Assembly: GCF_013248865.1 (NCBI RefSeq) | Contig: NZ_JABNNF010000018.1 | DNA: 64,000 nt | Strand: one strand, 5' to 3' | DNA from: Corallococcus exiguus | Lineage (GTDB): Bacteria; Myxococcota; Myxococcia; Myxococcales; Myxococcaceae | Part shown: positions 1-64,000 of the stretch, piece by piece | Layout: each line of letters opens with the position of its first letter | How positions within the stretch are numbered: position 1 is the stretch's first letter | Position numbers and translations under genes: made by a program | Notes under the pieces: generated by a model | Database searches by the model: none | The model's input: the letters and a program-made list of their open reading frames with translations, nothing else | Told to the model about the DNA's origin: nothing

Positions 1-10
1 CTCCGCGCTC

Positions 11-2239
11 GTGTCAGAGATTCCGTGGGACCTGATCATCATCGATGAGGCCCACCGGCTCCGGAACGCGCACCGGCCCAACAACAAGACGGGCCAGGCG
101 CTGCGCGCGTCGCTCGCGGGCCGCCCCAAGCTGCTGCTCACCGCCACCCCGCTCCAGAACGACCTGATGGAGCTGTTCGGCCTGATGTCGCTGCTGGACG
201 AGCAGATTCTGGGCCCCGAGCACGCCTTCCGCAGCCGCTACCGCGCCGACGAGGGCGGCGGCATGACGGAGGCTGCCGCGTGCGAGCTCAAGGAGCGGCT
301 GGCCCCGGTGGTGCAACGCACGCTGCGCCGTCAGGTGCGCGAATACGTCCGCTACACCAACCGCCGCAGCATCGTGGAGGACTTCCTCCCCTCCCCCGAG
401 GAGCACGACCTCTACGAGAAGGTCAGTGAGTACCTGCAGCGCTCGGAGGCCGCGGCCATCGAGCCGGGCAAGAAGACGCTCCTGACGCTGTGCTACCGCA
501 AGCTGCTGGCCTCCTCCACGTTCGCCATCGCGCCCACGCTGCGGCGGCTGTCGGAGAACCTGGAGAAGCGCCTGTCGGCCGCGCGGCTGGGACAGCAGGC
601 CCTGTCGCTCTTCGAGCCGGAAGAGGCCAAGCAGTTCGTGGAGGAAGGCGAGGAGTGGTCCGACGACCCCGCCAAGGCGCCCCAGGTCCGCACGCTGGAA
701 CAGGAGGTCTGGGAGCTGCGTCAGTACGCGGACCTCGCGGACTCCATCCGCATCAACGCCAAGGGTGAGGCACTCAAGCGCGCCCTGGACCGCACGTTCG
801 CGGTGATGCGCACGCACTCCTGGCCGGAGAAGGCGCTCATCTTCACGGAGTCCAAGCGCACGCAGCAGTACCTCTTCAGGCTGCTGTCGGACCACGGCTA
901 CAAGGACAAGATTTCGCTCCTGTCCGGCGACGCTGGCGGCACGCCCGAGGAGCGCCGGGCGCTGGTGGAGGAGTTCCGCCACAAGTCGCAGATCCTCATC
1001 TGCACGGAGGCCGGTGCCGAAGGCCTCAACCTCCAGTTCTGCAACCTGGTGGTGAACTACGATTTGCCGTGGAACCCGCAGCGCGTGGAGCAGCGCATCG
1101 GCCGATGCCACCGCTACGGCCAGCAGCGCGACGTGCTGGTGGTGAACTTCCTCAACCGGCAGAACGCGGCGGACGCGCGCCTGTTCGAGCTGTTGGAGAA
1201 GAAGCTCAACCTCTTCGACGGCGTGTTCGGCGCGTCCGACGAAATCCTGGGCGCGCTGGAGAGCGGCGTCGACTTCGAGCGGCGCGTGCTGGACATCTAC
1301 CAGTCCTGCCGCGACCCGAAGGACATCAACGTCGCCTTCGACAAGCTGCGCGAGGAGCTGGAGGGCACCATCAACCAGCGCATGACGTCGATGCGCTCGG
1401 TGGTGCTGGAGCGCTTCGACGGCGACGTGCGCCGCCGGCTGCGCGTGGCGGGAGACGCGGCCAAGGAGGTCGTGGCCAAGCGCCAGCAGGAGGCAAGGGC
1501 GCTCACCGGCTCCGTGCTGGGCAGCCGCACCTCCGGACGGCTCCAGGTGGCCAAGGCCGCCTACGCGGTGCGCGACCGCACCCAGGACACCGTCAGCTAC
1601 CTGCAGCTGGACGCGGCGGGCCTGCCCTCACGGCTGGCGCGACTGGCCGGCAGCGAGGGCTGGTGGTTCGTCTACAAGTTCGAGACGACGGGCCTCAAGC
1701 CGGAGGAGAAGCTGGTCCACCTGGTGCTGGTGAAGGACCGGGACGGCGGCTTCCGCGCCCTGCCGCTGACGGACGGCGTCCACTTCACGAAGCTCGACGC
1801 CAAGGAAGAGAAGCGCCGTCAGCCCGCGCCGGTGTCGGTCCAGCTCATGCAAGAGCAGTCGCTCATGACCGCCAAGGATGAGCTGATTCGGGCCGCGGAA
1901 CGGCGCAACGCGTTGGAGCTGGACAAGGCCAAGGAGCGCGCGGACCGTTACGTCGAGGACTGCCTGATGGAGTCCCGCGAGGTGGTGGAGTCCGCCCGTC
2001 AGGCATGGTTCGACGCGCGCAAGGAAGTCTCCGGTATCGAGGACGTCGCGGAGCGCGCGAAGGCCCGGGCGCACTCGGACCGGCAGGAGCGCGACTACCG
2101 CCGCAAGCTGGCGTCGCTGCGCAACGAGGAGGAGAAGCGCTACGCCTCCAAGGACCGGCAGATGGCGGAGCTGGCCAACAAGGCGCGCGTGACGGAGAAG
2201 CGCACCCTCATCGCGTCCGCGTACTTCTGGCTGTCCTGA
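11..2239 (+). CDS. SNF2-family helicase, C-terminal part (5' end lies outside the window), with a long coiled-coil C-terminal region
   Basis: DEAH box 'IIIDEAHRLRN'. Helicase-C motifs 'VNYDLPWNPQRVEQRIGRCHRYGQ'. The ORF begins at the window edge with no start codon. Confidence 0.8.
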   Translation: MSEIPWDLIIIDEAHRLRNAHRPNNKTGQALRASLAGRPKLLLTATPLQNDLMELFGLMSLLDEQILGPEHAFRSRYRADEGGGMTEAAACELKERLAPVVQRTLRRQVREYVRYTNRRSIVEDFLPSPEEHDLYEKVSEYLQRSEAAAIEPGKKTLLTLCYRKLLASSTFAIAPTLRRLSENLEKRLSAARLGQQALSLFEPEEAKQFVEEGEEWSDDPAKAPQVRTLEQEVWELRQYADLADSIRINAKGEALKRALDRTFAVMRTHSWPEKALIFTESKRTQQYLFRLLSDHGYKDKISLLSGDAGGTPEERRALVEEFRHKSQILICTEAGAEGLNLQFCNLVVNYDLPWNPQRVEQRIGRCHRYGQQRDVLVVNFLNRQNAADARLFELLEKKLNLFDGVFGASDEILGALESGVDFERRVLDIYQSCRDPKDINVAFDKLREELEGTINQRMTSMRSVVLERFDGDVRRRLRVAGDAAKEVVAKRQQEARALTGSVLGSRTSGRLQVAKAAYAVRDRTQDTVSYLQLDAAGLPSRLARLAGSEGWWFVYKFETTGLKPEEKLVHLVLVKDRDGGFRALPLTDGVHFTKLDAKEEKRRQPAPVSVQLMQEQSLMTAKDELIRAAERRNALELDKAKERADRYVEDCLMESREVVESARQAWFDARKEVSGIEDVAERAKARAHSDRQERDYRRKLASLRNEEEKRYASKDRQMAELANKARVTEKRTLIASAYFWLS

Positions 2240-2245
2240 GCCCCG

Positions 2246-2584
2246 TCACAGGGGCTTGAGTCGCACCCACGTCGCGCCCCAGCCTCCGTCCGCTTCGGAG
2301 GCTGACTGGAAGCCTTCCACTTCCGGCAGCGTGGGCAGCAGGGACTGCACGGTGCGCCTCAGCGCGCCCGTGCCCTTGCCGTGGATGATGCGCACGTCGA
2401 GCACGCCCTTCTGGCGGCAGGCCCAGAGGTACTCGGTGACGAGGTCCTTCACGTCGCGAGGCTGGAAGAGATGCAGGTCGAGGTTTCCATCGACCGGAAT
2501 TTCTACCGCTCCCAGCTCATCGGGCGTGGGCGGAGGCTCCGGACCCTCCGGCGGCAGGGGCGGGAGTGGCTTTCGGCGTGACAC
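2246..2584 (-). CDS. Smr domain protein
   Basis: Smr signature 'LDLHLFQPRDV...VRIIHGKGTGALRRTV'. Pro-rich N-terminus. Confidence 0.7.
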   Translation of the reverse strand: MSRRKPLPPLPPEGPEPPPTPDELGAVEIPVDGNLDLHLFQPRDVKDLVTEYLWACRQKGVLDVRIIHGKGTGALRRTVQSLLPTLPEVEGFQSASEADGGWGATWVRLKPL

Positions 2585-2834
2585 CGTAGCGTGCCTCCTC
2601 CTGGCGCTTCTTCTCCTCGGCCGCCAGGCGCTGACGCTCGCGCGCCAGCCGGAACTCTTCCTTGAGGCTGGTGATCTCCCCCTTGAGCGAGGAGATGTCC
2701 TCCTTCACCGCTCGCGGGTGGCTTTCGCCAGCCGGGTCCTGATGGTTGCCCGCACGCTTGCCCTCCGAGCCGGCTCCACCGGAGGCGGTCATCTGCATCA
2801 ACAGCGCGGCCAGGGTCATCACCATCATGAGCAT
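2517..2834 (-). CDS. small hypothetical protein with hydrophobic N-terminus and coiled coil
   Basis: Signal-like 'MLMMVMTLAALLMQMTAS' followed by heptad-like 'ISSLKGEITSLKEEFRLARERQRL'. It overlaps the start of the Smr gene by about 68 nt, which lowers confidence. Confidence 0.3.
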   Translation of the reverse strand: MLMMVMTLAALLMQMTASGGAGSEGKRAGNHQDPAGESHPRAVKEDISSLKGEITSLKEEFRLARERQRLAAEEKKRQEEARYGVTPKATPAPAAGGSGASAHAR

Positions 2835-2866
2835 TCACGTAAGCAAGCGCCGTGCTCGCGCGCAAG

Positions 2867-3925
2867 TCATGTTGCGTGAACGGCGCCTCTCTGGCCGCCC
2901 TCCTCCTTGTGTGACACGACGCGTTCCGCGAGCCGTACGGCGGACAGCGGGGCGCTCCCTTCCGCCTTGTTGTTGATCGTCACGAAGACGGGACGTTCGC
3001 GTCGCACCGCCGCCATGCACACACGGGCCAGCACGTCGCGGGTGCCCACGTCCTCGTCCACCAGCTGGTTGAAGGGCGCATAGCGGGCGTAGGCCTCCTC
3101 GTAGCCGAGGTTCGGCGGCAGCATCCATCGCACCACCACGGCGCGGGCCTCGAACGCGCGCGTGAGCTTCGCCTGCCGCGCGACGGGCGGCATGTGGGCC
3201 CACACCGCGAGCACCGGGCTCACGCCCGTGTCCGCGAGCGCCTGCGCGAAGCCCTCCGTGAGCAACTCCTCGTTGCGCACCTCCACCGCGTACAGCGGTC
3301 CCCGGGGCAGCGCGGAGAAGAACGCGTGCAGCCGCTCCACGAAGCGGCCCGCGCCCCCCAGCGCCGCGGGATCCTGCGGCGGGAACTGGAAGACGAGCGG
3401 CCCGGCCTTGTCGCCCAGCCCCTCCAGGAACGGCGCCACCACGTGGTCCACGGCGTAGGCCGCCTGGAGGAAGCGCTCGTTCACCTGCCCCCGGTGCGTG
3501 CCGTAGCGCTCGTGCACGGGGAAGCGCGCCAACGTGCAGGCCTCGTGGGCCTTCACCAGGAAGCGGAAGCCGTCCGGCACCTGCTGCGCGTACTCAGCGA
3601 AGGTCGTGGCCGGCACCGCTGCGTAGAACGTCCGGTCGATGCCGACCGTGCGCAGCACCGGGTGGTGCGCGTAGGCAGCCAGGCCCTCGCGCGCCAGCTG
3701 GGTCGTGCTGGCCTCATGGTCGTAGACGAGCCCGTTCCAACCCGGGAAGGTCCACGACGACGTGCCCAGGTAGACGCCGCGCGGGAGCTGCTCGCCCAAC
3801 ATGCGCAGGCCGTCGGACGGCTCGGCGGGTCCCACCGGCTGGGTCCTGCGCCGCGACGACGCGGGTGGCTCCTCCACCGCGCCCGTGAAGAGGTCGAACT
3901 GCGCGGGTCGTGGTGGTGCGCTCAT
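2867..3925 (-). CDS. DUF72 (YecE-like) family protein
   Basis: Motif 'YLGTSSWTFPGW' typical of DUF72. Length about 350 aa. Confidence 0.7.
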   Translation of the reverse strand: MSAPPRPAQFDLFTGAVEEPPASSRRRTQPVGPAEPSDGLRMLGEQLPRGVYLGTSSWTFPGWNGLVYDHEASTTQLAREGLAAYAHHPVLRTVGIDRTFYAAVPATTFAEYAQQVPDGFRFLVKAHEACTLARFPVHERYGTHRGQVNERFLQAAYAVDHVVAPFLEGLGDKAGPLVFQFPPQDPAALGGAGRFVERLHAFFSALPRGPLYAVEVRNEELLTEGFAQALADTGVSPVLAVWAHMPPVARQAKLTRAFEARAVVVRWMLPPNLGYEEAYARYAPFNQLVDEDVGTRDVLARVCMAAVRRERPVFVTINNKAEGSAPLSAVRLAERVVSHKEEGGQRGAVHAT

Positions 3926-4097
3926 GCGTGCAGCTCCTCTCCCACGGTGGGGACGGCGGGGAAGCCCAGGGAGTAATCCCCAGGCCCAGGCGATGCAGCA
4001 GGTTGCCTCGATTCAGGGGGACGTTCCAGGTTTCCGGCACGCCCCCCAGGCAAACGGGCACGCACGGACAGTCTCCTCAGGGCACGACGGTATGTGA

Positions 4098-4113
4098 TTG
4101 GACGTTCGTCCAA
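4098..4113. promoter_or_regulatory. Perfect 7-2-7 palindrome TTGGACG-TT-CGTCCAA in an AT-richer divergent intergenic region
   Basis: Read directly. It lies about 100 bp upstream of the PAS-LuxR start and divergent from the DUF72 gene. Confidence 0.3.
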
Positions 4114-4210
4114 ATGCAAACGCAGTCGCCTCGCTGTAAGATATCCAAACCAAGCAATTCAGCATTAACACTGTAAAGCTTGGACAGGATTGCAACGGCC
4201 GGGGGGCCTC

Positions 4211-5134
4211 ATGGACTGGTCGTTGACCGCATCGCTGCTCGCGGAGCGGGACACACGCCCCATCGTCGTGATGGACCGGCGCGGCCGCATCGAGCTGGCG
4301 AACGGCGCGTTCACGTCGCTGCTGGGCCGGCCCCGCGAGGAGTTGTTGGGGCGCCGCTGGACGGATGTCTGCACGCCGAGCGAGCACGGACGCGAGGTGG
4401 GACAAGCGCTGCGGGCCATCTTCACCAGCGCCGAGACGCGGATGGAGACAGAGGTGCTCACGCGCGACGGCGAGCGGCTGCCGGTGGAGCTGGACGTGGC
4501 CGCCGTGGGCCGCCCTCCCCTGCGGCTGGTGGCCATCGTCACGCGCACCGCTCCGCCCCTCTTCGTCCCCGAGCGCACCTTCGTCCCGGAGCCGGCCCGG
4601 GACCACGGGCCTCGCCGGGACCTGAGCTACGAAATCTCCACCGAGCTGTCGTCATTCGGGACGCTCAAGGCGGTGTGGACGTCCGGGGAGGCGCGGCAGG
4701 AGGAGCTGGTGGGCCGGCCGTGCTTCGGCGCCTTCGCGCACCGCGACGCGCCCTGCCTGGACTGCCCGCTGACGATGGCGGCGCCCTCCTCCTGGCCACA
4801 CACCATCGTGCGGCAGGCCTCCGAGCACGCGGAGGGCTATGAGGTCATCACCGCCACGCCCACGAGCGCTGGCACCGCGCGCGTCAGCGTCCACACCATC
4901 GGTGATGAAACACTCAGCGGTCTCTTCGAGGCGAAGGTGCGGCGCATGGCGAACGCCGCGCGGCTGTCCGAGCGGGAAGGCGATGTGTTGCGTTATCTCG
5001 CGCTCGGCCGCTCGCCCACCGACATCTCGACCGTGTTAGGGATTACCGAGCGCACTGTGAAATTCCACCAGGCCAACCTGCTCCGGAAGCTGGGCGCGGA
5101 GACGCGATACGACCTGCTCCGCCTGTTCTTCTGA
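4211..5134 (+). CDS. PAS-domain LuxR-family transcriptional regulator
   Basis: N-terminal PAS-like segment 'IVVMDRRGRIELANGAFTSLLGR'. C-terminal LuxR helix-turn-helix 'LSEREGDVLRYLALGRSPTDISTVLGITERTVKFHQANLLRKLG'. The ATG at 4211 is preferred over the TTG at 4190. Confidence 0.75.
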   Translation: MDWSLTASLLAERDTRPIVVMDRRGRIELANGAFTSLLGRPREELLGRRWTDVCTPSEHGREVGQALRAIFTSAETRMETEVLTRDGERLPVELDVAAVGRPPLRLVAIVTRTAPPLFVPERTFVPEPARDHGPRRDLSYEISTELSSFGTLKAVWTSGEARQEELVGRPCFGAFAHRDAPCLDCPLTMAAPSSWPHTIVRQASEHAEGYEVITATPTSAGTARVSVHTIGDETLSGLFEAKVRRMANAARLSEREGDVLRYLALGRSPTDISTVLGITERTVKFHQANLLRKLGAETRYDLLRLFF

Positions 5135-5339
5135 TCAGGGCGCCTTCCCTCTGGGACAGCTTTCACGCCGTTGACTTTGGGGGATGCTGGTCCTTCGACT
5201 CCGGAGTCTTGTGGGTCGGGGGGGCCGTTGCCCATGGGCAGCGCCAGACAAATCCGTCTCATCAAACACATACAGTCTATGTGGACTTCCGTCCGGGAGC
5301 GTCCTGTCCGTGGGTGACACTCCGGGCTGGGACGACGTG

Positions 5340-7478
5340 ATGCGGGAGTTCCTCCTCGAGTCCCGCGAGCACGTGCAGAGCATCGAGGCGACGGTGCTGG
5401 AGCTGGAGGCGCGGCCGGGCTCGCAGCCGTTGCTGGCGCAGCTGTTCCGGGCCCTGCACACCGTGAAGGGCACCTGCGGCTTCCTGGGCTTCAGCCGCCT
5501 GGAAGCGCTGATGCACGCCGCCGAGGAGATGCTCGGCCTGGCGCGCGACCGGCGCCTGGTGCTGGACCGCGAGCGCGTGTCCACGCTGCTGGCGGCGGCG
5601 GACGCGGCGCGCGGGACGCTGGAGCACATCGAGGCGACAGGGCTGGAGCCCGCGGTGGACCACTCCGCGCTGCTCGCTCGCATGGCGGGCGCGGCGGCGG
5701 GCTCCGCGCCGCTGGAGGTGTCCGAGCCCCTGACGCCTCCGGGTGCCGTGCCCTGGCGCGGCGCCGCGACCGGGGTGGACTCCAAGCTGCGCGTGGACGT
5801 GGCGCTGTTGGACAGGTTGATGAACCTGATGGGCGAGCTGGTGCTGGCGCGCAACCGCATCCTCCAGTGCGCGGCCTCGCCCACGCCGGGCGCGGACCTG
5901 GTCACGGCGTCGCAGCGGTTGGACGTCATCACCACCCAGGTGCAGCAGGTGGTGATGAAGACGCGGCTCCAGCCGGTGGGCCAGGTGTGGAACCGCTTCC
6001 CCCGGCTGGTGCGCGAGCTGGCGCACGGGTGCGGCAAGCAGGTGCGTCTGCAATTGCAGGGCGCGGACACGGAGCTGGACAAGACGCTGGTGGAGGCGCT
6101 GCATGATCCGCTCACCCACCTCTTGCGCAACGCCGTGGACCACGGCGTGGAGACGCCCGAGCAGCGCATGGCCGCGGGCAAGCCGCCCGTGGGGTGCCTG
6201 ACGCTGAGCGCGTCGCACGAGGGCGGGCTCGTGCACCTGGGCATGTCCGACGACGGCGCGGGCATCGACGTGCAGCGCGTGCGGCAGGTCGCGGTGCAGC
6301 GCGACCTGCTCACGGCCGATCAGGCGGCGCGGATGGCGGACGCGGACGCGATGATGCTCATCTTCATGCCGGGCTTCAGCACCGCGGAGCGCGTCACGTC
6401 GCTGTCCGGCCGGGGCGTGGGCATGGACGTGGTGCGCTCGCAGGTGGAGCGCATTGGCGGCACCGTGGAGGTGCACAGCCGGCCCGGTCAGGGCACGACG
6501 TTCACCCTGAAGATTCCCCTCACGCTGGCCATCATCCCGGCGCTGCTCGTCACCTGCCGGGGAGACCGCTACGCGCTGCCGCAGGCCTCCCTGCGAGAGG
6601 TGGTGTTCCTGGAGCCGGCCCAGGCGCGCAGGGACATCACCCGCATCCAGGGCGCGTGCGTCCTGCGGCTGCGCGGGGAGCTGCTGCCGCTGGTGGTGCT
6701 CGCCTCCGAGCTGGGCGTGGGGCCGGCGATGCCGGACCTGGACGAGGGCGCCACCGTCGTCGTGCTGCAGGCCGGTGAGCGCACCTTCGGGCTGTGGGTG
6801 GACGCCATCCACGACACGGAAGAGATCGTCGTCAAGCCGCTGTGGAAGCACCTGAAGGGGCTGGCCTGCTACGCGGGCGCGACGGTGCTGGGCGACGGGC
6901 GCGTGGCGCTCATCCTGGATGCCATGGGTCTGGGCCGCCGCGCGGGCATGGTCACCGAGGCGCAGGCCCAGGTCGTCATTCCGGAGGCCGCCGCGGAAGC
7001 CCCTGCGCCGGAGGAGCCGCGCGAGCGCGTGCTGCTGTGCCGCAACGGCGCGGAGGGCCGCGTGGCCATCCCGCTGTCGCGCGTGGCCCGGCTGGAGGAG
7101 CTGCCCGCGTCGGACATCGAGCGGCTGAGCGGAGGCATGGAGATGGCGCGCTACCACGGGCAGCTGCTGCCGCTGGTGCGCGTGGCGTCCGTGCTGGAGG
7201 CCAGGCCCGGCGCGACCGAGCGGATGGCGCAACACATCCAGGTCGCCCTGGGCGAGTCGCTGTCCGTCGTCGTCACCCAGCACGCGGACACGCGCGTGGG
7301 GCTGGTGGTGGACGCCATCCTCGACGTCGCGGAGGTGGAGCTCGCGCTCCAGTGGGAGACGCGCCGCCCGGGCGTGCTGGGCTCCATGGTGGTGCAGGCC
7401 CGGGCCACCGAGTTCCTGGACGTGGAGGGCACCGTGCGCGCCGTGCACCCGGAGCTGCTGACAGGCGGTGCGCCATGA
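5340..7478 (+). CDS. cheA: Chemotaxis histidine kinase CheA (Hpt, dimerisation and HATPase domains, then two CheW-like domains; no receiver domain)
   Basis: Hpt '[14 protein letters not shown]'. N-box '[12 protein letters not shown]'. G1 'SDDGAGID'. G2 'GRGVGMDVV'. Two C-terminal CheW-like segments. The stop overlaps the cheW start (ATGA). Confidence 0.9.
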
Positions 7479-7963
7479 GCGCCTTCCGTCAGCTGTGCTC
7501 GTTCCAGGTGGGCGACCACCTGTTCGGTCTGGACATCGAACGCGTGCAGGAAATCCTCCTGCCGCCCCCGCTCACGCGCGTCCCCGGCGCGCCTCCGGAA
7601 GTGGCGGGGCTGCTCAACCTGCGCGGACAGATCGTCCCCGCCATCGACCTGCGCCGCCGTCTGGAATTGCCCGAAGGCACCGCACCCGCGGACGCGCCCC
7701 ACGTCGTCCTGCGCGGCGACGAAGGCGCGGTGAGCCTTCGCGTGGATGCCATTGGCGACATCCTCCCCTTCGAACAGTCGGACCTGGCGCCGCTGCCGGA
7801 CAACCTGCGCGGGCCGCTGCGCCCGTTCCTGCTGGGTGTCCATGCGCTGCCGGACCGGCTGCTGCTCGTGTTGTCCGCGGACGCGGTGGTGGACGGGCTC
7901 TCGCCTGCGTCCAGCGCTTCCGCCTCCCCTTCCTTCCCCGTGCTTCCCCAGGAGTCCCGCTGA
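7475..7963 (+). CDS. cheW: CheW coupling protein
   Basis: '[19 protein letters not shown]...[18 protein letters not shown]'. ATGA overlap with cheA. The MCP start follows directly after its stop. Confidence 0.85.
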
Positions 7964-10065
7964 TGGCCCGCCCGACCGCGCCCGCCGTGAAAACCACCCT
8001 CTTCCAGCGCCTGGGCGGCAAGGCCCCCCTGACGGCCGCCGTGCAGAAGCTCTACGCACGGGTGATGACGGACGCGCTGCTCAAGCCCTACTTCCGCCGC
8101 GCGGACATGCTCCAACTGCAGCGCCAGATGGTCGCGTTCCTCACCCAGCACCTGGGTGGGCCGGCCGTCTACAAGGGCCCGTCCATGCGCGACGTGCACG
8201 CGCGCATGGAGCTCAAGCCCCATCACTTCGGGCGCATCGCAGAGCACCTGGCCACCGTGCTGGATGAATTGGACGTGCCGGGCCCCGTCGCCCGCGAGTT
8301 GCTGTCCGCCGTGGGCACCTTGCAGGACGACATCGTGAGCAGGCCCGTCAAGAAGGCCTCCTCCCGGACCGCCGCCGTGAAGCGTGCTCCGGCGCGTGCC
8401 TCCCGGACGGAGGGACGCCGGGTCGCCACGGTGTCCGTGCCCGCGCCCCGGTCCTCGCGCCGCCGCGCGCCCACGCCGCTCGAAGGCGCCCTGAGCGAGG
8501 CGGTGCTGGACGCGGCGAGCGTCAACCTGTTCATCCTGGACCCGGACCTGGCCATCGTCTTCTCGAACGCGTCCTCCTCGGAGGCCATCGAGCGCATCAG
8601 CCAGACGGCCGCCTTCCGCGACAGTGCGGGGGACGCGGGCGGAGACTTCCTCGCCCACTTCGAGCACCAGATTCGCCTTGAAGAAGAGCGGCTGAGCGAC
8701 CCGTCGTCGCTGCCGCACGAAGCCCACTTCGCGGTGGGCGCTGCCCTGCTCAAGGCGCGCATTGACGGCATCTCGGGCCGGGGTGGAGCGCTCACCGGCT
8801 ACGTGGTGACGTGGACGGACGTCACGGATCAACAGCGCGCGGACACGGAGTTGGCGCGCCTCAGGGCCATGATGGAGAACGCGCCCACCTGCGTGATGGT
8901 GGCCGACCTGGACCTGAAGATCGTCTACCTGAACCCCGCCTCGCGCCGGCTGTTGCAGCGCGTGGAGAAGCACCTGCCCATCGCCGCGGACCGGGTGCTG
9001 GGTGCCCCCATCGACGTCTTCCACAAGGACGTGGCGTACCAGCGGAAGATCCTGGCCAACGACAAGAACCTGCCGGTGCGCGCGAACATCCCCATTGGGC
9101 CGGAGACCGCGGACCTGCTGGTGACGGCGGTGTACGACGGCCAGGGCCGCTACCTGGGGCCCATGGTGACGTGGGAGCTGATCACGGAGAAGCTCGCCGT
9201 GCAGCAGCGTGAGAAGGATCTGGACACCACCCTGCGCGGCATCTTCCAGGAGGTGACGCAGCACTCGCAGACGCTCGCCGCGTCGTCGCAGGAGCTGTCC
9301 AGCGTCAGCCAGCAGATGGTGAGCAACGCGCAGGAGACCGCGGCGCAGGCCACCCAGGTGTCCGCCGGCGCCGAACAGGTCAGCCGCAACGTGCAGAGCG
9401 TCGCGTCCGGCATGGAGGAGGTCAACGCGAACATCCGCGAGGTGGCGCGCAACGCGAGCGCCGCCGCCAAGGTGGCGTCCTCCGCGGTGAAGCTCGCGGA
9501 CTCCACGTCCAGCGTCGTCGGCAAGCTGGGCACGAGCAGCCAGGAGATCGGCAAGGTCATCAAGGTCATCACCTCCATCGCGCAGCAGACGAACCTGCTG
9601 GCGCTCAACGCGACCATCGAGGCGGCGCGCGCCGGTGAGGCGGGCCGGGGCTTCGCGGTGGTGGCCAACGAAGTGAAGGAGCTGGCGCGCGAGACGGCCC
9701 GCGCCACGGAGGACATTGGCCAGAAGATCGGCAGCATCCAGGGCGACACCGAGGAGGTGGTCAACGCCATCCTGGAGATTGGCGCCACCATCGGCCGCAT
9801 CAACGAGCTGCAGACGTCCATCGCCTCCTCCGTGGAGGAGCAGACGGCCACCGCGGGGGAGATCCTCCGCAACGTGGGCGAGGCCGCCAAGGGCAGCCAG
9901 CAGATCTCCGAGAACATGGCCGGCGTGGCGGAGGCCGCGCGCAGCACCACCGAGGGCGCGGGCAGCACGCAGCGCTCGGCGGTGGAGCTGGCCCACATGG
10001 CGCAGTCGCTGCAACGGCTGGTCGTGCAGGTGGACACCTCCGACAAGCAGACGCGGACGAAGTAG
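7964..10065 (+). CDS. Methyl-accepting chemotaxis protein with an N-terminal group-I truncated hemoglobin domain and two PAS-like segments
   Basis: trHbN-like 'LFQRLGG...QKLYARV...[18 protein letters not shown]...[11 protein letters not shown]'. PAS-like segments follow. MCP signalling domain '[31 protein letters not shown]'. Confidence 0.85.
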
Positions 10066-10098
10066 CGCGGGCGCGTCAGGCACAGGGAGCGACGGCAC

Positions 10099-11628
10099 GT
10101 GCGAACCGGATTGAAGCGGTGGTGGGAGCTGGGCCAGGTGGCCCGTGCCTCCACGCGTCTGCGGCGGGGGTCCCGGCCCCAGGACGTGGAGCGCGCGCGG
10201 CAGGAGCTGACCGAGCGTCTCCTCGGACTGCGGGGCCTGCCCCAGAAGGTGGGGCAGGTGCTCACGCTCGCGGAGCTGGGCGCGGACACGCCGGGGTTCG
10301 GTTCGCTCGCGGAGGCGCCCTCCCCGCTCGACCCGGAGGCCGCGCTGGCGGAGGTGTCCCGCCGGTTGGGCCGTCCGTGGCGGGAGGTGTTCAAGTCGCT
10401 GGAGGGCACGGGCATCGCCGCGTCGCTGGGCCAGGTGCACCGGGGCGTGCTGCATGACGGGCGCACCGTGGCCGTGAAGCTGCGGCACCCGGGCATCGCG
10501 GAGGCCGTGCGGGATGATTTGCGGGCGCTGGGGTGGCTGGCCGCCCCGTTGGGAGGCTGGCGCGGGAAGCTGGACCTGTCCGCCTACCGCCACGAGCTGG
10601 CCCGCATGCTCCAGGGCGAGCTGGACTATCGCCACGAGGCCCAGGCCCTGCAGGACGCGGGCACTCGCATGGCGGAGGTGCCGGGCGTCGTCATCCCCGT
10701 ACCGGTGGATGAGCTCACGCGGGAAGACCTGCTGGTGATGACGTGGGTGGAGGGCGAGTCGCTCGCGGAGGGCTGGCGCTGGAGCGAAGCGGACCGCCGC
10801 GCGCTGTCCACGACGCTGGTGCGCCTGTTCCTCCACGGCTGCTTCACGTGGGGCGCGCTCCACGCGGATCCGCACCCGGGCAACTACCGCGTGTCGCGGG
10901 GAGCGGACGGCAAGCCCGTGCTGGGAGTGCTCGACTTCGGCTGTGTGAAGCCACTGCCGCCGGAGCTGTCCGTGGGGCTGGGGCGGTTGATCTCGCTCCT
11001 CAAGTGTCCGAGCACTCCGCCGCGCCCGGATCAACTCCTGTCCGCGTGGGTGATGCTGGGCTTCGCGCCGGAGTTGCTGGAGCCCATGGCGGAGACACTG
11101 CCCGCCGTCAGCCGCGTGCTGCTGGAGCCCTTCCTCCTGGACCGTCCCTTCCACGCGCGAAGCTGGCGGCTGGGCGAGCGGCTCACCGAGGCGCTGGGGC
11201 CGCACCGCTGGAACTTCCGCGCTGCGGGGCCCGCGTCGCTCCTGTTCGTCCTGCGCGCGTTCCATGGACTGGTGCGCCACCTGGACGTGCTGGATGCGCC
11301 CATCGCCTGGGGACCCCTCCTGGATGAGGCCCGCGCGCCTTCGCTACTACCTCCGCCATCGCCGCCGGCGGCTCCCGTGGAGGGCACCGCGCGCTACCTG
11401 AAGGTCCAGGTGACGGAAGGAGGGCGCACGCGCGTCGCGCTCACCTTCCGCGCGGACGTGACGGCGCACCTGGAGGATCTGCTGCCGGAGGACCTGCCTC
11501 GCAAGCTGGCGGCGCGGGGCGTGGATCCTGCGGCCATTGGTATCGCGGCGGTCGCGGCGGGTCTGCGGCCGTCGGAGTTGTTCCACCTGGATGAGGGCCG
11601 CCGGCGTGTCCGGGTCTGGCTCGAATGA
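10099..11628 (+). CDS. ABC1/UbiB (ADCK) family atypical kinase with about 100 aa of unknown C-terminal domain, encoded inside the che operon
   Basis: 'GIAASLGQVHRGVLHDGRTVAVKLRHPGIAEAVRDDL', 'HADPHPGNY', 'LDFGCV'. GTG start 34 bp after the mcp stop. Confidence 0.75.
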   Translation: MRTGLKRWWELGQVARASTRLRRGSRPQDVERARQELTERLLGLRGLPQKVGQVLTLAELGADTPGFGSLAEAPSPLDPEAALAEVSRRLGRPWREVFKSLEGTGIAASLGQVHRGVLHDGRTVAVKLRHPGIAEAVRDDLRALGWLAAPLGGWRGKLDLSAYRHELARMLQGELDYRHEAQALQDAGTRMAEVPGVVIPVPVDELTREDLLVMTWVEGESLAEGWRWSEADRRALSTTLVRLFLHGCFTWGALHADPHPGNYRVSRGADGKPVLGVLDFGCVKPLPPELSVGLGRLISLLKCPSTPPRPDQLLSAWVMLGFAPELLEPMAETLPAVSRVLLEPFLLDRPFHARSWRLGERLTEALGPHRWNFRAAGPASLLFVLRAFHGLVRHLDVLDAPIAWGPLLDEARAPSLLPPPSPPAAPVEGTARYLKVQVTEGGRTRVALTFRADVTAHLEDLLPEDLPRKLAARGVDPAAIGIAAVAAGLRPSELFHLDEGRRRVRVWLE

Positions 11629-11650
11629 AACACGGACAAGGAGGTGACGG

Positions 11651-11986
11651 ATGGTCACCATCGGCATGAACTACGAAGTGCGTGAGGGCAAGGCGGACGC
11701 CTTCGAGCGGAAGTTCGCGCTCGTGCTGGAGGCGATGCGCAAGCTGCCGACGCACGCTCACACGGAGCTGTTCAAGAGCGTGGGAGCGCCGGGGCGCTAC
11801 CTCATCGTCTCCGAGTGGCACAGCCGCGAGGGCTTCGACGCCTTCGTCGCGTCCGAGGCCTTCCACCGCGTGACGGACTGGGGCGCCAGCGCCATCCTCG
11901 CGAGCCGGCCGCGCCACGAGGTGTATGGAGAGCGGGCCGCCAGCGCCCCAGCGGGCCGCTGCCCGGTCGCGCACGCGGCGCGGTGA
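11651..11986 (+). CDS. Antibiotic-biosynthesis-monooxygenase (ABM) fold protein
   Basis: About 110 aa, 'MVTIGMNYEVREGKADAFERKF...YLIVSEWHSREGFDAFVASEAF'. Lies between the kinase and cheB. Confidence 0.55.
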   Translation: MVTIGMNYEVREGKADAFERKFALVLEAMRKLPTHAHTELFKSVGAPGRYLIVSEWHSREGFDAFVASEAFHRVTDWGASAILASRPRHEVYGERAASAPAGRCPVAHAAR

Positions 11987-11997
11987 AGCGGGTGCGA

Positions 11998-13062
11998 ATG
12001 AACGCCATCCGGGTCCTCGTGGTCGACGACGCGGCCGTGGTGCGGCGTCAGGTGTCGCTGCTGCTGGGCGCGGCTCCGGGCCTGGAGGTCGTCGCCACCG
12101 CGCCCAATGGCCGCATCGCCCTGGCGAAGGTGGAGCAGTTCCAGCCGGACGTCGTGCTGTTGGACCTGGAGATGCCGGAGCTGGACGGGCTGGAGACGCT
12201 GAAGCTCTTGCGCCAACGTGCCCCGGAGTTGCCCGTGGTGATGTTCAGCGCGCTCACCGAACGCGCGGGTGTGTTGACCCTGGAGGCGCTCGCGCTGGGG
12301 GCCCGCGACTACGTGACGAAGCCCACGTCCGCGGGCGGGATGAACATCACCGTGGAGGCCGTGCGGGACGAACTGGTGCGCAAGCTGAAGGCGCTGAACG
12401 TGCGCACGCCGTCCGCGACGCCCTCGCCTCCACTGGTGACGCGCGAGCCGCAGCCCAGGCCGCGAGTGCCCGCGCGGGTGGAGGCCATCGTCGTCGGCGC
12501 GTCCACGGGAGGCCCGGGCGCGCTGGTGCGCCTGGTGTCCGCGCTGCCGGCGGACCTGCCGGTGCCGGTGTTCATCGTGCAGCACATGCCGCCCCTCTTC
12601 ACCCGGCTGCTCGCGGAGCGGTTGCAGGGCGTGACGCCGCTCACCGTGCGTGAGGCGGTGACGGGCGCATCCGTGAATGCGGGCGAGGTGTGGGTCGCTC
12701 CCGGCGACTTCCACCTGGCCGTGTGCCGGGATGCGACGGGCGTGCGGCTGCTCACGCATCAGGGACCGGCGGAGAACGCGTGCCGTCCGGCGGTGGACCT
12801 GCTCTTCCGCTCCGCGGCGGAGGTGTACGGCGCGGGGGTGCTGGCGGTGGTGCTCACCGGCATGGGCCAGGACGGGCTGCGCGGCTGCCGGAGGGTGAAC
12901 GAGGCAGGCGGTCAGGTGGTGGTGCAGGACCAGGCCAGCTGCGTCGTCGGCAGCATGCCGGGTGCGGTGGAACAGGCGGGGCTCGCGGATGCCGTGGTGC
13001 CCCTGGAGGCGCTGGCCCTGGAGCTGGCGCGGCGCGTGGATCCGCGCGGACGGAGGACTTGA
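11998..13062 (+). CDS. cheB: Protein-glutamate methylesterase CheB (receiver plus methylesterase)
   Basis: Receiver 'IRVLVVDDAAVVRR...DVVLLDLEMPELDG'. Esterase 'VGASTGGPGAL', 'FIVQHMPPLFT'. Confidence 0.9.
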   Translation: MNAIRVLVVDDAAVVRRQVSLLLGAAPGLEVVATAPNGRIALAKVEQFQPDVVLLDLEMPELDGLETLKLLRQRAPELPVVMFSALTERAGVLTLEALALGARDYVTKPTSAGGMNITVEAVRDELVRKLKALNVRTPSATPSPPLVTREPQPRPRVPARVEAIVVGASTGGPGALVRLVSALPADLPVPVFIVQHMPPLFTRLLAERLQGVTPLTVREAVTGASVNAGEVWVAPGDFHLAVCRDATGVRLLTHQGPAENACRPAVDLLFRSAAEVYGAGVLAVVLTGMGQDGLRGCRRVNEAGGQVVVQDQASCVVGSMPGAVEQAGLADAVVPLEALALELARRVDPRGRRT

Positions 13063-13064
13063 AC

Positions 13065-13955
13065 ATGTCCCTGCTTCCCGACGACTTCGCGTACCTGCGG
13101 CAGCGCGTGCTGCGCCGCTCCGGGCTCGTGCTGGAGTCCGACACGTACGCGCTGGTGGAGACGCGGCTCACGCCCCTCATGCGCGAGGAACGGCTGCCGG
13201 ACCTCTCCTCCCTGGTGTCGCGGTTGCGCTCGCAGCCAGAGGGCAGTCCGCTGCACCAGCGCCTGGCGGAAGCGCTGGCCAACCACGAGACGGCTTTCTT
13301 CCGCGACGCGCCCGTCTTCGACGCCCTGCGCACCACGGTGCTGCCCACGCTGCTGGCCAGGCGCGTCCGCACGAGGACGCTGCGCATCTGGTGCGCGGCG
13401 TGTGCCTACGGTCAGGAGCCCTACAGCGTCGCGATGACGCTGGCCGAGGCCGGACTGCTCATCACCGGATGGACGGTGCGCATCCTCGCCACGGACTTCT
13501 CCACCCGCGCCATCGTCCGCGCCTGCGAGGCCCGCTACGACTCGAAGGAGATTCACCGGGGCCTGACGCCCGAACTGCGCCAGCGCTACTTCCACCAGGA
13601 GCGCGACGGGTGGCGGCTGAGTGAACAGGTGCGCAAGCCGGTGGAGTTCCGGCCGCTCAACCTGATGGAGGACTTCCCGCTGGAAGCGCCCGTGGATCTC
13701 GTCTTCCTGCGCAACGTGATGATCTACTGGGACGCGCCCACCCGGCGCGCGGTGCTCGCCCGCGTGCGGCGGATGATCCACGCGGACGGCTACCTGGTGC
13801 TGGGCGCCGCGGAGGCCTCGCCCCTGGTGGAGGACGGCTTCACGCGGCACCTGATTGGTCAGGCGAGCTGGTACCGCCCCACGCCCGCCTCGACTGGCGT
13901 CGGCACGCCCGTGGAGGACGCGCGGCGCTCGCCCCGCTCCGGCGCTACACCTTGA
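13065..13955 (+). CDS. cheR: Chemotaxis methyltransferase CheR
   Basis: 'ETAFFRD', 'RIWCAACAYGQEPYSVAM', 'VFLRNVMIYWD'. Starts 2 nt after the cheB stop. Confidence 0.9.
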   Translation: MSLLPDDFAYLRQRVLRRSGLVLESDTYALVETRLTPLMREERLPDLSSLVSRLRSQPEGSPLHQRLAEALANHETAFFRDAPVFDALRTTVLPTLLARRVRTRTLRIWCAACAYGQEPYSVAMTLAEAGLLITGWTVRILATDFSTRAIVRACEARYDSKEIHRGLTPELRQRYFHQERDGWRLSEQVRKPVEFRPLNLMEDFPLEAPVDLVFLRNVMIYWDAPTRRAVLARVRRMIHADGYLVLGAAEASPLVEDGFTRHLIGQASWYRPTPASTGVGTPVEDARRSPRSGATP

Positions 13956-14865
13956 GGCGGATGGCGCCCGGCAACAGCGTCATGGTGCAAGGCAGCCGGC
14001 CCGGCGTCTCGCCGTCCACGTCCAGGAACACGTCGCCCGTCAGCGACTCGGCGTGGATGGTGCGGCAGCGCAGCCGCCGCGTGCCCTTCCAGGTGACGTG
14101 GTCGCCGTTGTAGACGCCCTTGGACTTGAGGACGAAGTCGGACAGGCCGTAGTTGGACCAGATGGTGACGTCGAAGAGGCCGTCGTGCGTCACCGCGTCG
14201 GGCGCCACGAACATGCCGCTGCCGAAGTAGCGGCCGTTGGCCACGGCCACCGCGGTGACGCTCACCGTCTCCGGCTCGCCGCCGTCCACCGTGAGGCGCA
14301 CCTGCTGCTCCTGGTACTTGATGAGGCCCTTCACGGTGCCCCACATGAAGCTCAGGTTGCCGCCCAGCGCCTTGCTGCCCTGGTTCACCTCGCGGGCCAC
14401 CACCGCGCTCACGCCGAACGAGGCGATGTTGGCGAAGAAGCGCGTGGCCGGCTTGCCGTCGTTGTCGGTGAACTCCAGCCGCCCCACGTCGAAGGGCTCG
14501 GTGGTTTCCGTGCGCAGCCGCTCCAGCGCGGACGTCAGCTCCAGGTCCCACCCGAAGGTGCGGCGGAAGTCGCCGCCCGTGCCTCGGGGCAACAGGCCCA
14601 GCGTGGCCCGGGGGTTGATGACCTGTCCGTCGCGGAAGAAGCCGTTGGTGACCTCGTTGAGGGTGCCGTCGCCGCCCACCGCGACGATGCACTCAAAACC
14701 GTCATCGATGGCCTGCTGCGCCAGACGCGCCGCATCCATGCCGCCGCTGGTGAAGCCGTACCCGAAGTCGCCGAGCACCTTGCCCACCTGCGCGGAGATC
14801 TCCACCCATCGCTTCCCCGTCTGCCCGTTGGCGCTGCGCGGGTTGACCACGAGGAACGTCTTCAT
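13945..14865 (-). CDS. Diacylglycerol/lipid kinase (DAGK_cat, YegS/BmrU-like)
   Basis: 'MKTFLVVNPRSANG...FECIVAVGGDGTLNEV...LGLLPRGTGGDF'. Convergent with cheR with an 11-nt overlap. Confidence 0.75.
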   Translation of the reverse strand: MKTFLVVNPRSANGQTGKRWVEISAQVGKVLGDFGYGFTSGGMDAARLAQQAIDDGFECIVAVGGDGTLNEVTNGFFRDGQVINPRATLGLLPRGTGGDFRRTFGWDLELTSALERLRTETTEPFDVGRLEFTDNDGKPATRFFANIASFGVSAVVAREVNQGSKALGGNLSFMWGTVKGLIKYQEQQVRLTVDGGEPETVSVTAVAVANGRYFGSGMFVAPDAVTHDGLFDVTIWSNYGLSDFVLKSKGVYNGDHVTWKGTRRLRCRTIHAESLTGDVFLDVDGETPGRLPCTMTLLPGAIRLKV

Positions 14866-15022
14866 TCAGTGCCTTCTCCCTGCTGCGAGAACGACCTGTT
14901 TACGCAATTGTGAGCCAAGGCTCCACTCCGTGACCCACGGGAGGGCCTTATCGCCCGGGGTGTTTGTCACCCGGCCCCGGCCATGCTGGGCTCTCCGCCC
15001 CCCATTTCGTCCCGGATCCCGA

Positions 15023-15700
15023 GTGAATGCCCCGTCCTCCACCGAGCAGCTCGCGCCCCACCGGGAGGCCACACTCGCCCTGGACTGGGCGCTGCCCGCG
15101 CTCCGGGCGGACCTGACGGCGGCGGCGCGCCAGCCCTTCCGGGAGACAGGGGCCCAGGAGGACTTCCTGCACCGTCATGACGCACCGGCCCATGAAACCC
15201 AGGGAACGGCGCGGACGGAGCGCTTCGAACGGGCCCTGGACCGGGTGCGGCGGCTCGCGGACATGGGCGAGCCGCTGACCTTCGCCCGGATGGTGGAGGT
15301 CCAGGTGGAGCTCCTGGGCGCGCCCACGGGCTTTCGCACCGGGGACGCCTTCGCGCGCGGTGGCGAGCACCGCTATGCGCAAGCGCCCGGCCTGGAGGCG
15401 GCCTTCCGCGACAAGGTGGAAGCGGACGCACGGGAAAAACGTCATCCCGTGGCGCATGCCACGCGGTTGTATCTGGACCTCTGTTTCTTCCACCCCTTCC
15501 CTGACGGCAACGCCCGCGCGGCAAGGCTGTGGCTGGAATACATGCTGCGCCGGGGCCGGCTGCCCACGCCACCGCTGGCGCCCGTGGTGCTGTGGCCCAA
15601 GCGCCCGGGGGACGCGGTGAACTACACACGGCTGGCGAGGCTGCTGGCCCGGACCATCGCGGGGTCGGACGCCCCGTGCCGCAACGAGGTGCCCGAATGA
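15023..15700 (+). CDS. Fic/Doc family protein (start uncertain; the in-frame GTG at 15023 is a guess)
   Basis: Fic motif 'HPFPDGNARAARLWLEYMLRR' (HxFx(D/E)GN(G/A)R). The stop overlaps the next start (ATGA). Confidence 0.65.
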   Translation: MNAPSSTEQLAPHREATLALDWALPALRADLTAAARQPFRETGAQEDFLHRHDAPAHETQGTARTERFERALDRVRRLADMGEPLTFARMVEVQVELLGAPTGFRTGDAFARGGEHRYAQAPGLEAAFRDKVEADAREKRHPVAHATRLYLDLCFFHPFPDGNARAARLWLEYMLRRGRLPTPPLAPVVLWPKRPGDAVNYTRLARLLARTIAGSDAPCRNEVPE

Positions 15701-16362
15701 GCAGTGACGCTTCGGCTTTCACGTGGCGCCGCATCCGCGACAGCCTGGATGCCTACGCACCGCAAGCGCTGGCGTCCCGGCTGAGGGATTCCTTGGCCCC
15801 CCTTCGGTCCGGAAGCATCCACGCAAGCCGGCTCAAGCAGGCGCAGAACGCCGTGAAGGACCTGCTCCAGGCCGAGCTGGGGCCCTGGTACATCGAGAGC
15901 GGCCTGCCCCTGGGCAATGAAGTGCTGGGGGGCTATTGCTGGTGTCACTCGTTCTTCAACCAGAACCCGCCGCATCGGACGATGGACGTGGATGCGAACA
16001 TCCAGCTCATGCTGGAGGCGCTGGAGCGGATCCGTTCGTTTCTGTACGCGCTGGACGGCGTGTATCAGGGCGCGCGGCGTCAGCTCGAGTTGGCGGCCGA
16101 CGACAAGGCTCTCCGGGCGAAGGCGCTCGCGGAGGGGCTGGTGCGGACCGTGGACCTGACGGCGGAGACGACGTCCTGCGAGGAGACCTGGTACCAGGTC
16201 GCGCAGGACGCCATGTCGTGGTGCATCGAGGCGATGGGACTGCCCTTGTCGGATGCCACGCAGGAGCAGTTGGACACAGCCTTCAACTTCACGTCCTGGA
16301 TCGCGCCGCCCCCGGAGGTCCTCCGCGACGCCGCGGCGCGGGTGGCGGAGGTGGCCGTATGA
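15697..16362 (+). CDS. Hypothetical protein, paralog A of a tandem pair downstream of Fic
   Basis: 221 aa. Shared motifs 'LGPWYIESGLPLGNEVLGGYCWCHSFF', 'TSCEETWYQVAQDAMSW'. ATGA coupling on both sides. Confidence 0.55.
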   Translation: MSSDASAFTWRRIRDSLDAYAPQALASRLRDSLAPLRSGSIHASRLKQAQNAVKDLLQAELGPWYIESGLPLGNEVLGGYCWCHSFFNQNPPHRTMDVDANIQLMLEALERIRSFLYALDGVYQGARRQLELAADDKALRAKALAEGLVRTVDLTAETTSCEETWYQVAQDAMSWCIEAMGLPLSDATQEQLDTAFNFTSWIAPPPEVLRDAAARVAEVAV

Positions 16363-17054
16363 GCAGGTCGGCCCTGGGGCATTGGCTGCGCATCCGCGAC
16401 AACCTGGACGAGTATGAGCCGGAGAAGCTCATCCGGTTGCTGCGCGAATACCTGGCGCCGCGCGTGCCCCCGGGGACGCGCAAGCTCACGGACGAGCAGC
16501 ACGACACGATGGCGAAGCACATCCAGCGGATGCTCAACCAGAACCTGGGGCCCTGGTACACGGAGACGGGTCTGTATCTGGGCAATGAGAGCTTCGGCGG
16601 CTACTGCTGGTGCCACCGCTTCTTCAGACAGAAGCCCACCCCGAACATGAGCGTGGAATACAACATCCAGCTCATCATCAACGCGCTCGAGCAGTCGCGC
16701 GAATGGCTGTTCAAGCTGGATACCCACTTCCAGGCGCTGAAGCGGGACCTGCCGTCCGGCCCCGGCGACAATGACATCCGGACGCTGGCGTTGGCGGATG
16801 GACTCGTCACCACGATGAACCTCACCATGGACGCCACGGGCTGCGAGGAGTCCTGGTACACCTTCGCGGACGAAGCGCTGTCCTGGATGTTCGACGCCAT
16901 CGAACTGCGCCCCGGCTATCAGGCCGGGAAGCTGATGCGGAAGCTGTTCGCCTTCGAGTCCTGGCACTCGCCACCGGAGGCGGAGCTACGCGACTCGGCG
17001 GAGAAGGTGGCGGCGGCCGTCGTGGAAGACGAGGGCCGCCGGCACACGCACTAA
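16359..17054 (+). CDS. Hypothetical protein, paralog B (about 30-35% identical to paralog A by eye)
   Basis: 'LGPWYTETGLYLGNESFGGYCWCHRFF', 'TGCEESWYTFADEALSW'. ATGA overlap with paralog A. Confidence 0.55.
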   Translation: MSRSALGHWLRIRDNLDEYEPEKLIRLLREYLAPRVPPGTRKLTDEQHDTMAKHIQRMLNQNLGPWYTETGLYLGNESFGGYCWCHRFFRQKPTPNMSVEYNIQLIINALEQSREWLFKLDTHFQALKRDLPSGPGDNDIRTLALADGLVTTMNLTMDATGCEESWYTFADEALSWMFDAIELRPGYQAGKLMRKLFAFESWHSPPEAELRDSAEKVAAAVVEDEGRRHTH

Positions 17055-17070
17055 TCCGCGCGCCCCTCCC

Positions 17071-17739
17071 TCAGTGGATGGGCTTGCCGCGCGTCATCCG
17101 CCGGGCCTGCTCGCGCGAGCCTCCCTTCACCTCGATGCGCTTGCCCTGGGGCAGCGCCTCCGGAAGCCTCAGGGAGACCTCCAGGACGCCGTTCTCGAAG
17201 TTCGCCTGGATCGACTCCGTGTCGATGCCTTCCGGAAGCGGGATGACGCGGCGGAACAGGCCGGTGCTGCGCTCCAGGCTCCAGATGCCCTCGGCCTCCT
17301 CTTCCTCCTCCAGTTCGAAGGAGCGTTCGCCTTCGATGACGAGCAGGTCCTTCAGCACCTCGACGTGGATGTCCTCCCGCCGCATTCCTGGCAGGTCGGC
17401 CTTCACGATGAGGTTTCCGTTCCGCTCCAGCACGTCCACCTGCGGTGACCAGAGGCCCTCGTCCAGCAGGCCGCTCCGGGCGGTGAGGCCCCGGCCTCCG
17501 AAGCCGGAGACGAGCTGGTCCATGTCCTCCATCATCCGGCGCAGCAGCCCGAACGGACTCACGGGCGCGGCTTCCCTGCCGATGGCCGGTGCCTGCGACT
17601 CGCGGCGGCTGATGCCAGCGCCCGTCCTCGGGTCCTGTCCCGGCGAGGTGGCGCTCGGCACCTCGGTCTGGGCGTTCTTGATGACGGGCGAGGAGGAGGG
17701 TCCCCCCTGCGCGCCTGGGTTCCTGTTGTCGGTTGCCAT
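17071..17739 (-). CDS. Hsp20/alpha-crystallin family small heat shock protein
   Basis: 'WSPQVDVLERNGNLIVKADLPGMRREDIHVEV...GVLEVSLRLPE'. Confidence 0.8.
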   Translation of the reverse strand: MATDNRNPGAQGGPSSSPVIKNAQTEVPSATSPGQDPRTGAGISRRESQAPAIGREAAPVSPFGLLRRMMEDMDQLVSGFGGRGLTARSGLLDEGLWSPQVDVLERNGNLIVKADLPGMRREDIHVEVLKDLLVIEGERSFELEEEEEAEGIWSLERSTGLFRRVIPLPEGIDTESIQANFENGVLEVSLRLPEALPQGKRIEVKGGSREQARRMTRGKPIH

Positions 17740-17893
17740 GACGTCCTCCCCCGGTGGAGCCGGCTGGCAACTGGCCGCCAGACCGCACCGGTCACTCAAG
17801 CGGGGATGGAATCATCCCAACCTCGAACCTGGAGGTGCGCGGCGAGGCCATCAAGGGGCCCGGCACCGCGGTCCGTCATGCGCGTGAGCCTCG

Positions 17894-18781
17894 CTATGCG
17901 AGCAGCGTGGCGTCCATCACGGTGAGGGCCACTCCACCGACGCGGGCGCGCTCGATGTGGCCTGGTCGGCCGGTGACCTGGATGTCGATGCGGCCCGGCT
18001 TGCCGAGCGTGTCGCCCTGTTCGATGCGACTCGACACCGTGCCGCCGTGCTCCGGCAGGCGAAGGCTCCCGTGCTCGGCGAGCCAGGCCGCGAGCGGTCC
18101 CGCGGCGGAGCCCGTCACGGGGTCCTCCAGGATGCCGAAGCCCGGGACGAAGTAGCGCGCCTGGGCCACGCTCCCTTCCTCCTTCGCTTCGCGGGTGAAG
18201 AGGTAGACGCCGCGCAAGCCGTGCGGCATCAGCAGCGCGTTCATCGCCGCGCCTCGCGGCGTCAGGGCCTCCAGGTCCGCGAGCCGCCGGAGGGGTACCA
18301 CCAGCCGGTGGCCCTGGCGGATGACCGGCAGTGACGCGTCCACCTGCGACGCGGTCCCGCCCATCGTGGCCATCAGCGCGTCCAGGGCCACGGGGTTGGG
18401 CTGCGCGGGCGGCGGGGGCGTGGCGATCCACACCCGAGTCCCACGCGTGCCCTGGGGCTCCAGCTCGATGCCGAACGTGCCGCCGGGGCACTCCAGCGTG
18501 TACGTCCCCGGGCTTCGCAGGAGCCCCTTCTCCGCGAGCAGGTGGAAGGTGGCCACCGTGGCATGGCCGCAGAAGGGAATCTCGTCCACGGGCGTGAAGT
18601 AGCGCAGGCGCACGGTGGCGTCACCGGGCCGGGACAGCAGGAACGCGGTCTCCGACGCGCTGACGGCCGCGGCGGTCCGCTGCATCGTGGGGACATCCAG
18701 CGCCGAGGCGTCGAGCACCACGCCCGCGCGATTTCCCGCACCGGCGGTGCGGGTGAAGGCATCGATGATGTGAACCTGCAT
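17894..18781 (-). CDS. PhzF-family (phenazine biosynthesis-like) isomerase
   Basis: 'MQVHIIDAFTRTAGAGNRAGVV...VDEIPFCGHATVATFHLL'. Only the C-terminal 296 aa of the 825-aa ORF are credible. Confidence 0.8.
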   Translation of the reverse strand: MQVHIIDAFTRTAGAGNRAGVVLDASALDVPTMQRTAAAVSASETAFLLSRPGDATVRLRYFTPVDEIPFCGHATVATFHLLAEKGLLRSPGTYTLECPGGTFGIELEPQGTRGTRVWIATPPPPAQPNPVALDALMATMGGTASQVDASLPVIRQGHRLVVPLRRLADLEALTPRGAAMNALLMPHGLRGVYLFTREAKEEGSVAQARYFVPGFGILEDPVTGSAAGPLAAWLAEHGSLRLPEHGGTVSSRIEQGDTLGKPGRIDIQVTGRPGHIERARVGGVALTVMDATLLA

Positions 18782-18925
18782 GGGCGGACTCCGGACAGGG
18801 GAAGGGCCTGGGAAACAGCGCAGGCATGCTCCGCCTGGACCGTTGGCGTCAAGCGCGGGACCGACGCACCGGAGCCCCCACAACAGGGTTGAACGAGAGC
18901 GCCGGAGCAGGCACAGCAAGGATGC

Positions 18926-19702
18926 ATGAATCTCCTGAAGTCGGGTGGGTGGGTGGTGCTGGTGGTGTTGCTCCACGCGAGCGGCGCGGCGGCACAGATC
19001 GTCAACGTGCAGGCGCTCTTCGACGAGAAGGCGGAGCCGGGGCCGGCCGCGGCCATCGAGTTGGGCGGCGACTGGCGCACGGGCAGCACGGAGCTGTTCT
19101 CCATTCGGGGCTCCCTGGTGGGCCAGCTGAGATCCGAGCGCGACGTCTGGCTGGGCGTCATCCGGGGTGAGTATTCGTTCGCCAGCGGCGAGCGCATCGT
19201 CAGCCAGGTGCTGGAGCACGTGCGCTACCGGCGCAAGCTCACGGACACGGTGTCGGGCGAGATCTTCGCGCAGCACGAATACAACGAGTTCCGCCGGCTC
19301 CAGCTCCGGATCCTGCTGGGCGCGGGACCGCGCTTCATCCTGCTCAACGAGGACCGCCTGGGGCTCACCTTCGGGGTGGCGCTGATGATGGAGCACGAGC
19401 GGCTGCGTAAGGACGGCGAGCCGGACGCGGGAGACCGCTACACGGATCCGCGAGTCTCCAGCTACCTGCTGGGACGGATAAAGCTGATGGAGAACATCAA
19501 CCTCGTGGAGACGGTCTACATCCAGCCGCGAGTCACCCGCCCCTCCGACCTGCGCGTGCTCAACGAGACGATCTTCGCGGTGACACCCAATCCCCGCGTC
19601 ACGGTGGGCATCGGCTTCAACCTCACCTACGACAGCGCGCCGCCCGCGACAGTGCCTGCCCTGGACACGCAGCTGCGCACCACGGTGGGTGTGAAGCTTT
19701 GA
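18926..19702 (+). CDS. Putative outer-membrane beta-barrel protein (DUF481-like)
   Basis: Signal peptide 'VVLVVLLHASGAAAQ'. Alternating-hydrophobic beta-strand pattern. About 250 aa. Confidence 0.4.
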   Translation: MNLLKSGGWVVLVVLLHASGAAAQIVNVQALFDEKAEPGPAAAIELGGDWRTGSTELFSIRGSLVGQLRSERDVWLGVIRGEYSFASGERIVSQVLEHVRYRRKLTDTVSGEIFAQHEYNEFRRLQLRILLGAGPRFILLNEDRLGLTFGVALMMEHERLRKDGEPDAGDRYTDPRVSSYLLGRIKLMENINLVETVYIQPRVTRPSDLRVLNETIFAVTPNPRVTVGIGFNLTYDSAPPATVPALDTQLRTTVGVKL

Positions 19703-20080
19703 GTGGATGGCAACGACCGCGTTGAGGAACCGGGCGCGGAAGCCAGGCTCGGGAGGACGCACCTTCTCCAGCGTCAACGACGCATCCACGGCCCCCGTGC
19801 GCGGCGTGCGCCTGGGGCGCTGCACCGCGAGCCACCGAAGCGCGTCGCGCGCTGTGTCCCGGAATACGCCATGGAGACGCGCCAGCTTCGATTCCGAGCC
19901 CAACCGCGCAGGGGTCGGTAGTCCCCCCAGCGAAAGACCGCGCTCAAACTGCGCCCCCACATCCGCCACGCGCCCCACTCGCACCATCCCCATCCCCTCT
20001 TCGTCCCAGCATCGCCATCCAACCACAGGGGTCTGACATGGGCGCGACGTCACCCGTCGGGCCAGCACGGCCCCAGGTCG

Positions 20081-20283
20081 CATGCATCGAAAACCTGTCC
20101 GACTGTCGGACAAGTTTTGAGGCAACCGGCCCCGGTCGGGCGCCGCTGTCCGTGTCATCACCTTGGCGTTGACACGCCCGACGTCGCTCAATGGTGGGGC
20201 TGGCGCGGCCCCGGGCCTCATGCAGTGGAAACCTGTCCGACTGTCGGACAAGTTTGGAGACAACCGGCCCCGGGCGGGCGCCT
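20081..20283. repeat. Two direct copies of a roughly 65-bp element (20081-20145 and 20219-20283), each with a perfect 17-bp palindrome TGTCCGAC-T-GTCGGACA flanked by an A-run and a T-run
   Basis: Read directly: 'gaaaacctgtccgactgtcggacaagttt(t/g)gag(g/a)caaccggccccgg' occurs twice, 138 bp apart, in the 730-bp region upstream of proC. Confidence 0.5.
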
Positions 20284-20429
20284 CTCTTCGTGGGCTCACC
20301 CCGCCGTCCGCTCCTGCATCCCGTCGGTCCCCATTGCCGCACCCCGCCAAGGCGCGCGCCGCCGCGAACACCGGATCACGGACTCTGTTGGCGAGTTCCT
20401 GGCGGCCGACCTGAGGTTAGGCTTCCGTC

Positions 20430-21281
20430 ATGGCGTCCCACTCCATTCCCGCCCCTGTCGTCCTATTGGGAGGCGGCAAGATCGCCGAAGCCCTCATCCT
20501 GGGACTGTTGCGGTCCGGCCATGTGCGTCCGTCGGACCTTCGCGTCACAGTGCGCCGGCCCGAGCGCGGAGAGGAATTGCGCTCCCGGCACGGTGTGCAC
20601 GTCCTCATGGACAACGCGCAGGCAGTGCGGGGCGCGGCCGTAGTCGTGCTGTCGGTGCGACAGGCGCAGCTGCGGGACCTGATGGCGGTCATCTCGCCGG
20701 CCTTGGAACCTGGGCAGACCGTGGTGTCGCTCTCCGCGGACGTGCGACTCGCGCAGTTGGAAGCGGCGTTGCCCTCCAGCGTCTCTGTCATCCGCGCCCT
20801 GCCCCATACGCCCGTGCGAGTGGGGGCGGGCGTAACACCCCTGTCGGCCGGGACTCGGGCGACGGAAGCCGCGAGGCAGTCCACCGAGTCCGTCTTCGCG
20901 GCGACGGGCCGGCCCATGTGGATGACCGAGGAAGCGCTCACGGTCTGCACGGGCGTGTGCGGCACGGGCCCCGCGTACGTCTTCCGCTTCGTGGAGACCC
21001 TGGCCCAGGCCGCGATGGCGCACGGAATGGACGCGGCGGAGGCGGCGGCACTCGCGAAGGAAACGCTCATTGGCGCGGCGAAGCTGTTGGCCGAACCCGG
21101 CGCCACCACCCCTCGCCTCATCACGGAGATAGCGACCCCGGGAGGCATCACCGAGGCGGGCCTGATGGCGATGGACTCCCACGGCCTCCCTCGCGTCGTG
21201 GGCGAAGCAGTCTCCGTCGCCATCCAGCGCACTCGGGAGCGCGCGGACGCGAACGCCGCGGCCTACAGCACGCCGAAGTGA
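20430..21281 (+). CDS. proC: Pyrroline-5-carboxylate reductase
   Basis: 'VVLLGGGKIAEALILGL', 'TPGGITEAGL'. Length about 283 aa. Confidence 0.85.
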   Translation: MASHSIPAPVVLLGGGKIAEALILGLLRSGHVRPSDLRVTVRRPERGEELRSRHGVHVLMDNAQAVRGAAVVVLSVRQAQLRDLMAVISPALEPGQTVVSLSADVRLAQLEAALPSSVSVIRALPHTPVRVGAGVTPLSAGTRATEAARQSTESVFAATGRPMWMTEEALTVCTGVCGTGPAYVFRFVETLAQAAMAHGMDAAEAAALAKETLIGAAKLLAEPGATTPRLITEIATPGGITEAGLMAMDSHGLPRVVGEAVSVAIQRTRERADANAAAYSTPK

Positions 21282-21946
21282 CGCTTGATCCCCCGCTGGC
21301 CTCCAGGCGTGACGATGAGGCCGCGAGAGTCGGGCTGACGCTCCACCCATCCCAATGAGAACACCCGGGCAGCGAGCGCCGCGCCCAGCGCACCCGCGAG
21401 GTGATCGCGCCGCTCACTCCAGTCCAGGCAGCGGTGGGCGAAGTGGCGCCGCTGCTCGCGCACGGGCGACAGGTCAATGCCGAAGTCCTGGAACCACGCC
21501 TCGCCGCTCGGGGTGAGCGCGAATGCGCGTTTACGAAGGGCGAGATGTCCGGCCCGCAGGAGCGCGTCGGTGATACCCATGCCCAATCTGCCCGCCAGAT
21601 GGTCGTAGCAATAGCGCGCGGCACGCAGAGGCTCCGGAGTCGCTGACACACGGGGTCCTCGGACCGCCACGGTCATCAGCGCTTCCACCATCCGCGCCAC
21701 GGTGGGCGTGGCGATCCGGAACACCTTGTTGCGCCCCTGCCGGGTGACGCGGACCAGCCGGGCCTGCTCCAGCCGCTGAAGGTGCGCGGTCGCCGTCGCG
21801 GGGCTGACGCCCGTACCGAACGCGAGCTCCTTCGCGACGAGCGCCCGTCCCTCCATGAGCAGCTCCAGCATCCGGATCCGCGTGGCGTCCCCCACGGCCG
21901 TGGCCAGCGTCGTGAGGTCCGGCCCTGCATTCATCGTTCGGTCCAT
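21263..21946 (-). CDS. ArsR-family transcriptional regulator with C-terminal extension
   Basis: Helix-turn-helix 'DATRIRMLELLMEGRALVAKELAFGTGVSPATATAHLQRLEQARLV'. Divergent from the P450 gene across a 63-bp gap. Confidence 0.7.
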   Translation of the reverse strand: MDRTMNAGPDLTTLATAVGDATRIRMLELLMEGRALVAKELAFGTGVSPATATAHLQRLEQARLVRVTRQGRNKVFRIATPTVARMVEALMTVAVRGPRVSATPEPLRAARYCYDHLAGRLGMGITDALLRAGHLALRKRAFALTPSGEAWFQDFGIDLSPVREQRRHFAHRCLDWSERRDHLAGALGAALAARVFSLGWVERQPDSRGLIVTPGGQRGIKRHFGVL

Positions 21947-22009
21947 GACGAACCATTTTCTACCACACGGACACGGCAACGGCAGCAGAGTGCCCGGCCA
22001 CGAGGACCG

Positions 22010-23131
22010 ATGACACCGCCCACCGACCCGTATCAGGCCGTCACCCACCCCGACCCGTACCCCTACTACGCGGAGCTTCGAGCCCGGGGCGGACTGCACC
22101 GCGTCCCCGGCTTCGGACCATGGATCGCGGCGGATGCGGTCACCGTCCGCGCGGTGCTCACGAGCGAGCACTGCCGGGTCCGGCCACTGTCGGAGCCGGT
22201 GCCTCCGCATCTGGTGGGCACCTCCGCCGGGGCCCTCTTTGGCCGGCTGGTGCGGATGAACGACGGAGGCCCCTACCCCGCCGTGAAGCAGACGCTTTCA
22301 CGTGCGCTTCCGGAGGCCCTGCGAGAGGTCGAAGCGGAGAGCCGCCGCTGGGCGGCACGGCTGTTCGCGACGCCCTCACTGTCTCGACTGACGGACGCCG
22401 CACTCCAGCTTCCCGTGTTCGTGCTGGGGTCGCTGCTGGGCTTCCCGGAGGACACGCTCGCGGCGAGCGTGCAGGACGTGGATGCCTATGTCCGCTCGGT
22501 CGCCGGTCCTCCTGCGGGCAATGAAGGTGCGGCGAGGCTGAACGAACTCATGGCGGCCTGCTTCCAGTCCACTACGAGGACCGCGTTCACGACTCGACTT
22601 CAGGAAGGCCATGGCTCGGAGGACCTGCGCGTCCCGAACGCCGTGGGCCTGCTCACCCAGGCATATGAAGCGACGGCCGGGCTCCTGGGAGCGACGCTGC
22701 GGGCCTTCGCTCGTGTGCCCGGGCTGCGCGAACAGCTCTCACATGGTGCGTGCACGATGGACGACGTGGTCCAGGAAGCGGCTCGATACGATTCGCCGGT
22801 CCAGAACACGCGACGCTTCATCCATGCCGCAGCGACCGTCGCGGGTCAGGCGCTGGAGGCCGGTGAGACCGTGGTCGTCGTGCTCGCCGCCGCGAATCGC
22901 GATCCGCTGGAGAATCCCCAACCCGACGCCTTCCTGCCAAGGCGCGCACGGCGCCAGACCTTCACCTTCGGCCTGGGCTCGCATGCCTGCCCTGGGCCCC
23001 TGCTCGCAACGACGATGGCCACGGCAGCGGCGGAGAGTGTGCTCGCGAGCGGCCTGGACCTGTCACCGTTGTCGGGCCCCGTCACCTGGCGTGCTTCCAC
23101 CAATGCTCGCGTACTGGGAGGACTGGAATGA
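22010..23131 (+). CDS. Cytochrome P450
   Basis: Heme-binding loop 'FGLGSHACPG'. 'ARYDSPVQNTRR' (ExxR-region). Confidence 0.85.
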   Translation: MTPPTDPYQAVTHPDPYPYYAELRARGGLHRVPGFGPWIAADAVTVRAVLTSEHCRVRPLSEPVPPHLVGTSAGALFGRLVRMNDGGPYPAVKQTLSRALPEALREVEAESRRWAARLFATPSLSRLTDAALQLPVFVLGSLLGFPEDTLAASVQDVDAYVRSVAGPPAGNEGAARLNELMAACFQSTTRTAFTTRLQEGHGSEDLRVPNAVGLLTQAYEATAGLLGATLRAFARVPGLREQLSHGACTMDDVVQEAARYDSPVQNTRRFIHAAATVAGQALEAGETVVVVLAAANRDPLENPQPDAFLPRRARRQTFTFGLGSHACPGPLLATTMATAAAESVLASGLDLSPLSGPVTWRASTNARVLGGLE

Positions 23132-23472
23132 TTGCTGTCATCTTCGAGGTCTGGACACACGAAGCACATCGGCAGCGATACCTGGACCTCGCGGCGGAGC
23201 TGCGGCCCCTGCTGGCGGACATCGACGGCTTCATCTCCATCGAGCGTTTCCAAAGCCTCAGCACCCCGGGGAAGCTTCTGTCCCTGTCGTACTGGCGCGA
23301 TGAGGCGGCGGTGGCGGAGTGGCGGCGCCAGGAGGCTCACCGTGAAGCCCAGCGCGAAGGCCGAGAAGGCGTGTTCAGCGACTACCGCCTGCGGGTGGCT
23401 CACGTCGTGAGGGATTACGGATTGAAGGACCGGGCGGCCGTGCCCGCCGACAGTCGCACCGTCCACGACTGA
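23128..23472 (+). CDS. ABM-fold monooxygenase-like protein, translationally coupled to the P450 gene
   Basis: ATGA overlap. 'MIAVIFEVWTH...GFISIERFQS...LSLSYWRDEAAVAEW'. Confidence 0.55.
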   Translation: MIAVIFEVWTHEAHRQRYLDLAAELRPLLADIDGFISIERFQSLSTPGKLLSLSYWRDEAAVAEWRRQEAHREAQREGREGVFSDYRLRVAHVVRDYGLKDRAAVPADSRTVHD

Positions 23473-23555
23473 CGCGGCCGGCGCACGGCGGCTGTCTTCC
23501 CGCCCGTCCCTCCCATGCGGGCCATGACTCCCCCACCTTCTTTGGGGGGTGAACG

Positions 23556-23954
23556 ATGAAGCGAGGCGATTGGAGAGGTGCCTGGGGGCTGGCTGCCGCG
23601 CTGCTCGGGCTTCCGGCGGTGGGGCAGATGGAAGGCCCACCCGAGGGTGCGTCGCAATACTCCTGCTTCGAAGCGGCACGCCAGGGCAGCTCGGTGAGTG
23701 AGAGCATCGCGGCGCAGCTCTGCCAGGGTGCCCATTCAGACACCCCGGCACAGTGCTTCCTCCGGGTGCAGGAGAAAGGCTTCCTCGCCGACCCGCAGGC
23801 GCTCCAGCTCTGCCAGTACGCCCAGCCCTCGGATGATCCCGCGGCCTGCTTCTTCAAGGCACGGACGTCCTCGTTCCTCGACGAGACACAGCTCCTGGAA
23901 CTCTGCCGCCCGCCCATCGCGCAGATGCTGAAGATGTGTCCCTACGGTCCGTGA
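23556..23954 (+). CDS. Small secreted protein with three Cys-containing internal repeats
   Basis: Signal peptide, then three 'QLCQ...AQCF' units. Confidence 0.4.
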   Translation: MKRGDWRGAWGLAAALLGLPAVGQMEGPPEGASQYSCFEAARQGSSVSESIAAQLCQGAHSDTPAQCFLRVQEKGFLADPQALQLCQYAQPSDDPAACFFKARTSSFLDETQLLELCRPPIAQMLKMCPYGP

Positions 23955-23972
23955 GGCTTCACGCCCTGGGGC

Positions 23973-26657
23973 TCACCGGGCGCGGAGGAACGCCTTGACA
24001 CTCGGGGACTGGAGTTTCTGGGACTCGATGCACAGCCGGATGGACTCCAGGGCCCGGGTGAGCGCGCGCGGACCGCCTTCAATTTTGTCCACGCGAGGCG
24101 TGAGGAACGTCTCCACCTGCGCCAGGTGGATGTCATCGCAGAGGCTCCCCGTCTGGCCAATCAGCCGGCCCAGCTCATCCGAACGCAGCCGCTGGGTCAG
24201 CGCATCGAAGTGCGTCTGGTAGAAGTTCCACGCCAGCGACTGCGACTCCGCCGACATCAACGCCATCCGGAGGATGATCTGCGAGTCGCGCACGTCGAAG
24301 CCCGGCGACACCACGAGCCCCAGCGCCCGCCACAGCAGGTCCGGGTTCCGGAAGTAGCCCAGCGACATCAGCAGCCGGGAACGCTCGGTGCGGTCCTGTT
24401 CCCTCTTCGCCGCGTCCAGCAGCGCGTCGAACAGCGCCGCATCACCGTGCGTCGCCGCTCGGGGCAGCGCGGCACTGAACGCCTCCGGGTCCACCGACTT
24501 CCGGTCCGCCAGCCATGCGCGCACCAGGGGCAGCGCCTCCTTCACCAGCCGAGGGTCATCGCCCAGTCCGCCGGCCAGCCGGAGGAACAGGGAGCGTGAA
24601 TCCTTCACGGAGTCGTCCTCGCCCGGCTTCGGTACCCAGCCCATGGCCCGCGCGCGCGCCGAGTAGAGCGAGGCCACCCACGCGCGGAAGCGCTGGCGCT
24701 CCTCGGGCGTGAGCTGATCCAGGCGCACGAGTTCCAGCAGCGAGGCGCCGCTCTGCACCACGAGCCGGTTCGTCGCCTTCGCGGAGGCAGGCACCGCCTT
24801 CAGCGCCTCCCCCAGCGGCAGGTCGCCCCGGCTCACCGCCGCATCCACATCCGCCCAGAGCGCCATCTGCTCCGCGGGAGTGAAGGCCGCGACCGGAGTC
24901 GCGAGCAGCTTCGTCAACTGCTCGCGGGTGTAACCGCCGCGGTAGTAACCCGTGCCGCCCGCGTTGAGCAGCACCCACGCCGGGCACTGCTTCGAGGGCA
25001 GCGCGACCTCCGTCGAGGGCCCCTGCACCATCGAGCACACCCGCGACGACTGCGTGCCCGTGCCCACGCGAAGACACACGGGCACCTGCCACTCCTGCCG
25101 CGAGTCCGCCTTGGAGCCCACGGGCAGGTAGCGCTCCTGCGACAGCTTCACGGACGGAGCGCCGCCCGCCGGGCACGACAGCTGCGCGGTGATCCGAGGC
25201 GCCCCGCTCCGCTCGATGAACCCGCCGAAGGATTGCGCCACTTCCGGCCCCGCCGCCTGGGACAGGTCCGCGAGGAAGTCCTCCATCGTCGCGACCTTCC
25301 ACTCGTGCTTGCGGACATAGCCCCGGAGGAAGTCGCGGAAGCGCTCGGGGCCCATCCAGGCCTCGTACATGGCGATGACGGACGAGCCCTTGTCATACGT
25401 CGTCCCGTTGTCGAACGAGCCCACGATGTCGTCATTGCTCTCCACCGGCTTGCGAACGGGCAGCGCCGACGCCAGCTCATCCGAAGCCAGGGCGGAGCGG
25501 GTCGCGGACATGGCGCGCTCCTGCTGGTAGTCCCAGGACGGCTCCAGCCGGTCCACGGTCTGCCGGTCCAACCACGCGGTGAAGGACTCGTTCAGCCAGA
25601 TGTCGTTCCACCAGGAGCAGGTGACGACGTCCCCGAACCAGTAGTGGCCCAGCTCATGGTTGGCGATGACCGCGTACGACTTGCGGCGGGCCAGCGTCTC
25701 CTCGCCGGGCGGAATGAGCGTGAGCGGTTGCCCGAGTGCGACGATGCCCGGGTGCTCCATCGTGCCCCAGTACCGGGGCACGACCGCCACATCGAGCTTC
25801 TCGTACGGGTACGGCTGGTCGAAGAAGTCCTCCAGCCCCTTCACGATGCGAGGCGTGATGCTCGCGGCGTAGCGCGTCTCCGCGCCCCGGCCCTTGGGGA
25901 CGATGAAGCGCAGAGGCACGTTCGTGCGTCCCACGGTGCCGGCCTCGACGATGTCGAACGGCCCCACCATGAAGGCCACGAGGTAGCTGGGCATCGGCTT
26001 GCTTTCCGCGAAGGTGACGCGCTCCAGGCCGTCCGCCAGCGGCTCGCGCGACACGACGGGGTGGTTGGCCAGCGCCACGTGTCCGGCCTTCACGGTGAAG
26101 CGCAGGCGCCATGGCACCTTGAAGGTCGGCTCGTCGAAGCACGGGAAGGCGCGGCGCGCGTCGATGGGCTCGAAGAACGTGTAGAGATAGGGCTCACCGC
26201 CCTCCTCCACTCCGTAGATGCCCTGGCTGCGCTCGCGGTCCACCTTGCCGGTGAAGTCGAGCAGGAGCTGGGCCTTGCCCACCGGCAGTTCCTCCGGCAG
26301 CAGCAATCCCAGACGTCCTTCGGGCGCGGTGACAGGCTTCGCGTCGAACGTGCGGCCCGCCACGGTGACACGAGCCCGCGTCACGTCCACGTCCTGCGCA
26401 TGCAGCCACACCTGGCGCACGGGCTCGCGGACCTCCACGTCGATGGTGACGCTGCCCGGGTACGTGTCCTCCGAGGGCACGAGCTTCAGGTCCAGCGCGT
26501 AGTGCATGGGCCGCACGGTGTCCGGCAACCGCAGCGCGGGGGGCAATGCCTCCGGCCACGAGACGGCGGGCAGCGCGGAAGCAGTCGGTGCGGCCTCCGG
26601 CGCGTGGGCACAGCGGACGGTCAACACCACCAGGGCGAGGAGTGGGAGCAGTCGCAT
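23973..26657 (-). CDS. pepN: M1-family aminopeptidase N, secreted
   Basis: Signal peptide 'MRLLPLLALVVLTVRCAHA'. 'HELGHYWFGD' and 'WLNESFTAW'. 894 aa. Confidence 0.85.
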   Translation of the reverse strand: MRLLPLLALVVLTVRCAHAPEAAPTASALPAVSWPEALPPALRLPDTVRPMHYALDLKLVPSEDTYPGSVTIDVEVREPVRQVWLHAQDVDVTRARVTVAGRTFDAKPVTAPEGRLGLLLPEELPVGKAQLLLDFTGKVDRERSQGIYGVEEGGEPYLYTFFEPIDARRAFPCFDEPTFKVPWRLRFTVKAGHVALANHPVVSREPLADGLERVTFAESKPMPSYLVAFMVGPFDIVEAGTVGRTNVPLRFIVPKGRGAETRYAASITPRIVKGLEDFFDQPYPYEKLDVAVVPRYWGTMEHPGIVALGQPLTLIPPGEETLARRKSYAVIANHELGHYWFGDVVTCSWWNDIWLNESFTAWLDRQTVDRLEPSWDYQQERAMSATRSALASDELASALPVRKPVESNDDIVGSFDNGTTYDKGSSVIAMYEAWMGPERFRDFLRGYVRKHEWKVATMEDFLADLSQAAGPEVAQSFGGFIERSGAPRITAQLSCPAGGAPSVKLSQERYLPVGSKADSRQEWQVPVCLRVGTGTQSSRVCSMVQGPSTEVALPSKQCPAWVLLNAGGTGYYRGGYTREQLTKLLATPVAAFTPAEQMALWADVDAAVSRGDLPLGEALKAVPASAKATNRLVVQSGASLLELVRLDQLTPEERQRFRAWVASLYSARARAMGWVPKPGEDDSVKDSRSLFLRLAGGLGDDPRLVKEALPLVRAWLADRKSVDPEAFSAALPRAATHGDAALFDALLDAAKREQDRTERSRLLMSLGYFRNPDLLWRALGLVVSPGFDVRDSQIILRMALMSAESQSLAWNFYQTHFDALTQRLRSDELGRLIGQTGSLCDDIHLAQVETFLTPRVDKIEGGPRALTRALESIRLCIESQKLQSPSVKAFLRAR

Positions 26658-26819
26658 GGGCGCGCAGCGTAGACCATGCGCGGGTCGTGCATCGAGCCAA
26701 CGTCTCGACTCGCACCCACCGCATTCTCGAGATGTCTCCTACCCGTGAATCGGTGCTTTCAACCCCGCGAGCCGGTACGGTCCTGCTCCCCCCGCTTCAG
26801 CCCAAAGCCGAGGAAAAAC

Positions 26820-27710
26820 ATGTTTCGTCGCAGCAGCGGTCTTCCCTCCTTCTTCGTGTCCCTGCTTTTCGTCGTGGGCTTCGCGTCGTCGGCAAGCGCT
26901 GACACCTACCAGACCTATGTGACACCCACGGTCAATGGCTATCAGATTGGTACGTACCTCCCCAACCAGCCCACCGGGAACTTCAGCAGCGCCGCCGACA
27001 CCGCCCGCCGCTTCTGTCAGGACCAGGGCCACAGCGGCGCGCAAAGCTTCACCACCGCCATCCGTGGTTCCGCCTTCTCGTTCATCGTGGGTACGAATGG
27101 CGTGGGCAACTGGGGCACCACCGGCAATTCCAACGTGACCATGCTGGAGACCGTCACCTGCTTCACCTCCAACTCGGGCGTCACCTACACGACTCCCGCG
27201 GTCAATGGCTATCAGATTGGCACGTACCTCCCCAACCAGCCCACCGGGAACTTCAGCAGCGCCGCTGATACCGCCCGCCGCTTCTGCCAGGACCAGGGCC
27301 ACACCGGCGCGAGCAGCTTCACCACCGCCATCCGTGGCTCCGCCTACTCATTCGTCGTGGGCACGAGCGGCGTGGGCAACTGGGGCACCACCGGCAATTC
27401 CAACGTGACCATGCTGGAGACCATCACCTGCTTCGACGCGACGGTGCTCACGTACACGACGCCGACGGTCAACGGCTACCAGGTGGGCACCGTCCAGCCC
27501 AACTTCCCGTCCGGCAACTACAGCACCCCGGCGGCTACCGCCCGCCGCTTCTGCCAGGACCAGGGCCATATCAACGTGAGCAGCTTCACCACCGCCATCC
27601 GCGGCTCCGCCTACTCGTTCATCGTGGGCACGAACGGCGTGGGCAACTGGGGCACCACCGGCAACTCCAATGTGACCATGCTCGAAACGGTCACCTGCAT
27701 CACGCAGTAA
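26820..27710 (+). CDS. Secreted protein made of three tandem ~90-aa repeats
   Basis: Signal peptide, then 3x 'YTTPxVNGYQIGTYLPNQPTGNFSSAADTARRFCQDQGH...GNSNVTMLETVTCF'. Confidence 0.55.
   Translation: MFRRSSGLPSFFVSLLFVVGFASSASADTYQTYVTPTVNGYQIGTYLPNQPTGNFSSAADTARRFCQDQGHSGAQSFTTAIRGSAFSFIVGTNGVGNWGTTGNSNVTMLETVTCFTSNSGVTYTTPAVNGYQIGTYLPNQPTGNFSSAADTARRFCQDQGHTGASSFTTAIRGSAYSFVVGTSGVGNWGTTGNSNVTMLETITCFDATVLTYTTPTVNGYQVGTVQPNFPSGNYSTPAATARRFCQDQGHINVSSFTTAIRGSAYSFIVGTNGVGNWGTTGNSNVTMLETVTCITQ
26905..27707 (+). repeat. Three near-identical ~270-bp tandem DNA repeats inside the CDS
   Basis: Nucleotide identity is visible, e.g. 'caatggctatcagattgg(t/c)acgtacctccccaaccagcccaccgggaacttcagcagcgccgc'. 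Confidence 0.7.
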
Positions 27711-27802
27711 CCGACAGTCCGGGGACCGGGGCTCCTCGCCGCCCCGGTCCACCGGGTGTCTTCCAGATGCACGCGGCGGTGGAGTGGGTCAGGATGCGGC
27801 CC

Positions 27803-28624
27803 ATGTCCAACCTCCAAGGCAAGACCCTCTTCATCACCGGCGCCAGCCGCGGCATCGGCAAGGCCATCGCGCTGCGCGCGGCCCGCGACGGCGCCAACAT
27901 CGTCATCGCGGCCAAGACGACCGACCCGCATCCCAAGCTGCCCGGCACCATCTACTCGGCGGCGAAGGAGATTGAAGAGGCCGGCGGCAAGGCCCTCCCC
28001 TGCGTGGTGGACATCCGCGACGAGGCGCAGATCCACGCCGCCGTCGCCAAGGCCGTGGAGACCTTCGGCGGCATCGACATCCTGGTGAACAACGCCAGCG
28101 CCATCAGCCTCACCGGCACGCTGGAGACGCCACTCAAGCGCTTCGACCTGATGCACGGCATCAACACGCGCGGCACCTTCGCGTGCTCGCAGGCGTGCAT
28201 CCCGTACCTCAAGAAGTCCTCCAACCCGCACATCCTCAACAACTCGCCGCCGCTCAACATGGAGCCGCGCTGGTTCGGCCCCCACGTGGCCTACACCATC
28301 GCGAAGTACGGCATGAGCCTGTGCGCGCTCGGCATGGCGGAGGAGCTCAAGGACGACGGCATCGCCGTCAACACGCTGTGGCCCCGCACCGTCATCGCCA
28401 CCGCCGCCGTGCAGAACCTGCTGGGCGGCGACGACACCATCAAGGGCAGCCGCACGCCGGAGATCATGGCCGACGCCGCCTACGCCATCCTCACCAAGCC
28501 CAGCCGCTCCTTCACCGGCAACTTCTGCATCGACGATGAAGTGCTGCGCGCCGCCGGCGTCACCAACCTGGACAAGTACCAGTCCGTCCCCGGCGCGGAG
28601 CTGCTGCCCGACTTCTTCCTCTAG
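27803..28624 (+). CDS. Short-chain dehydrogenase/reductase
   Basis: 'GKTLFITGASRGIGKAIA', 'NNAS', 'YTIAKYG' (YxxxK). Confidence 0.8.
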   Translation: MSNLQGKTLFITGASRGIGKAIALRAARDGANIVIAAKTTDPHPKLPGTIYSAAKEIEEAGGKALPCVVDIRDEAQIHAAVAKAVETFGGIDILVNNASAISLTGTLETPLKRFDLMHGINTRGTFACSQACIPYLKKSSNPHILNNSPPLNMEPRWFGPHVAYTIAKYGMSLCALGMAEELKDDGIAVNTLWPRTVIATAAVQNLLGGDDTIKGSRTPEIMADAAYAILTKPSRSFTGNFCIDDEVLRAAGVTNLDKYQSVPGAELLPDFFL

Positions 28625-28639
28625 CGCGCCTTACGCCCC

Positions 28640-29560
28640 ATGCCCCCGCGCAAGCTCCAGCGACATCTGGTCTGGCTCGAGTCCTTCACCGCCGCCGTGG
28701 AGGCCGGCAGCATCGACGCCGCCGCGGAGCACCTGGGCGTCGCCCGCTCCGTCGTGAGCGAGCACATCCGCGCCCTGGAGGAAGCGCTCGCGGATGGCGC
28801 CGCCCTGCTGGAGCGGGGGCCGGGCCGGCGCCTGCAACTGTCCGCGCGTGGAGAGCGCCTCTACGCGGGCACCCAGACGCCGCTGCACCAACTGGACGTG
28901 AAGCGGCTGATGGACCTGGCCCGCGTGGAGCCCACCCTGCGCCTGGGCCTCAACCCCACGCTGTCCATGTCGCTGTTGGGCGGCATCGCGCAGGATGCCG
29001 CCGCCGCCGACCTCAAGCTGGTGGTGGGCTTTGGCGGCTCGCATGAGCTCATGCGGCAGGTGCAGACGCGGCAGCAGGACCTGGCGCTCGACTTCACCCC
29101 CCTGCCCCCACACGAGGGCGTGGACACCGAGTCCCTGCTGCGCATGTCCTTCGTCGTCATCGCGGGCCCGGACTCCGCGCTCGCCCGGACGCACCCCTCC
29201 CGCCGCTCGCTGGACGTGAAGGACCTCCAGGGCCAGCGCTTCGTGGACTGGCTGCGGGACGACCCCTACGGCGGCGCCAACAGCGCGCGCTTCGCCGCGC
29301 ACGGCGTGTCCGTCACCGAGGTCGGCCGGGTGGAGAGCTTCCTCCACCTCTACGAGCTGCTGCGCGCCTACAAGGCGTGCACCATCGCCCCGGACGTGCG
29401 CCCCACCCAGCCGTTCCCCTCGGACCTCCACGTCTGGCCCCTGCGCGAACAGGAGCCCCAGGTCGTGGAGGTGGTCGCCGTCTGGCCCTCCGGAGGCCTC
29501 AGCCCCGCCGTCCAATCCATCCTTGACGGGCTGCGTCGCCGCCTGAACAAACGACGATAA
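28640..29560 (+). CDS. LysR-family transcriptional regulator
   Basis: N-terminal helix-turn-helix 'LESFTAAVEAGSIDAAAEHLGVARSVVSEHIRALEEAL'. About 300 aa. Confidence 0.8.
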   Translation: MPPRKLQRHLVWLESFTAAVEAGSIDAAAEHLGVARSVVSEHIRALEEALADGAALLERGPGRRLQLSARGERLYAGTQTPLHQLDVKRLMDLARVEPTLRLGLNPTLSMSLLGGIAQDAAAADLKLVVGFGGSHELMRQVQTRQQDLALDFTPLPPHEGVDTESLLRMSFVVIAGPDSALARTHPSRRSLDVKDLQGQRFVDWLRDDPYGGANSARFAAHGVSVTEVGRVESFLHLYELLRAYKACTIAPDVRPTQPFPSDLHVWPLREQEPQVVEVVAVWPSGGLSPAVQSILDGLRRRLNKRR

Positions 29561-29653
29561 TCCGACGAAGACGTCGAATTCTGCCGGATTTCCGTCTTGC
29601 AGTGGGGTGGGTATTCTTCAGGAGTCCTGCATCTCCTGAAGGAGCCGCTCGCG

Positions 29654-39390: not shown

Positions 39391-40140
39391 ATGCTTCAGC
39401 GCGCACGGCTCGCGTCGTCGTTCCTCGTCCTTGGACTCCTGGGAGGCGTGGGCTGCGGCCCCGCCGCGGAGGAGATGCCCGTTCCCGAAGCCGCGCCCCA
39501 GGAGCAGGCGCCCGTCGCTCCGTCGCAGGACGAAGGTCGCACCGTCACCGCCATGGCCACGACGGCCCTCTCCTGGAACGACTTCGGGAAGACGACGGTG
39601 CAGTACGTGGCCGAGTGCGTGACCGGGCCCTACACCCACTCGTGCTACTTCTGCGGGACCAATCCGTTGTACTCCGGGGAGTACAGCGTGAGCGGCTGCA
39701 CGTCGCCCAGCGACATCCAGAACTCCTGCATCACGTGCGACCGGGAGATTCGCGAGAAGGTGGCCTACGCCGAGCTGCCCGATGGCGACGTCATCCTCGC
39801 GGAGGTCGAGCACAACGTGGCGGGGCCGGATGTCATCGAGTTCCGGCTCAACTCCGGCTCCAACGTGACGTGGTGGAAGCAGGTCGCCCTCGTGGGCGGC
39901 GGTGATGACTGGCGCGTCTGGAACCACAACGGCAGCTCCTGGTGCAACTGGCCCAATGCCTCCACGAACAACTGCGACACCAATTCGCAGTGGACGACCA
40001 TCGTGCAGGCCTCGGGCACGCGCTTCATCTTCAGCAAAGCCAAGCTCTTCGGCATCCACACGGAGATGTATTCATTGGGCGGTCTGGGTGACCATCTCAC
40101 CGGTGGCGACCGCGTGACCTTCCGCTGGATTCGCGACTGA
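39391..40140 (+). CDS. Secreted/lipo- Cys-rich hypothetical protein
   Basis: 'LVLGLLGGVGC' then about 12 Cys. No known domain. Confidence 0.5.
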   Translation: MLQRARLASSFLVLGLLGGVGCGPAAEEMPVPEAAPQEQAPVAPSQDEGRTVTAMATTALSWNDFGKTTVQYVAECVTGPYTHSCYFCGTNPLYSGEYSVSGCTSPSDIQNSCITCDREIREKVAYAELPDGDVILAEVEHNVAGPDVIEFRLNSGSNVTWWKQVALVGGGDDWRVWNHNGSSWCNWPNASTNNCDTNSQWTTIVQASGTRFIFSKAKLFGIHTEMYSLGGLGDHLTGGDRVTFRWIRD

Positions 40141-40233
40141 GTGACCTTGGATTGCGTCGCGGCGTCTGTTCGAATGCCTTCCTGTCAGCGGGCCAGGATG
40201 CTCTGACCCGGTGGCACCCACCCCGGAGGAAGC

Positions 40234-40461
40234 ATGAAGGCATCGCGACTGAAGCAGACGATTCCTGGATTCGCGCTGATCATCGGCATCATGGCGGGTA
40301 CGGCCCTGGCCATGGTTCCCGGCTCGACGGCGGAGACGACCGATAACCAGACGTCTGCTGTCCAGATGATCTGTTCGCGCACCTGCAAGCCGTGCTCGAC
40401 CCAGATGGAGTGCGGCACGAGCGGCGGTTCCTGCGGGGTCTGGCGCTGCACCCAGCCGTAA
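40234..40461 (+). CDS. Small secreted Cys-rich peptide (75 aa, 6 Cys in the last 30 aa)
   Basis: Signal peptide 'FALIIGIMAGTALAMVPG'. 'CSRTCKPCSTQMECGTSGGSCGVWRC'. Confidence 0.4.
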   Translation: MKASRLKQTIPGFALIIGIMAGTALAMVPGSTAETTDNQTSAVQMICSRTCKPCSTQMECGTSGGSCGVWRCTQP

Positions 40462-40483
40462 GCACCGAAGCTGGCAAAACAAA

Positions 40484-40513
40484 GAGCCTCCGAGTCCCTG
40501 GACTCGGAGGCTC
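40484..40513. terminator. Bidirectional rho-independent terminator (14-bp perfect stem) between convergent genes
   Basis: 'gagcctccgagtcc-ctg-ggactcggaggctc', flanked by 'caaaacaaa' and 'ttcta'. A T-run follows on the nadC strand. Confidence 0.55.
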
Positions 40514-40546
40514 TCTTCTACGGATTCGTGAAGACCGCTGACCGCT

Positions 40547-41425
40547 TCAGCCCTGCGCGGAGCGGGGCTTGCGCGTGGACTTCTTCGTCGTCGCGATCTC
40601 CAGCGACAGGTCCATGGCCCGCGCCGAGTGCGTCAGCGCGCCCATCGACACGAAGTCCACGCCCAGCTTCGCCAGCCGGGGCAGCCGGTCCAACGTGACG
40701 CCGCCCGACACTTCGATGGGCACGCGGCTCGCCGTCAGCTTCACCGCTTCGCGGATCTGCGCGTCGTCCATGTTGTCCAACATGATGACGTCCGCGCCCG
40801 CGGCGATGGCCTCCTCCAGCTGCTTGAAGTTGGTGACCTCCACTTCAATCTTCACCAGCCGGGGACCGTTCAGCTTCGCGCGGCGCACCGCTTCGGTGAT
40901 GTCGCCACCTACCGCCGCGATGTGGTTGTCCTTGATGAGGATGCCGTCGAAGAGGCCGAAGCGGTGGTTGGACGCACCGCCCATGCGCACCGCGTGCTTC
41001 GCGAGGCCTCGCATGCCCGGCGGCGTCTTGCGCGTGTCCAGCACCCGCAGCTTCGAGCCTCGCACGGAGGTCATCGCCTGCTGGGCCAGCGTCGCGATGC
41101 CGGCGGCACGCTGCACCAGGTTGAGCGCCGTGCGCTCCGCGGCCAGCAGCGAACGCAGCTTGCCGTGGACGCGCGCGGCGACCACCTTCGGTTTGATTTC
41201 CTCGCCGTCGCGCTTGAGGACCTCCACCTCCACCTCCGCGTCCACCATGTGGAAGACGCGGACGAAGGCGTCCAGGCCGGCGACGATCATCTGCTCCTTC
41301 GCGACCAGCTCACCGCTGCCCTCCGCTTCGGCGGGGACCACCGCCAGCGAGGTGACGTCCCCCGCAGCACCCAGGTCCTCGTCGAGGGACAGCGCGATGA
41401 GCCGATCGAGATAATCCTGCTGCAC
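40547..41425 (-). CDS. nadC: Nicotinate-nucleotide pyrophosphorylase (quinolinate PRTase)
   Basis: 'RVLDTRKTPPGMRGLAKHAVRMGGASNHRFGLFDGILIKDNHI', 'IEVEVTNFKQLEEA'. Confidence 0.85.
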   Translation of the reverse strand: MQQDYLDRLIALSLDEDLGAAGDVTSLAVVPAEAEGSGELVAKEQMIVAGLDAFVRVFHMVDAEVEVEVLKRDGEEIKPKVVAARVHGKLRSLLAAERTALNLVQRAAGIATLAQQAMTSVRGSKLRVLDTRKTPPGMRGLAKHAVRMGGASNHRFGLFDGILIKDNHIAAVGGDITEAVRRAKLNGPRLVKIEVEVTNFKQLEEAIAAGADVIMLDNMDDAQIREAVKLTASRVPIEVSGGVTLDRLPRLAKLGVDFVSMGALTHSARAMDLSLEIATTKKSTRKPRSAQG

Positions 41426-41434
41426 TTCCGCCTC

Positions 41435-44400
41435 CTACCGGCGCGCCTTGCGAGCCGGCTTGCCCCGAGTGGTCTTCTTCGCCGCGGCCTTCTTCGCGGC
41501 GGTCTTCTTCCCCGCCGCCTTCTTCGCCGAAGCCTTCTTCGCAGGAGCCTTCTTCACCGCCGCCTTCTTCGCGGCCGTCTTCTTGCCCGCCGCCTTCTTC
41601 GCGGAAGCCTTCTTCGCAGGGGCCTTCTTCGCGGCGGACTTCTTCCCCGCCGCCTTCTTCGCGGAGGCCTTCTTCGCAGGGGCCTTCTTCACCGCCGCCT
41701 TCTTCGCGGCCGTCTTCTTGCCCGCCGCCTTCTTCGCGGAAGCCTTCTTCGCGGGGGCCTTCTTCGTCGGAGCCTTCTTCACCGGCTTCGCCGAACCCTC
41801 CGGCGCCTCGCGGGCGTCGCCGCCCTCCTTGGCCCGGTCGAACTCGCGCATCGCGTCGTCCACGAGGCCCATGCTCATGTACGCGACGCCCAGGTCGTGG
41901 TGGTCCGCCGGTGACAGCCCTTCCTTGGTGCCCTCGCGCAGCTTTTTGAGGGCCTCCTCCACCACCGGATCCGCAGCCTGGGGCGCCTGCGAAGCCTCTT
42001 CGGCTTCAATCTCGCCCTTCAGCTCCTGGCCCAGGTTCACCGCTTCGTCCTTCGGTTCCTGCGGCTCGGTGGCCACCTTCACCTGGGCGCTCTCGGGCGC
42101 GGGGGACTCGGACGCTTCAGGGGCTTCGGACTCGGTGCTGCCCGGCAACGGCGACGGCGTCTCGGACATGGGGGGCTCCGGGGCGATGCGCTGGAGGTGA
42201 TCCTGCAGCTTGACCGTGCGCTCCTGGAGCTCCGCCACCCGGGCCTTGTCCTTCTCCACCACGTCCGGCGGAGCACGGGCCACGAAGTTCGGGTTGTCCA
42301 GCTTGCGCTGCAAACCGGTGAGTTCCTGCTCGGAGCGGACGATCTCCTTCTTCAGGCGATCGCGCTCCGCGTCCAGGTCCACCAGGCCCGCCAGGGGCAC
42401 GTAGATTTCCAGGTTGCCGCTCACGAACGCCGCCGCCTGCGGAGGCTTGGCGCCCGGGGGGCCCACCACCACTTCGGACAGGCCCGCGAGAGGCATCAGG
42501 TACGCGCGCCAACGCTCCAACAGCTCGCGCGTCGTCGCGTCCGGGCTCTGCACCACCGCCTTCACCTTGGCGGACGGCGGCAGGTTGCTCTCACCGCGCA
42601 GCGTGCGCAGGCCCTCGATGGCCGCGATGACCGGCGCCATCTCGCCTTCCGCGGCCGCGTCCACCCACGCCGTCTCCGGCGCCGGGTAGGCCGCGATGCA
42701 GATGCTCTCCGTGGGCCGGGACATCGGCAGCTTCTGCCAGATCTCCTCGGTGATGAACGGCATGAACGGGTGCATCAGGCGCAGGATGCGGTCCAGGCAC
42801 GTCACCAGCACCGCGCGCGTGGTGTCCTTGGCCTCCGCGTCGTCGCCGTAGAGCGAGCCCTTCGCCAACTCGATGTACCAGTCGCAGAACTCCGCCCACA
42901 GGAACTGGTACAGCGTGGACGCGGCCTCCGCGAAGCCGAACGCCTCCAGCGACGCGCGCGTCTCCTCCGTGGCCTTCTGCAGGCGGGAGAGGATCCACCG
43001 GTCCGCCAGCGTCAGCTTGCGGCCCTCCAGCGGCGTCTTGTCCAGGCTGAAGTCGCCCATGTTCATCAGGGCGAAGCGGCTGGCGTTCCACAGCTTGTTG
43101 CAGAACGCCTTGTAGCCACCCAGGCGGTCCATCGACAGCTTGATGTCACGGCCCTGCTGCGTGAGCGACGCCAGCGTGAAGCGCAGCGCGTCCGCGCCGT
43201 GCGCGGGCATGCCCTGGGGGAAGCGGTTGCGCAGCGACGGCTGCAGCGACTCCGCCTTCGCGCCGAGGATGACGTCCAGGGGATCGATGACGTTCCCCTT
43301 CGTCTTGGACATCTTCTCGCCCTTCTCGTCGCGCACCATCGCGTGCAGGTACACGGTGCGGAAGGGCACGTCGTTCATGAAGTGCAGGCCCATCATCATC
43401 ATCCGGGCGACCCAGAAGAAGATGATGTCGTGGCCCGTCTCCATCACGGACGTCGGGTAGAAGGTCTGCAGGTCCGCCGTCTGCTTCGGCCAGCCCAGCG
43501 TGGAGAACGGCCACAGCGCGGACGAGAACCAGGTGTCCAGCACGTCCGGATCCTGCGTCAGCTCCTTGCCGCCGCACTTGGGGCAGGACTCCGGCGCCGT
43601 GCGCGACACGATGACGTCCGCCGTGTCCTTCGAGCGCTCTTCCGCCGGGGTGCACGCCGCGCAGTACCACGCGGGAATCTGGTGGCCCCACCACAGCTGG
43701 CGGCTCACGCACCAGTCGTGGATGTTGTTCATCCAGTGGAAGTACGTGTTCGTCCACGACTCGGGGACGAACTTCGTGCGGCCCTCCTCCACGGCCTGGA
43801 TGGCCGGCTTCGCCAGCGGTTCGATCTTGATGAACCACTGCGGCGACAGGCGCGGCTCCACCACCGTGGTGCAGCGCTGGCAGGTGCCCACGTTCAGCTT
43901 GTGCGGCTCCTCCTTCTCCAGCAGGCCCAGCTCCGTCAGGTCCGCCAGCACCTGCGTGCGCGCCTCCCGGCTCTCCAGGCCCGCGTACTTGCCGGTGTCC
44001 TTCGTCATCCGCGCCGCTTCGTCCAGGATGGACAGCATCGGCAGCTTGTGGCGCAGGCCCGTCTGGTAGTCGTTGAAATCGTGCGCGGGCGTGACCTTCA
44101 CCACGCCGGTGCCGAACTCCATGTTCACCAGCTCGCCGTCCGCGATGACCGGAATCTCACGGTCGGTGAGCGGCAGCGCCACGCTCTTGCCGATGAGGTC
44201 CTGGTAGCGCGGATCCTCCGGATGCACGGCGACGGCCGTGTCGCCCAGCAGCGTCTCCGGGCGCGTCGTCGCCACGGTGAGGAAGCGCTCCGTGCCCTTC
44301 ACCGGGTAGCGGATGTGCCAGAGCGAGCCGTTCTTCTCCTCGTGCTCCACTTCCAGGTCGGAGAGGGCCGTGCGGCAGGACGGGCACCAGTTGATCAGCT

Positions 44401-44929
44401 TCTGGGCCCGGTACATCAGGCCCTCTTCGTACAGCCGGACGAACACCTCGCGCACCGCGGCCGAGGACTGCTCGTCCATGGTGAAGCGCTCGCGGCTCCA
44501 GTCCAGGGAGGCGCCCAGGTAGCGGTGCTGCTCGCCGATGCGCGCGCCGAACTTGCCCTTCCACGTCCAGACGCGCTCGAGGAACGCCTCGCGGCCCAGG
44601 TCGTGGCGGCTCTTGCCCTCCGTCTTCTTGAGCTCCTTCTCCACCACCATCTGCGTGGCGATGCCCGCGTGGTCCGTGCCGGGCAGCCAGAGCGCGTTGA
44701 AGCCGCTCATCCGCTTCCAGCGCGTGAGGATGTCCTGGATGGTCGCGGTGAGCGCGTGGCCGATGTGCAGGCTGCCCGTCACGTTGGGCGGCGGCAGCAC
44801 GATGCTGAACGGCGGCTTGGAGGAAGGGGCTTCGGCGCGGAAGTAGTCGCGCTCCAGCCAGTGGTTGTACCACCGCGCCTCCACTTCGGAGGGCTCGTAG
44901 GCCTTGGACAGTTCAGTCGTGTCAGTCAT
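41435..44929 (-). CDS. valS: Valyl-tRNA synthetase with a ~260-aa C-terminal extension (acidic linker, TPR-like motif, Lys/Ala repeat tail)
   Basis: '[14 protein letters not shown]', '[12 protein letters not shown]', canonical coiled coil. Then '[32 protein letters not shown]...' for about 100 aa. Confidence 0.9.
41450..41795 (-). repeat. Tandem ~90-bp DNA repeats encoding the KAAKKA tail
   Basis: 'ccgccttcttcgc(g/c)ga(a/g)gccttcttcgcagg(a/g)gccttcttc' repeated. Confidence 0.6.
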
Positions 44930-44982
44930 TGCAAGCGGCCGGCCCCCGACGGGGCCGGCGGGGAATCAGAGGGGACTGCGAA

Positions 44983-46245
44983 TCAATGCTGGGTCTCGCG
45001 GTCCTTGATGAGCCGCTCCAGCTCTTCCCGGATGATGGCCTCCGCCAGCTGCGGTACGACCTCCCAGGCAATCTTCTCGATGACCTCGCGGGACGCCTTC
45101 GACAGCGCCTCGCGCAGCAGCGCCTCGCCGCCATCCGCGGCCGGACGGGCGCGCGCGGGAGGAGTCGCCGGCGAGGGGCCGCCGATATCCAGGGAGATCT
45201 CCTCCGCGCCGCTGGGCTCGGGCAGCGAGTCCTCGATGCGGATGCTCCCCGTGCGGGCCTGCGCGGCGGGCGGGGCGGCCGGTGCACCCAGCCCGAACGG
45301 ATCCCGGGCACGGGCGGCCGGAGGCACCGCGGCGGGCGGGGGCGCGGACGGCAGCGGCGCGGCGCCCGGAGGACGCGGGAAGCCGCCCGGGATGTTCGGG
45401 GCGCCAGGGCCCGGAGGACGCGCGGCCATGCCCGGAGGCGGCGCACCCGGAGGACGCGCGCCCGGAGGCACGGCACCCGGCGGAGGACGCGCCCCCGGCG
45501 GCATGGCACCCGGAGGCGGCGCACCCGGAGGACGCGCACCCATGCCCGGAGGCGGCGCACCCGGCGGAGGACGTGCACCCGGCGGCATGGCGCCCGGAGG
45601 CGGCGCACCCGGAGGACGCGCGCCCGGAGGAACAGCGCCAGGCAGCGGACGCGCCGCACCCGGAGGAGGAGGCACACCGGCGCCCGGAGGACGCGCGCCC
45701 GGAGGCACGGCACCCGGCGGAGGACGCGCACCCGGCGGCACGGCGCCCGGAGGCGGCGCACCCGCGGGACGCGCACCCGGCGGCACGGCGGCGGCGGGCG
45801 GCGCGCTGGCCGGAGCGCTCGGGGCGGAGGTCTGGGGCAGAATGCGCGTCGCGGCGGACGCGGGCATCGTGTTGGACTTCTGGCCCACCAGCGCCTTCAC
45901 CTTGTCGAGGAGGATCTGGCTCTCGAAGGGCTTGGCGATGTGGTCATCCGCCCGGGCGGCCTTCGCGCGGTTCTCGTCGAACGCCTCGAAGGTGCCGGCC
46001 AGGAGCAGCACCGGGATGGCCTGCGTGGAGGGGTCGCTCTTGAGCGCCTCGCAGACCTCGTAGCCGCTCTTGCCCGGCATCATCACGTCGGCGAGCACCA
46101 CGTCCGGACGCAGCTCGCGCGCGCGGGAGATGGCGTCCAGCCCGTTGTCCACCGCGGTCACCTGGAAGTCTTCCGTCGCGAAGATCATCCCGATCACCTT
46201 GCGGATGGTGAGCGAGTCGTCGGCGATCAGTAGATTCTTGGGCAT
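44983..46245 (-). CDS. romR: Response regulator with N-terminal receiver, long PPGARPPGA-type Pro-rich repeat region and an acidic C-terminal domain (RomR-like)
   Basis: 'NLLIADDSLTIRKVIGMIF...VVLADVMMPGKSGYEV', then about 25 'PPGARP' repeats, then 'EEISLDIGG...IEKIAWEVVPQLAE'. Assignment from memory of Myxococcus xanthus RomR architecture. Confidence 0.6.
   Translation of the reverse strand: MPKNLLIADDSLTIRKVIGMIFATEDFQVTAVDNGLDAISRARELRPDVVLADVMMPGKSGYEVCEALKSDPSTQAIPVLLLAGTFEAFDENRAKAARADDHIAKPFESQILLDKVKALVGQKSNTMPASAATRILPQTSAPSAPASAPPAAAVPPGARPAGAPPPGAVPPGARPPPGAVPPGARPPGAGVPPPPGAARPLPGAVPPGARPPGAPPPGAMPPGARPPPGAPPPGMGARPPGAPPPGAMPPGARPPPGAVPPGARPPGAPPPGMAARPPGPGAPNIPGGFPRPPGAAPLPSAPPPAAVPPAARARDPFGLGAPAAPPAAQARTGSIRIEDSLPEPSGAEEISLDIGGPSPATPPARARPAADGGEALLREALSKASREVIEKIAWEVVPQLAEAIIREELERLIKDRETQH
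45290..45790 (-). repeat. Imperfect tandem ~27-36-bp DNA repeats encoding the Pro-rich region
   Basis: 'ggcgcacccggaggacgcgc(a/g)cccggcgg' recurs. Confidence 0.6.
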
Positions 46246-46362
46246 CGGCTCCGGCCTCGGGGGGCGCATACCCCCCTGAATTCGTTTGAGATTTCGGGCG
46301 AGCAAGCCTGCCTGCACGCCCTGTGTCAATCGGAGAAGCTTAGGATTCGCGCGTTGGGCCGA

Positions 46363-47175
46363 TCAAGAAAACATGCGCTGCAGGTCCAGTAACATCACCG
46401 GATCCGGCAGCCCCGGCGCCCGGAACGTTCCGGGAAGCTCGGCCGGCTTGAACTTCTGCAGCACACCAAGCACCCGGGTGGCCGCCAGTCCCACGTTCCG
46501 CCCCGCCAGTTCCGTGAGGACGAACAGCTCCTCCGCCTGGGCCGGCGCACCCAGCAGCGCTGGAATCGAACAGATGGGCCACAGCGCCTGCGCGTGGGGA
46601 TAGACGCCCGCCACCGGCCCGCTCTGCACCGGGAGCACGCTGAACGCCTCGCCCCGGGGCACCACCTGGGAGACGCAACCCAGCGGAACGCCGAACAGCA
46701 CCCCCTGGGATTCCAGCACCAGTGCCCGCTCCGGGGGCACGTCCGCATAGTGCACGGGCCGGGGCTCCGGCGGGGTCGCCCGGGGGCCCGCCCGGTGCGG
46801 CAGCGCCTCCACGATGAGCTCCAGGTACAGCCGATCCTTGTGCAGCACCGCGCCCCGGCTCAGCGGCGCCAGCGAGTCCGCCAGGCCCGGAGGCAGCAGG
46901 AAGAACGGATCCCTCGCGACGTCCGCGACCTCCACCACGGCGCGCACCCGCACCGCGAGCGTGGGGCTGACGTCCAGGACCACCACCATGCCCGGCACTT
47001 CCTCAGGCAGGCCGCCGAGCAACGCGGCGAGGTCCTTCACTTCCAGTACGCCGCGCAGACTCGCGCCGCGAGCGCCCGGCATCGCGACCTCGATGACGGA
47101 GGTGGCCTCTACCGCGTAGCGCGTCTCTCCGGCCTCCACCAGCAGGCAGAGCCGCCGTCCGCTTTCAAAGGGCAC
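46363..47175 (-). CDS. Protein with two degenerate CheW-like domains
   Basis: 'RLCLLVEAGETRYAVEATSVIEV...MVVVLDVSPTLAVRVRAVVEV' and 'VLFGVPLGCVSQVV...FVLTELAGRNVGLAATRVLGV'. Confidence 0.45.
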   Translation of the reverse strand: MPFESGRRLCLLVEAGETRYAVEATSVIEVAMPGARGASLRGVLEVKDLAALLGGLPEEVPGMVVVLDVSPTLAVRVRAVVEVADVARDPFFLLPPGLADSLAPLSRGAVLHKDRLYLELIVEALPHRAGPRATPPEPRPVHYADVPPERALVLESQGVLFGVPLGCVSQVVPRGEAFSVLPVQSGPVAGVYPHAQALWPICSIPALLGAPAQAEELFVLTELAGRNVGLAATRVLGVLQKFKPAELPGTFRAPGLPDPVMLLDLQRMFS

Positions 47176-47228
47176 GGCCCGGGACCCTAGCAGCCTTCCA
47201 GTGTTGGGTGCTAAGCCCTGAAACAGTC

Positions 47229-48617
47229 ATGGCGCGACTGCTCCTCGTCGACGACGAAAAGATCGCCCGCAATCTCTACGGCGACTACCTCACGGCCGCA
47301 GGACACCTGGTCACGGCGGTGCCCACCGTGGCGGATGCGAAGGCCGCCCTCTCCGCGGCGCGGTTCGACGCGGTGGTGACGGACCTCATCCTCCCCGGCG
47401 GCGACGGCATGGAAGTGCTTCGCCACGTGCGCGAGCGCTACCCCGGCGTGGAGGTGCTGGTCATCACCGGCCTGGACAAGGTGGCCCCCGCGGTGCGCGC
47501 CATCAAGAGCGGCGCGGCGGAGTACCTGGTCAAGCCCGTGGCGCCGGAGGCCCTGGAACACGCGCTGCGCCGCGCGCTCACCACGCGCGACCTGATGCGT
47601 GAGAACGCGTCCCTGCGCCAGCACGTCGCGCTGCTGGAGGCGGGCCAGCGCATCGCCACCACGCTCGACCGCGAGCGGCTGTCCACGGCCGCGTCGGACG
47701 CGCTGGAGTCCATGGCCAACGCCTCCGCGGTGATGCTCCTGGAGCGGGACCCCGGCGGCACGGGCTTCCGCTCGCACGGCATGCGCGGGCTGCCGGTGGA
47801 CCTGCACGAGGCGCTCGTCCCGCTGCTCATCGAGCGGCTCTCGGGCTCGCGCACGCCGGTGGAGCTCGACGGACTTCAAGTTCCCTGGCCGCGCACCCTC
47901 TCCTTCCCCGCCGTGGACGGAGAACTGGTGCTGGGCCACGCGGTGCTCTTCCACGACAGCGCGCCCGCGGAGCACCACGCGGAGACCGTGGGCTTCCTCG
48001 TGCGCAACTGGGCGCTGGCCCTGCGCAACCTGGGCCGCTTCGCCGCCGTGGAGGACCTGGCCTACGTCGACGATCTCACCCGCCTGTTCAACACGCGCTA
48101 CCTGCACCTGGTGCTGGACCGCGAGGTGAACGAGGCCCTCCAGACGGAGCGCCCCTTCTCCCTGCTGTTCCTGGACCTGGACCGCTTCAAGGCCATCAAC
48201 GACACGCACGGGCACCTGGTGGGCTCGCGGGTGCTGGTGGAGGCCGCGCGCGTGCTCAAGGGCTGCGTGCGCGACCCGGACGTGGTGGCGCGCTTCGGCG
48301 GCGACGAGTACGTGGTGCTCCTGCGCGGCACGGACTCCGGCGGGGCCCTCAAGGTCGCCGAGCGCATCCGCCGCACCATGGAGACCCATCAGTTCCTGGG
48401 CCGCGAGGGGCTGGCGCTCAAGCTCACCACCTGCATCGGCGTGGCCAGCTTCCCGGAGCATGCCCAGGACAAGGACCACCTGCTGGACCTGTCCGACCGG
48501 GCCATGTACCGGGGCAAGCGTGGCACCCGGAACGTCGTCTACATGGCGGCGCAGGACCTGGAAGCCACCCCGGCCGAGCGCCGTCAGAATCCCCCGCCCC
48601 CGCAGGGCCAGGGCTGA
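47229..48617 (+). CDS. Response-regulator diguanylate cyclase (REC, GAF-like, GGDEF)
   Basis: Receiver 'LLLVDDEKIARNLY...VVTDLILPGGDG'. 'RFGGDEYVVLL', 'LTRLFNTRY'. Confidence 0.8.
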   Translation: MARLLLVDDEKIARNLYGDYLTAAGHLVTAVPTVADAKAALSAARFDAVVTDLILPGGDGMEVLRHVRERYPGVEVLVITGLDKVAPAVRAIKSGAAEYLVKPVAPEALEHALRRALTTRDLMRENASLRQHVALLEAGQRIATTLDRERLSTAASDALESMANASAVMLLERDPGGTGFRSHGMRGLPVDLHEALVPLLIERLSGSRTPVELDGLQVPWPRTLSFPAVDGELVLGHAVLFHDSAPAEHHAETVGFLVRNWALALRNLGRFAAVEDLAYVDDLTRLFNTRYLHLVLDREVNEALQTERPFSLLFLDLDRFKAINDTHGHLVGSRVLVEAARVLKGCVRDPDVVARFGGDEYVVLLRGTDSGGALKVAERIRRTMETHQFLGREGLALKLTTCIGVASFPEHAQDKDHLLDLSDRAMYRGKRGTRNVVYMAAQDLEATPAERRQNPPPPQGQG

Positions 48618-48632
48618 AAGCCGCACCGCGCG

Positions 48633-49022
48633 CTACTTGCGCAGGCTGCCCACGGTGAGGTGCTTGGGCAGCTCCACTTCCGCGGGCACGCCGCCGCCGC
48701 CCTCGCCCACCGCCTCCACCTCTTCGTGAGACGCGCCGGTGGTGATGAGGCGGTACTTCTGCGACGCCTCGCGGTCGTGCTGGGCCTGCTCCGGATCCAA
48801 CCGCGCGATGAGCTGCCAGAAGAGGGCCGCGTGCTCCCGCTCCTCGTCCATGACGTGCCGCAGGATGGCCTTCGCCTCCTCGTTGTCCGTCGCGTCCAGG
48901 TGCGCGGCGTAGAGGTTGATGGCGTCCAGCTCCGCCTCGATGTTGAGCCGGATGGAGCGGGCCAGTTCGGAGTCCGTCAGCTTCCGGGGCACCAGCGAGT
49001 GGAACGGGTTCGTCTGCGGCAT
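48633..49022 (-). CDS. Ferritin-like/rubrerythrin-like encapsulin cargo protein (EncC-like) with C-terminal targeting peptide
   Basis: 'LNIEAELDAINLYAAHL', 'RHVMDEEREHAALFWQL', C-terminal '...VPAEVELPKHLTVGSLRK'. About 129 aa. No shell gene in the window. Confidence 0.6.
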   Translation of the reverse strand: MPQTNPFHSLVPRKLTDSELARSIRLNIEAELDAINLYAAHLDATDNEEAKAILRHVMDEEREHAALFWQLIARLDPEQAQHDREASQKYRLITTGASHEEVEAVGEGGGGVPAEVELPKHLTVGSLRK

Positions 49023-49179
49023 GAAGACCTCAGCGACAGGGAGGGTTTCCAGCAAGCGAGCGGGCAGCAGCGTTTCCGTCAGGCCAGGCCGGAAGGCGTG
49101 CGCGAGCATCCGTTCGGTCGCGAGCGCGGTCAACCGAATCCCGCTGGGGGTGCGTTGCACGTGAACACCTGCCTCCGCC

Positions 49180-50709
49180 ATGCTCCCGCGCATGGAGACC
49201 CCCTCGGCGCTCGCGCAGCTTCTCCAGGCCCTGGACGCGGGGGACCTGGAGAAGGCACGGCTCGCGGCCGTGGCGCTGCAACGCGCCAACGCCCACACCC
49301 ATCAGGTCGCCGCGGAGGTCCTCCATGAGCTGCGTCAGCCCCTGCTGGGCGCGAAGGCCTACGCCCAGCTGCTGGCCGAGGAAGGAGGCTCCAGCGGCCC
49401 GCTGAAGCTGCTGCTCGCGCAGGTGGAGCGGATGGAGCAGATCGTCTCCGACTTCATCCGCCTGGCCAGCGAGCGGCCGGCCCCGCAGCAGCGGCTGTCC
49501 CTGGCCGCGCCCATCTGGGCGGCGGCGAAGGTGTTCAGCGTCAACCCGGACTCGGCGCGCATCTCCCTGGAGGTGGAGGCCCCCGAGGACCTCACCATCC
49601 AGGGCAACGCGCGGCTGATTGAGCAGCTCACGCTCAACCTGCTCAACAACGCCCGCGACGCCATGTCCGGCCGGGGCCGCGTGAAGGTGACGCTCACGCG
49701 CGATGGCGCCTCCGCGGCCCTCTACGTGTCCGACTGGGGACCGGGCATCCCGGACGAGCTGAAGACGCGCATCTTCGAACCCTACGTCTCCGCCAGCAAA
49801 CGCGGCACGGGCCTGGGGCTCGCCGTCTGTCGTCGCATCGCGCAGGAGCACCACGCGCAGATTGCCCTGGTGCCGCCCACGACGCTGCGCGAGGTGCCGC
49901 CCCCGGCCACTGTGTTCCGCGTGCTCTTCCCGCCCACGGACGCGCCGCGCCCGCCGCGCAAGCGCCTGCTGGTGGTGGACGACGAGGGCATCATCCGGAT
50001 GGTCTTCAAGGACCTGATGGACAAGGAGTGCGAGGTCATTGAAGCGGCCACGGGCGAGGCCGCGCTCGAAATCCTCCGCTCGTCGCGCGTGGACCTCATC
50101 GTCACGGACAAGAACCTGCCCGGCATCTCCGGCCTGGAGCTGGCCCAGCACGCGCGGAAGCTGGACCCCGCGTCGCGCGTCATCCTGATGACGGGCTACC
50201 CCTCGCTGGTGACGACGCAGCAGGCGCTGCAGCTGGGCGTGGTGGACTACCTGCTCAAGCCCTTCGACGACATCCGCCAGGTGCGCGCGCTGCTGCGGCA
50301 GGCGCTGTACACGCCGGCCGCGCCGCCTGTCCCCGCCCCCAGAGCTGGCGTGCGCCGGGTGGACGTGCTGGAGGACAACCCGGCCACCGCGCGGCTGATT
50401 TCAGAGGCGCTGACGCTGCTGGGCCTGGAGGCGCGCGTCGTCGCGGGCGCGGAGGTGGCCACCATGGAGCCACCCGTGGGCGTGGTGGTGTCGTGGGACT
50501 TCGCGCCGGCCTACGGCAAGAAGGCGCTGGAGCTGGCCCGGGCCCTGAGCCAGGGCGCGCCCTTCGTCGTCCTGGCCGAGCACCTCACCATGGACACGGC
50601 GCTGGCGTCGCTGCGCGCCGGGGCCGCCGCGTGCCTGCCCAAGCTGCTCTCCGACACCTCCGCGCTCAGCCGAGAGCTGGGCCTGGCCTTCAAGAAGACC
50701 GCTTCCTGA
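49180..50709 (+). CDS. Hybrid sensor histidine kinase (HisKA-HATPase, receiver, receiver-like)
   Basis: H-box 'LHELRQPLLGAKAYAQLL'. 'VSDWGPGIPDEL', 'GTGLGLAVCRRI'. Receiver 'LLVVDDEGIIRM...LIVTDKNLPGISG'. Confidence 0.8.
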   Translation: MLPRMETPSALAQLLQALDAGDLEKARLAAVALQRANAHTHQVAAEVLHELRQPLLGAKAYAQLLAEEGGSSGPLKLLLAQVERMEQIVSDFIRLASERPAPQQRLSLAAPIWAAAKVFSVNPDSARISLEVEAPEDLTIQGNARLIEQLTLNLLNNARDAMSGRGRVKVTLTRDGASAALYVSDWGPGIPDELKTRIFEPYVSASKRGTGLGLAVCRRIAQEHHAQIALVPPTTLREVPPPATVFRVLFPPTDAPRPPRKRLLVVDDEGIIRMVFKDLMDKECEVIEAATGEAALEILRSSRVDLIVTDKNLPGISGLELAQHARKLDPASRVILMTGYPSLVTTQQALQLGVVDYLLKPFDDIRQVRALLRQALYTPAAPPVPAPRAGVRRVDVLEDNPATARLISEALTLLGLEARVVAGAEVATMEPPVGVVVSWDFAPAYGKKALELARALSQGAPFVVLAEHLTMDTALASLRAGAAACLPKLLSDTSALSRELGLAFKKTAS

Positions 50710-50717
50710 AAAAGACT

Positions 50718-50760
50718 CCGGCCCCGGGCGCCCCGCTTTCGCGAGGCCCACCGGGGCCGG
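50718..50760. terminator. Hairpin between the convergent histidine kinase and groEL genes
   Basis: 'ccggccccgg-(23 nt)-ccggggccgg', flanked by 'aaaaga' and 'aaac'. Confidence 0.3.
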
Positions 50761-50794
50761 AAACCCTACGAAGCTACGGAGCCGTTACGTCGGC

Positions 50795-52486
<1,692 letters not shown>

Positions 52487-52513
52487 TTAGCACTCGGCCA
52501 TGTCGAGCGCCAA
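52487..52513. promoter_or_regulatory. CIRCE-like HrcA operator upstream of groEL
   Basis: 'TTAGCACTC-ggccatgtc-GAGCGCCAA' against consensus TTAGCACTC-N9-GAGTGCTAA. About 50 bp upstream of the start. Confidence 0.55.
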
Positions 52514-52618
52514 CATAAGGGCCGCATCGACGATGTCAACGGAAAGGGGCAGACGTGTGGGCCTGAGGACGCCTACTGGCCCGCCTGGGTGGGGGGCCCG
52601 GGCCGCCTTGGGAAGGCC

Positions 52619-52975
52619 CTACTCCGCGAAGCGCACGAGGTTGAGCAGCTGCCCCATGTCCAGGGGCTTCTGCAGGGTGATGGCGACGCCCTTGCGCAGG
52701 CCCCGGTCGGAGATGTTGGCGTCCGTGCTGGCGGTCATCATCAGGACGGAGATGCGCTGGAAGCGGGGGTCCGCCTTCAGCATCTCCGTGAAGTGGATGC
52801 CGTCCAGGTGGGGCATCAGGTAGTCGGTGATGACCAGCCCCACGGGGTGACGCTCCATGATGTCCAGGGCCTGGAGCGCGTCCGACGCCGAGAACACGGT
52901 GTAGCCATGCATCTCCAGGTAGCGAGAGAGCATGGTGCACAGCTCGTAATCGTCGTCGACGACCAGGATGTTCAC
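52619..52975 (-). CDS. Single-domain response regulator (CheY-like), GTG start
   Basis: 'ILVVDDDYELCTMLSRYLE...LVITDYLMPHLDG...SVLMMTAS'. Confidence 0.8.
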   Translation of the reverse strand: MNILVVDDDYELCTMLSRYLEMHGYTVFSASDALQALDIMERHPVGLVITDYLMPHLDGIHFTEMLKADPRFQRISVLMMTASTDANISDRGLRKGVAITLQKPLDMGQLLNLVRFAE

Positions 52976-53063
52976 GGGGTTCGGGCCGAAACGGGGCGCT
53001 GGAAGGTAACAGCGACGCCGGTCGTTGACAACGCGAAGGACGGCTTCTTAGCTGCCGGCCCGA

Positions 53064-54137
53064 ATGGCGAAGCGCATGGCGAAGCAAGGGGAGGCGCGAG
53101 GCGTGGACGCGCGGCTGGAGGGGCTCGCTGACGCCTTCGAGGCGCGGGACTTCGAGGCCGCGCTCACCAGCGCCGACGCCCTGCTCCGGGACGTTCCGGA
53201 CTCACCAGAAGCCCTGCACTACCGGGCCGCCGCGCTGGTGGAGGTGGGACGCCTGGAGGACGCGGGCAAGGCCTATGGCGCCGCCCTCAAGCTGGCCCCG
53301 GAAGACCTGGAGATCCTTTTCGGCGCGGCGGAATTCCTCGTGTGCCGTACCGGCGAGGACCGCGAGGCGGTGGAGGAAGGGCTGGAGTGGTGCGGCCGCG
53401 GGCGGAAGCTGGCGCAGCGGGCCGATGACGTGGAGCTCGTCTACGAGTTCCTCCTCCTGGAGGGCATGGGCCTCAACCAGCTGGGGGAATGTGAGTCCGC
53501 GCTGAAAATCCTGGACCAGGCGCTGGCGCACATGCCGCGCTCGACGGACGCGCAGCTGGAGCGGGGCATCGCGCTCTTCGAGTTGTGCCGCTTCGCGCCC
53601 GCGCAGGAGTCCTTCGAGCGGGTGTTGAAGGACGCGCCGGACGAGGCCTGGGCGCACCACTACCTGGGGCTGGTCGCGGAGCGGCGCCAGGATGCGAAGG
53701 AGGCGAAGAAGCGCTTCTCCCGGGCGCAGGCGCTGGCCCCGGAAGAGCTGCCGCCGCCGGTGGCCCTGGAGGAGGCGGCGTTCGACCGCGCGGTGGAGGA
53801 CGCGATGCGCGCCCTGCCCTCCCAGGTGAAGCAGTACATGGACAACGTGACGCTGGCGGTGGAGGACCTGCCGTCGGATGAGGACCTGCTGGGTCAGCAG
53901 CCGCCGCTGTCGCCGTGCATCCTGGGGGTGTTCCGGGGCACGCCCGTGGGCGAGCGCAGCGTGATGGACGCGGCGGATCACTTCCCGCCCTCCATCGTGC
54001 TGTACCAGAAGAACCTGGAGCGCTTCGCGCGGACCCGCGAGGAACTCATCGAACAGATTGGCATCACGGTGATGCACGAAGTCGGTCACTTGATGGGTCT
54101 GGATGAAGACGACCTGTGGGAGCGGGGGCTGGACTAG
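53064..54137 (+). CDS. TPR-repeat protein with C-terminal zincin-like metallopeptidase domain
   Basis: TPR-like helices. C-terminal 'ITVMHEVGHLMGLDEDDL'. Confidence 0.55.
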   Translation: MAKRMAKQGEARGVDARLEGLADAFEARDFEAALTSADALLRDVPDSPEALHYRAAALVEVGRLEDAGKAYGAALKLAPEDLEILFGAAEFLVCRTGEDREAVEEGLEWCGRGRKLAQRADDVELVYEFLLLEGMGLNQLGECESALKILDQALAHMPRSTDAQLERGIALFELCRFAPAQESFERVLKDAPDEAWAHHYLGLVAERRQDAKEAKKRFSRAQALAPEELPPPVALEEAAFDRAVEDAMRALPSQVKQYMDNVTLAVEDLPSDEDLLGQQPPLSPCILGVFRGTPVGERSVMDAADHFPPSIVLYQKNLERFARTREELIEQIGITVMHEVGHLMGLDEDDLWERGLD

Positions 54138-54157
54138 CGCCGTTCTCCCCTGCCCTG

Positions 54158-54460
54158 ATGCGCGCCATGCATGCATGGACGAAGCTGGGGCTGATGGTGG
54201 TGCTGGGTCTGACGGGCTGTCTGGGCGACGACGAAGAAGAGCCGCGCACGTGTCCGCAGGTGGTGGTGTTCGCGCGCTCGGACAGCGAGACGTGCAAGTC
54301 CTTCCCGACGCCGTGTGACGTGCCGGAGGGGTACGTCGAGTGCTGCGGCGGCCTCTTCGGAGGCTGCGCGGGGAACGTGTCCGGGAACACCTGCGTGGAT
54401 GATCCGTCCGACACGTGCCAGCCCGGGGGCAGCGCGGACTGCCCGGGCATCTGCCAGTAG
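54158..54460 (+). CDS. Small Cys-rich lipoprotein
   Basis: 'LGLMVVLGLTGC' lipobox, then about 12 Cys. Confidence 0.45.
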   Translation: MRAMHAWTKLGLMVVLGLTGCLGDDEEEPRTCPQVVVFARSDSETCKSFPTPCDVPEGYVECCGGLFGGCAGNVSGNTCVDDPSDTCQPGGSADCPGICQ

Positions 54461-54463
54461 GCG

Positions 54464-56863
54464 TCAGGCGGCGCGCGAGCCCTTGTCCTCGAAGTAGGCG
54501 CGGCGGGCGCGGGCGCAGGTGGGGCACTGCCACTGCACCAGGGTGAGGTGGCGGTCGCCCAGGACGACGGCCTCGTGGCGGAGCGAGTCCCGTGGGGCCT
54601 CGCTGGTGGTGCCACAGGCGCAGCGCAGCCGGCCCAGCGTGGAGAGCAGCTCCTGGGGGCTGGCGATGGGGATGGCGGTTCCTGCGCTGTCGCCCCGATG
54701 GTCCGCGTCGAACTTGCGTGCGAAGGCCCGGCGCCGGCCCCACGCGCGGCCCTTGCGCCAGAGCGCCACCGGGCCGCCCTGCGCGATGACGAACCACAGC
54801 ACGAGGCACGTCGCGATGACGCCCAGGAGGATGGCACCCGCCTCGCCGGACGGAACGGATGAGGCCTGGTCGCGGGCGGCCCGGCTCCTGAGTTGGATGG
54901 CGTAGCCGCGCTGGGCCTCGGTGGCGCGCACGGCCTTCACGTACTCGGCGATGCGCTCGGGCGGGACCGAGTCCGCGGTGCTGCGATAGCTGTAGTCGAG
55001 CAGCAGCGTCTTGCCTTCGGCGCGGGTGTCGGCCACGAAGCGGAAGGCCGGACCGTCCACGACCTCGTACTCCGTTTTGACAGGGGGCAGCTCGCCGGCC
55101 TTCAGCGTGATGCGGTGGCGGGCGAAGACGGGGTGCTCCACCTCCAGCGGGAAGGCGCGGTGGGAGTAGTTCGGCACGGCGAGGTACTGGCGCAGGCCAT
55201 GCGCGCGGAACTCCCGGCGACCGTCCGAGGTCCAGAAGTCCTCGATGCGGTAGTGCTCCTGCGTGACGAGCACGTTCGTCACGGTGTCGTCGTCCACCGA
55301 CATGGGCTTCGCGATGGAGATGTCCGCGTCCGTCTTCGCGTAGTAGTTGAAGTAGAGGCGGGACACCTCGGACAGGGACGTGCCCGCGAGCGCGCGGCGC
55401 ATGGAGTTGGCGGCCGCCCCCGTGCGAGTGGTGACGACGTCGAGTGTCGCGGCCCCGTCGCGGCCCTTCGCGACGTACGTCTCGTCCACGAAGATGGAGG
55501 GCTCCGTCAGCATGGGCGTGGGGATGACGGAGAGCGCCGTGGTGGTGGGGGCGACGAGGAGGGCCCGGCCGTAGGAGGGCGGCTCGTAGCTGTCGAGCCC
55601 GCCGCGCTCCAGCGCCGCCGTGGGATCCACCCACAGCTCGCGGCCGGCCACGGTGGCGTGGACGATGACGTGGTTGAACGCGGTGGAGGTGGGACGCAAG
55701 CCGTCCAGCAGCTGCGTGAGGTCCGTGCTCACGAGCGCCGGCTGCGCGTCGATGCCCAGTCCCTTGAGGAGCGATACCAAGAGGAGCGACTTGTCCTTGC
55801 AGTCGCCGAAGCGGCGCTGGAGGACCTCGTCGGGGGGATGGGGCTGGTGGGAGTTGGGACCCATCTCGATGCCCAGGTAGCGCACCTCGTCCTGGACGAA
55901 GCGAAGCGCGGCGAGGAAGCGCGCCTCCGGGGTGGGCTCCTTCGACAGCCGGCGGACCTCCTGCTCCAGCGACTTCGAGCGGGCGGGCACCTGGAACAGC
56001 GTGGAGGCCCAGCGCGCGACGTCGTTCCAGTCCTTGTATTCGCTGAACTGGATCCACGGGTAGACGGGCTGCCAGCCGGGGACGTTGTCCTCGTGGCGGA
56101 CCGCGGGCACGTGGTGGCGCTCCAGGATGATTTCACGCTCGCCGTTCAGCATCGACTCCGAGCGCGACAGGCCCGGCGCGGCGAAGTCCCGGATGAGGAG
56201 CGTGCGCCCCCGCTCTTCCGGCCACAGCAGCCGGTAGGCGAAGTGGACCACGGGATAGGAATGGCCCACGCCGACGACGTCGGAGAAGCGTCCGCCAAAG
56301 ACGGGGTTGGCGCCTTCGAAGGAGTACGCGACCTCCACGGTGTCGCCCACGCGCACGTCGCGGAGGAAGGGCACCACGGAGAGGTTGCCGTTGTAGAGCC
56401 GGTTCTGGAGCTCGGTCTCCTGCTGGATGACGCGGGCCTCGGCGGGCTGGAAGACGTCCTCGCGGCGGCCGTCGCGGATGCGCCAGATGCCGTGGACGGT
56501 GAGCTTCTGGTACGTCGGATCAAAGCGGAACTGGATGTCCGTGACGTGGTCGATGCCCCGCGGCGAGAGGACCTTCTGGGCCGAGTGCAGGTAGTGCACG
56601 CGCGATGGGCCGGACACGCGCACCTGTTCCTCGATCAGCAGCCGGGAGACGCTGGTCTCCTCCTCGCCCTCAGGCGTCGGGCCGGGGTCTGGAGGAATGG
56701 GAAGCGGCTTCACCCACGCGGCGGGAGGCCCAACGCGGAACGGCCTGGCGTTCGTCGCCGCCGGTGCTGCCCCCGCGCTCAAGGACAGACACAGACACAG
56801 CAGCAGGATGGACACCGGAAGGAAGCCCGGTGCCAGGAGGACGGAACGGAAGGTTCGGCGCAT
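54464..56863 (-). CDS. DUF3857-like/transglutaminase-like protein with C-terminal TM helix and cytoplasmic zinc ribbon
   Basis: Signal peptide. 'RRFGDCKDKSLLLVSLLKGLGIDAQPALVS' (transglutaminase-like Cys). TM 'AILLGVIATCLVLWFVIA'. 'CACGT...QWQCPTC'. Confidence 0.6.
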   Translation of the reverse strand: MRRTFRSVLLAPGFLPVSILLLCLCLSLSAGAAPAATNARPFRVGPPAAWVKPLPIPPDPGPTPEGEEETSVSRLLIEEQVRVSGPSRVHYLHSAQKVLSPRGIDHVTDIQFRFDPTYQKLTVHGIWRIRDGRREDVFQPAEARVIQQETELQNRLYNGNLSVVPFLRDVRVGDTVEVAYSFEGANPVFGGRFSDVVGVGHSYPVVHFAYRLLWPEERGRTLLIRDFAAPGLSRSESMLNGEREIILERHHVPAVRHEDNVPGWQPVYPWIQFSEYKDWNDVARWASTLFQVPARSKSLEQEVRRLSKEPTPEARFLAALRFVQDEVRYLGIEMGPNSHQPHPPDEVLQRRFGDCKDKSLLLVSLLKGLGIDAQPALVSTDLTQLLDGLRPTSTAFNHVIVHATVAGRELWVDPTAALERGGLDSYEPPSYGRALLVAPTTTALSVIPTPMLTEPSIFVDETYVAKGRDGAATLDVVTTRTGAAANSMRRALAGTSLSEVSRLYFNYYAKTDADISIAKPMSVDDDTVTNVLVTQEHYRIEDFWTSDGRREFRAHGLRQYLAVPNYSHRAFPLEVEHPVFARHRITLKAGELPPVKTEYEVVDGPAFRFVADTRAEGKTLLLDYSYRSTADSVPPERIAEYVKAVRATEAQRGYAIQLRSRAARDQASSVPSGEAGAILLGVIATCLVLWFVIAQGGPVALWRKGRAWGRRRAFARKFDADHRGDSAGTAIPIASPQELLSTLGRLRCACGTTSEAPRDSLRHEAVVLGDRHLTLVQWQCPTCARARRAYFEDKGSRAA

Positions 56864-57041
56864 GGCGGAAGGGCGCACATCATGGAGCCCGGATGACGCG
56901 CCGGGCAAGGCGCCCCCTGGGACACCTGGCGCGCGGCCCCGCTTCATTCACCAGTGAAAACCGCCATGCAGGCCAAGCCTGGAATTGCCGTGACACGGGC
57001 TAGGGTTCCGGCCATCGGTTGGAAGGCCCAGGAGGCTGGCG

Positions 57042-58007
57042 ATGGTCAACGTGAGGCAGGTCGCGACGCGGCTGAAGAGTGCGTTCCTGGCGGACCCGGA
57101 GCGCTTCTATACGAACGAGACAGGGGCCTGGGTGGCGGGGATGCCGGCACCGAGCGACATCCGGGTGACGACGGGCCGTGAGCCCTTCTGGATCAACCTG
57201 GGCTACTGGAAGCACGTGGAGAAGGTGGACGACTCCAACGTGGAGCGCGTGGGGGAGCTGTTCCGGTCCGCGCAGGCGGAGATGGCGCGCCTGTTGGCGA
57301 GGACGGCGAAGCTGGGGCCTGGGGATGCCGTCTTGGACTGCGGCTTCGGGTACGCGGACCAGGACCTGCTGTGGGCGGAGGAGTTCAAGCCCGCGAGCAT
57401 CGTCGGGGTGAACATCACGCCGAACCAGGTGAAGGTGGGCCGGGAGCGCGTGAAGCTGACGGGGCTGGAGGGTGTGGTCCGGCTGGAGGTGGGGAGCGCG
57501 ACGGCGCTGCCGGGGGCGGGAGCGTTCGATGTGGTGTTCGCGCTGGAGTCCGCGATGCACTTCCGGATGCGGCAGGACTTCCTGCGCGAGGCCTTCCGAG
57601 TGCTGAAGCCGGGAGGCCGGCTGGTGATGGCGGACATGGCGCAGAAGACGGACCGTGAGGCTGGAGCAGGACTCCGAGCACGGCTGCGCTACCGCTACTG
57701 GCGGGGGCTGATTGCCTTCCCGGAGGAGAACGTCTGGTCGACGGAGCGCTACCGGGAGGAGCTGCGGCGGGCGGGGTTCCAGGACGTGAAGGTGGAGTCC
57801 ATCGCGGAGGATGTGTACCCGGCGGTGAACACGGCGCTGGTGGCGCTGCGGGGCATGACGCAGCTGGAACGCAATCCAGGGAGCACGTCCCTGCACCAGG
57901 TGCGCGCGGACGTGCACAAGGCGATGCGGATGACACCGGAGCAACTCCAGTGGCCCGCGCTGTTCAACTGCGATGAGTACGCCGTGGTGTCCGCGCGCAA
58001 GCCGTGA
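57042..58007 (+). CDS. Class I SAM-dependent methyltransferase
   Basis: 'AVLDCGFGYADQDL', 'LKPGGRLVMAD'. Confidence 0.7.
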   Translation: MVNVRQVATRLKSAFLADPERFYTNETGAWVAGMPAPSDIRVTTGREPFWINLGYWKHVEKVDDSNVERVGELFRSAQAEMARLLARTAKLGPGDAVLDCGFGYADQDLLWAEEFKPASIVGVNITPNQVKVGRERVKLTGLEGVVRLEVGSATALPGAGAFDVVFALESAMHFRMRQDFLREAFRVLKPGGRLVMADMAQKTDREAGAGLRARLRYRYWRGLIAFPEENVWSTERYREELRRAGFQDVKVESIAEDVYPAVNTALVALRGMTQLERNPGSTSLHQVRADVHKAMRMTPEQLQWPALFNCDEYAVVSARKP

Positions 58008-58050
58008 CGGTGGTTGACGGACTGGGGCGGAGCGGCGGTAATCGGAAGCG

Positions 58051-58148
58051 GTAGGGCCTCCGGACCTGGTGGCCGGCCCGGTCTTCAAAACCGGTGAGGG
58101 GCGCCGAAAGGCGTCCCTGGCGAGTTCGATTCCCGTGCCCTACCGCCA
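58051..58148 (+). tRNA. selC: tRNA, probably tRNA-Sec (anticodon UCA), 98 nt with long variable arm
   Basis: 8-bp acceptor 'ggtagggc/gccctacc'. Anticodon arm 'ccggt-cTTCAaa-accgg'. Extra arm 'aggggcgcc-gaaa-ggcgtccct'. T-loop 'gTTCGATTc'. 3' CCA encoded. Confidence 0.55.
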
Positions 58149-58323
58149 CCTTCCAGTCCTTGACCTACCCGCGGCCCGCTCTGGACTTTCCAGAACGGGC
58201 CGTGGTGCTTCGACGTCATGTCATGGCTCAACAGGAGCAGTCATGGAGCAGCTGTAGCCATGGCTGGTCATGGGGAGTGGGTGGGAACGGCGCGTTGAAG
58301 ACAGCCGGCGTTGAATGCTGGCG

Positions 58324-60132
58324 TCATCCCTCCGCGTGGCGTAATCCCTTCGCGCCCTCCTGCACGCATGCTCGGTTCACGAAGACGCGGAATCCCCCGC
58401 GTGCGCCCTCCGGCAACTCCGCGCTCAAGTCCAAGGCCTGCAGCGCGATGTCCCGCTCCATTTGCACGAGCCGGGGGTCTTCACGCTCCTCCGGGCCGAA
58501 GACGAAGGCGCAGTACTCGCCGGACGCGATGCTCGCCACGAGCGTCTCCGGCCGGAGCTCCGTGTAGAAGGACTGCCAGTAGCGACCATTGCGAAACAGG
58601 TAGAGCTGAAGAACCTTGTACCGGGGCGAGATGAAGCTCTCATGCCCGGGCGGCAGTGGTTCCAAATAGGGGCGAAGGATCTCCGCGATCTCCTTGTACG
58701 GTGGTTGAGGCGCAGTGAGCTCGTACGCCCCGAAACCAGCCAGTGACAGCGCGGAGAGGCCACCGATGAGCGCCGTCGCTCGCGCGCGCTCGAGGCGAGC
58801 CGCCGCATACGCCAGGAGCCAGGCGCCCCCCACCCCGAGCGCGTGCGCGCCAACATAGACAAGCGTGATGTCATCGCGCTTCAGCCCCCGAGCATGAGCC
58901 GCCCCGATGAGGAGCACTGCCGCGACCGAGAAGAAGCCCGCTACCCTGAGGGCTCGACGGGCCGGTGCCCCCCGTGGATTGAGGATGCCCTCCCTGTCAA
59001 AGAGCGCCGAAGCACCAAGCCCGGCCAGGCCATAGAGGAATGGCAAGACGCCCAGGATGTAGAGCGACTCCTTGATGGCGGGGAGCGAGAGGGGAACCAG
59101 GCTTGCGAGCCCGAAGCCGATGGCGCCGAAGAGCCCGGCCGCGGTCGGCGCACGCCGCTTCAAGGCGGGGAGCGCAGCCAGAAGGAGGGGGCAGAGGAAG
59201 AAATGCTCCCGATAGAGGATCGCCGGGTAGTACCAGAAGGGATGACTCCATTCCGTGGGCACGCCCGCCCCAGCCAGCTTCGACCCTCCGATGCTCTGCC
59301 CCAGGAAGGGTGCGAAGTAGACCTGGGTGAGCCAGAGGGCGACATCCGTGGGTGACCGCAGAGCAACGAAGGCGAGGTGGAGGGACGCCGTGGCAAGAAA
59401 GCCGACGGTGATGCAGGCGACAGGAACCAGCGCCAATTGACGCCGCTGGAGACGCACGATGGCAAGGAGCCCTAGCGAAGCCAGCACGAAGGGGGTGACG
59501 AGCCACAGCTTCGTCAAGAAGCCAAGGCCGAGGCATGCGCCACCCAGCAGGGAGTGCCAATTCCTCCCGGTGAGCTCTCCTCGCGCAATCCAGTACGTGC
59601 CCGCCATGCCCCAGGCCACGAGGACAGGCTCGGCCTCCATCAGCCGGAATTGCCACAGGACGGTAGGAGAGAGCGCGAGCAGGAGCGTCGTCAGGAGCGC
59701 CGCACGACGCTCCCACAGGGCGACGAGCCGGTAGGTGAAGCAGAGGGTGGCGGCCAGCGCCGCGAATGAGACGAGCCCCATGGCTTCGGGCCGGCCGCCC
59801 AGGGGACAGCCTCCGAGTGCGAGGAGCACCGAGTGAAATGGAGTGTTGCCGATGCCTGGCAGATCGAAGCCAACCCAATCCTCCGAGCCGCCAGGGATGT
59901 ACGAGGGCCGCACCACGAGCGCCAGCGAACGGCACATGTTGAGGGCCATCGTGCCATTGACGCCCTCGTCACCTGCTTCGATACGCTTGAAGACGACGCC
60001 GCGCGCGAAGGCCAGGGCAAGGGAGGCAATGACCACCACACGGACGACGAAGCGCAGGCGATTGTCGTCATCACGCCGCGGCCCAAGCGGCTGGACGGGG
60101 GGAAACCACGAGCCTGGCCAGAGAAGTCTCAT
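58324..60132 (-). CDS. GT39/ArnT-PMT-like integral-membrane glycosyltransferase with C-terminal soluble domain
   Basis: Many TM helices. N-terminal loop 'EAGDEGVNG'. Pattern resembles PMT_2 family. Start at 'MRLLWPG' is inferred. Confidence 0.55.
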   Translation of the reverse strand: MRLLWPGSWFPPVQPLGPRRDDDNRLRFVVRVVVIASLALAFARGVVFKRIEAGDEGVNGTMALNMCRSLALVVRPSYIPGGSEDWVGFDLPGIGNTPFHSVLLALGGCPLGGRPEAMGLVSFAALAATLCFTYRLVALWERRAALLTTLLLALSPTVLWQFRLMEAEPVLVAWGMAGTYWIARGELTGRNWHSLLGGACLGLGFLTKLWLVTPFVLASLGLLAIVRLQRRQLALVPVACITVGFLATASLHLAFVALRSPTDVALWLTQVYFAPFLGQSIGGSKLAGAGVPTEWSHPFWYYPAILYREHFFLCPLLLAALPALKRRAPTAAGLFGAIGFGLASLVPLSLPAIKESLYILGVLPFLYGLAGLGASALFDREGILNPRGAPARRALRVAGFFSVAAVLLIGAAHARGLKRDDITLVYVGAHALGVGGAWLLAYAAARLERARATALIGGLSALSLAGFGAYELTAPQPPYKEIAEILRPYLEPLPPGHESFISPRYKVLQLYLFRNGRYWQSFYTELRPETLVASIASGEYCAFVFGPEEREDPRLVQMERDIALQALDLSAELPEGARGGFRVFVNRACVQEGAKGLRHAEG

Positions 60133-60476
60133 TTCCGCCAGGCCCGGGGCAGGTGGGCACGAGAGTGGAGCCAGTCCTTGCACCCCCCTACCCTCGCGGT
60201 CGGACTGAGCTGCGCCTTCAGAATCCTGCCGAGCAGCCTCAGCGTCCGCAGCAGCGGCTCCTTCGACTTGTCCTGGTGCGTCTTCTGAGCGGGCGTGCGC
60301 TTCCGGGTCGCGTCAACCGGCTCCTCCAGGCCCACGTAGGCGCACGCGAAGCGCTCCGGTGCGAGGAACTCGCCCAGCCACCGTCGCTCCTCGCGCGGAA
60401 ACCAGGCGGCGAAGAGGACCCGCATCTTCACGGGCTCCCTCGCTCCATCCTTGAAGGGACCCATGAAAGAAGGCAC
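60129..60476 (-). CDS. Hypothetical protein immediately upstream of and abutting the GT39 gene
   Basis: ORF only. Its stop abuts the GT39 start. Confidence 0.3.
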   Translation of the reverse strand: MPSFMGPFKDGAREPVKMRVLFAAWFPREERRWLGEFLAPERFACAYVGLEEPVDATRKRTPAQKTHQDKSKEPLLRTLRLLGRILKAQLSPTARVGGCKDWLHSRAHLPRAWRK

Positions 60477-60759
60477 GAGCCTGACCGAGCAATTGCCGTT
60501 CCAGCCAGCGGCAGCTCAATCCGGGCCTTCGAGTCCTGCTCGTCCGTTTCGGGGACGGCCCCTCATTTCGACCCTGGACAGCCGAGACGGGCGGCCCTCT
60601 TGAGGGAGCGAGCCATCCTCGATGGACTCTCAATCCGAGACAGCCTGACGTCCCAGCATGAGACAGCAGGGACAATCAGCCGGCGGTGAGGCCGTGAAGC
60701 ATGGAGCACGATACCTGCATGGAGGCACAGGCAGCAGGAAGCACGTGGGACACATGTGA

Positions 60760-61950
60760 ATGCGCAAGCCGGTGATTCGCAAGACACTCTCCGAGGAACT
60801 GTTCTTCGTCCGCGGCATGAGCCTGATGCTCGTGGTGCTGGTCCATGTGATCGGCGTGGAGCCCTTCCAGGGGGTGCGCAAGCTCTTCTCCCCGGAGCGA
60901 GCGGAGCTCCGGTTCGCCTCGGAGTTCATCCACAGCTTCAACATGGCGGTGATGATCATTGGTTCGGGCGTGGCGGTGTCACTCTTCGGCGCGCCGGACA
61001 GGTCCTTCCGGGAGTTCGCGCACAAGAAGCTGCGCAAGCTCGTCGTCCCGATGTTGGTGTGGGCGCCCGTCTTCCTCTTTACCCATGAGTTCACCCAGGC
61101 GCGCCCGCGAACACCTGGCGGATGGCTGGCGCTGCTGGGCCGGTTCCCTGCCGCCTGGTTCCCTCCGTACGCCATCTTCTGGTTCATTCACGCCCTGGTG
61201 GGCTGTACCTGTCTGGCGTGGGTGTATCAGCGCATCGTGCCCGCCCGGTACAATTGGAACGGACTGAGCTACCTGGCACTGTCCTGGGTGTCGTATGCCG
61301 CTGTCGAGTTCCTGGAATCTCCGATGTCTGACATTGGGATGAGATATCTCCGCTTCATCCTCTTCTGGAACTGCCTCTTCGGTCTGGGAATGAGCCTGTC
61401 CCCCTGGCTGGCGCTGGCGCGCACCCGGCTGTCTCAGTTGCCTCTGGCGCTCCAGGGACTGGTGCCCTCGGGGTTCCTGGGGCTGCTGGTCTCTTTCCAT
61501 GTCTCGGGGCGCGCGGAGGGGCATCTGGATCCGCGCCTGATCACGGGGCCGCTGGGCTTCTGCCTGCAATTCACCCTGGCCTTCTTCCTCCTGGGTGTTG
61601 CCCGGAGCCTGGGTGCGACGTGGAAGGGGTTGGCGAGCTGGATTGTCTACCTGGGCTCGATCAGCATGCCGCTCTACCTCTTCCACATCTATTTCGTGTC
61701 CGGGGTGAGACTGGCTTTGGAGAAGGTGCTGCCAGGAGCGCCGCTCACGCTGCACCTGGCGCTGGGCGTGTTCGGAGGGCTGATGGGGCCCCTGGGCCTC
61801 TATCTCCTCCTGGAGAGGAATCGGGCCTTCCGCTGGAGCATCGGCCTGCGTGGTGTCCCTTTGGACACGCCCGAACTCGGCGCGGATGAGTCCCCTGGCA
61901 CCCGGCCACTTCGGGTGGAGGCATCGACCATGAAAGGGGCCGACGTATGA
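60760..61950 (+). CDS. Acyltransferase-3 family membrane O-acyltransferase
   Basis: 'FFVRGMSLMLVVLVHVIG' and about 10 TM helices. Confidence 0.65.
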   Translation: MRKPVIRKTLSEELFFVRGMSLMLVVLVHVIGVEPFQGVRKLFSPERAELRFASEFIHSFNMAVMIIGSGVAVSLFGAPDRSFREFAHKKLRKLVVPMLVWAPVFLFTHEFTQARPRTPGGWLALLGRFPAAWFPPYAIFWFIHALVGCTCLAWVYQRIVPARYNWNGLSYLALSWVSYAAVEFLESPMSDIGMRYLRFILFWNCLFGLGMSLSPWLALARTRLSQLPLALQGLVPSGFLGLLVSFHVSGRAEGHLDPRLITGPLGFCLQFTLAFFLLGVARSLGATWKGLASWIVYLGSISMPLYLFHIYFVSGVRLALEKVLPGAPLTLHLALGVFGGLMGPLGLYLLLERNRAFRWSIGLRGVPLDTPELGADESPGTRPLRVEASTMKGADV

Positions 61951-62073
61951 ACCCAAATGAAGTGTTGACCAGTCGCCAAAATGTTTGTGTTTCAGAGCGG
62001 GATGGCCATGCTGGCTGGCTACACCAAAGTTCATGGAGGCCCCCTCTGAGCGCCTCCATTCCCTGGAGTTGTC

Positions 62074-64000
62074 ATGGACGTGATGAGAGCCAGCAGGGTC
62101 CTGCTGCTGGGACTGGTCTTTGTCGCAGCAGGCTGTAGCAGCAAGCCACCGGAAGAGAAGACGCTGGCCCACAGCGCTTCGCCGTTGGTGGTGGAAGGGT
62201 GGACTGAGACCGCGCCCATGGCGGAGGCTCGCAAATACCACGCCGGCGTAGCACTGCCTTCAGGCAAGGTGCTGGTGACGGGTGGCTACAACGCCAGCGG
62301 GTATCTGTCCTCCTCCACGCTCTTCGACCCCGCGACTGGCACGTGGACAGCAGCCGCCTCCATGCCGGAGCCCCGGCAGATCCACACCGCGGCGCTGCTG
62401 CCTTCGGGAAAGGTGCTCGTGGTTGGCGGAGAGAACGCGACGGGCCGCCTGGCTTCCGCGGTGGTGTATTCCCCGGACACCAATACCTGGGCCTCCGCTG
62501 GGAGCTTTGCCTCGGGCGTGGCACGGGCTTCCCTGACGGCGACGCTGTTGCCTTCGGGCAAGGTGCTGGTGGCGGGCGGTGGCAACTCCGGCGGCCCCAA
62601 GTTCAATGTGGATGTGTATGAGCCAGTGGCGGGAACCTGGAGCGTGGGTCCGAATCTGGGAGCGGCGCGGCGCGACCATACGGCGACGCTGCTGACGACC
62701 GGGCAGGTGCTGGTGGCGGGCGGCGTCGGGGGCGCGAGCCTGGCGACGGCGGAAGTGTATGACTCGACGAGCAATACCTGGACGGCGACGGGAGGGCTGG
62801 CGACGGCGCGCTACAACCACACGGCGACGCGGCTGCCCTCGGGCAAGGTGCTGGTGGTGGGTGGCCGCAACAGCACCGGGCTGCTGGCGACAGCGGAGGA
62901 ATACGACCCGGGCACCGGGCAGTGGAGCGCGACGGGCGCGCTGGGCACGGCCAGGGAGCTGCACTCGGCAACCCTGCTGAGCACCGGCAAGGTGCTGGTG
63001 ACTGGAGGCATGTATGGCAGTGCGGCGACGGCCGCGCTGGCGAGCTCGGAGGTGTACGACCCGGCCACCCGGCAGTGGAGCGCGGCGACGCCGATGGCCG
63101 GTGCGCGGTATTCGCATGTGGCGGTGTCGCTGGCGACGCAGGCCAAGGTGTTGGTGGTGGGCGGTATTGGCGCCACCGGCGCGAGCCTGAAGACGGCGGA
63201 GGTGTACGGGTACGACGCATGTGCTGGGGTGACTTGCAACAGCGCGCCAGGGGCCTGCTACGAGGCGGCGGGAACGTGCAGCAATGGGGTGTGCAGCTAC
63301 GCGCTGAAGGCAGCTGGGGCTTCCTGCGATGACGGGGATGCGTGCACCGGGACGGACGTATGCAACGGCGCGGGCGTGTGCGCGGGAAGCGCCACCCAGT
63401 GCGGCAGTCCTCCGGGGCAGTGCTACGCGGCGGCGGGGGCGTGCAGCGACGGGACGTGCTCCTATTCGTACAAGGAAGCCGGTGCCGCGTGTGATGACGG
63501 GGATGCGTGCACGGTGGATGAGACGTGCAACGGAGCGGGCGGGTGCGCGGGCACTCCGGTGACTTGCAGCAGCCCTCCGAGCCAGTGCTTCGAGGCAGCG
63601 GGAACGTGCAGCGAGGGCGCGTGCACCTATGCGCCGAAGGCCACAGGCACGGCTTGCGATGACGGCAATGGCGGCACCATCAACGATGTGTGCAGCGGAG
63701 CGGGCGTCTGCGCGGGCGTGCCAGCCTGCACGACGCCGCCGGATGCCTGCCACGGCTCACCGGGCACCTACTCCAACGGAGCGTGCACCTATCCGCCGAA
63801 GGCCGCAGGCACCCTCTGTGATGATGGCAACGCTTGCACGACGGGCGACGTCTGCAACGGTGCTGGCACCTGTGGCGGCTCGGCGCTGAGCTGCAACAGT
63901 CCTCCCAGCCAGTGCTACCAGTCCGCCGGCACCTGCTCCAACGGCACCTGCAGCTACGTGCCGAAGGCCTCGGGCGCCAGCTGCGATGACAGCAACGCGT
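62074..64000 (+). CDS. Lipoprotein with Kelch-type beta-propeller and C-terminal ~45-aa Cys-rich repeats (3' end outside the window)
   Basis: 'VFVAAGCSS'. 6x 'LPSGKVLVxGG...TAEVYDP'. Then repeated 'CxxPPxQCxxAxGTCSxGxCSYxxKAxGxxCDDG(D/N)ACT'. Absent from the ORF track because there is no stop in the window. Confidence 0.7.
   Translation, partial: MDVMRASRVLLLGLVFVAAGCSSKPPEEKTLAHSASPLVVEGWTETAPMAEARKYHAGVALPSGKVLVTGGYNASGYLSSSTLFDPATGTWTAAASMPEPRQIHTAALLPSGKVLVVGGENATGRLASAVVYSPDTNTWASAGSFASGVARASLTATLLPSGKVLVAGGGNSGGPKFNVDVYEPVAGTWSVGPNLGAARRDHTATLLTTGQVLVAGGVGGASLATAEVYDSTSNTWTATGGLATARYNHTATRLPSGKVLVVGGRNSTGLLATAEEYDPGTGQWSATGALGTARELHSATLLSTGKVLVTGGMYGSAATAALASSEVYDPATRQWSAATPMAGARYSHVAVSLATQAKVLVVGGIGATGASLKTAEVYGYDACAGVTCNSAPGACYEAAGTCSNGVCSYALKAAGASCDDGDACTGTDVCNGAGVCAGSATQCGSPPGQCYAAAGACSDGTCSYSYKEAGAACDDGDACTVDETCNGAGGCAGTPVTCSSPPSQCFEAAGTCSEGACTYAPKATGTACDDGNGGTINDVCSGAGVCAGVPACTTPPDACHGSPGTYSNGACTYPPKAAGTLCDDGNACTTGDVCNGAGTCGGSALSCNSPPSQCYQSAGTCSNGTCSYVPKASGASCDDSNA

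Follow-up and report, generated by a model that had tools for sequence, protein, structure and literature searches.

The closest described system is the Cc-5 chemosensory cluster of Corallococcus coralloides DSM 2259, which was reported in a purely in silico study (Sharma, Parales and Singer 2018, BMC Genomics 19:757, PMC6194562) and has the composition CheA-CheW-MCP(Bac_globin+PAS)-ABC1-ABM-CheB-CheR without a CheY. The ABC1 and ABM proteins were described there as monooxygenases for ubiquinone synthesis that occur in no other che cluster and were acquired separately, and the cluster itself was found in just one of 34 myxobacterial genomes (PMC6194562). A 2026 review on aerotaxis cites the cluster as an in silico prediction only. 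The window analyzed here, a stretch of 64,000 nucleotides from Corallococcus exiguus, contains the Cc-5 locus of another Corallococcus strain with the same gene content, gene order and missing CheY, and its proteins share 82-94% identity with Corallococcus entries. Clusters of the Cc-5 type are now seen in eight or more species or strains of Corallococcus. The location of ABC1 and ABM genes inside a Corallococcus che operon is already known and, as the cluster was published in 2018, this observation is no discovery. What is new is that the ABC1 kinase-like protein represents a clade that is recognised by its C-terminal domain (CTD) and travels with heme-sensor che clusters in at least five named bacterial phyla. 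In contrast to the 2018 description, ABC1 genes are found in che clusters of many phyla, with ABM genes in a subset of the loci.

The receptor of the cluster resembles two described kinds of heme sensor. Pseudomonas aeruginosa Aer2 is likewise a soluble MCP; its PAS domain binds heme, and its O2-stabilising Trp is shared by the window PAS domain. The Che2 system resembles the window cluster in having its own cheA, cheW, cheR and cheB genes. Che2 is not known to include an ABC1 or ABM gene, nor Aer2 a globin domain. HemAT-type sensors are also soluble receptors in which a heme globin is fused to an MCP signalling domain. However, the HemAT globin is a sensor globin, whereas the window receptor carries a 2-on-2 group-1 truncated hemoglobin and, additionally, a heme-PAS domain. 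The N-terminal globin (approximately 7993-8334) matches Pfam Bac_globin (E 2.3e-18) and the group-1 truncated hemoglobin structure PDB 3aq5 (E 4.6e-19), and the positions of the B10 Tyr and the proximal His are identical. The PAS domain (approximately 8845-9216) matches the Aer2 structures PDB 3vol (E 6.9e-15) and 4hi4 (E 6e-14). It keeps the heme-ligand His of the 'FH' motif ('IDVFHK'), and the Trp of 'VTW' aligns with that of Aer2 'VQW'; in the Cc-5 study this domain was treated generically, while it is assigned here as Aer2-like with the heme His and Trp. The signalling domain was recognized by Pfam MCPsignal (1.3e-32), and the NCBIfam Aer2 model matched the MCP with 9.1e-58, yet under the model cut-off. 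Both the globin match and the Aer2-like PAS domain agree with the first-pass annotation, in which the ABC1-ABM pair stood next to a heme-based receptor.

The features of the locus are listed in Table 1. As previously annotated, the ABC1 and ABM genes are two intact open reading frames on the plus strand between the heme receptor gene, whose TAG stop codon occupies 10063-10065, and the ATG of cheB at 11998. The gaps around them had been given as 34, 23 and 12 bp; they are indeed small, but the true values of 33, 22 and 11 bp are each one lower. The stop codon of cheA overlaps the start of cheW (ATGA), the stop codon of cheW overlaps the start of mcp (TGATG), and only 2 bp separate cheB from cheR. 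GGGAG is found about 10 nt 5' of the ABC1 start codon and GGAGG at 11640-11644, 5' of the ABM start, and GC3 is 0.86-0.96 across all seven array genes (cheA to cheR). The PAS-LuxR regulator gene lies directly 5' of cheA, from which it is separated by a 205-bp intergenic region (5135-5339), and is syntenic with 82% identity in C. terminator (L006). It counts as context here but could be part of one island with the che genes.

Table 1. Features of the chemosensory locus in the window
Feature	Position	Strand	Basis
PAS-LuxR (GerE) one-component regulator	4190..5134	+	Pfam GerE 4e-15, PAS_4 7.5e-12
cheA (Hpt, dimerisation, HATPase, two CheW-like stretches)	5340..7478	+	Pfam
cheW	7475..7963	+	Pfam CheW 1.9e-29
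Soluble MCP: predicted truncated globin + Aer2-like heme-PAS + MCP signalling domain	7963..10065	+	Pfam, NCBIfam, PDB
ABC1/UbiB-family gene, 509 aa	GTG 10099 to TGA 11628	+	Pfam ABC1 PF03109
ABC1/UbiB kinase-like core, residues 1-411	10099..11331	+	Pfam, alignment, AF2, Foldseek
Pro-rich linker, predicted disordered, residues ~412-428	11332..11382	+	pLDDT, variable alignment
ABC1 C-terminal domain (CTD), residues ~429-509, plus stop codon	11383..11628	+	
ABM-fold gene, 111 aa	ATG 11651 to TGA 11986	+	Pfam ABM PF03992
cheB (receiver domain + methylesterase)	11998..13062	+	Pfam CheB_methylest 1.4e-60, Response_reg 2.2e-25
cheR	13065..13955	+	Pfam CheR 5.5e-51

Operon membership of the two genes is plausible because they are flanked by gaps of 11-33 bp in a cluster that otherwise shows overlaps, because no terminator or sigma-70-like site separates them, because GC3 is uniform and because the gene spacing in C. 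terminator (L006) is identical. The search for terminator-like and sigma-70-like sites covered 3900-15000 and matched none, including any internal promoter or terminator that would divide the pair from the che genes, although at 70% GC and for myxobacterial promoters such a scan is a weak test. The arrangement is consistent with a single mcp-abc1-abm-cheB transcript.

The ABC1 protein matches Pfam PF03109 with an E value of 9.8e-48 (162.9 bits versus a cut-off of 22.9). An alignment of 23 ABC1 sequences revealed the invariant residues Q49-K50-V-G52-Q53 (KxGQ), A108-S109 (A-rich loop), K127, E174/D176 (ExD), E180, H255-A-D257...N262 and D279-F-G. By these comparisons the protein is a member of the UbiB/COQ8 superfamily that belongs to a distinct soluble clade and has all nucleotide-binding and catalytic motifs. 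The AF2 model (pLDDT 83) is predicted to adopt a COQ8A-like fold, as Foldseek aligned it with COQ8A (5i35, E 1.1e-15, 22% identity) and the hits 5i35 and 4ped reached E values of approximately 1e-15 and TM scores of 0.76-0.79 normalised to the target. In common with COQ8A/ADCK3 and UbiB, the window protein contains KxGQ, the A-rich loop, the catalytic Lys/Glu/Asp/Asn, DFG and ExD. Unlike COQ8A and UbiB, it lacks a transmembrane anchor, carries the extra CTD and is encoded in a che operon instead of with ubi or coq genes. The solved mycobacterial ABC1 ATPases Rv3197 (MABP-1) and MSMEG_1954 have a similar fold (E 3.5e-15 to 3.7e-13, 26-29% identity). However, the NCBIfam MABP-1 score of 117 bits is below the 800-bit cut-off, the structural alignments span 340-415 columns of the 509-residue query, and Rv3197/MSMEG_1954 are tied to macrolide binding, not to chemotaxis.

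These comparisons bear on the published proposal that ABC1 and ABM are 'monooxygenases' for ubiquinone biosynthesis and aerobic respiration, which joined the five che genes separately and later (Sharma et al. 2018). Membership of ABC1 in the UbiB/AarF superfamily fits this proposal, as do cited work on ABM proteins that oxidise quinols and the fact that no other che cluster with ABC1 or ABM was seen among the genomes of 2018 (PMC6194562). The first-pass annotation linked UbiB-family kinases to quinone and lipid metabolism; orthology to UbiB does not hold, since the UbiB equivalogs TIGR01982 (124 bits versus 487.55) and PRK04750 (85.4 bits versus 667) both stay below their cut-offs. E. coli UbiB has a C-terminal membrane anchor. 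In the window protein no transmembrane segment was detected (highest 19-residue Kyte-Doolittle mean 1.3), and an assignment as UbiB proper in ubiquinone biosynthesis was rejected on the sub-cut-off equivalog scores and the missing C-terminal anchor. The neighbours of ABC1 are che genes, with no ubi genes nearby. Myxobacteria are generally menaquinone organisms. Menaquinone MK-8 is documented in a related myxobacterium, which also speaks against ubiquinone synthesis, although a literature search for MK-8 in Corallococcus found none and only the related genus can be cited. Together with the linkage of the clade to che clusters in many phyla described below, these points make the ubiquinone proposal very improbable.

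The CTD that marks the clade comprises about 80 residues with the order strand-strand, three helices, strand-strand, and is predicted to be a soluble alpha/beta domain; searches for relatives gave no Pfam family match and no PDB fold match. It follows a linker that has pLDDT values below 50 at residues 414-428 and varies in length and sequence in the alignment. The CTD is present in all full-length ABC1 homologues with 42-49% identity. A profile search of 1.84 billion representatives placed it at the C-terminal end of the protein in all but one of the 150 matches listed. The domain stands alone in one 81-residue open reading frame (L164), whose gene context is uninformative. In a search for domain fusions that might reveal a partner, adjoining receiver domains and ABC1 proved to be separate open reading frames. 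A single 590-residue sequence (P0223) starts with the Hpt N-terminus of a CheA, continues with two-thirds of an ABC1 protein and may represent a chimera of the assembly.

Homologous loci were collected by two scans. A scan of genomes with the full-length kinase alignment yielded only two clade members among 80 loci, as the generic HADPHPGN pattern swamped the alignment, and the other 78 loci provided the control set; a metagenome scan with an alignment of the C-terminal part alone recovered the clade loci. When the window proteins were used as tblastn queries for che genes, at least one such gene was present in 34 of the 38 kinase-clade loci flanked by 5 kb or more and at least two in 28 of the 38, compared with none at 72 generic ABC1 loci; the clade loci come from metagenome contigs and the controls from species genomes, which are different collections. 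Despite a flank of at least 5 kb, four loci had no che gene (L109, L121, L138 and L162). Pfam-annotated che contexts were obtained for clade members of Acidobacteriota (L001, L004, L166), Nitrospiria (L086), Gemmatimonadota (L167) and Opitutaceae of the Verrucomicrobiota (L007), and for the 953-kb contig L087. Judged from these gene neighbourhoods, genes of the kinase clade are confined almost entirely to che clusters, and this holds in several phyla. The MCP-ABC1-ABM-(CheY)-CheB order was seen again in a MAG of Nitrospiria (L086) and in the contigs L087, L090 and L092. The pair thereby withstands the refuting condition set by the first-pass annotation, namely its absence from all orthologous che clusters. 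The first-pass link between the pair and heme-based receptors extends to the kinase clade, where an Aer2-like PAS domain was recognized in 24 of 32 adjoining MCPs and a globin in 14 of 32; the eight MCPs in which this PAS domain is missing are mostly cut by contig ends. Every complete receptor at these loci is a cytoplasmic MCP with such a predicted heme-PAS domain, and many also carry a truncated globin.

It could be argued that ABC1 and ABM are unrelated passengers, which were inserted by chance and share the transcript without any role in signalling. Related che clusters that lack ABC1 are known from Nocardioides, Nostoc and others (Sharma et al. 2018, PMC6194562), from which it follows that ABC1 is not essential to this receptor type. 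In addition, the Corallococcus cluster contains no CheY gene and may itself be degenerate. Nevertheless, a passenger would hardly show che linkage across phyla at 34 of 38 loci against 0 of 72, the catalytic motifs are intact, and identity within Corallococcus is 82-92%. The pairwise distances of ABC1 follow those of the adjoining CheB (r = 0.81, 28 loci; CheB versus MCP 0.85), a correlation that shared organismal phylogeny could explain. Finally, the pairing of ABC1 with ABM outlasts rearrangement, as the neighbourhoods show four arrangements, including ABC1 followed by ABM, ABM followed by ABC1 (L137, L142, L162) and a convergent orientation (L121), and L162 retains the pair without che genes. 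A passenger origin is therefore strongly disfavoured.

The closest relatives outside Corallococcus offer an account of how the genes arrived. Contig L087 has the order CheW, globin-PAS-MCP, ABC1, ABM, CheY, CheB, CheR and holds the nearest relatives outside Corallococcus of CheB (59%) and of the MCP signalling domain (68%). Its ABM and ABC1 proteins are 61% and 45% identical to those of the window, which is within 1-2 points of the best among the loci. The whole block including ABC1 and ABM thus appears to have reached Corallococcus together by horizontal transfer. The presence of an MCP-ABC1-ABM-CheB block elsewhere argues against the separate later acquisition that forms part of the ubiquinone proposal, and the clade-wide linkage to che genes overturns the published idea of a later ABC1 addition.

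The ABM gene is the less constant member of the pair. Among 41 loci that were found through the kinase, and thus are unbiased for ABM, a member of the ABM clade lies within 1 kb of ABC1 in six (approximately 15%). By gene neighbourhood the ABM clade is an optional but recurrent neighbour of the kinase clade. Two small unannotated genes of sister clusters, considered as diverged ABM genes, were rejected: L004:5536-5898 encodes a membrane protein with four transmembrane segments and a weak DUF420 match, and L166:7636-7953 has no ABM similarity (hhalign probability 0.1%). Rieske genes were seen near three of four ABM-seeded loci, a sample that is too small to use. The window ABM protein matches Pfam PF03992 with an E value of 2e-15 (57.2 bits versus a cut-off of 23.1). 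In the clade alignment A4, residues T3, G5, M6, N7, Y8, E9, F18, E19, H35, Y50, L51, S54, W56, F65, F71, W77, L83, H89 and Y92 are invariant. At the C-terminus, a Cys-Pro-Val-x-His tail (C104-H108, nt 11960-11974) is conserved; it takes the form G-x-C-P-V-x-H in most clade members that have the tail and may resemble Cys-Pro heme-regulatory motifs.

The first-pass annotation likened the ABM protein to IsdG-type heme-degrading enzymes, and in a related explanation it would be a heme-degrader or heme chaperone that, together with the kinase, turns over or loads the receptor heme. The partner receptors are predicted heme proteins, and the ferredoxin-like domain and the Asn near the N-terminus of the window protein recall IsdG, IsdI, MhuD and HmuQ. 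The conserved tail would also suit a heme-related function, as would the match to the C-terminal ABM region of the NCBIfam 'heme-binding protein' PRK09565 (1.2e-10) and the weak similarity to HmuQ and to MhuD (5e-4 with a single sequence, approximately 1e-5 with a profile). However, the catalytic Trp66 of MhuD (Trp67 in IsdG) lies opposite Phe65, a residue invariant across 35 members of the clade, and the heme-ligand His75 aligns, with low alignment confidence, with Glu69; the nearby His72 varies in the clade, which thus has no conserved aligned heme-ligand His. Asn7 is invariant but is one residue off MhuD Asn7 in both HMMER alignments, in which Tyr8 is aligned with Ile9. The polyketide ABM oxygenases 9lmn, 9vah and 7bio match the window protein as well as MhuD or better, and the score against the HmuQ equivalog is 18.5 bits versus a cut-off of 130. 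Furthermore, ABM is present at only a fraction of the kinase-clade loci, and the ABM clade also occurs alone and far from any heme sensor (L088, L160). The IsdG/MhuD-type assignment was rejected on the catalytic residues, and a heme-degrading or heme-loading function of the pair is considered quite unlikely.

An alternative view of the ABC1 protein is that of a true protein kinase, which would phosphorylate MCP, CheA, CheB or another pathway protein on Ser/Thr/Tyr and thereby add a second layer of covalent control. Every catalytic residue of the protein-kinase-like fold is present, the position of ABC1 beside the receptor and CheB/CheY is conserved, and plant ABC1K proteins have been reported to phosphorylate proteins in vitro. 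Yet the KxGQ motif and the N-terminal helices, which occlude the peptide-binding groove of COQ8A, are invariant in the ABC1 clade, and the characterised family members COQ8A and Rv3197/MABP-1 behave as ATPases or bind small molecules and are not known to phosphorylate other proteins. A protein kinase activity in this pathway is therefore regarded as unlikely.

A redox or heme accessory role of the pair is a reasonable inference from the protein families and their gene context. In the proposed mechanism, the ABC1 protein would be an ATPase like the characterised UbiB-family proteins, rather than a classical protein kinase. The ligand to which it responds would probably be small, hydrophobic and redox-active, either quinone- or phenol-like or heme-related. 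The CTD would dock it on the receptor/CheA/CheW array, where it would either feed in a metabolic-redox input or keep the receptor heme cofactor competent. The ABM protein would bind or oxidise the same ligand, and the module would neither make ubiquinone nor represent an IsdG-type heme oxygenase. Within this scheme, the kind of ligand and the docking by the CTD are put forward purely as conjecture. Taken as a whole, an explanation in which the Cc-5 cluster arrived by block transfer with a member of a che-linked soluble UbiB-type clade, which gives the receptor array an ATP-driven accessory for redox or cofactor functions, is considered somewhat probable. A broader reading, which we would stop just short of calling probable, is that the CTD-bearing ABC1 proteins are an unrecognised and widespread class of chemosensory auxiliary proteins: soluble UbiB-family ATPases that would use the new domain to dock on cytoplasmic heme-sensor (Aer2/globin) arrays and would couple a small redox-active molecule, handled with ABM where present, to the control of CheA or to cofactor maintenance.

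For chemotaxis research, the clade provides a candidate new auxiliary part of the poorly understood Aer2/Che2-like cytoplasmic arrays, and as Corallococcus can be cultured these hypotheses are testable. For UbiB-family research, which has long asked what these ATPases do at the molecular level, the clade offers a soluble protein that has obvious candidate partners and whose output can be measured. If the reading as an auxiliary class is true, the UbiB family would for the first time have a member whose protein partners are defined and which gives a signalling read-out.

Coordinates, Pfam matches and tight spacing confirmed that the ABC1/UbiB-family gene and the ABM gene lie inside the che array, as the first-pass annotation had proposed, and the pair is real and intact. 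The pair is bounded and separated by gaps of 33, 22 and 11 bp, all 1 bp shorter than the 34, 23 and 12 bp stated there, cheA/cheW and cheW/mcp overlap, and cheB and cheR are separated by 2 bp. This spacing of the pair is compatible with a single operon. Shine-Dalgarno-like sequences precede both genes, GC3 is 0.86-0.96 across the whole array in a window of ~70% GC, and the window proteins share 82-94% identity with Corallococcus entries. Between 3900 and 15000, no terminator-like or sigma-70-like sites were detected by a simple scan, which is a weak test in a myxobacterium. The cheR gene and the convergent gene for a YegS-like lipid kinase share 11 bp at their 3' ends, where no terminator-like hairpin was found. 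Immediately before cheA, and in the same orientation, lies the gene for a PAS-LuxR one-component regulator, which is in synteny with its C. terminator counterpart at 82% identity. Next to the related clusters of other phyla no homologue was detected. The regulator could be specific to Corallococcus, as a controller or an output of the che cluster. Two tandem paralogues (43% identity over 215 aa, E 2e-60) have a 'GGYCWCH-FF' motif in common and belong to no Pfam family.

Coordinates of features in the window and in homologous loci of other genomes and metagenomes (L numbers)
Feature	Location	Strand	Pfam match
PAS-LuxR regulator	4190-5134	+	
cheA	5340-7478	+	
cheW	7475-7963	+	
Soluble MCP	7963-10065	+	
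Second PAS domain of MCP	8845-9216		
ABC1/UbiB-family gene, 509 aa	10099-11628	+	PF03109, E 9.8e-48
ABM gene, 111 aa	11651-11986	+	PF03992, E 2e-15
abm-cheB interval, 11 bp	11987-11997		
cheB	11998-13062	+	
cheR	13065-13955	+	
cheR/YegS-like overlap	13945-13955		
YegS/diacylglycerol-kinase-like lipid kinase gene	13945-14865	minus	
Tandem paralogues	15694-16362; 16359-17054	+; +	
cheY between abm and cheB	L086:3444-3818; L087:9333-9722; L092:2710-3024		
Rieske [2Fe-2S] genes, ~100-105 aa	L087:11677-11994; L088:1179-1493; L162:5653-5955		
4-TM protein gene, ~120 aa	L004:5536-5898		
ORF with kinase C-terminal domain only, 81 aa	L164:1678-1923		
Che cluster adjoining flagellin, fliD, fliS	L166:11047-13763		

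The heme-based receptor that had been placed next to the pair is borne out by the predicted domains of the MCP. Its globin domain is a group-1 truncated hemoglobin (PDB 3aq5, E 4.6e-19) with identical B10 Tyr and proximal His positions. The second PAS domain, handled generically by Sharma et al. 2018 (PMC6194562), was resolved here as Aer2-like (PDB 3vol, E 6.9e-15), and it retains the His that ligates heme ('IDVFHK') as well as a Trp at the aligned position of the O2-stabilising Trp in Aer2. Two hemes per receptor are therefore predicted.

The UbiB-family hallmarks of the kinase are all invariant in an alignment of 23 homologues, including the KxGQ motif (Q49-K50-x-G52-Q53), the A-rich loop (A108-S109), K127, the ExD motif (E174/D176), E180, the catalytic loop (H255-A-D257...N262) and the DFG motif (D279-F-G). 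Its AlphaFold2 model (pLDDT 83) matches COQ8A, MSMEG_1954 and Rv3197 (Foldseek E ~1e-15 to 1e-13). It is improbable that the protein is a true protein kinase. A disordered Pro-rich linker (residues 414-428) leads to a C-terminal domain of ~80 residues with a strand-strand, three-helix, strand-strand layout (pLDDT 92 when predicted alone). When 1.84 billion representative proteins were searched with a profile of the domain, 718 clusters matched at E ≤ 0.001; among the matches listed, the domain lies at the C-terminal end in 149 of 150, and its hosts are proteins of ~490-590 aa or short fragments. Numerous 81-aa representatives, whose first residue is a conserved Met that marks the domain boundary, were also obtained. 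An 81-aa ORF in L164 consists of the domain only, with no kinase-like sequence within 1.6 kb upstream; these sequences could be free-standing copies or fragments. In the 590-aa representative P0223, a CheA Hpt and P3-like N-terminus runs straight into the last two-thirds of a clade ABC1 protein; the join could be genuine, by fusion or deletion, or else an assembly chimera.

Homologues of the kinase with more than 80% identity are restricted to Corallococcus. Beyond this genus identity falls to at most 49%, but the matches still span the whole protein, C-terminal domain included; their sources are Acidobacteriota, Nitrospiria, Gemmatimonadota, Vicinamibacterales and Opitutaceae MAGs. A metagenome scan, aligning the C-terminal part of the kinase only, added 70 loci.

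Gene order in che clusters with a kinase of the same clade
Locus	Source	Order
L004	Metagenome contig	CheA-CheW-(4-TM protein)-globin-PAS-MCP-ABC1-CheB
L001	Acidobacteriota (Acidiferrales) MAG	CheA-CheW-MCP fragment-ABC1-CheR...
L007	Opitutaceae	CheA-MCP-CheW-globin-?-ABC1-CheB-CheR
L086	Nitrospiria	MCP-ABC1-ABM-CheY-CheB
L087	953-kb contig	CheW-globin-PAS-MCP-ABC1-ABM-CheY-CheB-CheR-Rieske
L166	Vicinamibacterales MAG	CheA-CheW-x-globin-MCP-CheY-CheB-CheR-CheX-x-ABC1, then flagellin, fliD, fliS
L167	Gemmatimonadota	PAS-MCP-ABC1-CheY-CheB-CheR-PilZ-CheX

Of the 38 clade loci flanked by 5 kb or more, 34 carry one or more che genes and 28 two or more, as scored by tblastn with the window proteins and thus by similarity to these, versus 0 of 72 generic ABC1 loci from a genome scan, the two sets being drawn from different collections. 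CheA was found near clade ABC1 genes 26 times, MCP 24, CheW 23, CheB 23, CheR 21 and globin 12. The neighbouring MCPs contain an Aer2-like PAS domain in 24/32 cases (the remainder mostly cut by contig ends) and a globin in 14/32. ABC1 pairwise distances correlate with those of the neighbouring CheB (r = 0.81, 28 loci; CheB vs MCP, 0.85), a correlation to which the phylogeny of the organisms may contribute. Across phyla, the kinase clade accompanies heme-sensor che clusters as a conserved accessory. It had been suggested that the two extra proteins aid ubiquinone biosynthesis (PMC6194562). However, the kinase scores far below the cut-offs of the UbiB equivalog models (124 bits vs 487.55; 85 vs 667) and is not a UbiB orthologue, it contains no transmembrane segment, and the quinone of a related myxobacterium is MK-8. 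Together with the che linkage, these results strongly disfavour the ubiquinone reading, and the pair as a passenger insertion is likewise strongly disfavoured.

Nine sister clusters (L004, L093, L094, L106, L108, L130, L131, L139 and L147) encode a conserved 4-TM membrane protein, whose gene lies between cheW and the globin-MCP gene and which has only a weak sub-threshold DUF420 (CtaM-like) match (E 1.7e-4); the window lacks this gene. Since the L166 cluster directly adjoins flagellin, fliD and fliS genes, it is suggested that the globin-MCP/ABC1 che system controls swimming in flagellated hosts, Corallococcus being non-flagellated.

The ABM clade is strongly conserved (invariant residues include T3, G5, M6, N7, Y8, E9, H35, W56, F65, W77, H89 and Y92), and most tailed members end in G-x-C-P-V-x-H (C104-P-V-A-H108 in the window). 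Among solved structures, the window protein is weakly and equally similar to polyketide ABM oxygenases and MhuD. The IsdG-like heme degradation envisaged in the first-pass annotation fails at the residue level: Trp66 of MhuD is aligned to the invariant Phe65, and its heme ligand His75 to Glu69. Asn7 is one residue out of register in the alignment. A canonical IsdG-type heme oxygenase was therefore rejected; the first-pass interpretation as a whole is partly supported. Weak links to heme are a match (1.2e-10) to the ABM region at the C-terminus of PRK09565, an NCBIfam 'heme-binding protein', and the Cys-Pro tail, which may resemble heme-regulatory motifs. Of 41 loci seeded with the kinase and flanked by sequence on both sides, 6 have an ABM-clade gene within 1 kb of ABC1. 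ABC1 precedes ABM in the window, L006, L086, L087, L090 and L092, follows it in L137, L142 and L162, and is convergent with it in L121; the L162 pair (Hydrogenedentes) occurs without che genes, and ABM stands alone in L088 and L160. In its genomic context ABM thus follows the kinase and not the che genes in themselves, and its clade is an optional partner for the kinase clade. Small Rieske genes were found a few kb from the ABM-clade gene in 3 of 4 independently seeded ABM loci, a small sample, and L160 contains a nearby alternative oxidase gene.

[quoted passage not shown] A 2026 aerotaxis review cites the cluster as an in-silico prediction only and leaves ABC1 unmentioned, and the literature search found no further paper tying ABC1/UbiB to che clusters. 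The new element is the cross-phylum presence in che clusters of a kinase clade marked by its C-terminal domain. The MCP-ABC1-ABM-CheB-CheR block also exists outside Corallococcus, in L087. This locus is the closest relative in CheB (59%) and in the signalling domain of the MCP (68%), and in ABM (61%) and ABC1 (45%) it comes to within 1-2 points of the highest identities at any of the loci. Judged from these relationships, acquisition as a single block would therefore be more parsimonious than the published stepwise scenario. In the nearest non-Corallococcus relatives (L086, L087 and L092), abm and cheB are separated by a gene for a single-domain CheY, which Corallococcus lacks; no CheY is encoded in the window cluster.

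The kinase would be a UbiB-type ATPase responding to a small hydrophobic redox-active ligand, tethered to the cytoplasmic array by its C-terminal domain, and may either supply metabolic-redox input or maintain the receptor cofactor; ABM would act on the same ligand. The cross-phylum conservation of the kinase clade contradicts a specific published claim and makes the clade a testable candidate auxiliary chemosensory protein.

Follow-up and report, generated by a model that had tools for sequence, protein, structure and literature searches.

The two palindromes upstream of proC in the window (the 64,000-nucleotide stretch of Corallococcus exiguus DNA analysed here) almost certainly belong to a repeat family that is dispersed through Corallococcus and mark a dead FadR/GntR cassette. 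Our best explanation of the region as a whole combines three elements, namely the dispersed repeat, the dead cassette and a palindromic apex bound by FadR/GntR paralogs; we hold it to be probable, with considerable room for doubt. The Corallococcus element forms part of a cassette, itself multi-copy, that consists of one or more palindromes, a variable stretch, a leader, a FadR/GntR-type gene and often a further palindrome at the 3′ side.

The proC spacer and its regulator relic

An earlier note on this DNA had described the region as 730 bp long and gene-free. The spacer between the DUF481 and proC genes in fact measures 727 bp (19703-20429) and holds a minus-strand GntR relic together with its leader (Table 1). 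The window contains the 27-mer AAACCTGTCCGACTGTCGGACAAGTTT at 20091-20117 and again at 20229-20255; the centre-to-centre distance is 138 bp, as the note had reported, and the surrounding 65-bp contexts, 20081-20145 and 20219-20283, are identical at 58 of 65 positions. The flank given for both copies, GAAAACC, is correct for copy A, whereas copy B reads GGAAACC. The similarity extends to a direct repeat of 114 nt with 81% identity (20056-20169 versus 20194-20307), and the two copies thus represent a 138-bp unit duplicated in tandem. With only two units, and these 81% identical, the region gave no match with Tandem Repeats Finder.

Table 1 Features in and around the spacer between the DUF481 and proC genes, in window coordinates
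Feature	Position	Strand	Remarks
DUF481 outer-membrane protein gene	18926..19702	+	left spacer boundary
Lineage-specific segment	19703..20414	.	~712 bp; in window, L121, L125, L126; absent in C. sicarius
Truncated FadR/GntR-family pseudogene	19760..19993	-	tblastn E=2e-16, ~52% identity
Cassette leader	19994..20046	-	CGCGCCCATGTCAGACCCCTGTGGTTGGATGG...GGGGATGG; box GTCTGAC on + strand at 20031-20037
Full repeat element A	20053..20155	-	apex palindrome and G+C-rich arms; nhmmer E=3e-17; ~100 nt
Tandem duplication, 138-bp unit	20056..20307	.	114 nt aligned, 81%
Palindrome copy A, 25 bp	20092..20116	.	AACCTGTCCGAC-T-GTCGGACAAGTT; one G-to-A departure from family ACAGG
Full repeat element B	20198..20292	-	nhmmer E=1e-17
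Palindrome copy B	20230..20254	.	core same as copy A; centre 188 nt upstream of proC ATG
proC (pyrroline-5-carboxylate reductase)	20430..21281	+	right spacer boundary

Within the 64 kb, the 17-mer occurs at these two sites only when up to three mismatches are allowed (0.33 expected; 0 of 100 shuffles reached the observed count), and a profile of the whole element family (nhmmer) likewise finds two copies of ~100 nt each in the window and no others. Both copies carry ACAAG instead of the consensus ACAGG. Scans of the region for sigma-70 promoters and for terminators gave no match to either, and an Rfam search at E<=10 gave none on the element and two chance-level matches elsewhere in 19000-21500.

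Read on the minus strand, elements B and A are followed by the leader (20046-19994) and then by the GntR fragment. The leader includes GGTCTGACATGG at 20030-20041 (+ strand), and its sequence is as in intact cassettes. The GntR fragment is a pseudogene. It reads ATGGGGATGGTGCGAGTGGGG..., aligns to the first 83-88 of ~400 residues, lacks 5 aa in the wing and breaks off near residue 92, where it abuts the DUF481 stop codon; the codon model calls no gene there. The long antisense open reading frame across the spacer (17894-20371, 825 aa) had been taken merely to translate the repeat. Instead, the frame stays open by chance across the GntR relic, the antisense of the DUF481 gene and a real PhzF gene.

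Orthologous loci were fetched via the DUF481 protein, so that this set is not biased by the palindrome; exact look-up matched the DUF481 product and gave no match for the proC product. The truncated relic and the two palindromes are also present in three further genomes (L121, L125 and L126). In C. sicarius, proC starts 15 bp past the DUF481 stop codon and there is no cassette, and two more Corallococcus genomes lack both proC and a cassette at this place. The ~712-bp segment is therefore lineage-specific, and the palindromes came with the cassette, not with proC.

This history bears directly on the idea that the pair forms a local operator controlling proC, bound in trans by a FadR/GntR paralog, which we consider improbable. 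Its appeal lies in the position of the sites, between the divergently oriented GntR relic and proC with copy B centred 188 nt upstream of the proC ATG, and in the conservation of the cores in four genomes despite the dead neighbouring regulator gene. However, proC of C. sicarius follows DUF481 directly and without sites, the two Corallococcus genomes mentioned above lack proC here, and the same tandem palindrome unit stands upstream of intact paralogs in unrelated contexts. The upstream neighbours of the cassettes are mixed as well (10 divergent, 7 co-directional), with no consistent partner gene. As it was the cassette that brought the sites, they are unlikely to be an operator private to proC, though they may incidentally affect this gene, 188 nt downstream.

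The conservation of the segment is uneven. Across three distinct lineages, the two 27-bp cores vary in 2 of 54 columns, whereas 154 of 673 columns vary in the remaining spacer (Fisher p=2e-4). The leader, with 6 variable columns of 67, is likewise less variable than this remainder (p=0.004). Between the window and L125, the GntR fragment has diverged at ~17.5% of positions, like neutral sequence. The ACAAG variant is found in both copies in the window, in copy B only in L121, and in neither copy in L125 and L126, where both are consensus. The low variation in core and leader columns indicates that something preserves them after the death of the gene. Candidates for this upkeep are selection for a trans-acting function and gene conversion from other copies, which could mimic purifying selection.

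A palindrome dispersed through Corallococcus

A genome-wide search for the core had been proposed in the earlier note, according to which a high-copy interspersed repeat would speak against its interpretation. The core is a repeat of this kind. Scanning reference genomes, one genome per species, with the pattern CYTGTCCGACNGTCGGACARG (one variable core position, transitions only) yielded at least 174 exact 17-bp cores in at least 120 loci. The consensus of these cores (at least 174) is a perfect 25-bp palindrome, AACCTGTCCGAC-W-GTCGGACAGGTT. Among the matches listed, the hosts are nearly all Corallococcus, including C. exercitus, C. coralloides, C. interemptor, C. carmarthensis, C. terminator, C. 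praedator, C. llansteffanensis, C. sicarius and others; a few loci come from Archangium, Vitiosangium and Hyalangium, and at least 14 from one Archangiaceae-like MAG. The complete chromosome of C. exercitus SDU142 has at least 54 cores in 35 fetched loci, with copies ranging from 0.9 to 8.9 Mb, and C. coralloides KYC2213 has at least 31 cores. The spread on the SDU142 chromosome and the odd-centred site rule out parS or another chromosome-organising site, parS being a 16-bp even palindrome that clusters near the origin. A phage origin is unsupported, as a search of viral contigs found no match to the repeat.

The palindrome has sharp boundaries. Bases at +/-11 and +/-12, which lie outside the search pattern, are complementary in 95% and 93% of the copies among the matches listed, whereas at +/-13 and +/-14 the figures are 48% and 33%. 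Partial complementarity returns from +/-23 to +/-36, where the G+C-rich arms pair. The whole element spans ~77-100 bp, with an invariant 25-bp apex and weakly conserved G+C-rich arms; solo copies mostly align by BLAST over -13 to +13 only, that is, over the 25-27-bp apex, and their arms have diverged. As the scan was for exact matches, the perfection of the cores in the fetched loci is due in part to ascertainment; only the DUF481-fetched orthologous loci and the protein-chosen paralogs escape this bias.

Neighbouring genes were predicted with a codon log-odds model, which reproduced the genes of the window; GC3-based callers were too noisy. Among the matches listed, 122 of 131 arrays lie outside predicted genes. 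The 101 classifiable intergenic arrays among these matches have co-directional neighbours in 53 cases, convergent neighbours in 28 and divergent neighbours in 20, which is close to random, and 107 of the 131 arrays listed have no GntR gene nearby. Arrays of 2-5 copies number 29 among the matches listed, with spacings that cluster at 69-73 bp and 125-144 bp. The 69-73-bp periods raised the possibility of CRISPR arrays. The intervening spacers are themselves copies of each other, which identifies the arrays as tandem duplications and not as CRISPRs; the 138-bp units of the window, too, are 81% alike.

The same gene arrangements argue against a bidirectional intrinsic terminator, suggested in the earlier note, or an mRNA-stabilising RNA hairpin, each with a succession of A-run, stem and T-run. 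Although 28 arrays among the matches listed lie between convergent genes and many copies are found 14-100 nt past a stop codon, 20 of the arrays listed lie between divergent genes, and one array precedes every paralog of the regulator described below. The apex can form a 12-13-bp hairpin, and the region of copy A folds at z=-3.8 on the minus strand, but that of copy B folds no better than shuffled sequence, and it is the sequence that is invariant, not just the pairing. T-runs after the stem are 2-3 nt long in 71% of arms and reach at least 5 nt in ~9%, they are not biased to the direction of transcription (2.74 versus 3.0, p=0.16), and the terminator scan of the region is without a match. We therefore regard a terminator or mRNA-stabilising hairpin as very improbable.

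The chance that the unit is a small repeated structured RNA gene, which its hairpin-rich, duplicated nature could suggest, is slighter still and close to nil. The covariance-model search proposed in the earlier note gave no Rfam match on the element at E<=10, there is no sigma-70-like promoter, the perfect two-fold symmetry carries no strand information, and the copies (at least 174 exact cores) occur in all orientations. Here again the sequence is invariant, and what is conserved is not a pairing kept by compensatory changes.

In the Archangiaceae MAG, with at least 14 copies, the element is a well-formed 77-bp hairpin, CCTCCCGGGCGCG..TTTCAG-core-CTGAAA..CGCGCCCGGGAGG. These copies alternate with a second palindrome type and have no adjacent GntR gene in the fetched loci.

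Cassettes and regulators of the FadR/GntR type

Clustering of 837 predicted proteins from the matches listed yields a single family that recurrently adjoins the repeat. It is a GntR family whose 19 members, of ~400 aa, lie at a median of 128 bp from the repeat. The picture is the same when 131 flanking genes, drawn from sampled loci and not from whole genomes, are scanned against Pfam: GntR is the sole enriched family (15 matches), and neither a transposase family nor a RAYT-like gene is among them.

We aligned 19 cassettes, using the N-terminal protein motif LVAYVE as anchor. The centre of the palindrome lies 145-148 nt upstream of LVAYVE in 14 of the 19 and 118-121 nt upstream in four; in the cassette L038, the unit at ~148 nt has one mismatch and a further exact copy is found at 197 nt. 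Some cassettes have extra palindrome copies farther upstream. Between palindrome and gene, all 19 share a leader block conserved at the nucleotide level, CGTCCATGTCAGACCCCTCTGGTTGGATGG..., which is separated from the palindrome by ~60-88 nt of variable sequence. The leader contains a single GTC-N-GAC box, TGTCAGAC, which all 19 cassettes have ~60 nt ahead of the start codon and which a 47%-identical relative has as well. This box corresponds to one unit of the two inverted boxes of the palindrome, GTCCGAC and GTCGGAC. Most annotated proteins start with MVRVG, downstream of the leader, and subfamilies differ within the leader by compensating 1-nt indels. The leader is therefore non-coding, and an N-terminal coding extension is ruled out. 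Inspection of the leader by eye for a sigma-70 or sigma-54 promoter revealed nothing convincing.

Paralogous cassettes are homologous from roughly 300 nt before the start codon to 800-1360 nt past it. A second palindrome, with 0-5 mismatches, follows ~945-1360 nt downstream of the leader in 12/19 cassettes with enough downstream DNA, and is positioned in or just past the region coding for the protein tail. Paralogs picked by protein similarity alone, from C. coralloides DSM 2259, C. exiguus and C. caeni, have the leader and one or more palindromes in three out of three cases. The DSM 2259 paralog (L122) is intact and has four palindromes, a 134-138-bp tandem unit and the ACAAG variant, as in the window.

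The regulator paralogs match PF00392 (wHTH) and show a sequence match to E. coli FadR over residues 7-207. An AlphaFold model computed from 43 paralogs has its best fold matches in FadR, McbR, NanR and similar proteins, and displays a wHTH and an all-helical domain that extends to approximately residue 235; the tail that follows is disordered and poorly conserved. Residues 42-90, which comprise the recognition helix and the wing, are nearly invariant across 117 paralogs. A protein database search returned more than 120 clusters at 90% identity, all from Corallococcus, and C. exercitus SDU142 alone has at least 14 paralogs. An exact look-up of protein P0046 gave no record.

A distinct similarity gap sets this clade apart from ordinary FadR-like proteins. 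Distant members occur in Hyalangium and in many soil metagenomes, and Hyalangium versicolor also carries the palindrome. When metagenomes were scanned with the paralog alignment, the matches were almost all generic GntR wHTH proteins, as one peptide pattern was too general; a single match, L132, truly belongs to the clade, and the other 79 loci serve as generic GntR controls. Two distant clade members (47% and 51% identity) have no 25-bp palindrome upstream; 3′ of the gene they have a palindrome-like copy, which is present in 0 of the 79 generic GntR controls.

A candidate protein recognition site and its relatives

A 25-bp sequence that is invariant, sharply bounded and two-fold symmetric between diverged arms has the hallmarks of a site recognised by protein in double-stranded or hairpin DNA. 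An RNA stem would preserve pairing rather than sequence, and a recently transposed 77-100-bp element would be alike over its whole length. We propose that the apex acts as DNA and is recognised by protein in a sequence-specific manner, and that its likeliest binders are the FadR/GntR paralogs with their almost invariant wHTH and wing. Judged from sequence, this assignment of the apex to the paralogs has somewhat better than even support. At an intact paralog, a strong double site upstream and a single box near the promoter would provide for autoregulation. Additional sites at which these proteins act in trans would be provided by the solo copies and by the two relics in the window.

Several features make the paralogs the best candidate readers. 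They are the only genes consistently linked to the palindrome, on both flanks and down to 47-51% identity; the near-invariance of residues 42-90 matches that of the site; and every cassette has a single like box ahead of its start codon. The halves of the palindrome, moreover, each have the form GT-N3-AC, which is reportedly typical of operators of this family, and contain the GTCCGAC core of the fadL site. The E. coli fadL FadR site with this core is AGCTGGTCCGACCTATA (PMC4259882). We infer the pairing of paralogs and palindrome from genomic association and motif resemblance.

The earlier proposal of operators for a dimeric regulator thus survives in altered form. The private pair at proC fails because the repeat is high-copy, but a dimeric-regulator site gains support from its fixed place upstream of FadR/GntR genes, from its pair of inverted GTC-N-GAC boxes, which resemble the FadR site of E. 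coli, and from the dead regulator copy in the window. With 107 of 131 arrays lacking a GntR gene and 28 lying between convergent genes (both among the matches listed), the family as a whole is not a classical promoter regulon. A promoter operator makes no sense between convergent genes, the position of 28 of the 101 classifiable arrays listed. The two boxes of the palindrome are only 8 bp apart and, judging by this geometry, two FadR-like dimers might clash.

Much of the dispersal could also be produced by a selfish REP/MITE-like hairpin repeat that has no regulatory partner, a possibility that we consider doubtful but take seriously. Such a repeat would spread and persist by transposition in trans, by template switching at hairpins or by gene conversion. 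One copy would have landed beside an ancestral GntR gene and been amplified along with it, and the copies in the window would be junk of the dead cassette. The high copy number, the extragenic positions, the occurrence in all gene orientations, the tandem arrays (69-73 bp and 125-144 bp) with repeated spacers and the predominance of solo arrays are all consistent with this, and the paralog cassettes have ~300 bp of upstream sequence in common, so that a hitch-hiking copy would co-amplify. The complete 77-bp hairpins of Archangiaceae form a mosaic with the second palindrome type, as in BIMEs, and, as they have no adjacent GntR gene, keep the selfish repeat in contention. It is at odds, however, with the lack of any transposase family or RAYT-like gene among the 131 flanking genes, and with the link to the GntR clade, which is found on both sides of the gene and holds at ~50% protein divergence. 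Diverged arms around a preserved 25-27-bp apex fit selection on a short site and not recent bursts, the cores are far more conserved than neutral surroundings in the unbiased orthologous set, and the GTC-N-GAC box recurs singly in the leader.

Interspersed palindromes are known mainly as the REP-RAYT systems of gamma-proteobacteria. Like the REP and BIME elements of enterobacteria and pseudomonads, with their RAYT and REPINs, the Corallococcus repeat is a short, conserved, high-copy and extragenic palindrome that occurs as singletons or regularly spaced clusters, has an associated gene flanked by repeat copies and persists vertically across species. Its partner, however, is a multi-copy FadR/GntR paralog, whereas that of REPs is a single-copy Y1 transposase. 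REPs require a GTAG-type tetranucleotide at their 5′ end, and the Corallococcus consensus lacks a GTAG motif. REPs consist of two arms around a variable loop, while here the apex of the hairpin is conserved, and the Corallococcus palindrome is perfect over 25 bp. Clustering takes the form of tandem arrays at 69-73 and 125-144 bp and, in Archangiaceae, of alternation with the second palindrome; the orientation of a perfect palindrome is undefinable.

The resemblance to operators of the FadR subfamily of GntR proteins (E. coli FadR, PdhR) lies in an odd-centred palindrome built on GT-N3-AC, with GTCCGAC as in the fadL site, in the fixed distance upstream of the regulator's own gene and in the FadR fold of the protein. 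In contrast to these operators, the 25-bp Corallococcus site fuses two inverted boxes. Genomes contain dozens of copies at the least, and probably far larger numbers; the copies are not confined to promoters and in some cases lie between convergent genes. The regulators also differ, with at least 14 paralogs per genome of one apparent, predicted specificity.

MITEs and other hairpin repeats (Correia/NEMIS, ERIC, RUP) are likewise small, non-coding, palindromic and dispersed between genes, in promoters or after genes. Unlike them, the Corallococcus element has no recognised parent insertion sequence, no demonstrated target-site duplication, its ends being too diverged to define one, and no transposase gene beside its copies in the sampled loci. 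Its poor arms and invariant apex are the opposite of conservation centred on terminal inverted repeats. REP-like behaviour without a GTAG motif and, among the 131 flanking genes, without a Y1 transposase, combined with a FadR-like form that extends beyond promoters, leads us to class the repeat as an extragenic palindrome of the interspersed kind that is partnered by a multi-copy family of transcription-factor genes.

More tentatively, the palindrome and the FadR/GntR paralogs may be a co-amplified pair, comparable to a REP-like repeat that has ligand-type transcription factors in place of a transposase as its partner. If so, the genus as a whole would have a network of identical sites, numbering probably hundreds in each genome. 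At least a dozen paralogs with one DNA specificity and differing effector domains and tails would read these sites, and dead cassettes would leave behind working sites that rewire neighbours such as proC. In the full-text literature, which was incompletely covered, we found no description of this myxobacterial repeat or of the Corallococcus FadR/GntR expansion. Should the paralogs bind the palindrome, this would be a rare case of a transcription-factor family and its site multiplying together across a genome, and a system in which to study the growth of regulatory networks by duplication, the sharing of one DNA specificity by many paralogs and the functional sites that remain after gene death. 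For annotation, the long C-terminal tails of these FadR/GntR regulators, which read through a repeat element, call for caution; in the window, a 727-bp spacer that had appeared empty is explained and a pseudogene is flagged.

Forms and arrays of the palindromic repeat

The dispersed palindrome also occurs in some Archangiaceae genomes, within a 77-bp hairpin that is well conserved and has the same 27-bp core at its apex. The same genomes carry a second palindrome type, ACTTGT[A/C]CAC-TWA-GTG[T/G]ACAAGT, in adjacent units approximately 70 nt away. The resulting Archangiaceae arrays are mosaics of two palindrome types, and in this respect they resemble BIMEs. Both palindromes of the window carry a G-to-A variant of the core, GGACAAG, which is shared by one copy in the sister strain and by two distal copies upstream of an intact paralog in C. 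coralloides DSM 2259. The recurrence of this variant could be due to parallel mutation, gene conversion or the existence of a sub-family.

An array in C. coralloides KYC2213 (L011) contains at least seven palindrome units with a period of mostly 72 bp, several of which show the 1-nt deletion variant AACCTGTCGGACAGTCGGACAGG. Its likeness to a CRISPR is superficial, and this assignment was ruled out because the spacers are themselves repeated.

Coordinates of repeat-associated features and of genes at the DUF481-proC locus
Feature	Location	Strand	Genome or remark
77-bp hairpin, Archangiaceae	L007, L009, L015, L020, L028, L030, L112, L117 and others		MAG MFD05674.bin.2.184
77-bp hairpin, Archangiaceae	L062, L074, L116		Archangium MAG
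GGACAAG variant	window 20113, 20251		both palindromes
GGACAAG variant	L121:4332		sister strain
GGACAAG variant	L122:3556, 3690		C. coralloides DSM 2259
Palindrome array	L011:5160-5860		C. coralloides KYC2213
Palindromes and leader before non-GntR ORF	L078:7595-7860		C. coralloides KYC2213
Tandem 79-bp unit	L131:2820-3000		metagenome assembly GCA_034691105.1
Tails reading through palindrome	P0002; L016:6662-7867 (tail); cassettes L071, L094, L105		
825-aa ORF (rejected)	window 17894-20371	minus	
PhzF-like gene	window 17894-18781		in frame with the 825-aa ORF
DUF481-proC locus	window 18926-21281		compared with L127, L128, L129
ArsR/MarR-type wHTH gene	window 21263-21946	minus	19-nt overlap with proC 3' end
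Cytochrome P450 gene	window 22010-23131	plus	divergent to wHTH gene

The repeat beside coding sequences

In the C-terminal tails annotated for several paralogs, the reading frame continues across the downstream palindrome, which encodes the peptide ...SDCRTD.... The tails show little conservation, and disorder is predicted for them (pLDDT below 50). Some of the annotated sequence may not be a functional domain but the product of reading through a repeat element.

At another site in C. coralloides KYC2213 (L078), two palindromes and the conserved leader (CCATGTCAGACC...) precede an ORF other than GntR, which starts MEWVRAIAKKVAG...; it appears that palindrome and leader can be combined, as a module, with a different gene. 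In a metagenome assembly, a member of the FadR/GntR clade (47% identity) has upstream of it two tandem copies of a 79-bp unit that encloses the single box (CATGTCGGAC / CATGTCAGAC), a parallel to the duplicated operator-like unit of the window.

The long antisense ORF of the window was rejected as a gene and attributed to high G+C content. In a single frame it runs through a real PhzF-like gene, the complementary strand of the DUF481 gene and the GntR relic, a truncated pseudogene.

Polymorphism of the DUF481-proC locus

Comparison with three other versions shows that the locus is polymorphic within Corallococcus. Only 15 bp separate the DUF481 gene from proC in C. sicarius, and in two further genomes proC is absent from the locus, with an ArsR-family gene directly next. 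These differences suggest that the proC of the window may be a relocated or accessory copy. Every Corallococcus version of the locus, whether or not it includes proC, retains the pair of ArsR/MarR-type wHTH and cytochrome P450 genes.

Follow-up and report, generated by a model that had tools for sequence, protein, structure and literature searches.

The long valyl-tRNA synthetase of Corallococcus exiguus: a clade-wide C-terminal extension with a lysine-rich repeat tail

Why should a bacterial valyl-tRNA synthetase (ValRS) carry a long, lysine-rich tail behind its last canonical domain, and is such a tail peculiar to one genome? This question is raised by the valS gene in the 64-kb stretch of Corallococcus exiguus DNA analysed here (the window). 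An earlier note on this DNA had described, between positions 41435 and 42250, a ValRS coiled coil followed by an acidic S/P/E linker, a TPR-like motif and a K/A tail encoded by tandem DNA repeats. Pfam matches, composition and an AF2 model all agree with this anatomy, and the interval is correct, as it runs from where the coiled coil ends to the stop codon.

A canonical ValRS with an appended linker, TPR unit and tail

The valS gene encodes a long-form valine--tRNA ligase of 1164 aa. It is a single unbroken ORF on the minus strand, from an ATG to a TAG stop (41435..44929, including the stop at 41435-41437), and its product matches WP_172816442.1 of C. exiguus exactly. Residues 1-915 (42185..44929, minus strand) form the canonical core, with the catalytic, editing and anticodon-binding domains and a C-terminal coiled coil. 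Pfam recognises tRNA-synt_1 (residues 20-599, 1.3e-150), tRNA-synt_1_2, Anticodon_1 (residues 643-792) and Val_tRNA-synt_C (PF10458, E 1.2e-18), the last of which is the coiled-coil tRNA-binding arm at residues 851-915 (42185..42379, minus strand). The AF2 model is confident as far as residue ~915 and places the helices of this arm at 852-878 and 888-915. The class Ia signatures can be read in the translation as 'SLHIGHAL' (HIGH) and 'EKMSKTKGN' (KMSKT for KMSKS). Two ValRS family models recognise the protein well above their cut-offs (TIGR00422, 1135 bits vs 612; NF004349, 1253 vs 704). The long-form ValRS model NF011492 (PRK14900) also recognises it (1821.4 bits vs a cut-off of 1783), in a match that continues past the coiled coil and aligns residues 1-1110 to profile positions 3-1022 of 1044.

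The next gene downstream is nadC, encoding quinolinate phosphoribosyltransferase (40547..41425, minus strand; TIGR00078 at 1.5e-90). Its GTG start lies 9 nt past the valS stop, which is overlapped by the nadC Shine-Dalgarno sequence (AGGAGG). Synteny (L081-L089) identifies nadC as the conserved downstream partner of either valS or a small ORF, to which we return below. Between 41300 and 42600, a search for promoters and terminators gave no minus-strand promoter within valS, and the 'terminators' that it called on the plus strand are artefacts of the CTTCTT repeat.

Beyond residue 915, ~250 residues are added (916-1164), comprising an acidic linker, a three-helix unit with one TPR, and a disordered tail. 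Residues 916-997 are acidic and rich in S, P and E, with 19 D+E vs 5 K+R. Composition and pLDDT delimit a disordered acidic S/P/E linker at residues 922-947 (42089..42166, minus strand), and pLDDT stays below 50 over residues 920-971 of the AF2 model. The length and the sequence of the linker differ from genus to genus. The linker is followed by a conserved module of ~88 aa (residues 948-1035; 41825..42088, minus strand), which was recognised by alignment, AF2 and a TPR profile match. It is composed of an 'AQVKVA' motif (948-953), a helix (964-975), a capping helix (988-1000) and one TPR, with predicted helices at 1007-1019 and 1023-1035 (TPR nucleotides 41825-41911) and the TPR-like motif at residues 1009-1030. 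An alignment of 43 sequences has 19 invariant columns in the module and a further 10 with a conservation of at least 90%. The pLDDT values are 76-85 for residues 1000-1040 in the full model and 82-94 for the TPR part when the module was modelled by itself.

The TPR consensus used for comparison was the 34-residue helix-turn-helix with G8, Y11, A20, F24 and A27. Against the PDB, a profile of the module matched consensus TPR proteins (E 2.8e-7), aligned to 'NLGNAYYKQGDYDEAIEYY', and the single window sequence scored under the Pfam gathering cut-off for TPR (TPR_2, 18.4 vs 27). Foldseek with the module model gave local matches to single TPR units (rmsd 0.5-0.7 A), and no match with E <0.001. The module holds one repeat and one preceding helix, not a tandem array of at least three repeats with a superhelical groove, and its profile matches several stretches per multi-TPR protein but one stretch only in ValRS. 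Since it is the best-conserved part of the extension, the three-helix single-TPR unit is presumably a docking site for another protein, whichever that may be. A partial match to SgmX (NF052243, 14 TPRs) reached 24.7-28.7 bits vs a cut-off of 1800 and covered only profile positions ~817-925 (E 4e-7). This similarity is generic to TPRs, the other partial matches being ordinary multi-TPR proteins, and a specific link to SgmX and cell polarity was rejected.

The polycationic K/A(P,S,T,G) tail occupies residues 1042-1164 (41438..41806, minus strand), as delimited by composition, pLDDT and the Pfam family HC2. Its 123 residues include 45 K, 44 A and 8 Pro, carry a net charge of +48 and end in ...KPARKARR, a composition far beyond chance. 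Lysine makes up 37% of the tail vs 5.4% of the core. Lysine codon use is uniform throughout the valS CDS, where AAG accounts for 100 of the 101 Lys codons. The tail is predicted to be disordered (pLDDT 26-32), and a scan of all six frames found no second K/A-rich stretch in the 64-kb window.

Most of the tail is a tandem array of 21 consecutive KKxxx pentapeptides (residues 1051-1155; 41465..41779, minus strand), encoded by 15-nt units. With ~105 aa, this array agrees with the tail of about 100 aa in the earlier note, whereas the ~90-bp DNA repeat given there has to be replaced by a period of 15 nt with higher orders of 60/75 and 135 nt. TRF reported 20.7 copies of a 15-bp period and 4.1 copies of a 75-bp period (84% matches) over 41474-41784. 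In a self-comparison, the array DNA was 83% identical to itself when shifted by 60 or 75 nt and 94% identical at 135 nt, vs only 76% at 90 nt. Four copies of the 25-aa/75-nt super-repeat are present, one of them with 20 aa, and there is also a recent 135-nt duplication. Repeat number varies between strains, a polymorphism for which the earlier note had suggested a check: Corallococcus strains have 17-21 KK units, mostly differing in 5-aa steps, and the variation is limited to the tail while the rest of the protein is constant in length. Across families with cores ~55% identical, the charge, composition and terminal basic pair (mostly RR) of the tail are kept, but not its sequence.

Distribution of the extension and its origin at a gene junction

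Is the extension unusual? The suggestion that it is atypical for a bacterial ValRS is correct with respect to bacteria at large, since those ValRS from outside the Myxococcota that were read at their ends (L019-L025, L030, L040, L045, L054, L063) finish with the coiled coil and measure 881-959 aa. Inside the clade, by contrast, ValRS normally has the tail. A comparison of ValS lengths across myxobacteria, as the note had proposed, gave 1078-1332 aa for every named Myxococcaceae/Archangiaceae entry retrieved (Corallococcus, Myxococcus, Pyxidicoccus, Citreicoccus, Hyalangium, Stigmatella, Melittangium, Archangium and Aggregicoccus), and tails of these proteins were read directly. The ValRS of Anaeromyxobacteraceae and other Myxococcales measure 1000-1200 aa and have basic tails. 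The long tailed ValRS is the ordinary, clade-wide form in the Myxococcales, not an oddity.

This bears on the proviso that the tail might be universal and already described in the clade. The tail is indeed clade-wide, and NCBI annotation already captures the long architecture in NF011492 (1044 positions), under the plain name 'valine--tRNA ligase'. Yet this equivalog model says nothing about the domains or the function of the extension, and our literature search found no paper on the long-form myxobacterial ValRS extension. Tail-less ValRS occur in close relatives as well, in about 20 clusters at ~70% identity, two of which have no small ORF nearby. In close relatives the extension is therefore dispensable, and aminoacylation as such does not need it.

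The extension also occurs in other gene arrangements. In 21 contigs (L081-L084), the order is RR, valS (918 aa), a 136-aa ORF and nadC. The 136-aa ORF begins five codons past the valS TGA, in frame and behind a GGAGGA Shine-Dalgarno sequence, and its product has an acidic N-terminus and a K/R tail ending in RR. L016 is of this same type, but fused. In L086, a stand-alone protein of 342 aa with module and tail lies between RR and nadC, with no valS between them, and in L087-L089 nadC directly follows valS. P0123 and P0124 are likewise stand-alone module-plus-tail proteins, a status known from gene calls only. The module was sought by exhaustive profile search, which replaced a word-indexed search with 132 aa of linker and motif that had given two short fragments. 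An apparent stand-alone module fused to NadC (P0141) was discarded; its contig, L085, is a long-read, frameshift-ridden sequence with valS in four pieces.

The junctions between these parts are exactly colinear. In the split loci (L081, L014), 'TGA ACT GGA GGA ACG ATG' comprises the valS stop, the Shine-Dalgarno sequence and the start of the separate ORF, and the fused L016 reads 'AAG CCG GAG GGA ACG ATG'. In the window, the corresponding positions are the codons of A916-P-E-P-P920 followed by the ATG of M921 at 42167-42169 (42167..42184, minus strand). Thus, the former stop and Shine-Dalgarno spacer are now read as A-P-E-P-P, and the former start as M921. The gene arrangements and junctions together show that the extension stems from an in-frame fusion between valS and a small gene directly downstream, or in reverse that the split state arose by fission. 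In a rough NJ tree, which is a near-polytomy and has no support values, the split forms are nested among the fused ones. The fused-gene origin is the new point about this extension. It is also a clear case of two genes joined when a stop codon was lost, with the earlier ribosome-binding site and start codon still present.

A methionine occupies the fixed junction position in 102 of the 174 extended ValRS, vs a background of 1.3-1.4%, and the Met-less examples listed have V or L there, compatible with GTG or TTG starts. In the window, a Shine-Dalgarno-like GGAG (42176-42179) lies 6 nt upstream of the M921 ATG, and among the 29 internal ATGs of valS only M921 has such a GGAG. The GGAG is present in all 13 of 13 loci with a junction Met, although codon usage alone would encode P-E as CCG-GAG about half the time. 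Conceivably, valS of the Myxococcales is a two-product gene, in which GGAG-N6-ATG at codon 921 would direct internal initiation of a free protein of ~244 aa. Such a protein might serve ValRS in trans as an adaptor for tRNA handling or for the ribosome or nucleoid, a bacterial analogue of Arc1p, but we consider this doubtful. Alternatively, the junction Met and GGAG may simply be a relic that decays slowly. The candidate product, with its acidic head, single-TPR unit and polycationic tail, corresponds to the protein that sister lineages encode separately.

Possible ligands of the tail

What might the tail bind? Nucleic acid or polyphosphate binding, and tethering to the nucleoid, ribosome or tRNA, were all suggested by the earlier note; each is plausible, and sequence alone does not separate them. 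Our favoured, still tentative explanation is an ordinary clade-wide long ValRS, derived from valS and a small gene by fusion (or fission), whose tail serves as a non-specific polyanion arm with RNA, above all tRNA, as its most likely ligand. It joins the established anatomy, distribution and fusion to a tRNA-binding role that we infer. RNA or tRNA seems the likeliest ligand because the tail sits directly behind the tRNA-contacting coiled coil, and because translation of the small ORF is coupled to that of valS in the split lineages. With its charge of +48, the tail would be a rapidly evolving arm that binds polyanions non-specifically, and the disordered acidic spacer would give it reach and partially neutralise it. 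In this way the tail could capture tRNA and retain it near ValRS, as eukaryotic lysine-rich appended domains and the basic middle domain of Arc1p do. Several observations argue against this role. The composition by itself would fit tRNA, DNA, rRNA or polyphosphate alike, similar tails bind DNA in Hlp, Ku, AlgP/PhaF and the CarD analogue of Anaeromyxobacter, and the close relatives without a tail manage without the extension. Moreover, the small gene of L086 is not beside valS, which weakens the case for a strictly ValRS-specific role.

The main rival to the tRNA-binding arm is a nucleoid tether, in which an H1/Hc2-like tail would bind chromosomal DNA and hold ValRS and, by way of the TPR unit, a partner on the nucleoid, thereby positioning the enzyme in space or adding a nucleoid-associated activity. 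This is possible, though on balance unlikely. The tail does match Pfam HC2 (PF07382) above the gathering cut-off (44.7 bits vs 40), its arrangement in pentapeptides is similar to that of Hc2 (PMC2848022), and K/A/P tails are DNA binders in Ku and Hlp (PMC3553676) and in AlgP and PhaF (PMC9239181). A myxobacterial H1-like DNA-binding domain is also present in the CarD analogue of Anaeromyxobacter (PMC2919716). The NCBIfam histone H1-like models, however, match weakly and are missed widely: the Burkholderia H1-like/Hc2 models NF038053 and NF038052 scored 51.6 bits vs 80 and 27.6 vs 135. The matches are compositional, and the likeness to these tails is probably convergent. Furthermore, no DNA-related activity is known for ValRS, and the placement of the tail behind the tRNA-binding arm and the coupling of the small ORF to valS both speak against a tether. 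Recruitment of ValRS by its tail to polyphosphate or other polyanion granules, in starvation and development, would have a precedent in the KPAA repeats of Pseudomonas AlgP (charge +55), which is found at polyphosphate granules and requires its C-terminal domain for this (PMC9239181). We regard it as improbable, as charge alone predicts binding to any polyanion and the conserved neighbourhood contains no polyphosphate gene.

The remaining explanations deny the tail a function or its existence. Replication slippage in a GC-rich genome may have grown a tolerated K/A tail that does nothing. Its fast evolution, the differences in unit number between strains and its absence from some close relatives would fit, but lysine requires AAG codons in a genome of 68% GC, and we give this explanation very little credence. 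The charge, composition and terminal basic pair persist across families despite the divergence of the cores, the adjoining TPR module has its 19 invariant columns, and the same protein is kept as a free gene. A frameshift in assembly or sequencing that joins valS to a separate downstream ORF, as the note had also considered, is refuted for the window. An identical 1164-aa protein is present in RefSeq, 33 cluster members and >150 orthologues from independent genomes share the same continuous, fused frame, and AAG use for lysine does not change along the gene. The idea was right in another respect, as a separate ORF is real at the same place in a sister lineage, and the metagenome contig L085 exemplifies how frameshifts can scramble this locus.

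Comparison with appended and histone-like domains

Our results reveal a bacterial order with a lysine-rich ValRS extension, of which fused, split, stand-alone and absent versions in close relatives provide a natural comparison. The roles of appended domains in tRNA capture, channelling, localisation and condensate formation thereby become testable in the genetically tractable M. xanthus. If the tail were only a generic polyanion binder without a phenotype, the extension would be a well-annotated curiosity.

The TPR part (residues 1007-1035) resembles the myxobacterial TPR proteins SgmX, GltE and Tgl, and it matches the consensus TPR both in sequence and in predicted structure. The acidic 'D-L-x-x-E-L' helix and the capping helix in front of it also precede TPR blocks in multi-TPR proteins. 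In contrast to proteins with arrays of at least three repeats, the ValRS module has a single repeat with a capping helix.

Chlamydia Hc2 (PF07382), Pseudomonas AlgP/PhaF (KPAA), Hlp of mycobacteria and Streptomyces, Ku of M. smegmatis (PAKKA) and the CarD analogue share composition, disorder and positive charge with the ValRS tail. They also share short tandem repeats that derive from tandem DNA repeats, with size polymorphism between strains (PMC2848022). Nevertheless, these tails sit on DNA- or granule-binding proteins, whereas the ValRS tail sits on a tRNA synthetase. Nor is it a KPAA tail of the AlgP/PhaF kind, as its unit is a KKxxx pentapeptide, proline is limited to the 8 residues noted above and its carrier is ValRS.

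Lysine-rich, non-specifically RNA-binding synthetase extensions have been described as a eukaryotic hallmark that bacterial counterparts lack (PMC2992532). Residues 1-98 of yeast ValRS bind tRNA with a Kd of ~2 uM (PMC2992532), and Arc1p needs its lysine-rich middle domain, which lowers the Km, to bind tRNA (PMC11286949). Joined to Arc1p or to another tRNA-binding domain, E. coli ValRS can replace yeast VAS1 (PMC3306390). The yeast ValRS segment, the extensions of GlnRS and AspRS/LysRS, and the Arc1p middle domain are lysine-rich, terminal and disordered, like the myxobacterial tail. The eukaryotic extensions and Arc1p bind RNA non-specifically and lower the Km for tRNA (PMC2992532, PMC11286949), and the ValRS tail is likened to them by its sequence. 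The likeness is not based on homology. The myxobacterial extension is C-terminal and bacterial, contains a TPR unit in place of a GST-like or OB fold, and carries a perfect pentapeptide array. It shares with appended domains a lysine-rich synthetase terminus (45 K, +48) and the existence of free forms with TPR and basic tail. Arc1p is itself a separate polypeptide that combines a protein-docking domain with a basic region, and the free form of the myxobacterial protein is built likewise.

The ValRS and its appended regions

The gene valS (41435..44929, minus strand) is an uninterrupted ATG-to-TAG ORF of 1164 aa with every hallmark of a ValRS. Pfam places the tRNA-synt_1 domain at residues 20-599, Anticodon_1 at 643-792 and the Val_tRNA-synt_C coiled coil (PF10458) at 851-915, with an editing-domain signal in the core. 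The HIGH and KMSKT motifs are both readable in the translation, the NCBIfam models TIGR00422 and NF004349 are matched at equivalog level, and the RefSeq entry WP_172816442.1 ('valine--tRNA ligase [Corallococcus exiguus]') is exactly the window protein.

The anatomy of the extension given in the earlier note is correct except for the repeat period. Its acidic S/P/E linker is evident at residues 916-997 (19 D+E versus 5 K+R), its TPR-like motif lies at 1009-1030, and its Lys-Ala tail covers 1042-1164, with 45 Lys, 44 Ala and a net charge of +48. The tail has 21 KKxxx pentapeptides in an unbroken row, in which AAG encodes 42 of the 42 Lys, and it is the only K/A-rich stretch in all frames of the 64-kb window. 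The tandem DNA repeat does not have the proposed period of ~90 bp; TRF assigns it periods of 15 bp (20.7 copies) and 75 bp (4.1 copies). Compared with itself, the tail DNA is 83% identical at offsets of 60 and 75 nt, 76% at 90 nt and 94% at 135 nt, the last of these being a recent duplication. In this GC-rich DNA, two long plus-strand ORFs (41448-42200, 250 aa, 'FFAAAFF...'; 40628-41914, 428 aa, 'RRLLRG...') arise as mirror images of the K/A repeat and do not represent genes.

A full-length AlphaFold2 model, built from an alignment of 76 orthologues, has a confident core. With pLDDT below 50, residues 920-971 and 1044-1164 are predicted to be disordered. Between them lie helices at 966-979, 988-1000, 1007-1019 and 1023-1035, with pLDDT of 76-85 across residues 1000-1040, and a model of the module alone (residues 948-1035) agrees. 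An alignment of 43 diverse extensions gave 19 invariant columns in this ~85-residue module, whose consensus includes A-x-V-K-[VI]-A-P ... V-D-L-x-x-E-L-K-x-E-L ... D-P-Q-V. The middle of the extension is more than a linker. Searched against the PDB, the module profile found consensus TPR proteins at E 2.8e-7 and matched several stretches per protein in many multi-TPR proteins; superposed on single TPR units, the model deviates by 0.5-0.7 A. Profile and model together indicate that the final 30 residues are a genuine TPR, and the module is a single TPR with a capping helix, not a TPR array. A polarity function through likeness to SgmX was rejected, as this resemblance is of the generic TPR kind only.

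The extension as a fused gene

The gene order CheW - response regulator - valS - nadC is conserved, and the extension occurs there in four states. It is fused in this window and most relatives. It is split in the related loci L081-L084 and L013/L014 (21 contigs from independent samples), where a valS of 918 aa ending in TGA is followed by a 136-aa ORF and nadC. This ORF starts five codons past the TGA with GGAGGA in front, and its product ('MSERTPEE...') has a G/M/P-rich middle and a K/R tail with an SRR end. The extension stands alone in L086, where the gene of a 342-aa protein, comprising the full module plus a basic tail, lies between those of the response regulator and nadC and valS is missing from that place; further free forms are the related proteins P0123 (239 aa) and P0124 (151 aa). 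It is absent in L087-L089, where nadC directly follows valS, and ~20 ValRS clusters at ~70% identity are just 910-934 aa long.

The junctions of fused and split loci are colinear codon by codon: R-I / A-P-E-P-P / M-S-E-T-P in the window, R-I / K-P-E-G-T / M-S-E-K-T-P-E-E in the fused locus L016, and R-I / stop-T/P-G-G-T / M-S-E-R-T-P-E-E in the split loci L081 and L014. This colinearity indicates that the ValRS extension is a fused gene, in which 'APEPP' replaces the old stop codon with its Shine-Dalgarno spacer and M921 is the old start. An assembly artefact as origin of the fusion is excluded. Split lineages are nested among fused ones in a rough NJ tree without support values, so that the event may have been either a fusion or a fission. 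That the add-on is a fused small gene, with free, split and absent versions in relatives, is new.

The small ORF occupies 6693-7160 in L013, 6667-7098 in L014 and 5770-6180 in L081; in L014 and L081 a single TGA separates it from valS and the frame is kept, and in L013 a 1-nt difference puts it in the +1 frame. Its product is G/M-rich ('GMGGMGGGMGG', 'GMGMGMGMG') ahead of an Arg-rich tail, and a family-model search with it matched no model.

Of 174 extended ValRS whose junctions are non-identical, 138 show a Met in the first 20 residues past the coiled coil; in 102 it occupies one fixed position, against a background of 1.3-1.4% in the remainder of the extension. In the Met-less examples listed, the replacing residue, where placeable, is mostly Val or Leu. 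Strikingly, the Met persists between families sharing ~55% identity in their cores, in a linker that cannot be aligned elsewhere. GGAG stands 6-7 nt upstream in all 13 loci that have this Met and were read as DNA. M921 alone among the 29 internal in-frame ATGs of the window valS has GGAG at -14..-5; across eight large ORFs, 4 of 104 have it. Codon usage alone would encode P-E as CCG-GAG about half the time, so that the nucleotide evidence is suggestive. The conservation of the Met would fit either a relic in slow decay or an internal start that is still in use. A former ribosome-binding site and start codon apparently conserved within a fused gene is likewise new, and offers a concrete, testable hypothesis of a second valS product.

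In the window, the nadC GTG lies 9 nt past the valS TAG (41425-41440, minus strand) and its Shine-Dalgarno sequence AGGAGG overlaps the valS stop codon (TAGGAGGCGGAAGTG); the two genes thus look translationally coupled. Each related locus has nadC immediately after valS or after the small tail ORF. The conserved upstream neighbours are a 448-aa response regulator (44983-46329, minus strand), with a receiver domain at 34-144, ~200 aa of P/G/A repeats ('PPGARPPGA...') and a conserved C-terminal helix EALLREALSKASREVIEKIAWEVVPQLAEAIIREELERLIKDRE, and a CheW-like gene (46363-47175); synteny was seen in L081-L086. Further away, 36865-39141 (minus strand) encodes a bacterial protein of 758 aa that is homologous to the Major Vault Protein of eukaryotes (Pfam: MVP_shoulder 9e-45, Vault_2 1e-31, Vault 6e-31, Vault_3 1e-19, Vault_4 4e-6), which matched no NCBIfam model.

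Distribution and tail evolution

A genome scan and protein searches showed the extension to be normal for this clade, a standard feature of Myxococcales ValRS and not peculiar to this genome. All named Corallococcus, Myxococcus, Pyxidicoccus, Citreicoccus, Hyalangium, Stigmatella, Melittangium, Archangium and Aggregicoccus sequences retrieved are 1078-1332 aa long, and the tails of long ValRS from named genera were read directly in the sequence. ValRS of Anaeromyxobacteraceae (1013-1038 aa), and those of many further uncultured Myxococcales (1000-1200 aa), have a neutral or acidic start and then a K/A/P/R tail, without the TPR module. Extensions of Archangium (as in L009, an Archangium MAG), Melittangium and Cystobacter lack the module and the junction Met and have very acidic D/E blocks in their place; one of them also has a long PKPTPAPKPKPTPTPKPTP repeat ahead of its K/A tail. 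The non-Myxococcota ValRS with ends read (L019-L025, L030, L040, L045, L054 and L063) finish at the coiled coil (881-959 aa).

The long-form NCBIfam equivalog NF011492/PRK14900 (1044 positions) scores the window ValRS at 1821 bits (cut-off 1783), and the match reaches into the extension. The long ValRS is thus already modelled in NCBIfam and apparently undescribed in the literature, where our searches found no paper describing the extension. The earlier note had considered that the tail might be universal in this clade and already described; it is universal, and described only as the database annotation NF011492.

Strains were compared within the Corallococcus ValRS cluster at 90% identity. 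The core is constant at 913 aa; of the 15 members listed, 14 have a linker plus module of 114 aa and one has 120 aa. The suspected repeat-number polymorphism is real: the shortest tail has 121 aa and the longest 138, with 17-21 KK units, and lengths differ mostly by steps of 5 aa, with most change in the first half. Between genera the tails cannot be aligned, but they keep their K/A/P composition and strongly positive net charge, and still end in two basic residues, mostly RR. The tail evolves fast, under an apparent charge constraint.

Possible ligands of the tail

On an acidic, flexible spacer, an essential synthetase here bears a conserved small TPR unit and a polycation of about +48 predicted to be disordered, and the same add-on can occur as a separate polypeptide. 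Since close relatives lost it, the extension is not required for aminoacylation as such. The tail would bind polyanions, and RNA, above all tRNA, would be the likely ligand, because the tail lies directly behind a coiled-coil arm annotated by Pfam as tRNA-binding (PF10458), because the small ORF is translationally coupled to valS in split lineages, and because there is precedent. According to PMC2992532, lysine-rich extensions of eukaryotic synthetases are non-specific tRNA binders, and residues 1-98 of yeast ValRS bind tRNA non-specifically with a Kd of ~2 uM. Binding of tRNA by Arc1p requires its lysine-rich middle domain, which also lowers Km (PMC11286949), and E. coli ValRS works in yeast once fused to tRNA-binding domains (PMC3306390).

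The main rival is that the tail might bind DNA and tether the enzyme to the nucleoid, as the precedents of Hc2, Hlp/Ku, AlgP/PhaF and the H1-like domain of the Anaeromyxobacter CarD analogue could suggest. Pfam HC2 is matched above threshold by the tail; however, the curated H1-like models of NCBIfam are not reached, and the HC2/H1 resemblance is compositional. Binding of polyP, or a selectively neutral expansion, is less likely. Positions 177-312 of the curated NCBIfam adenylate kinase model NF010381 (PRK13808, 335 positions) match valS residues 1020-1155, which suggests that some bacterial adenylate kinases, housekeeping enzymes too, also have a K/A-rich C-terminal tail. The ValRS add-on belongs to known kinds, the H1-like K/A/P tails of bacterial proteins and the lysine-rich appended domains of synthetases.

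Follow-up and report, generated by a model that had tools for sequence, protein, structure and literature searches.

A very probable distal encapsulin cargo gene, encC, in a Corallococcus exiguus-type myxobacterium

How should a small ferritin-like gene be understood when its product ends in what looks like a cargo-loading peptide and no compartment shell is encoded beside it? The question is raised by a 64-kb stretch of Corallococcus DNA (64,000 nucleotides, analysed at full length and hereafter called the window), in which the preliminary description noticed a product of about 129 residues with a ferritin-like EEREHA motif and, seeing no shell gene nearby, spoke of an orphan encapsulin cargo. 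The EncA/B/C/D encapsulin of Myxococcus xanthus serves as a model system, for which both crystal and cryo-EM structures exist. Our answer, held with high confidence, is that the gene is encC, which encodes the distal ferritin-like cargo of a family-1 encapsulin iron-storage compartment in a C. exiguus-type myxobacterium. The EncC system itself is already known, and the window gene is a close orthologue of a structurally characterised protein. The features discussed below are collected in Table 1.

Table 1. Position of encC, of its parts and signals, and of other features in the window
Feature	Position	Strand	Remark
encC CDS	48633..49022	-	129 codons + stop; encapsulin ferritin-like cargo protein (very probable)
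Ferritin-like helical domain (residues 17-94)	48741..48974	-	AlphaFold2 helices, Foldseek, orthologue alignment
Flexible linker (residues 95-120, Gly/Ala/Glu-rich)	48663..48740	-	least conserved part of the orthologue alignment; low pLDDT
C-terminal targeting (cargo-loading) peptide HLTVGSLRK (residues 121-129)	48636..48662	-	conserved in the orthologue alignment; matches published peptide
Putative Shine-Dalgarno-like GAGG	49028..49031	-	5 nt upstream of encC ATG; read from sequence
Candidate promoter TTGACC-N17-GATGCT	49105..49133	-	82 nt upstream of encC ATG
GroEL	50795..52438	-	
Hybrid histidine kinase with receiver domain	49180..50709	+	
Receiver-GGDEF protein (RR-GGDEF)	47208..48617	+	
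CheW-like protein	46363..47175	-	
RomR-like protein	44983..46245	-	receiver domain 77.5 bits, Pro-rich region, acidic tail
Valyl-tRNA synthetase (ValRS)	41435..44929	-	1164 aa
Lys/Ala-rich C-terminal tail of ValRS	~41435..41830	-	AKKAxAKK repeats
NadC			beside ValRS, past the RomR-like gene
Major vault protein (MVP) homologue	36865..39141	-	758 aa
HmuY-like protein	35781..36779	-	PF14064 53.5 bits
tRNA-Sec	58050..58148	+	Rfam 70.1 bits; ARAGORN anticodon TCA

The encC gene and the family of its product

The gene lies on the minus strand with its ATG at 49022 and its stop codon at 48633..48635, and its 129-aa product (MPQTNPFHSLVPRKLTDSELARSIRLNIEAELDAINLYAAHLDATDNEEAKAILRHVMDEEREHAALFWQLIARLDPEQAQHDREASQKYRLITTGASHEEVEAVGEGGGGVPAEVELPKHLTVGSLRK) has the size that had been described, with the EEREHA motif at residues 60-65. 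The longest mechanical open reading frame reaches an upstream GTG at 49298 (221 aa), a reading that was rejected on the evidence of an alignment of 30 EncC orthologues from Corallococcus, Myxococcus, Pyxidicoccus, Stigmatella, Hyalangium, Archangium, Vitiosangium and Aggregicoccus. All 30 begin with MPQTNPFHS, and because of this common start and the GAGG placed 5 nt before the ATG, position 49022 is taken as the true start of encC. Further upstream, the element TTGACC-N17-GATGCT is a plausible encC promoter and is common to three genera; its counterpart (TTGACC...GGATGCT) also precedes encC in Myxococcus hansupus (locus L095) and Archangium violaceum (locus L094). A scan with strict sigma-70 consensus around encC called no promoter, this element included, the intrinsic-terminator scan of the same surroundings found nothing, and Rfam gave no RNA element near encC. 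At its other end encC converges on the RR-GGDEF gene, with 15 bp between the two stop codons.

Profile searches assign the product to the encapsulated ferritin-like cargo proteins. EncC scores 36.6 bits against Pfam PF22277 EncFtn-like (cut-off 27) and 111.9 bits against NCBIfam NF058679 EncB_fam (cut-off 90), a model described as [quoted passage not shown] that is matched over positions 1-117 of its 117. It remains below the cut-off of the EncB-specific NCBIfam model (28.3 bits vs 210) and of TIGR04535, the classical ferrit_encaps model (77.8 vs 125), and its matches to Pfam COQ7 and Rubrerythrin are weaker and partial. The best match among solved structures is PDB 7S8T, M. xanthus EncC, over the full length (E = 1.8e-64), with 106 of 129 residues identical (~82%, counted from the alignment). 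Residue for residue the same protein is annotated in Corallococcus exiguus and in Corallococcus sp. AB004. Judged from these sequence comparisons, the window gene is encC, the orthologue of M. xanthus EncC, and the consistency with the distal-cargo system of M. xanthus that had been suggested for it is borne out.

The public names of this protein point elsewhere. RefSeq and UniRef mostly call it "demethoxyubiquinone hydroxylase family protein" and JGI "rubrerythrin", while "ferritin" also occurs; we judge these names misleading because of the match to the EncB_fam model and the solved EncC structure. Taken literally, the name that many orthologues carry would make the window protein a COQ7-type demethoxyubiquinone hydroxylase, and Pfam COQ7 does score 25.5 bits, just over its cut-off of 23.5. 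That match, however, spans only profile positions 2-59 of 169, which is one helix pair of the four-helix di-iron domain, and the NCBIfam COQ7 equivalog NF033656 is matched at 14.2 bits against a cut-off of 180. A protein of 129 aa with ~80 ordered residues also argues against COQ7, as does the 82%-identical full-length crystal structure, which is a decameric EncFtn-type ferroxidase (PMC11126975). A hydroxylase of this kind is thus extremely improbable, and we keep to the assignment as EncC.

The fold agrees with this assignment. An AlphaFold2 model of EncC, built on the orthologue alignment, has a mean pLDDT of 80.9, with helices predicted at residues 17-44, 48-75 and 77-94 at pLDDT 86-98. When this model was submitted to Foldseek, the best five matches were all chains of 7S8T (E = 3.5e-7 to 4.8e-6, 86-87% identical), and the encapsulated ferritins of Pyrococcus and Rhodospirillum ranked after them. 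The helical domain is highly conserved among the 30 orthologues, every one of which has the ferroxidase-centre residues E31, Y38, E61 and H64; the sequence DEEREHA at residues 59-65 contains the EXXH motif. Since the alignment with Rhodospirillum rubrum EncFtn is ungapped with an offset of +1 (query 26-85 = chain 27-86), these four residues correspond to E32, Y39, E62 and H65 of the R. rubrum protein, in which E32, E62 and H65 are ferroxidase-centre ligands by mutagenesis and Y39 is a conserved tyrosine beside them (PMC11202242).

Linker, targeting peptide and related cargo proteins

The C-terminus of EncC reads ...PAEVELPKHLTVGSLRK, also given as ...GGGGVPAEVELPKHLTVGSLRK, and the resemblance to a cargo-loading peptide that had been seen in it proves to be close. 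The tail matches the published targeting peptide of M. xanthus EncC, PEKRLTVGSLRR (PMC10402063; PMC11202242 Table 2), as well as the EncC targeting-peptide consensus RLTVGS(N)L(M) (PMC11202242, Table 2). Alignment of the tail, the check originally proposed, finds it conserved in the 30 orthologues: T123, V124, G125 and R128 never vary, conservation reaches at least 90% at K120 and L122, and the pattern across orthologues is LTVG[SN][LMF]R[RKP]. Translated in all six frames, the 64-kb window contains the motif L[TS][VI]G[SNGT][LMF][RK] a single time, namely at the EncC C-terminus. Just before it, the Gly/Ala/Glu-rich residues 104-119 vary in sequence and length among the same 30 proteins, and residues 109-129, with pLDDT below 50 in the AlphaFold2 model, are predicted to be disordered. 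An enzyme domain and a terminal peptide that are both conserved, with a drifting linker between them, read as the standard signature of an encapsulin cargo.

The last residue of EncC is Lys in the window, Arg in M. xanthus and Pro in some Myxococcus orthologues. Given Lys for Arg, the terminal salt bridge of the peptide may differ from that of M. xanthus; EncD is without that terminal Arg, yet it loads (PMC11126975). Apart from this residue, M. xanthus EncC (MXAN_4464, UniProt Q1D3Y8, PDB 7S8T) is very much the same protein: it has 130 aa against 129 in the window, and shares the fold, the ferroxidase residues, the LTVGSLR peptide and a location distal to encA-encB. The two also differ in their linkers (GEGGGGVPAEVELPKH in the window vs GKEGAAPSPADVTPEKR in M. 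xanthus) and in host genus, Corallococcus in the case of the window.

The operon-encoded paralogue EncB (M. xanthus MXAN_3557, PDB 7S5C; also in Corallococcus) likewise combines an EncFtn-type two-helix ferroxidase domain with a linker and an L-T-[VI]-G-S-L-R-R peptide, and it too is a cargo of the EncA shell (PMC11126975). It is ~31-43% identical to window EncC over ~55-100 aligned residues (most 55-70) and, unlike EncC, is encoded directly upstream of encA, is longer and has a Pro-rich linker. The EncB peptide precedes a Gly/Ser tail, whereas that of EncC is the end of the protein; in Corallococcus EncB we read PLTIGSLRR followed by the tail GGGSGGSSGGR, so that the peptide is not at the very C-terminus (L081:4449-4937, L029:5456-5944). 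More distant are the classical encapsulated ferritins of R. rubrum (Rru_A0973) and Haliangium ochraceum (Hoch_3836; PDB 5DA5 / 5N5F), which share with EncC the half-ferritin fold, an E/E/H ferroxidase centre at the dimer interface and a C-terminal targeting peptide (PMC11202242), but are ~30% identical to it, have genes adjoining that of a T=1 shell, and carry a peptide of the SLGIGSLK type.

The shell gene and the encC neighbourhood

The remark that no shell gene lies near encC holds for the entire 64-kb window, in which tblastn with M. xanthus EncA (a query 100% identical to 4PT2) found neither a family-1 shell gene nor a pseudogene, the best hit being noise (E = 0.27). Linocin_M18 or capsid-type Pfam domains were likewise absent among genes within +/-10 kb in six near-identical conspecific loci. 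A scan for EncA over one genome per species returned 73 loci in Myxococcaceae and Archangiaceae, at least ten Corallococcus species among them; none of the hits was titled C. exiguus, and the EncA of that species was reached by exact-sequence look-up. Directly upstream of encA, an encB-type gene (31-43% identical to EncC) was detected by tblastn in 19/73 loci at E <= 0.01, and an encC-type gene was found by tblastn within 6 kb of encA in 0/73. Corallococcus encB fell under the tblastn threshold but is present, as a gene for 162 aa, in locus L029 and in the gene tables of L080-L089.

Among the proteins that cluster with EncA at 90% is P0256 (PF04454) of C. exiguus, and its locus is ordered as an EncFtn-like encB (162 aa), encA and a gene for a sigma-54-type activator. 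A sigma-54-dependent activator gene stands downstream of encA in all loci tabulated. Because of this gene after encA, a sigma-54 -24/-12 promoter was sought upstream of encC and of encB, with no convincing match at either. EncA P0256 and an EncC identical to that of the window occur together in three assemblies (GCA_006376655.1, GCA_003986945.1 and GCA_009909105.1), so that the search for encA elsewhere in the genome, which the preliminary description had called for, has a positive outcome. On contig JAAAPK010000002.1 encC occupies 370,822-371,211 and encA 914,956-915,828, the two being ~544 kb apart. The term "orphan" is therefore right in that the shell gene is distal and wrong if it is taken to mean shell-less, since a cognate encA is encoded elsewhere in the same genomes and the cargo gene is merely distal to it. 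C. exiguus EncA is identical to M. xanthus EncA at 272 of 287 positions (95%) and retains D39, D214 and Y217, the reported binding partners of the targeting peptide's Arg residues (PMC11126975). Over 18-20 kb, the window DNA agrees with the six C. exiguus-type loci at ~98% identity. This agreement and the records of the identical EncC place the window in C. exiguus or a species very close to it. As the identity falls short of 100%, we infer that the strain behind the window has encA from other genomes of the species in which the identical EncC is encoded.

A gap of ~0.5 Mb between encC and the shell operon, a promoter region of its own and a terminal K in place of R are also what one might expect of a free cytosolic ferritin- or rubrerythrin-like protein whose tail is vestigial and has no encapsulation role in Corallococcus. 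We consider such a protein very unlikely, given that the tail is under clear purifying selection in the orthologue alignment while the adjacent linker drifts, that the cognate shell exists with its peptide-contact residues intact, and that in M. xanthus the same distal layout gives the most abundant native cargo (PMC10402063). The reading of the window gene as a distal encapsulin cargo is supported.

Gene order tells how old this separation may be. Around encC the window has GroEL, the hybrid kinase, encC, RR-GGDEF, CheW-like, RomR-like, ValRS and NadC, and the RomR-like and GroEL genes that were expected nearby by comparison with Myxococcus are both in place. From GroEL to ValRS the order is the same in M. 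hansupus and Archangium violaceum, and the related M. hansupus locus flanks encC with the same hybrid kinase, RR-GGDEF, CheW-like, RomR-like and GroEL genes. Given this conservation across the three genera, we take the distal position of encC to be ancestral and not the result of a recent transposition. In two families encC thus keeps its place between a hybrid kinase and an RR-diguanylate cyclase, near RomR and a GroEL paralogue, and from this fixed position one could speculate that the flanking kinase / RR-GGDEF module governs how much of the main cargo is supplied, separately from the shell operon, where a sigma-54-type activator is encoded directly after encA. We put this idea forward as an unlikely one; if true, such separate regulation would adjust the stoichiometry of the cargo and the capacity for iron storage during development.

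The RomR-like protein has ~200 residues of degenerate PPGA(R/V)PPGA repeats after its receiver domain, followed by the acidic C-terminal tail. ValRS ends in a long Lys/Ala-rich, histone H1-like tail (Pfam HC2), and its length varies by genus, being 1355 aa in M. hansupus. On the far side of the window, similarity to the six conspecific loci ends exactly at the 3' end of tRNA-Sec, and 58149..64000 holds strain-specific genes: in the window the tRNA is followed by genes for a PMT-like glycosyltransferase and an acyltransferase_3, in other strains by GmrSD_N or DUF2381 genes. The tRNA-Sec gene looks like the boundary of a strain-variable island.

A homologue of the major vault protein is encoded ~9.5 kb from encC, with strong Pfam matches (MVP_shoulder at 152 bits, together with Vault, Vault_2, Vault_3 and Vault_4); bacterial MVP homologues, myxobacterial ones included, have been discussed (bioRxiv 10.1101/872010). 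Most C. exiguus strain loci have this MVP gene, but in locus L005 oxidoreductase genes take its place. Directly downstream of it in the window lies the gene for the HmuY-like protein, of the haem-binding lipoprotein family, which has a Thr/Asp/Ala/Gly-rich repeat linker. Proximity to the MVP gene might suggest that EncC serves as cargo of a compartment other than the encapsulin, but LTVGSLR-type peptides have no known link to vaults and the EncC peptide fits the EncA-binding consensus exactly. Moreover, the MVP gene is missing at the matching position in L005 and from the encC neighbourhoods of Archangium and M. hansupus, in all of which encC stays; on the same grounds the MVP homologue was rejected as the missing shell. 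Such a role carries almost no weight with us, and a second gene for a shell-forming protein close to the encapsulin cargo gene is most likely a coincidence.

A proposed role of EncC and what the locus means

For EncC as an encapsulin cargo, orthology with the M. xanthus protein provides the mechanism. M. xanthus EncC is the main native cargo, at ~52% of the load; it assembles into decamers that contain ferroxidase centres, and the EncA-bound state of its targeting peptide has been visualised (PMC11126975, PMC10402063, PMC11202242). By extension from this work, decamer formation, ferroxidase activity and encapsulation would apply to Corallococcus EncC too. Its helical domain would pair into antiparallel dimers, each with a di-iron ferroxidase centre to which both chains would contribute E31, E61 and H64, close to Y38, and a decameric ring would consist of five such dimers. 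During assembly of the shell the peptide LTVGSLRK, at the end of the disordered linker, would dock into an inner-face pocket of EncA, which is encoded with EncB ~0.5 Mb from encC. The hydrophobic L, V and L of the peptide would fit into EncA pockets, and D39, D214 and Y217 would bond with its Arg and with the basic residue at its end. Once in the lumen of the T=3 shell, EncC would oxidise the Fe2+ that enters through pores, and the resulting Fe3+ would mineralise there. Iron mineralised in the lumen would be kept from Fenton chemistry, which would protect the cell against oxidative stress.

As a discovery the locus has little value, being a close orthologue, from a sister genus, of a component of the M. 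xanthus EncA/B/C/D iron-storage encapsulin. Its practical value is one of annotation, as the current public names hide a distal encapsulin cargo; the case also demonstrates that cargo genes far from the shell operon, overlooked by operon-based searches, can be picked up by scanning for the targeting-peptide motif. For the myxobacteria themselves, a synteny that is the same in Myxococcaceae and Archangiaceae indicates that the distal arrangement of encC is old and stable.
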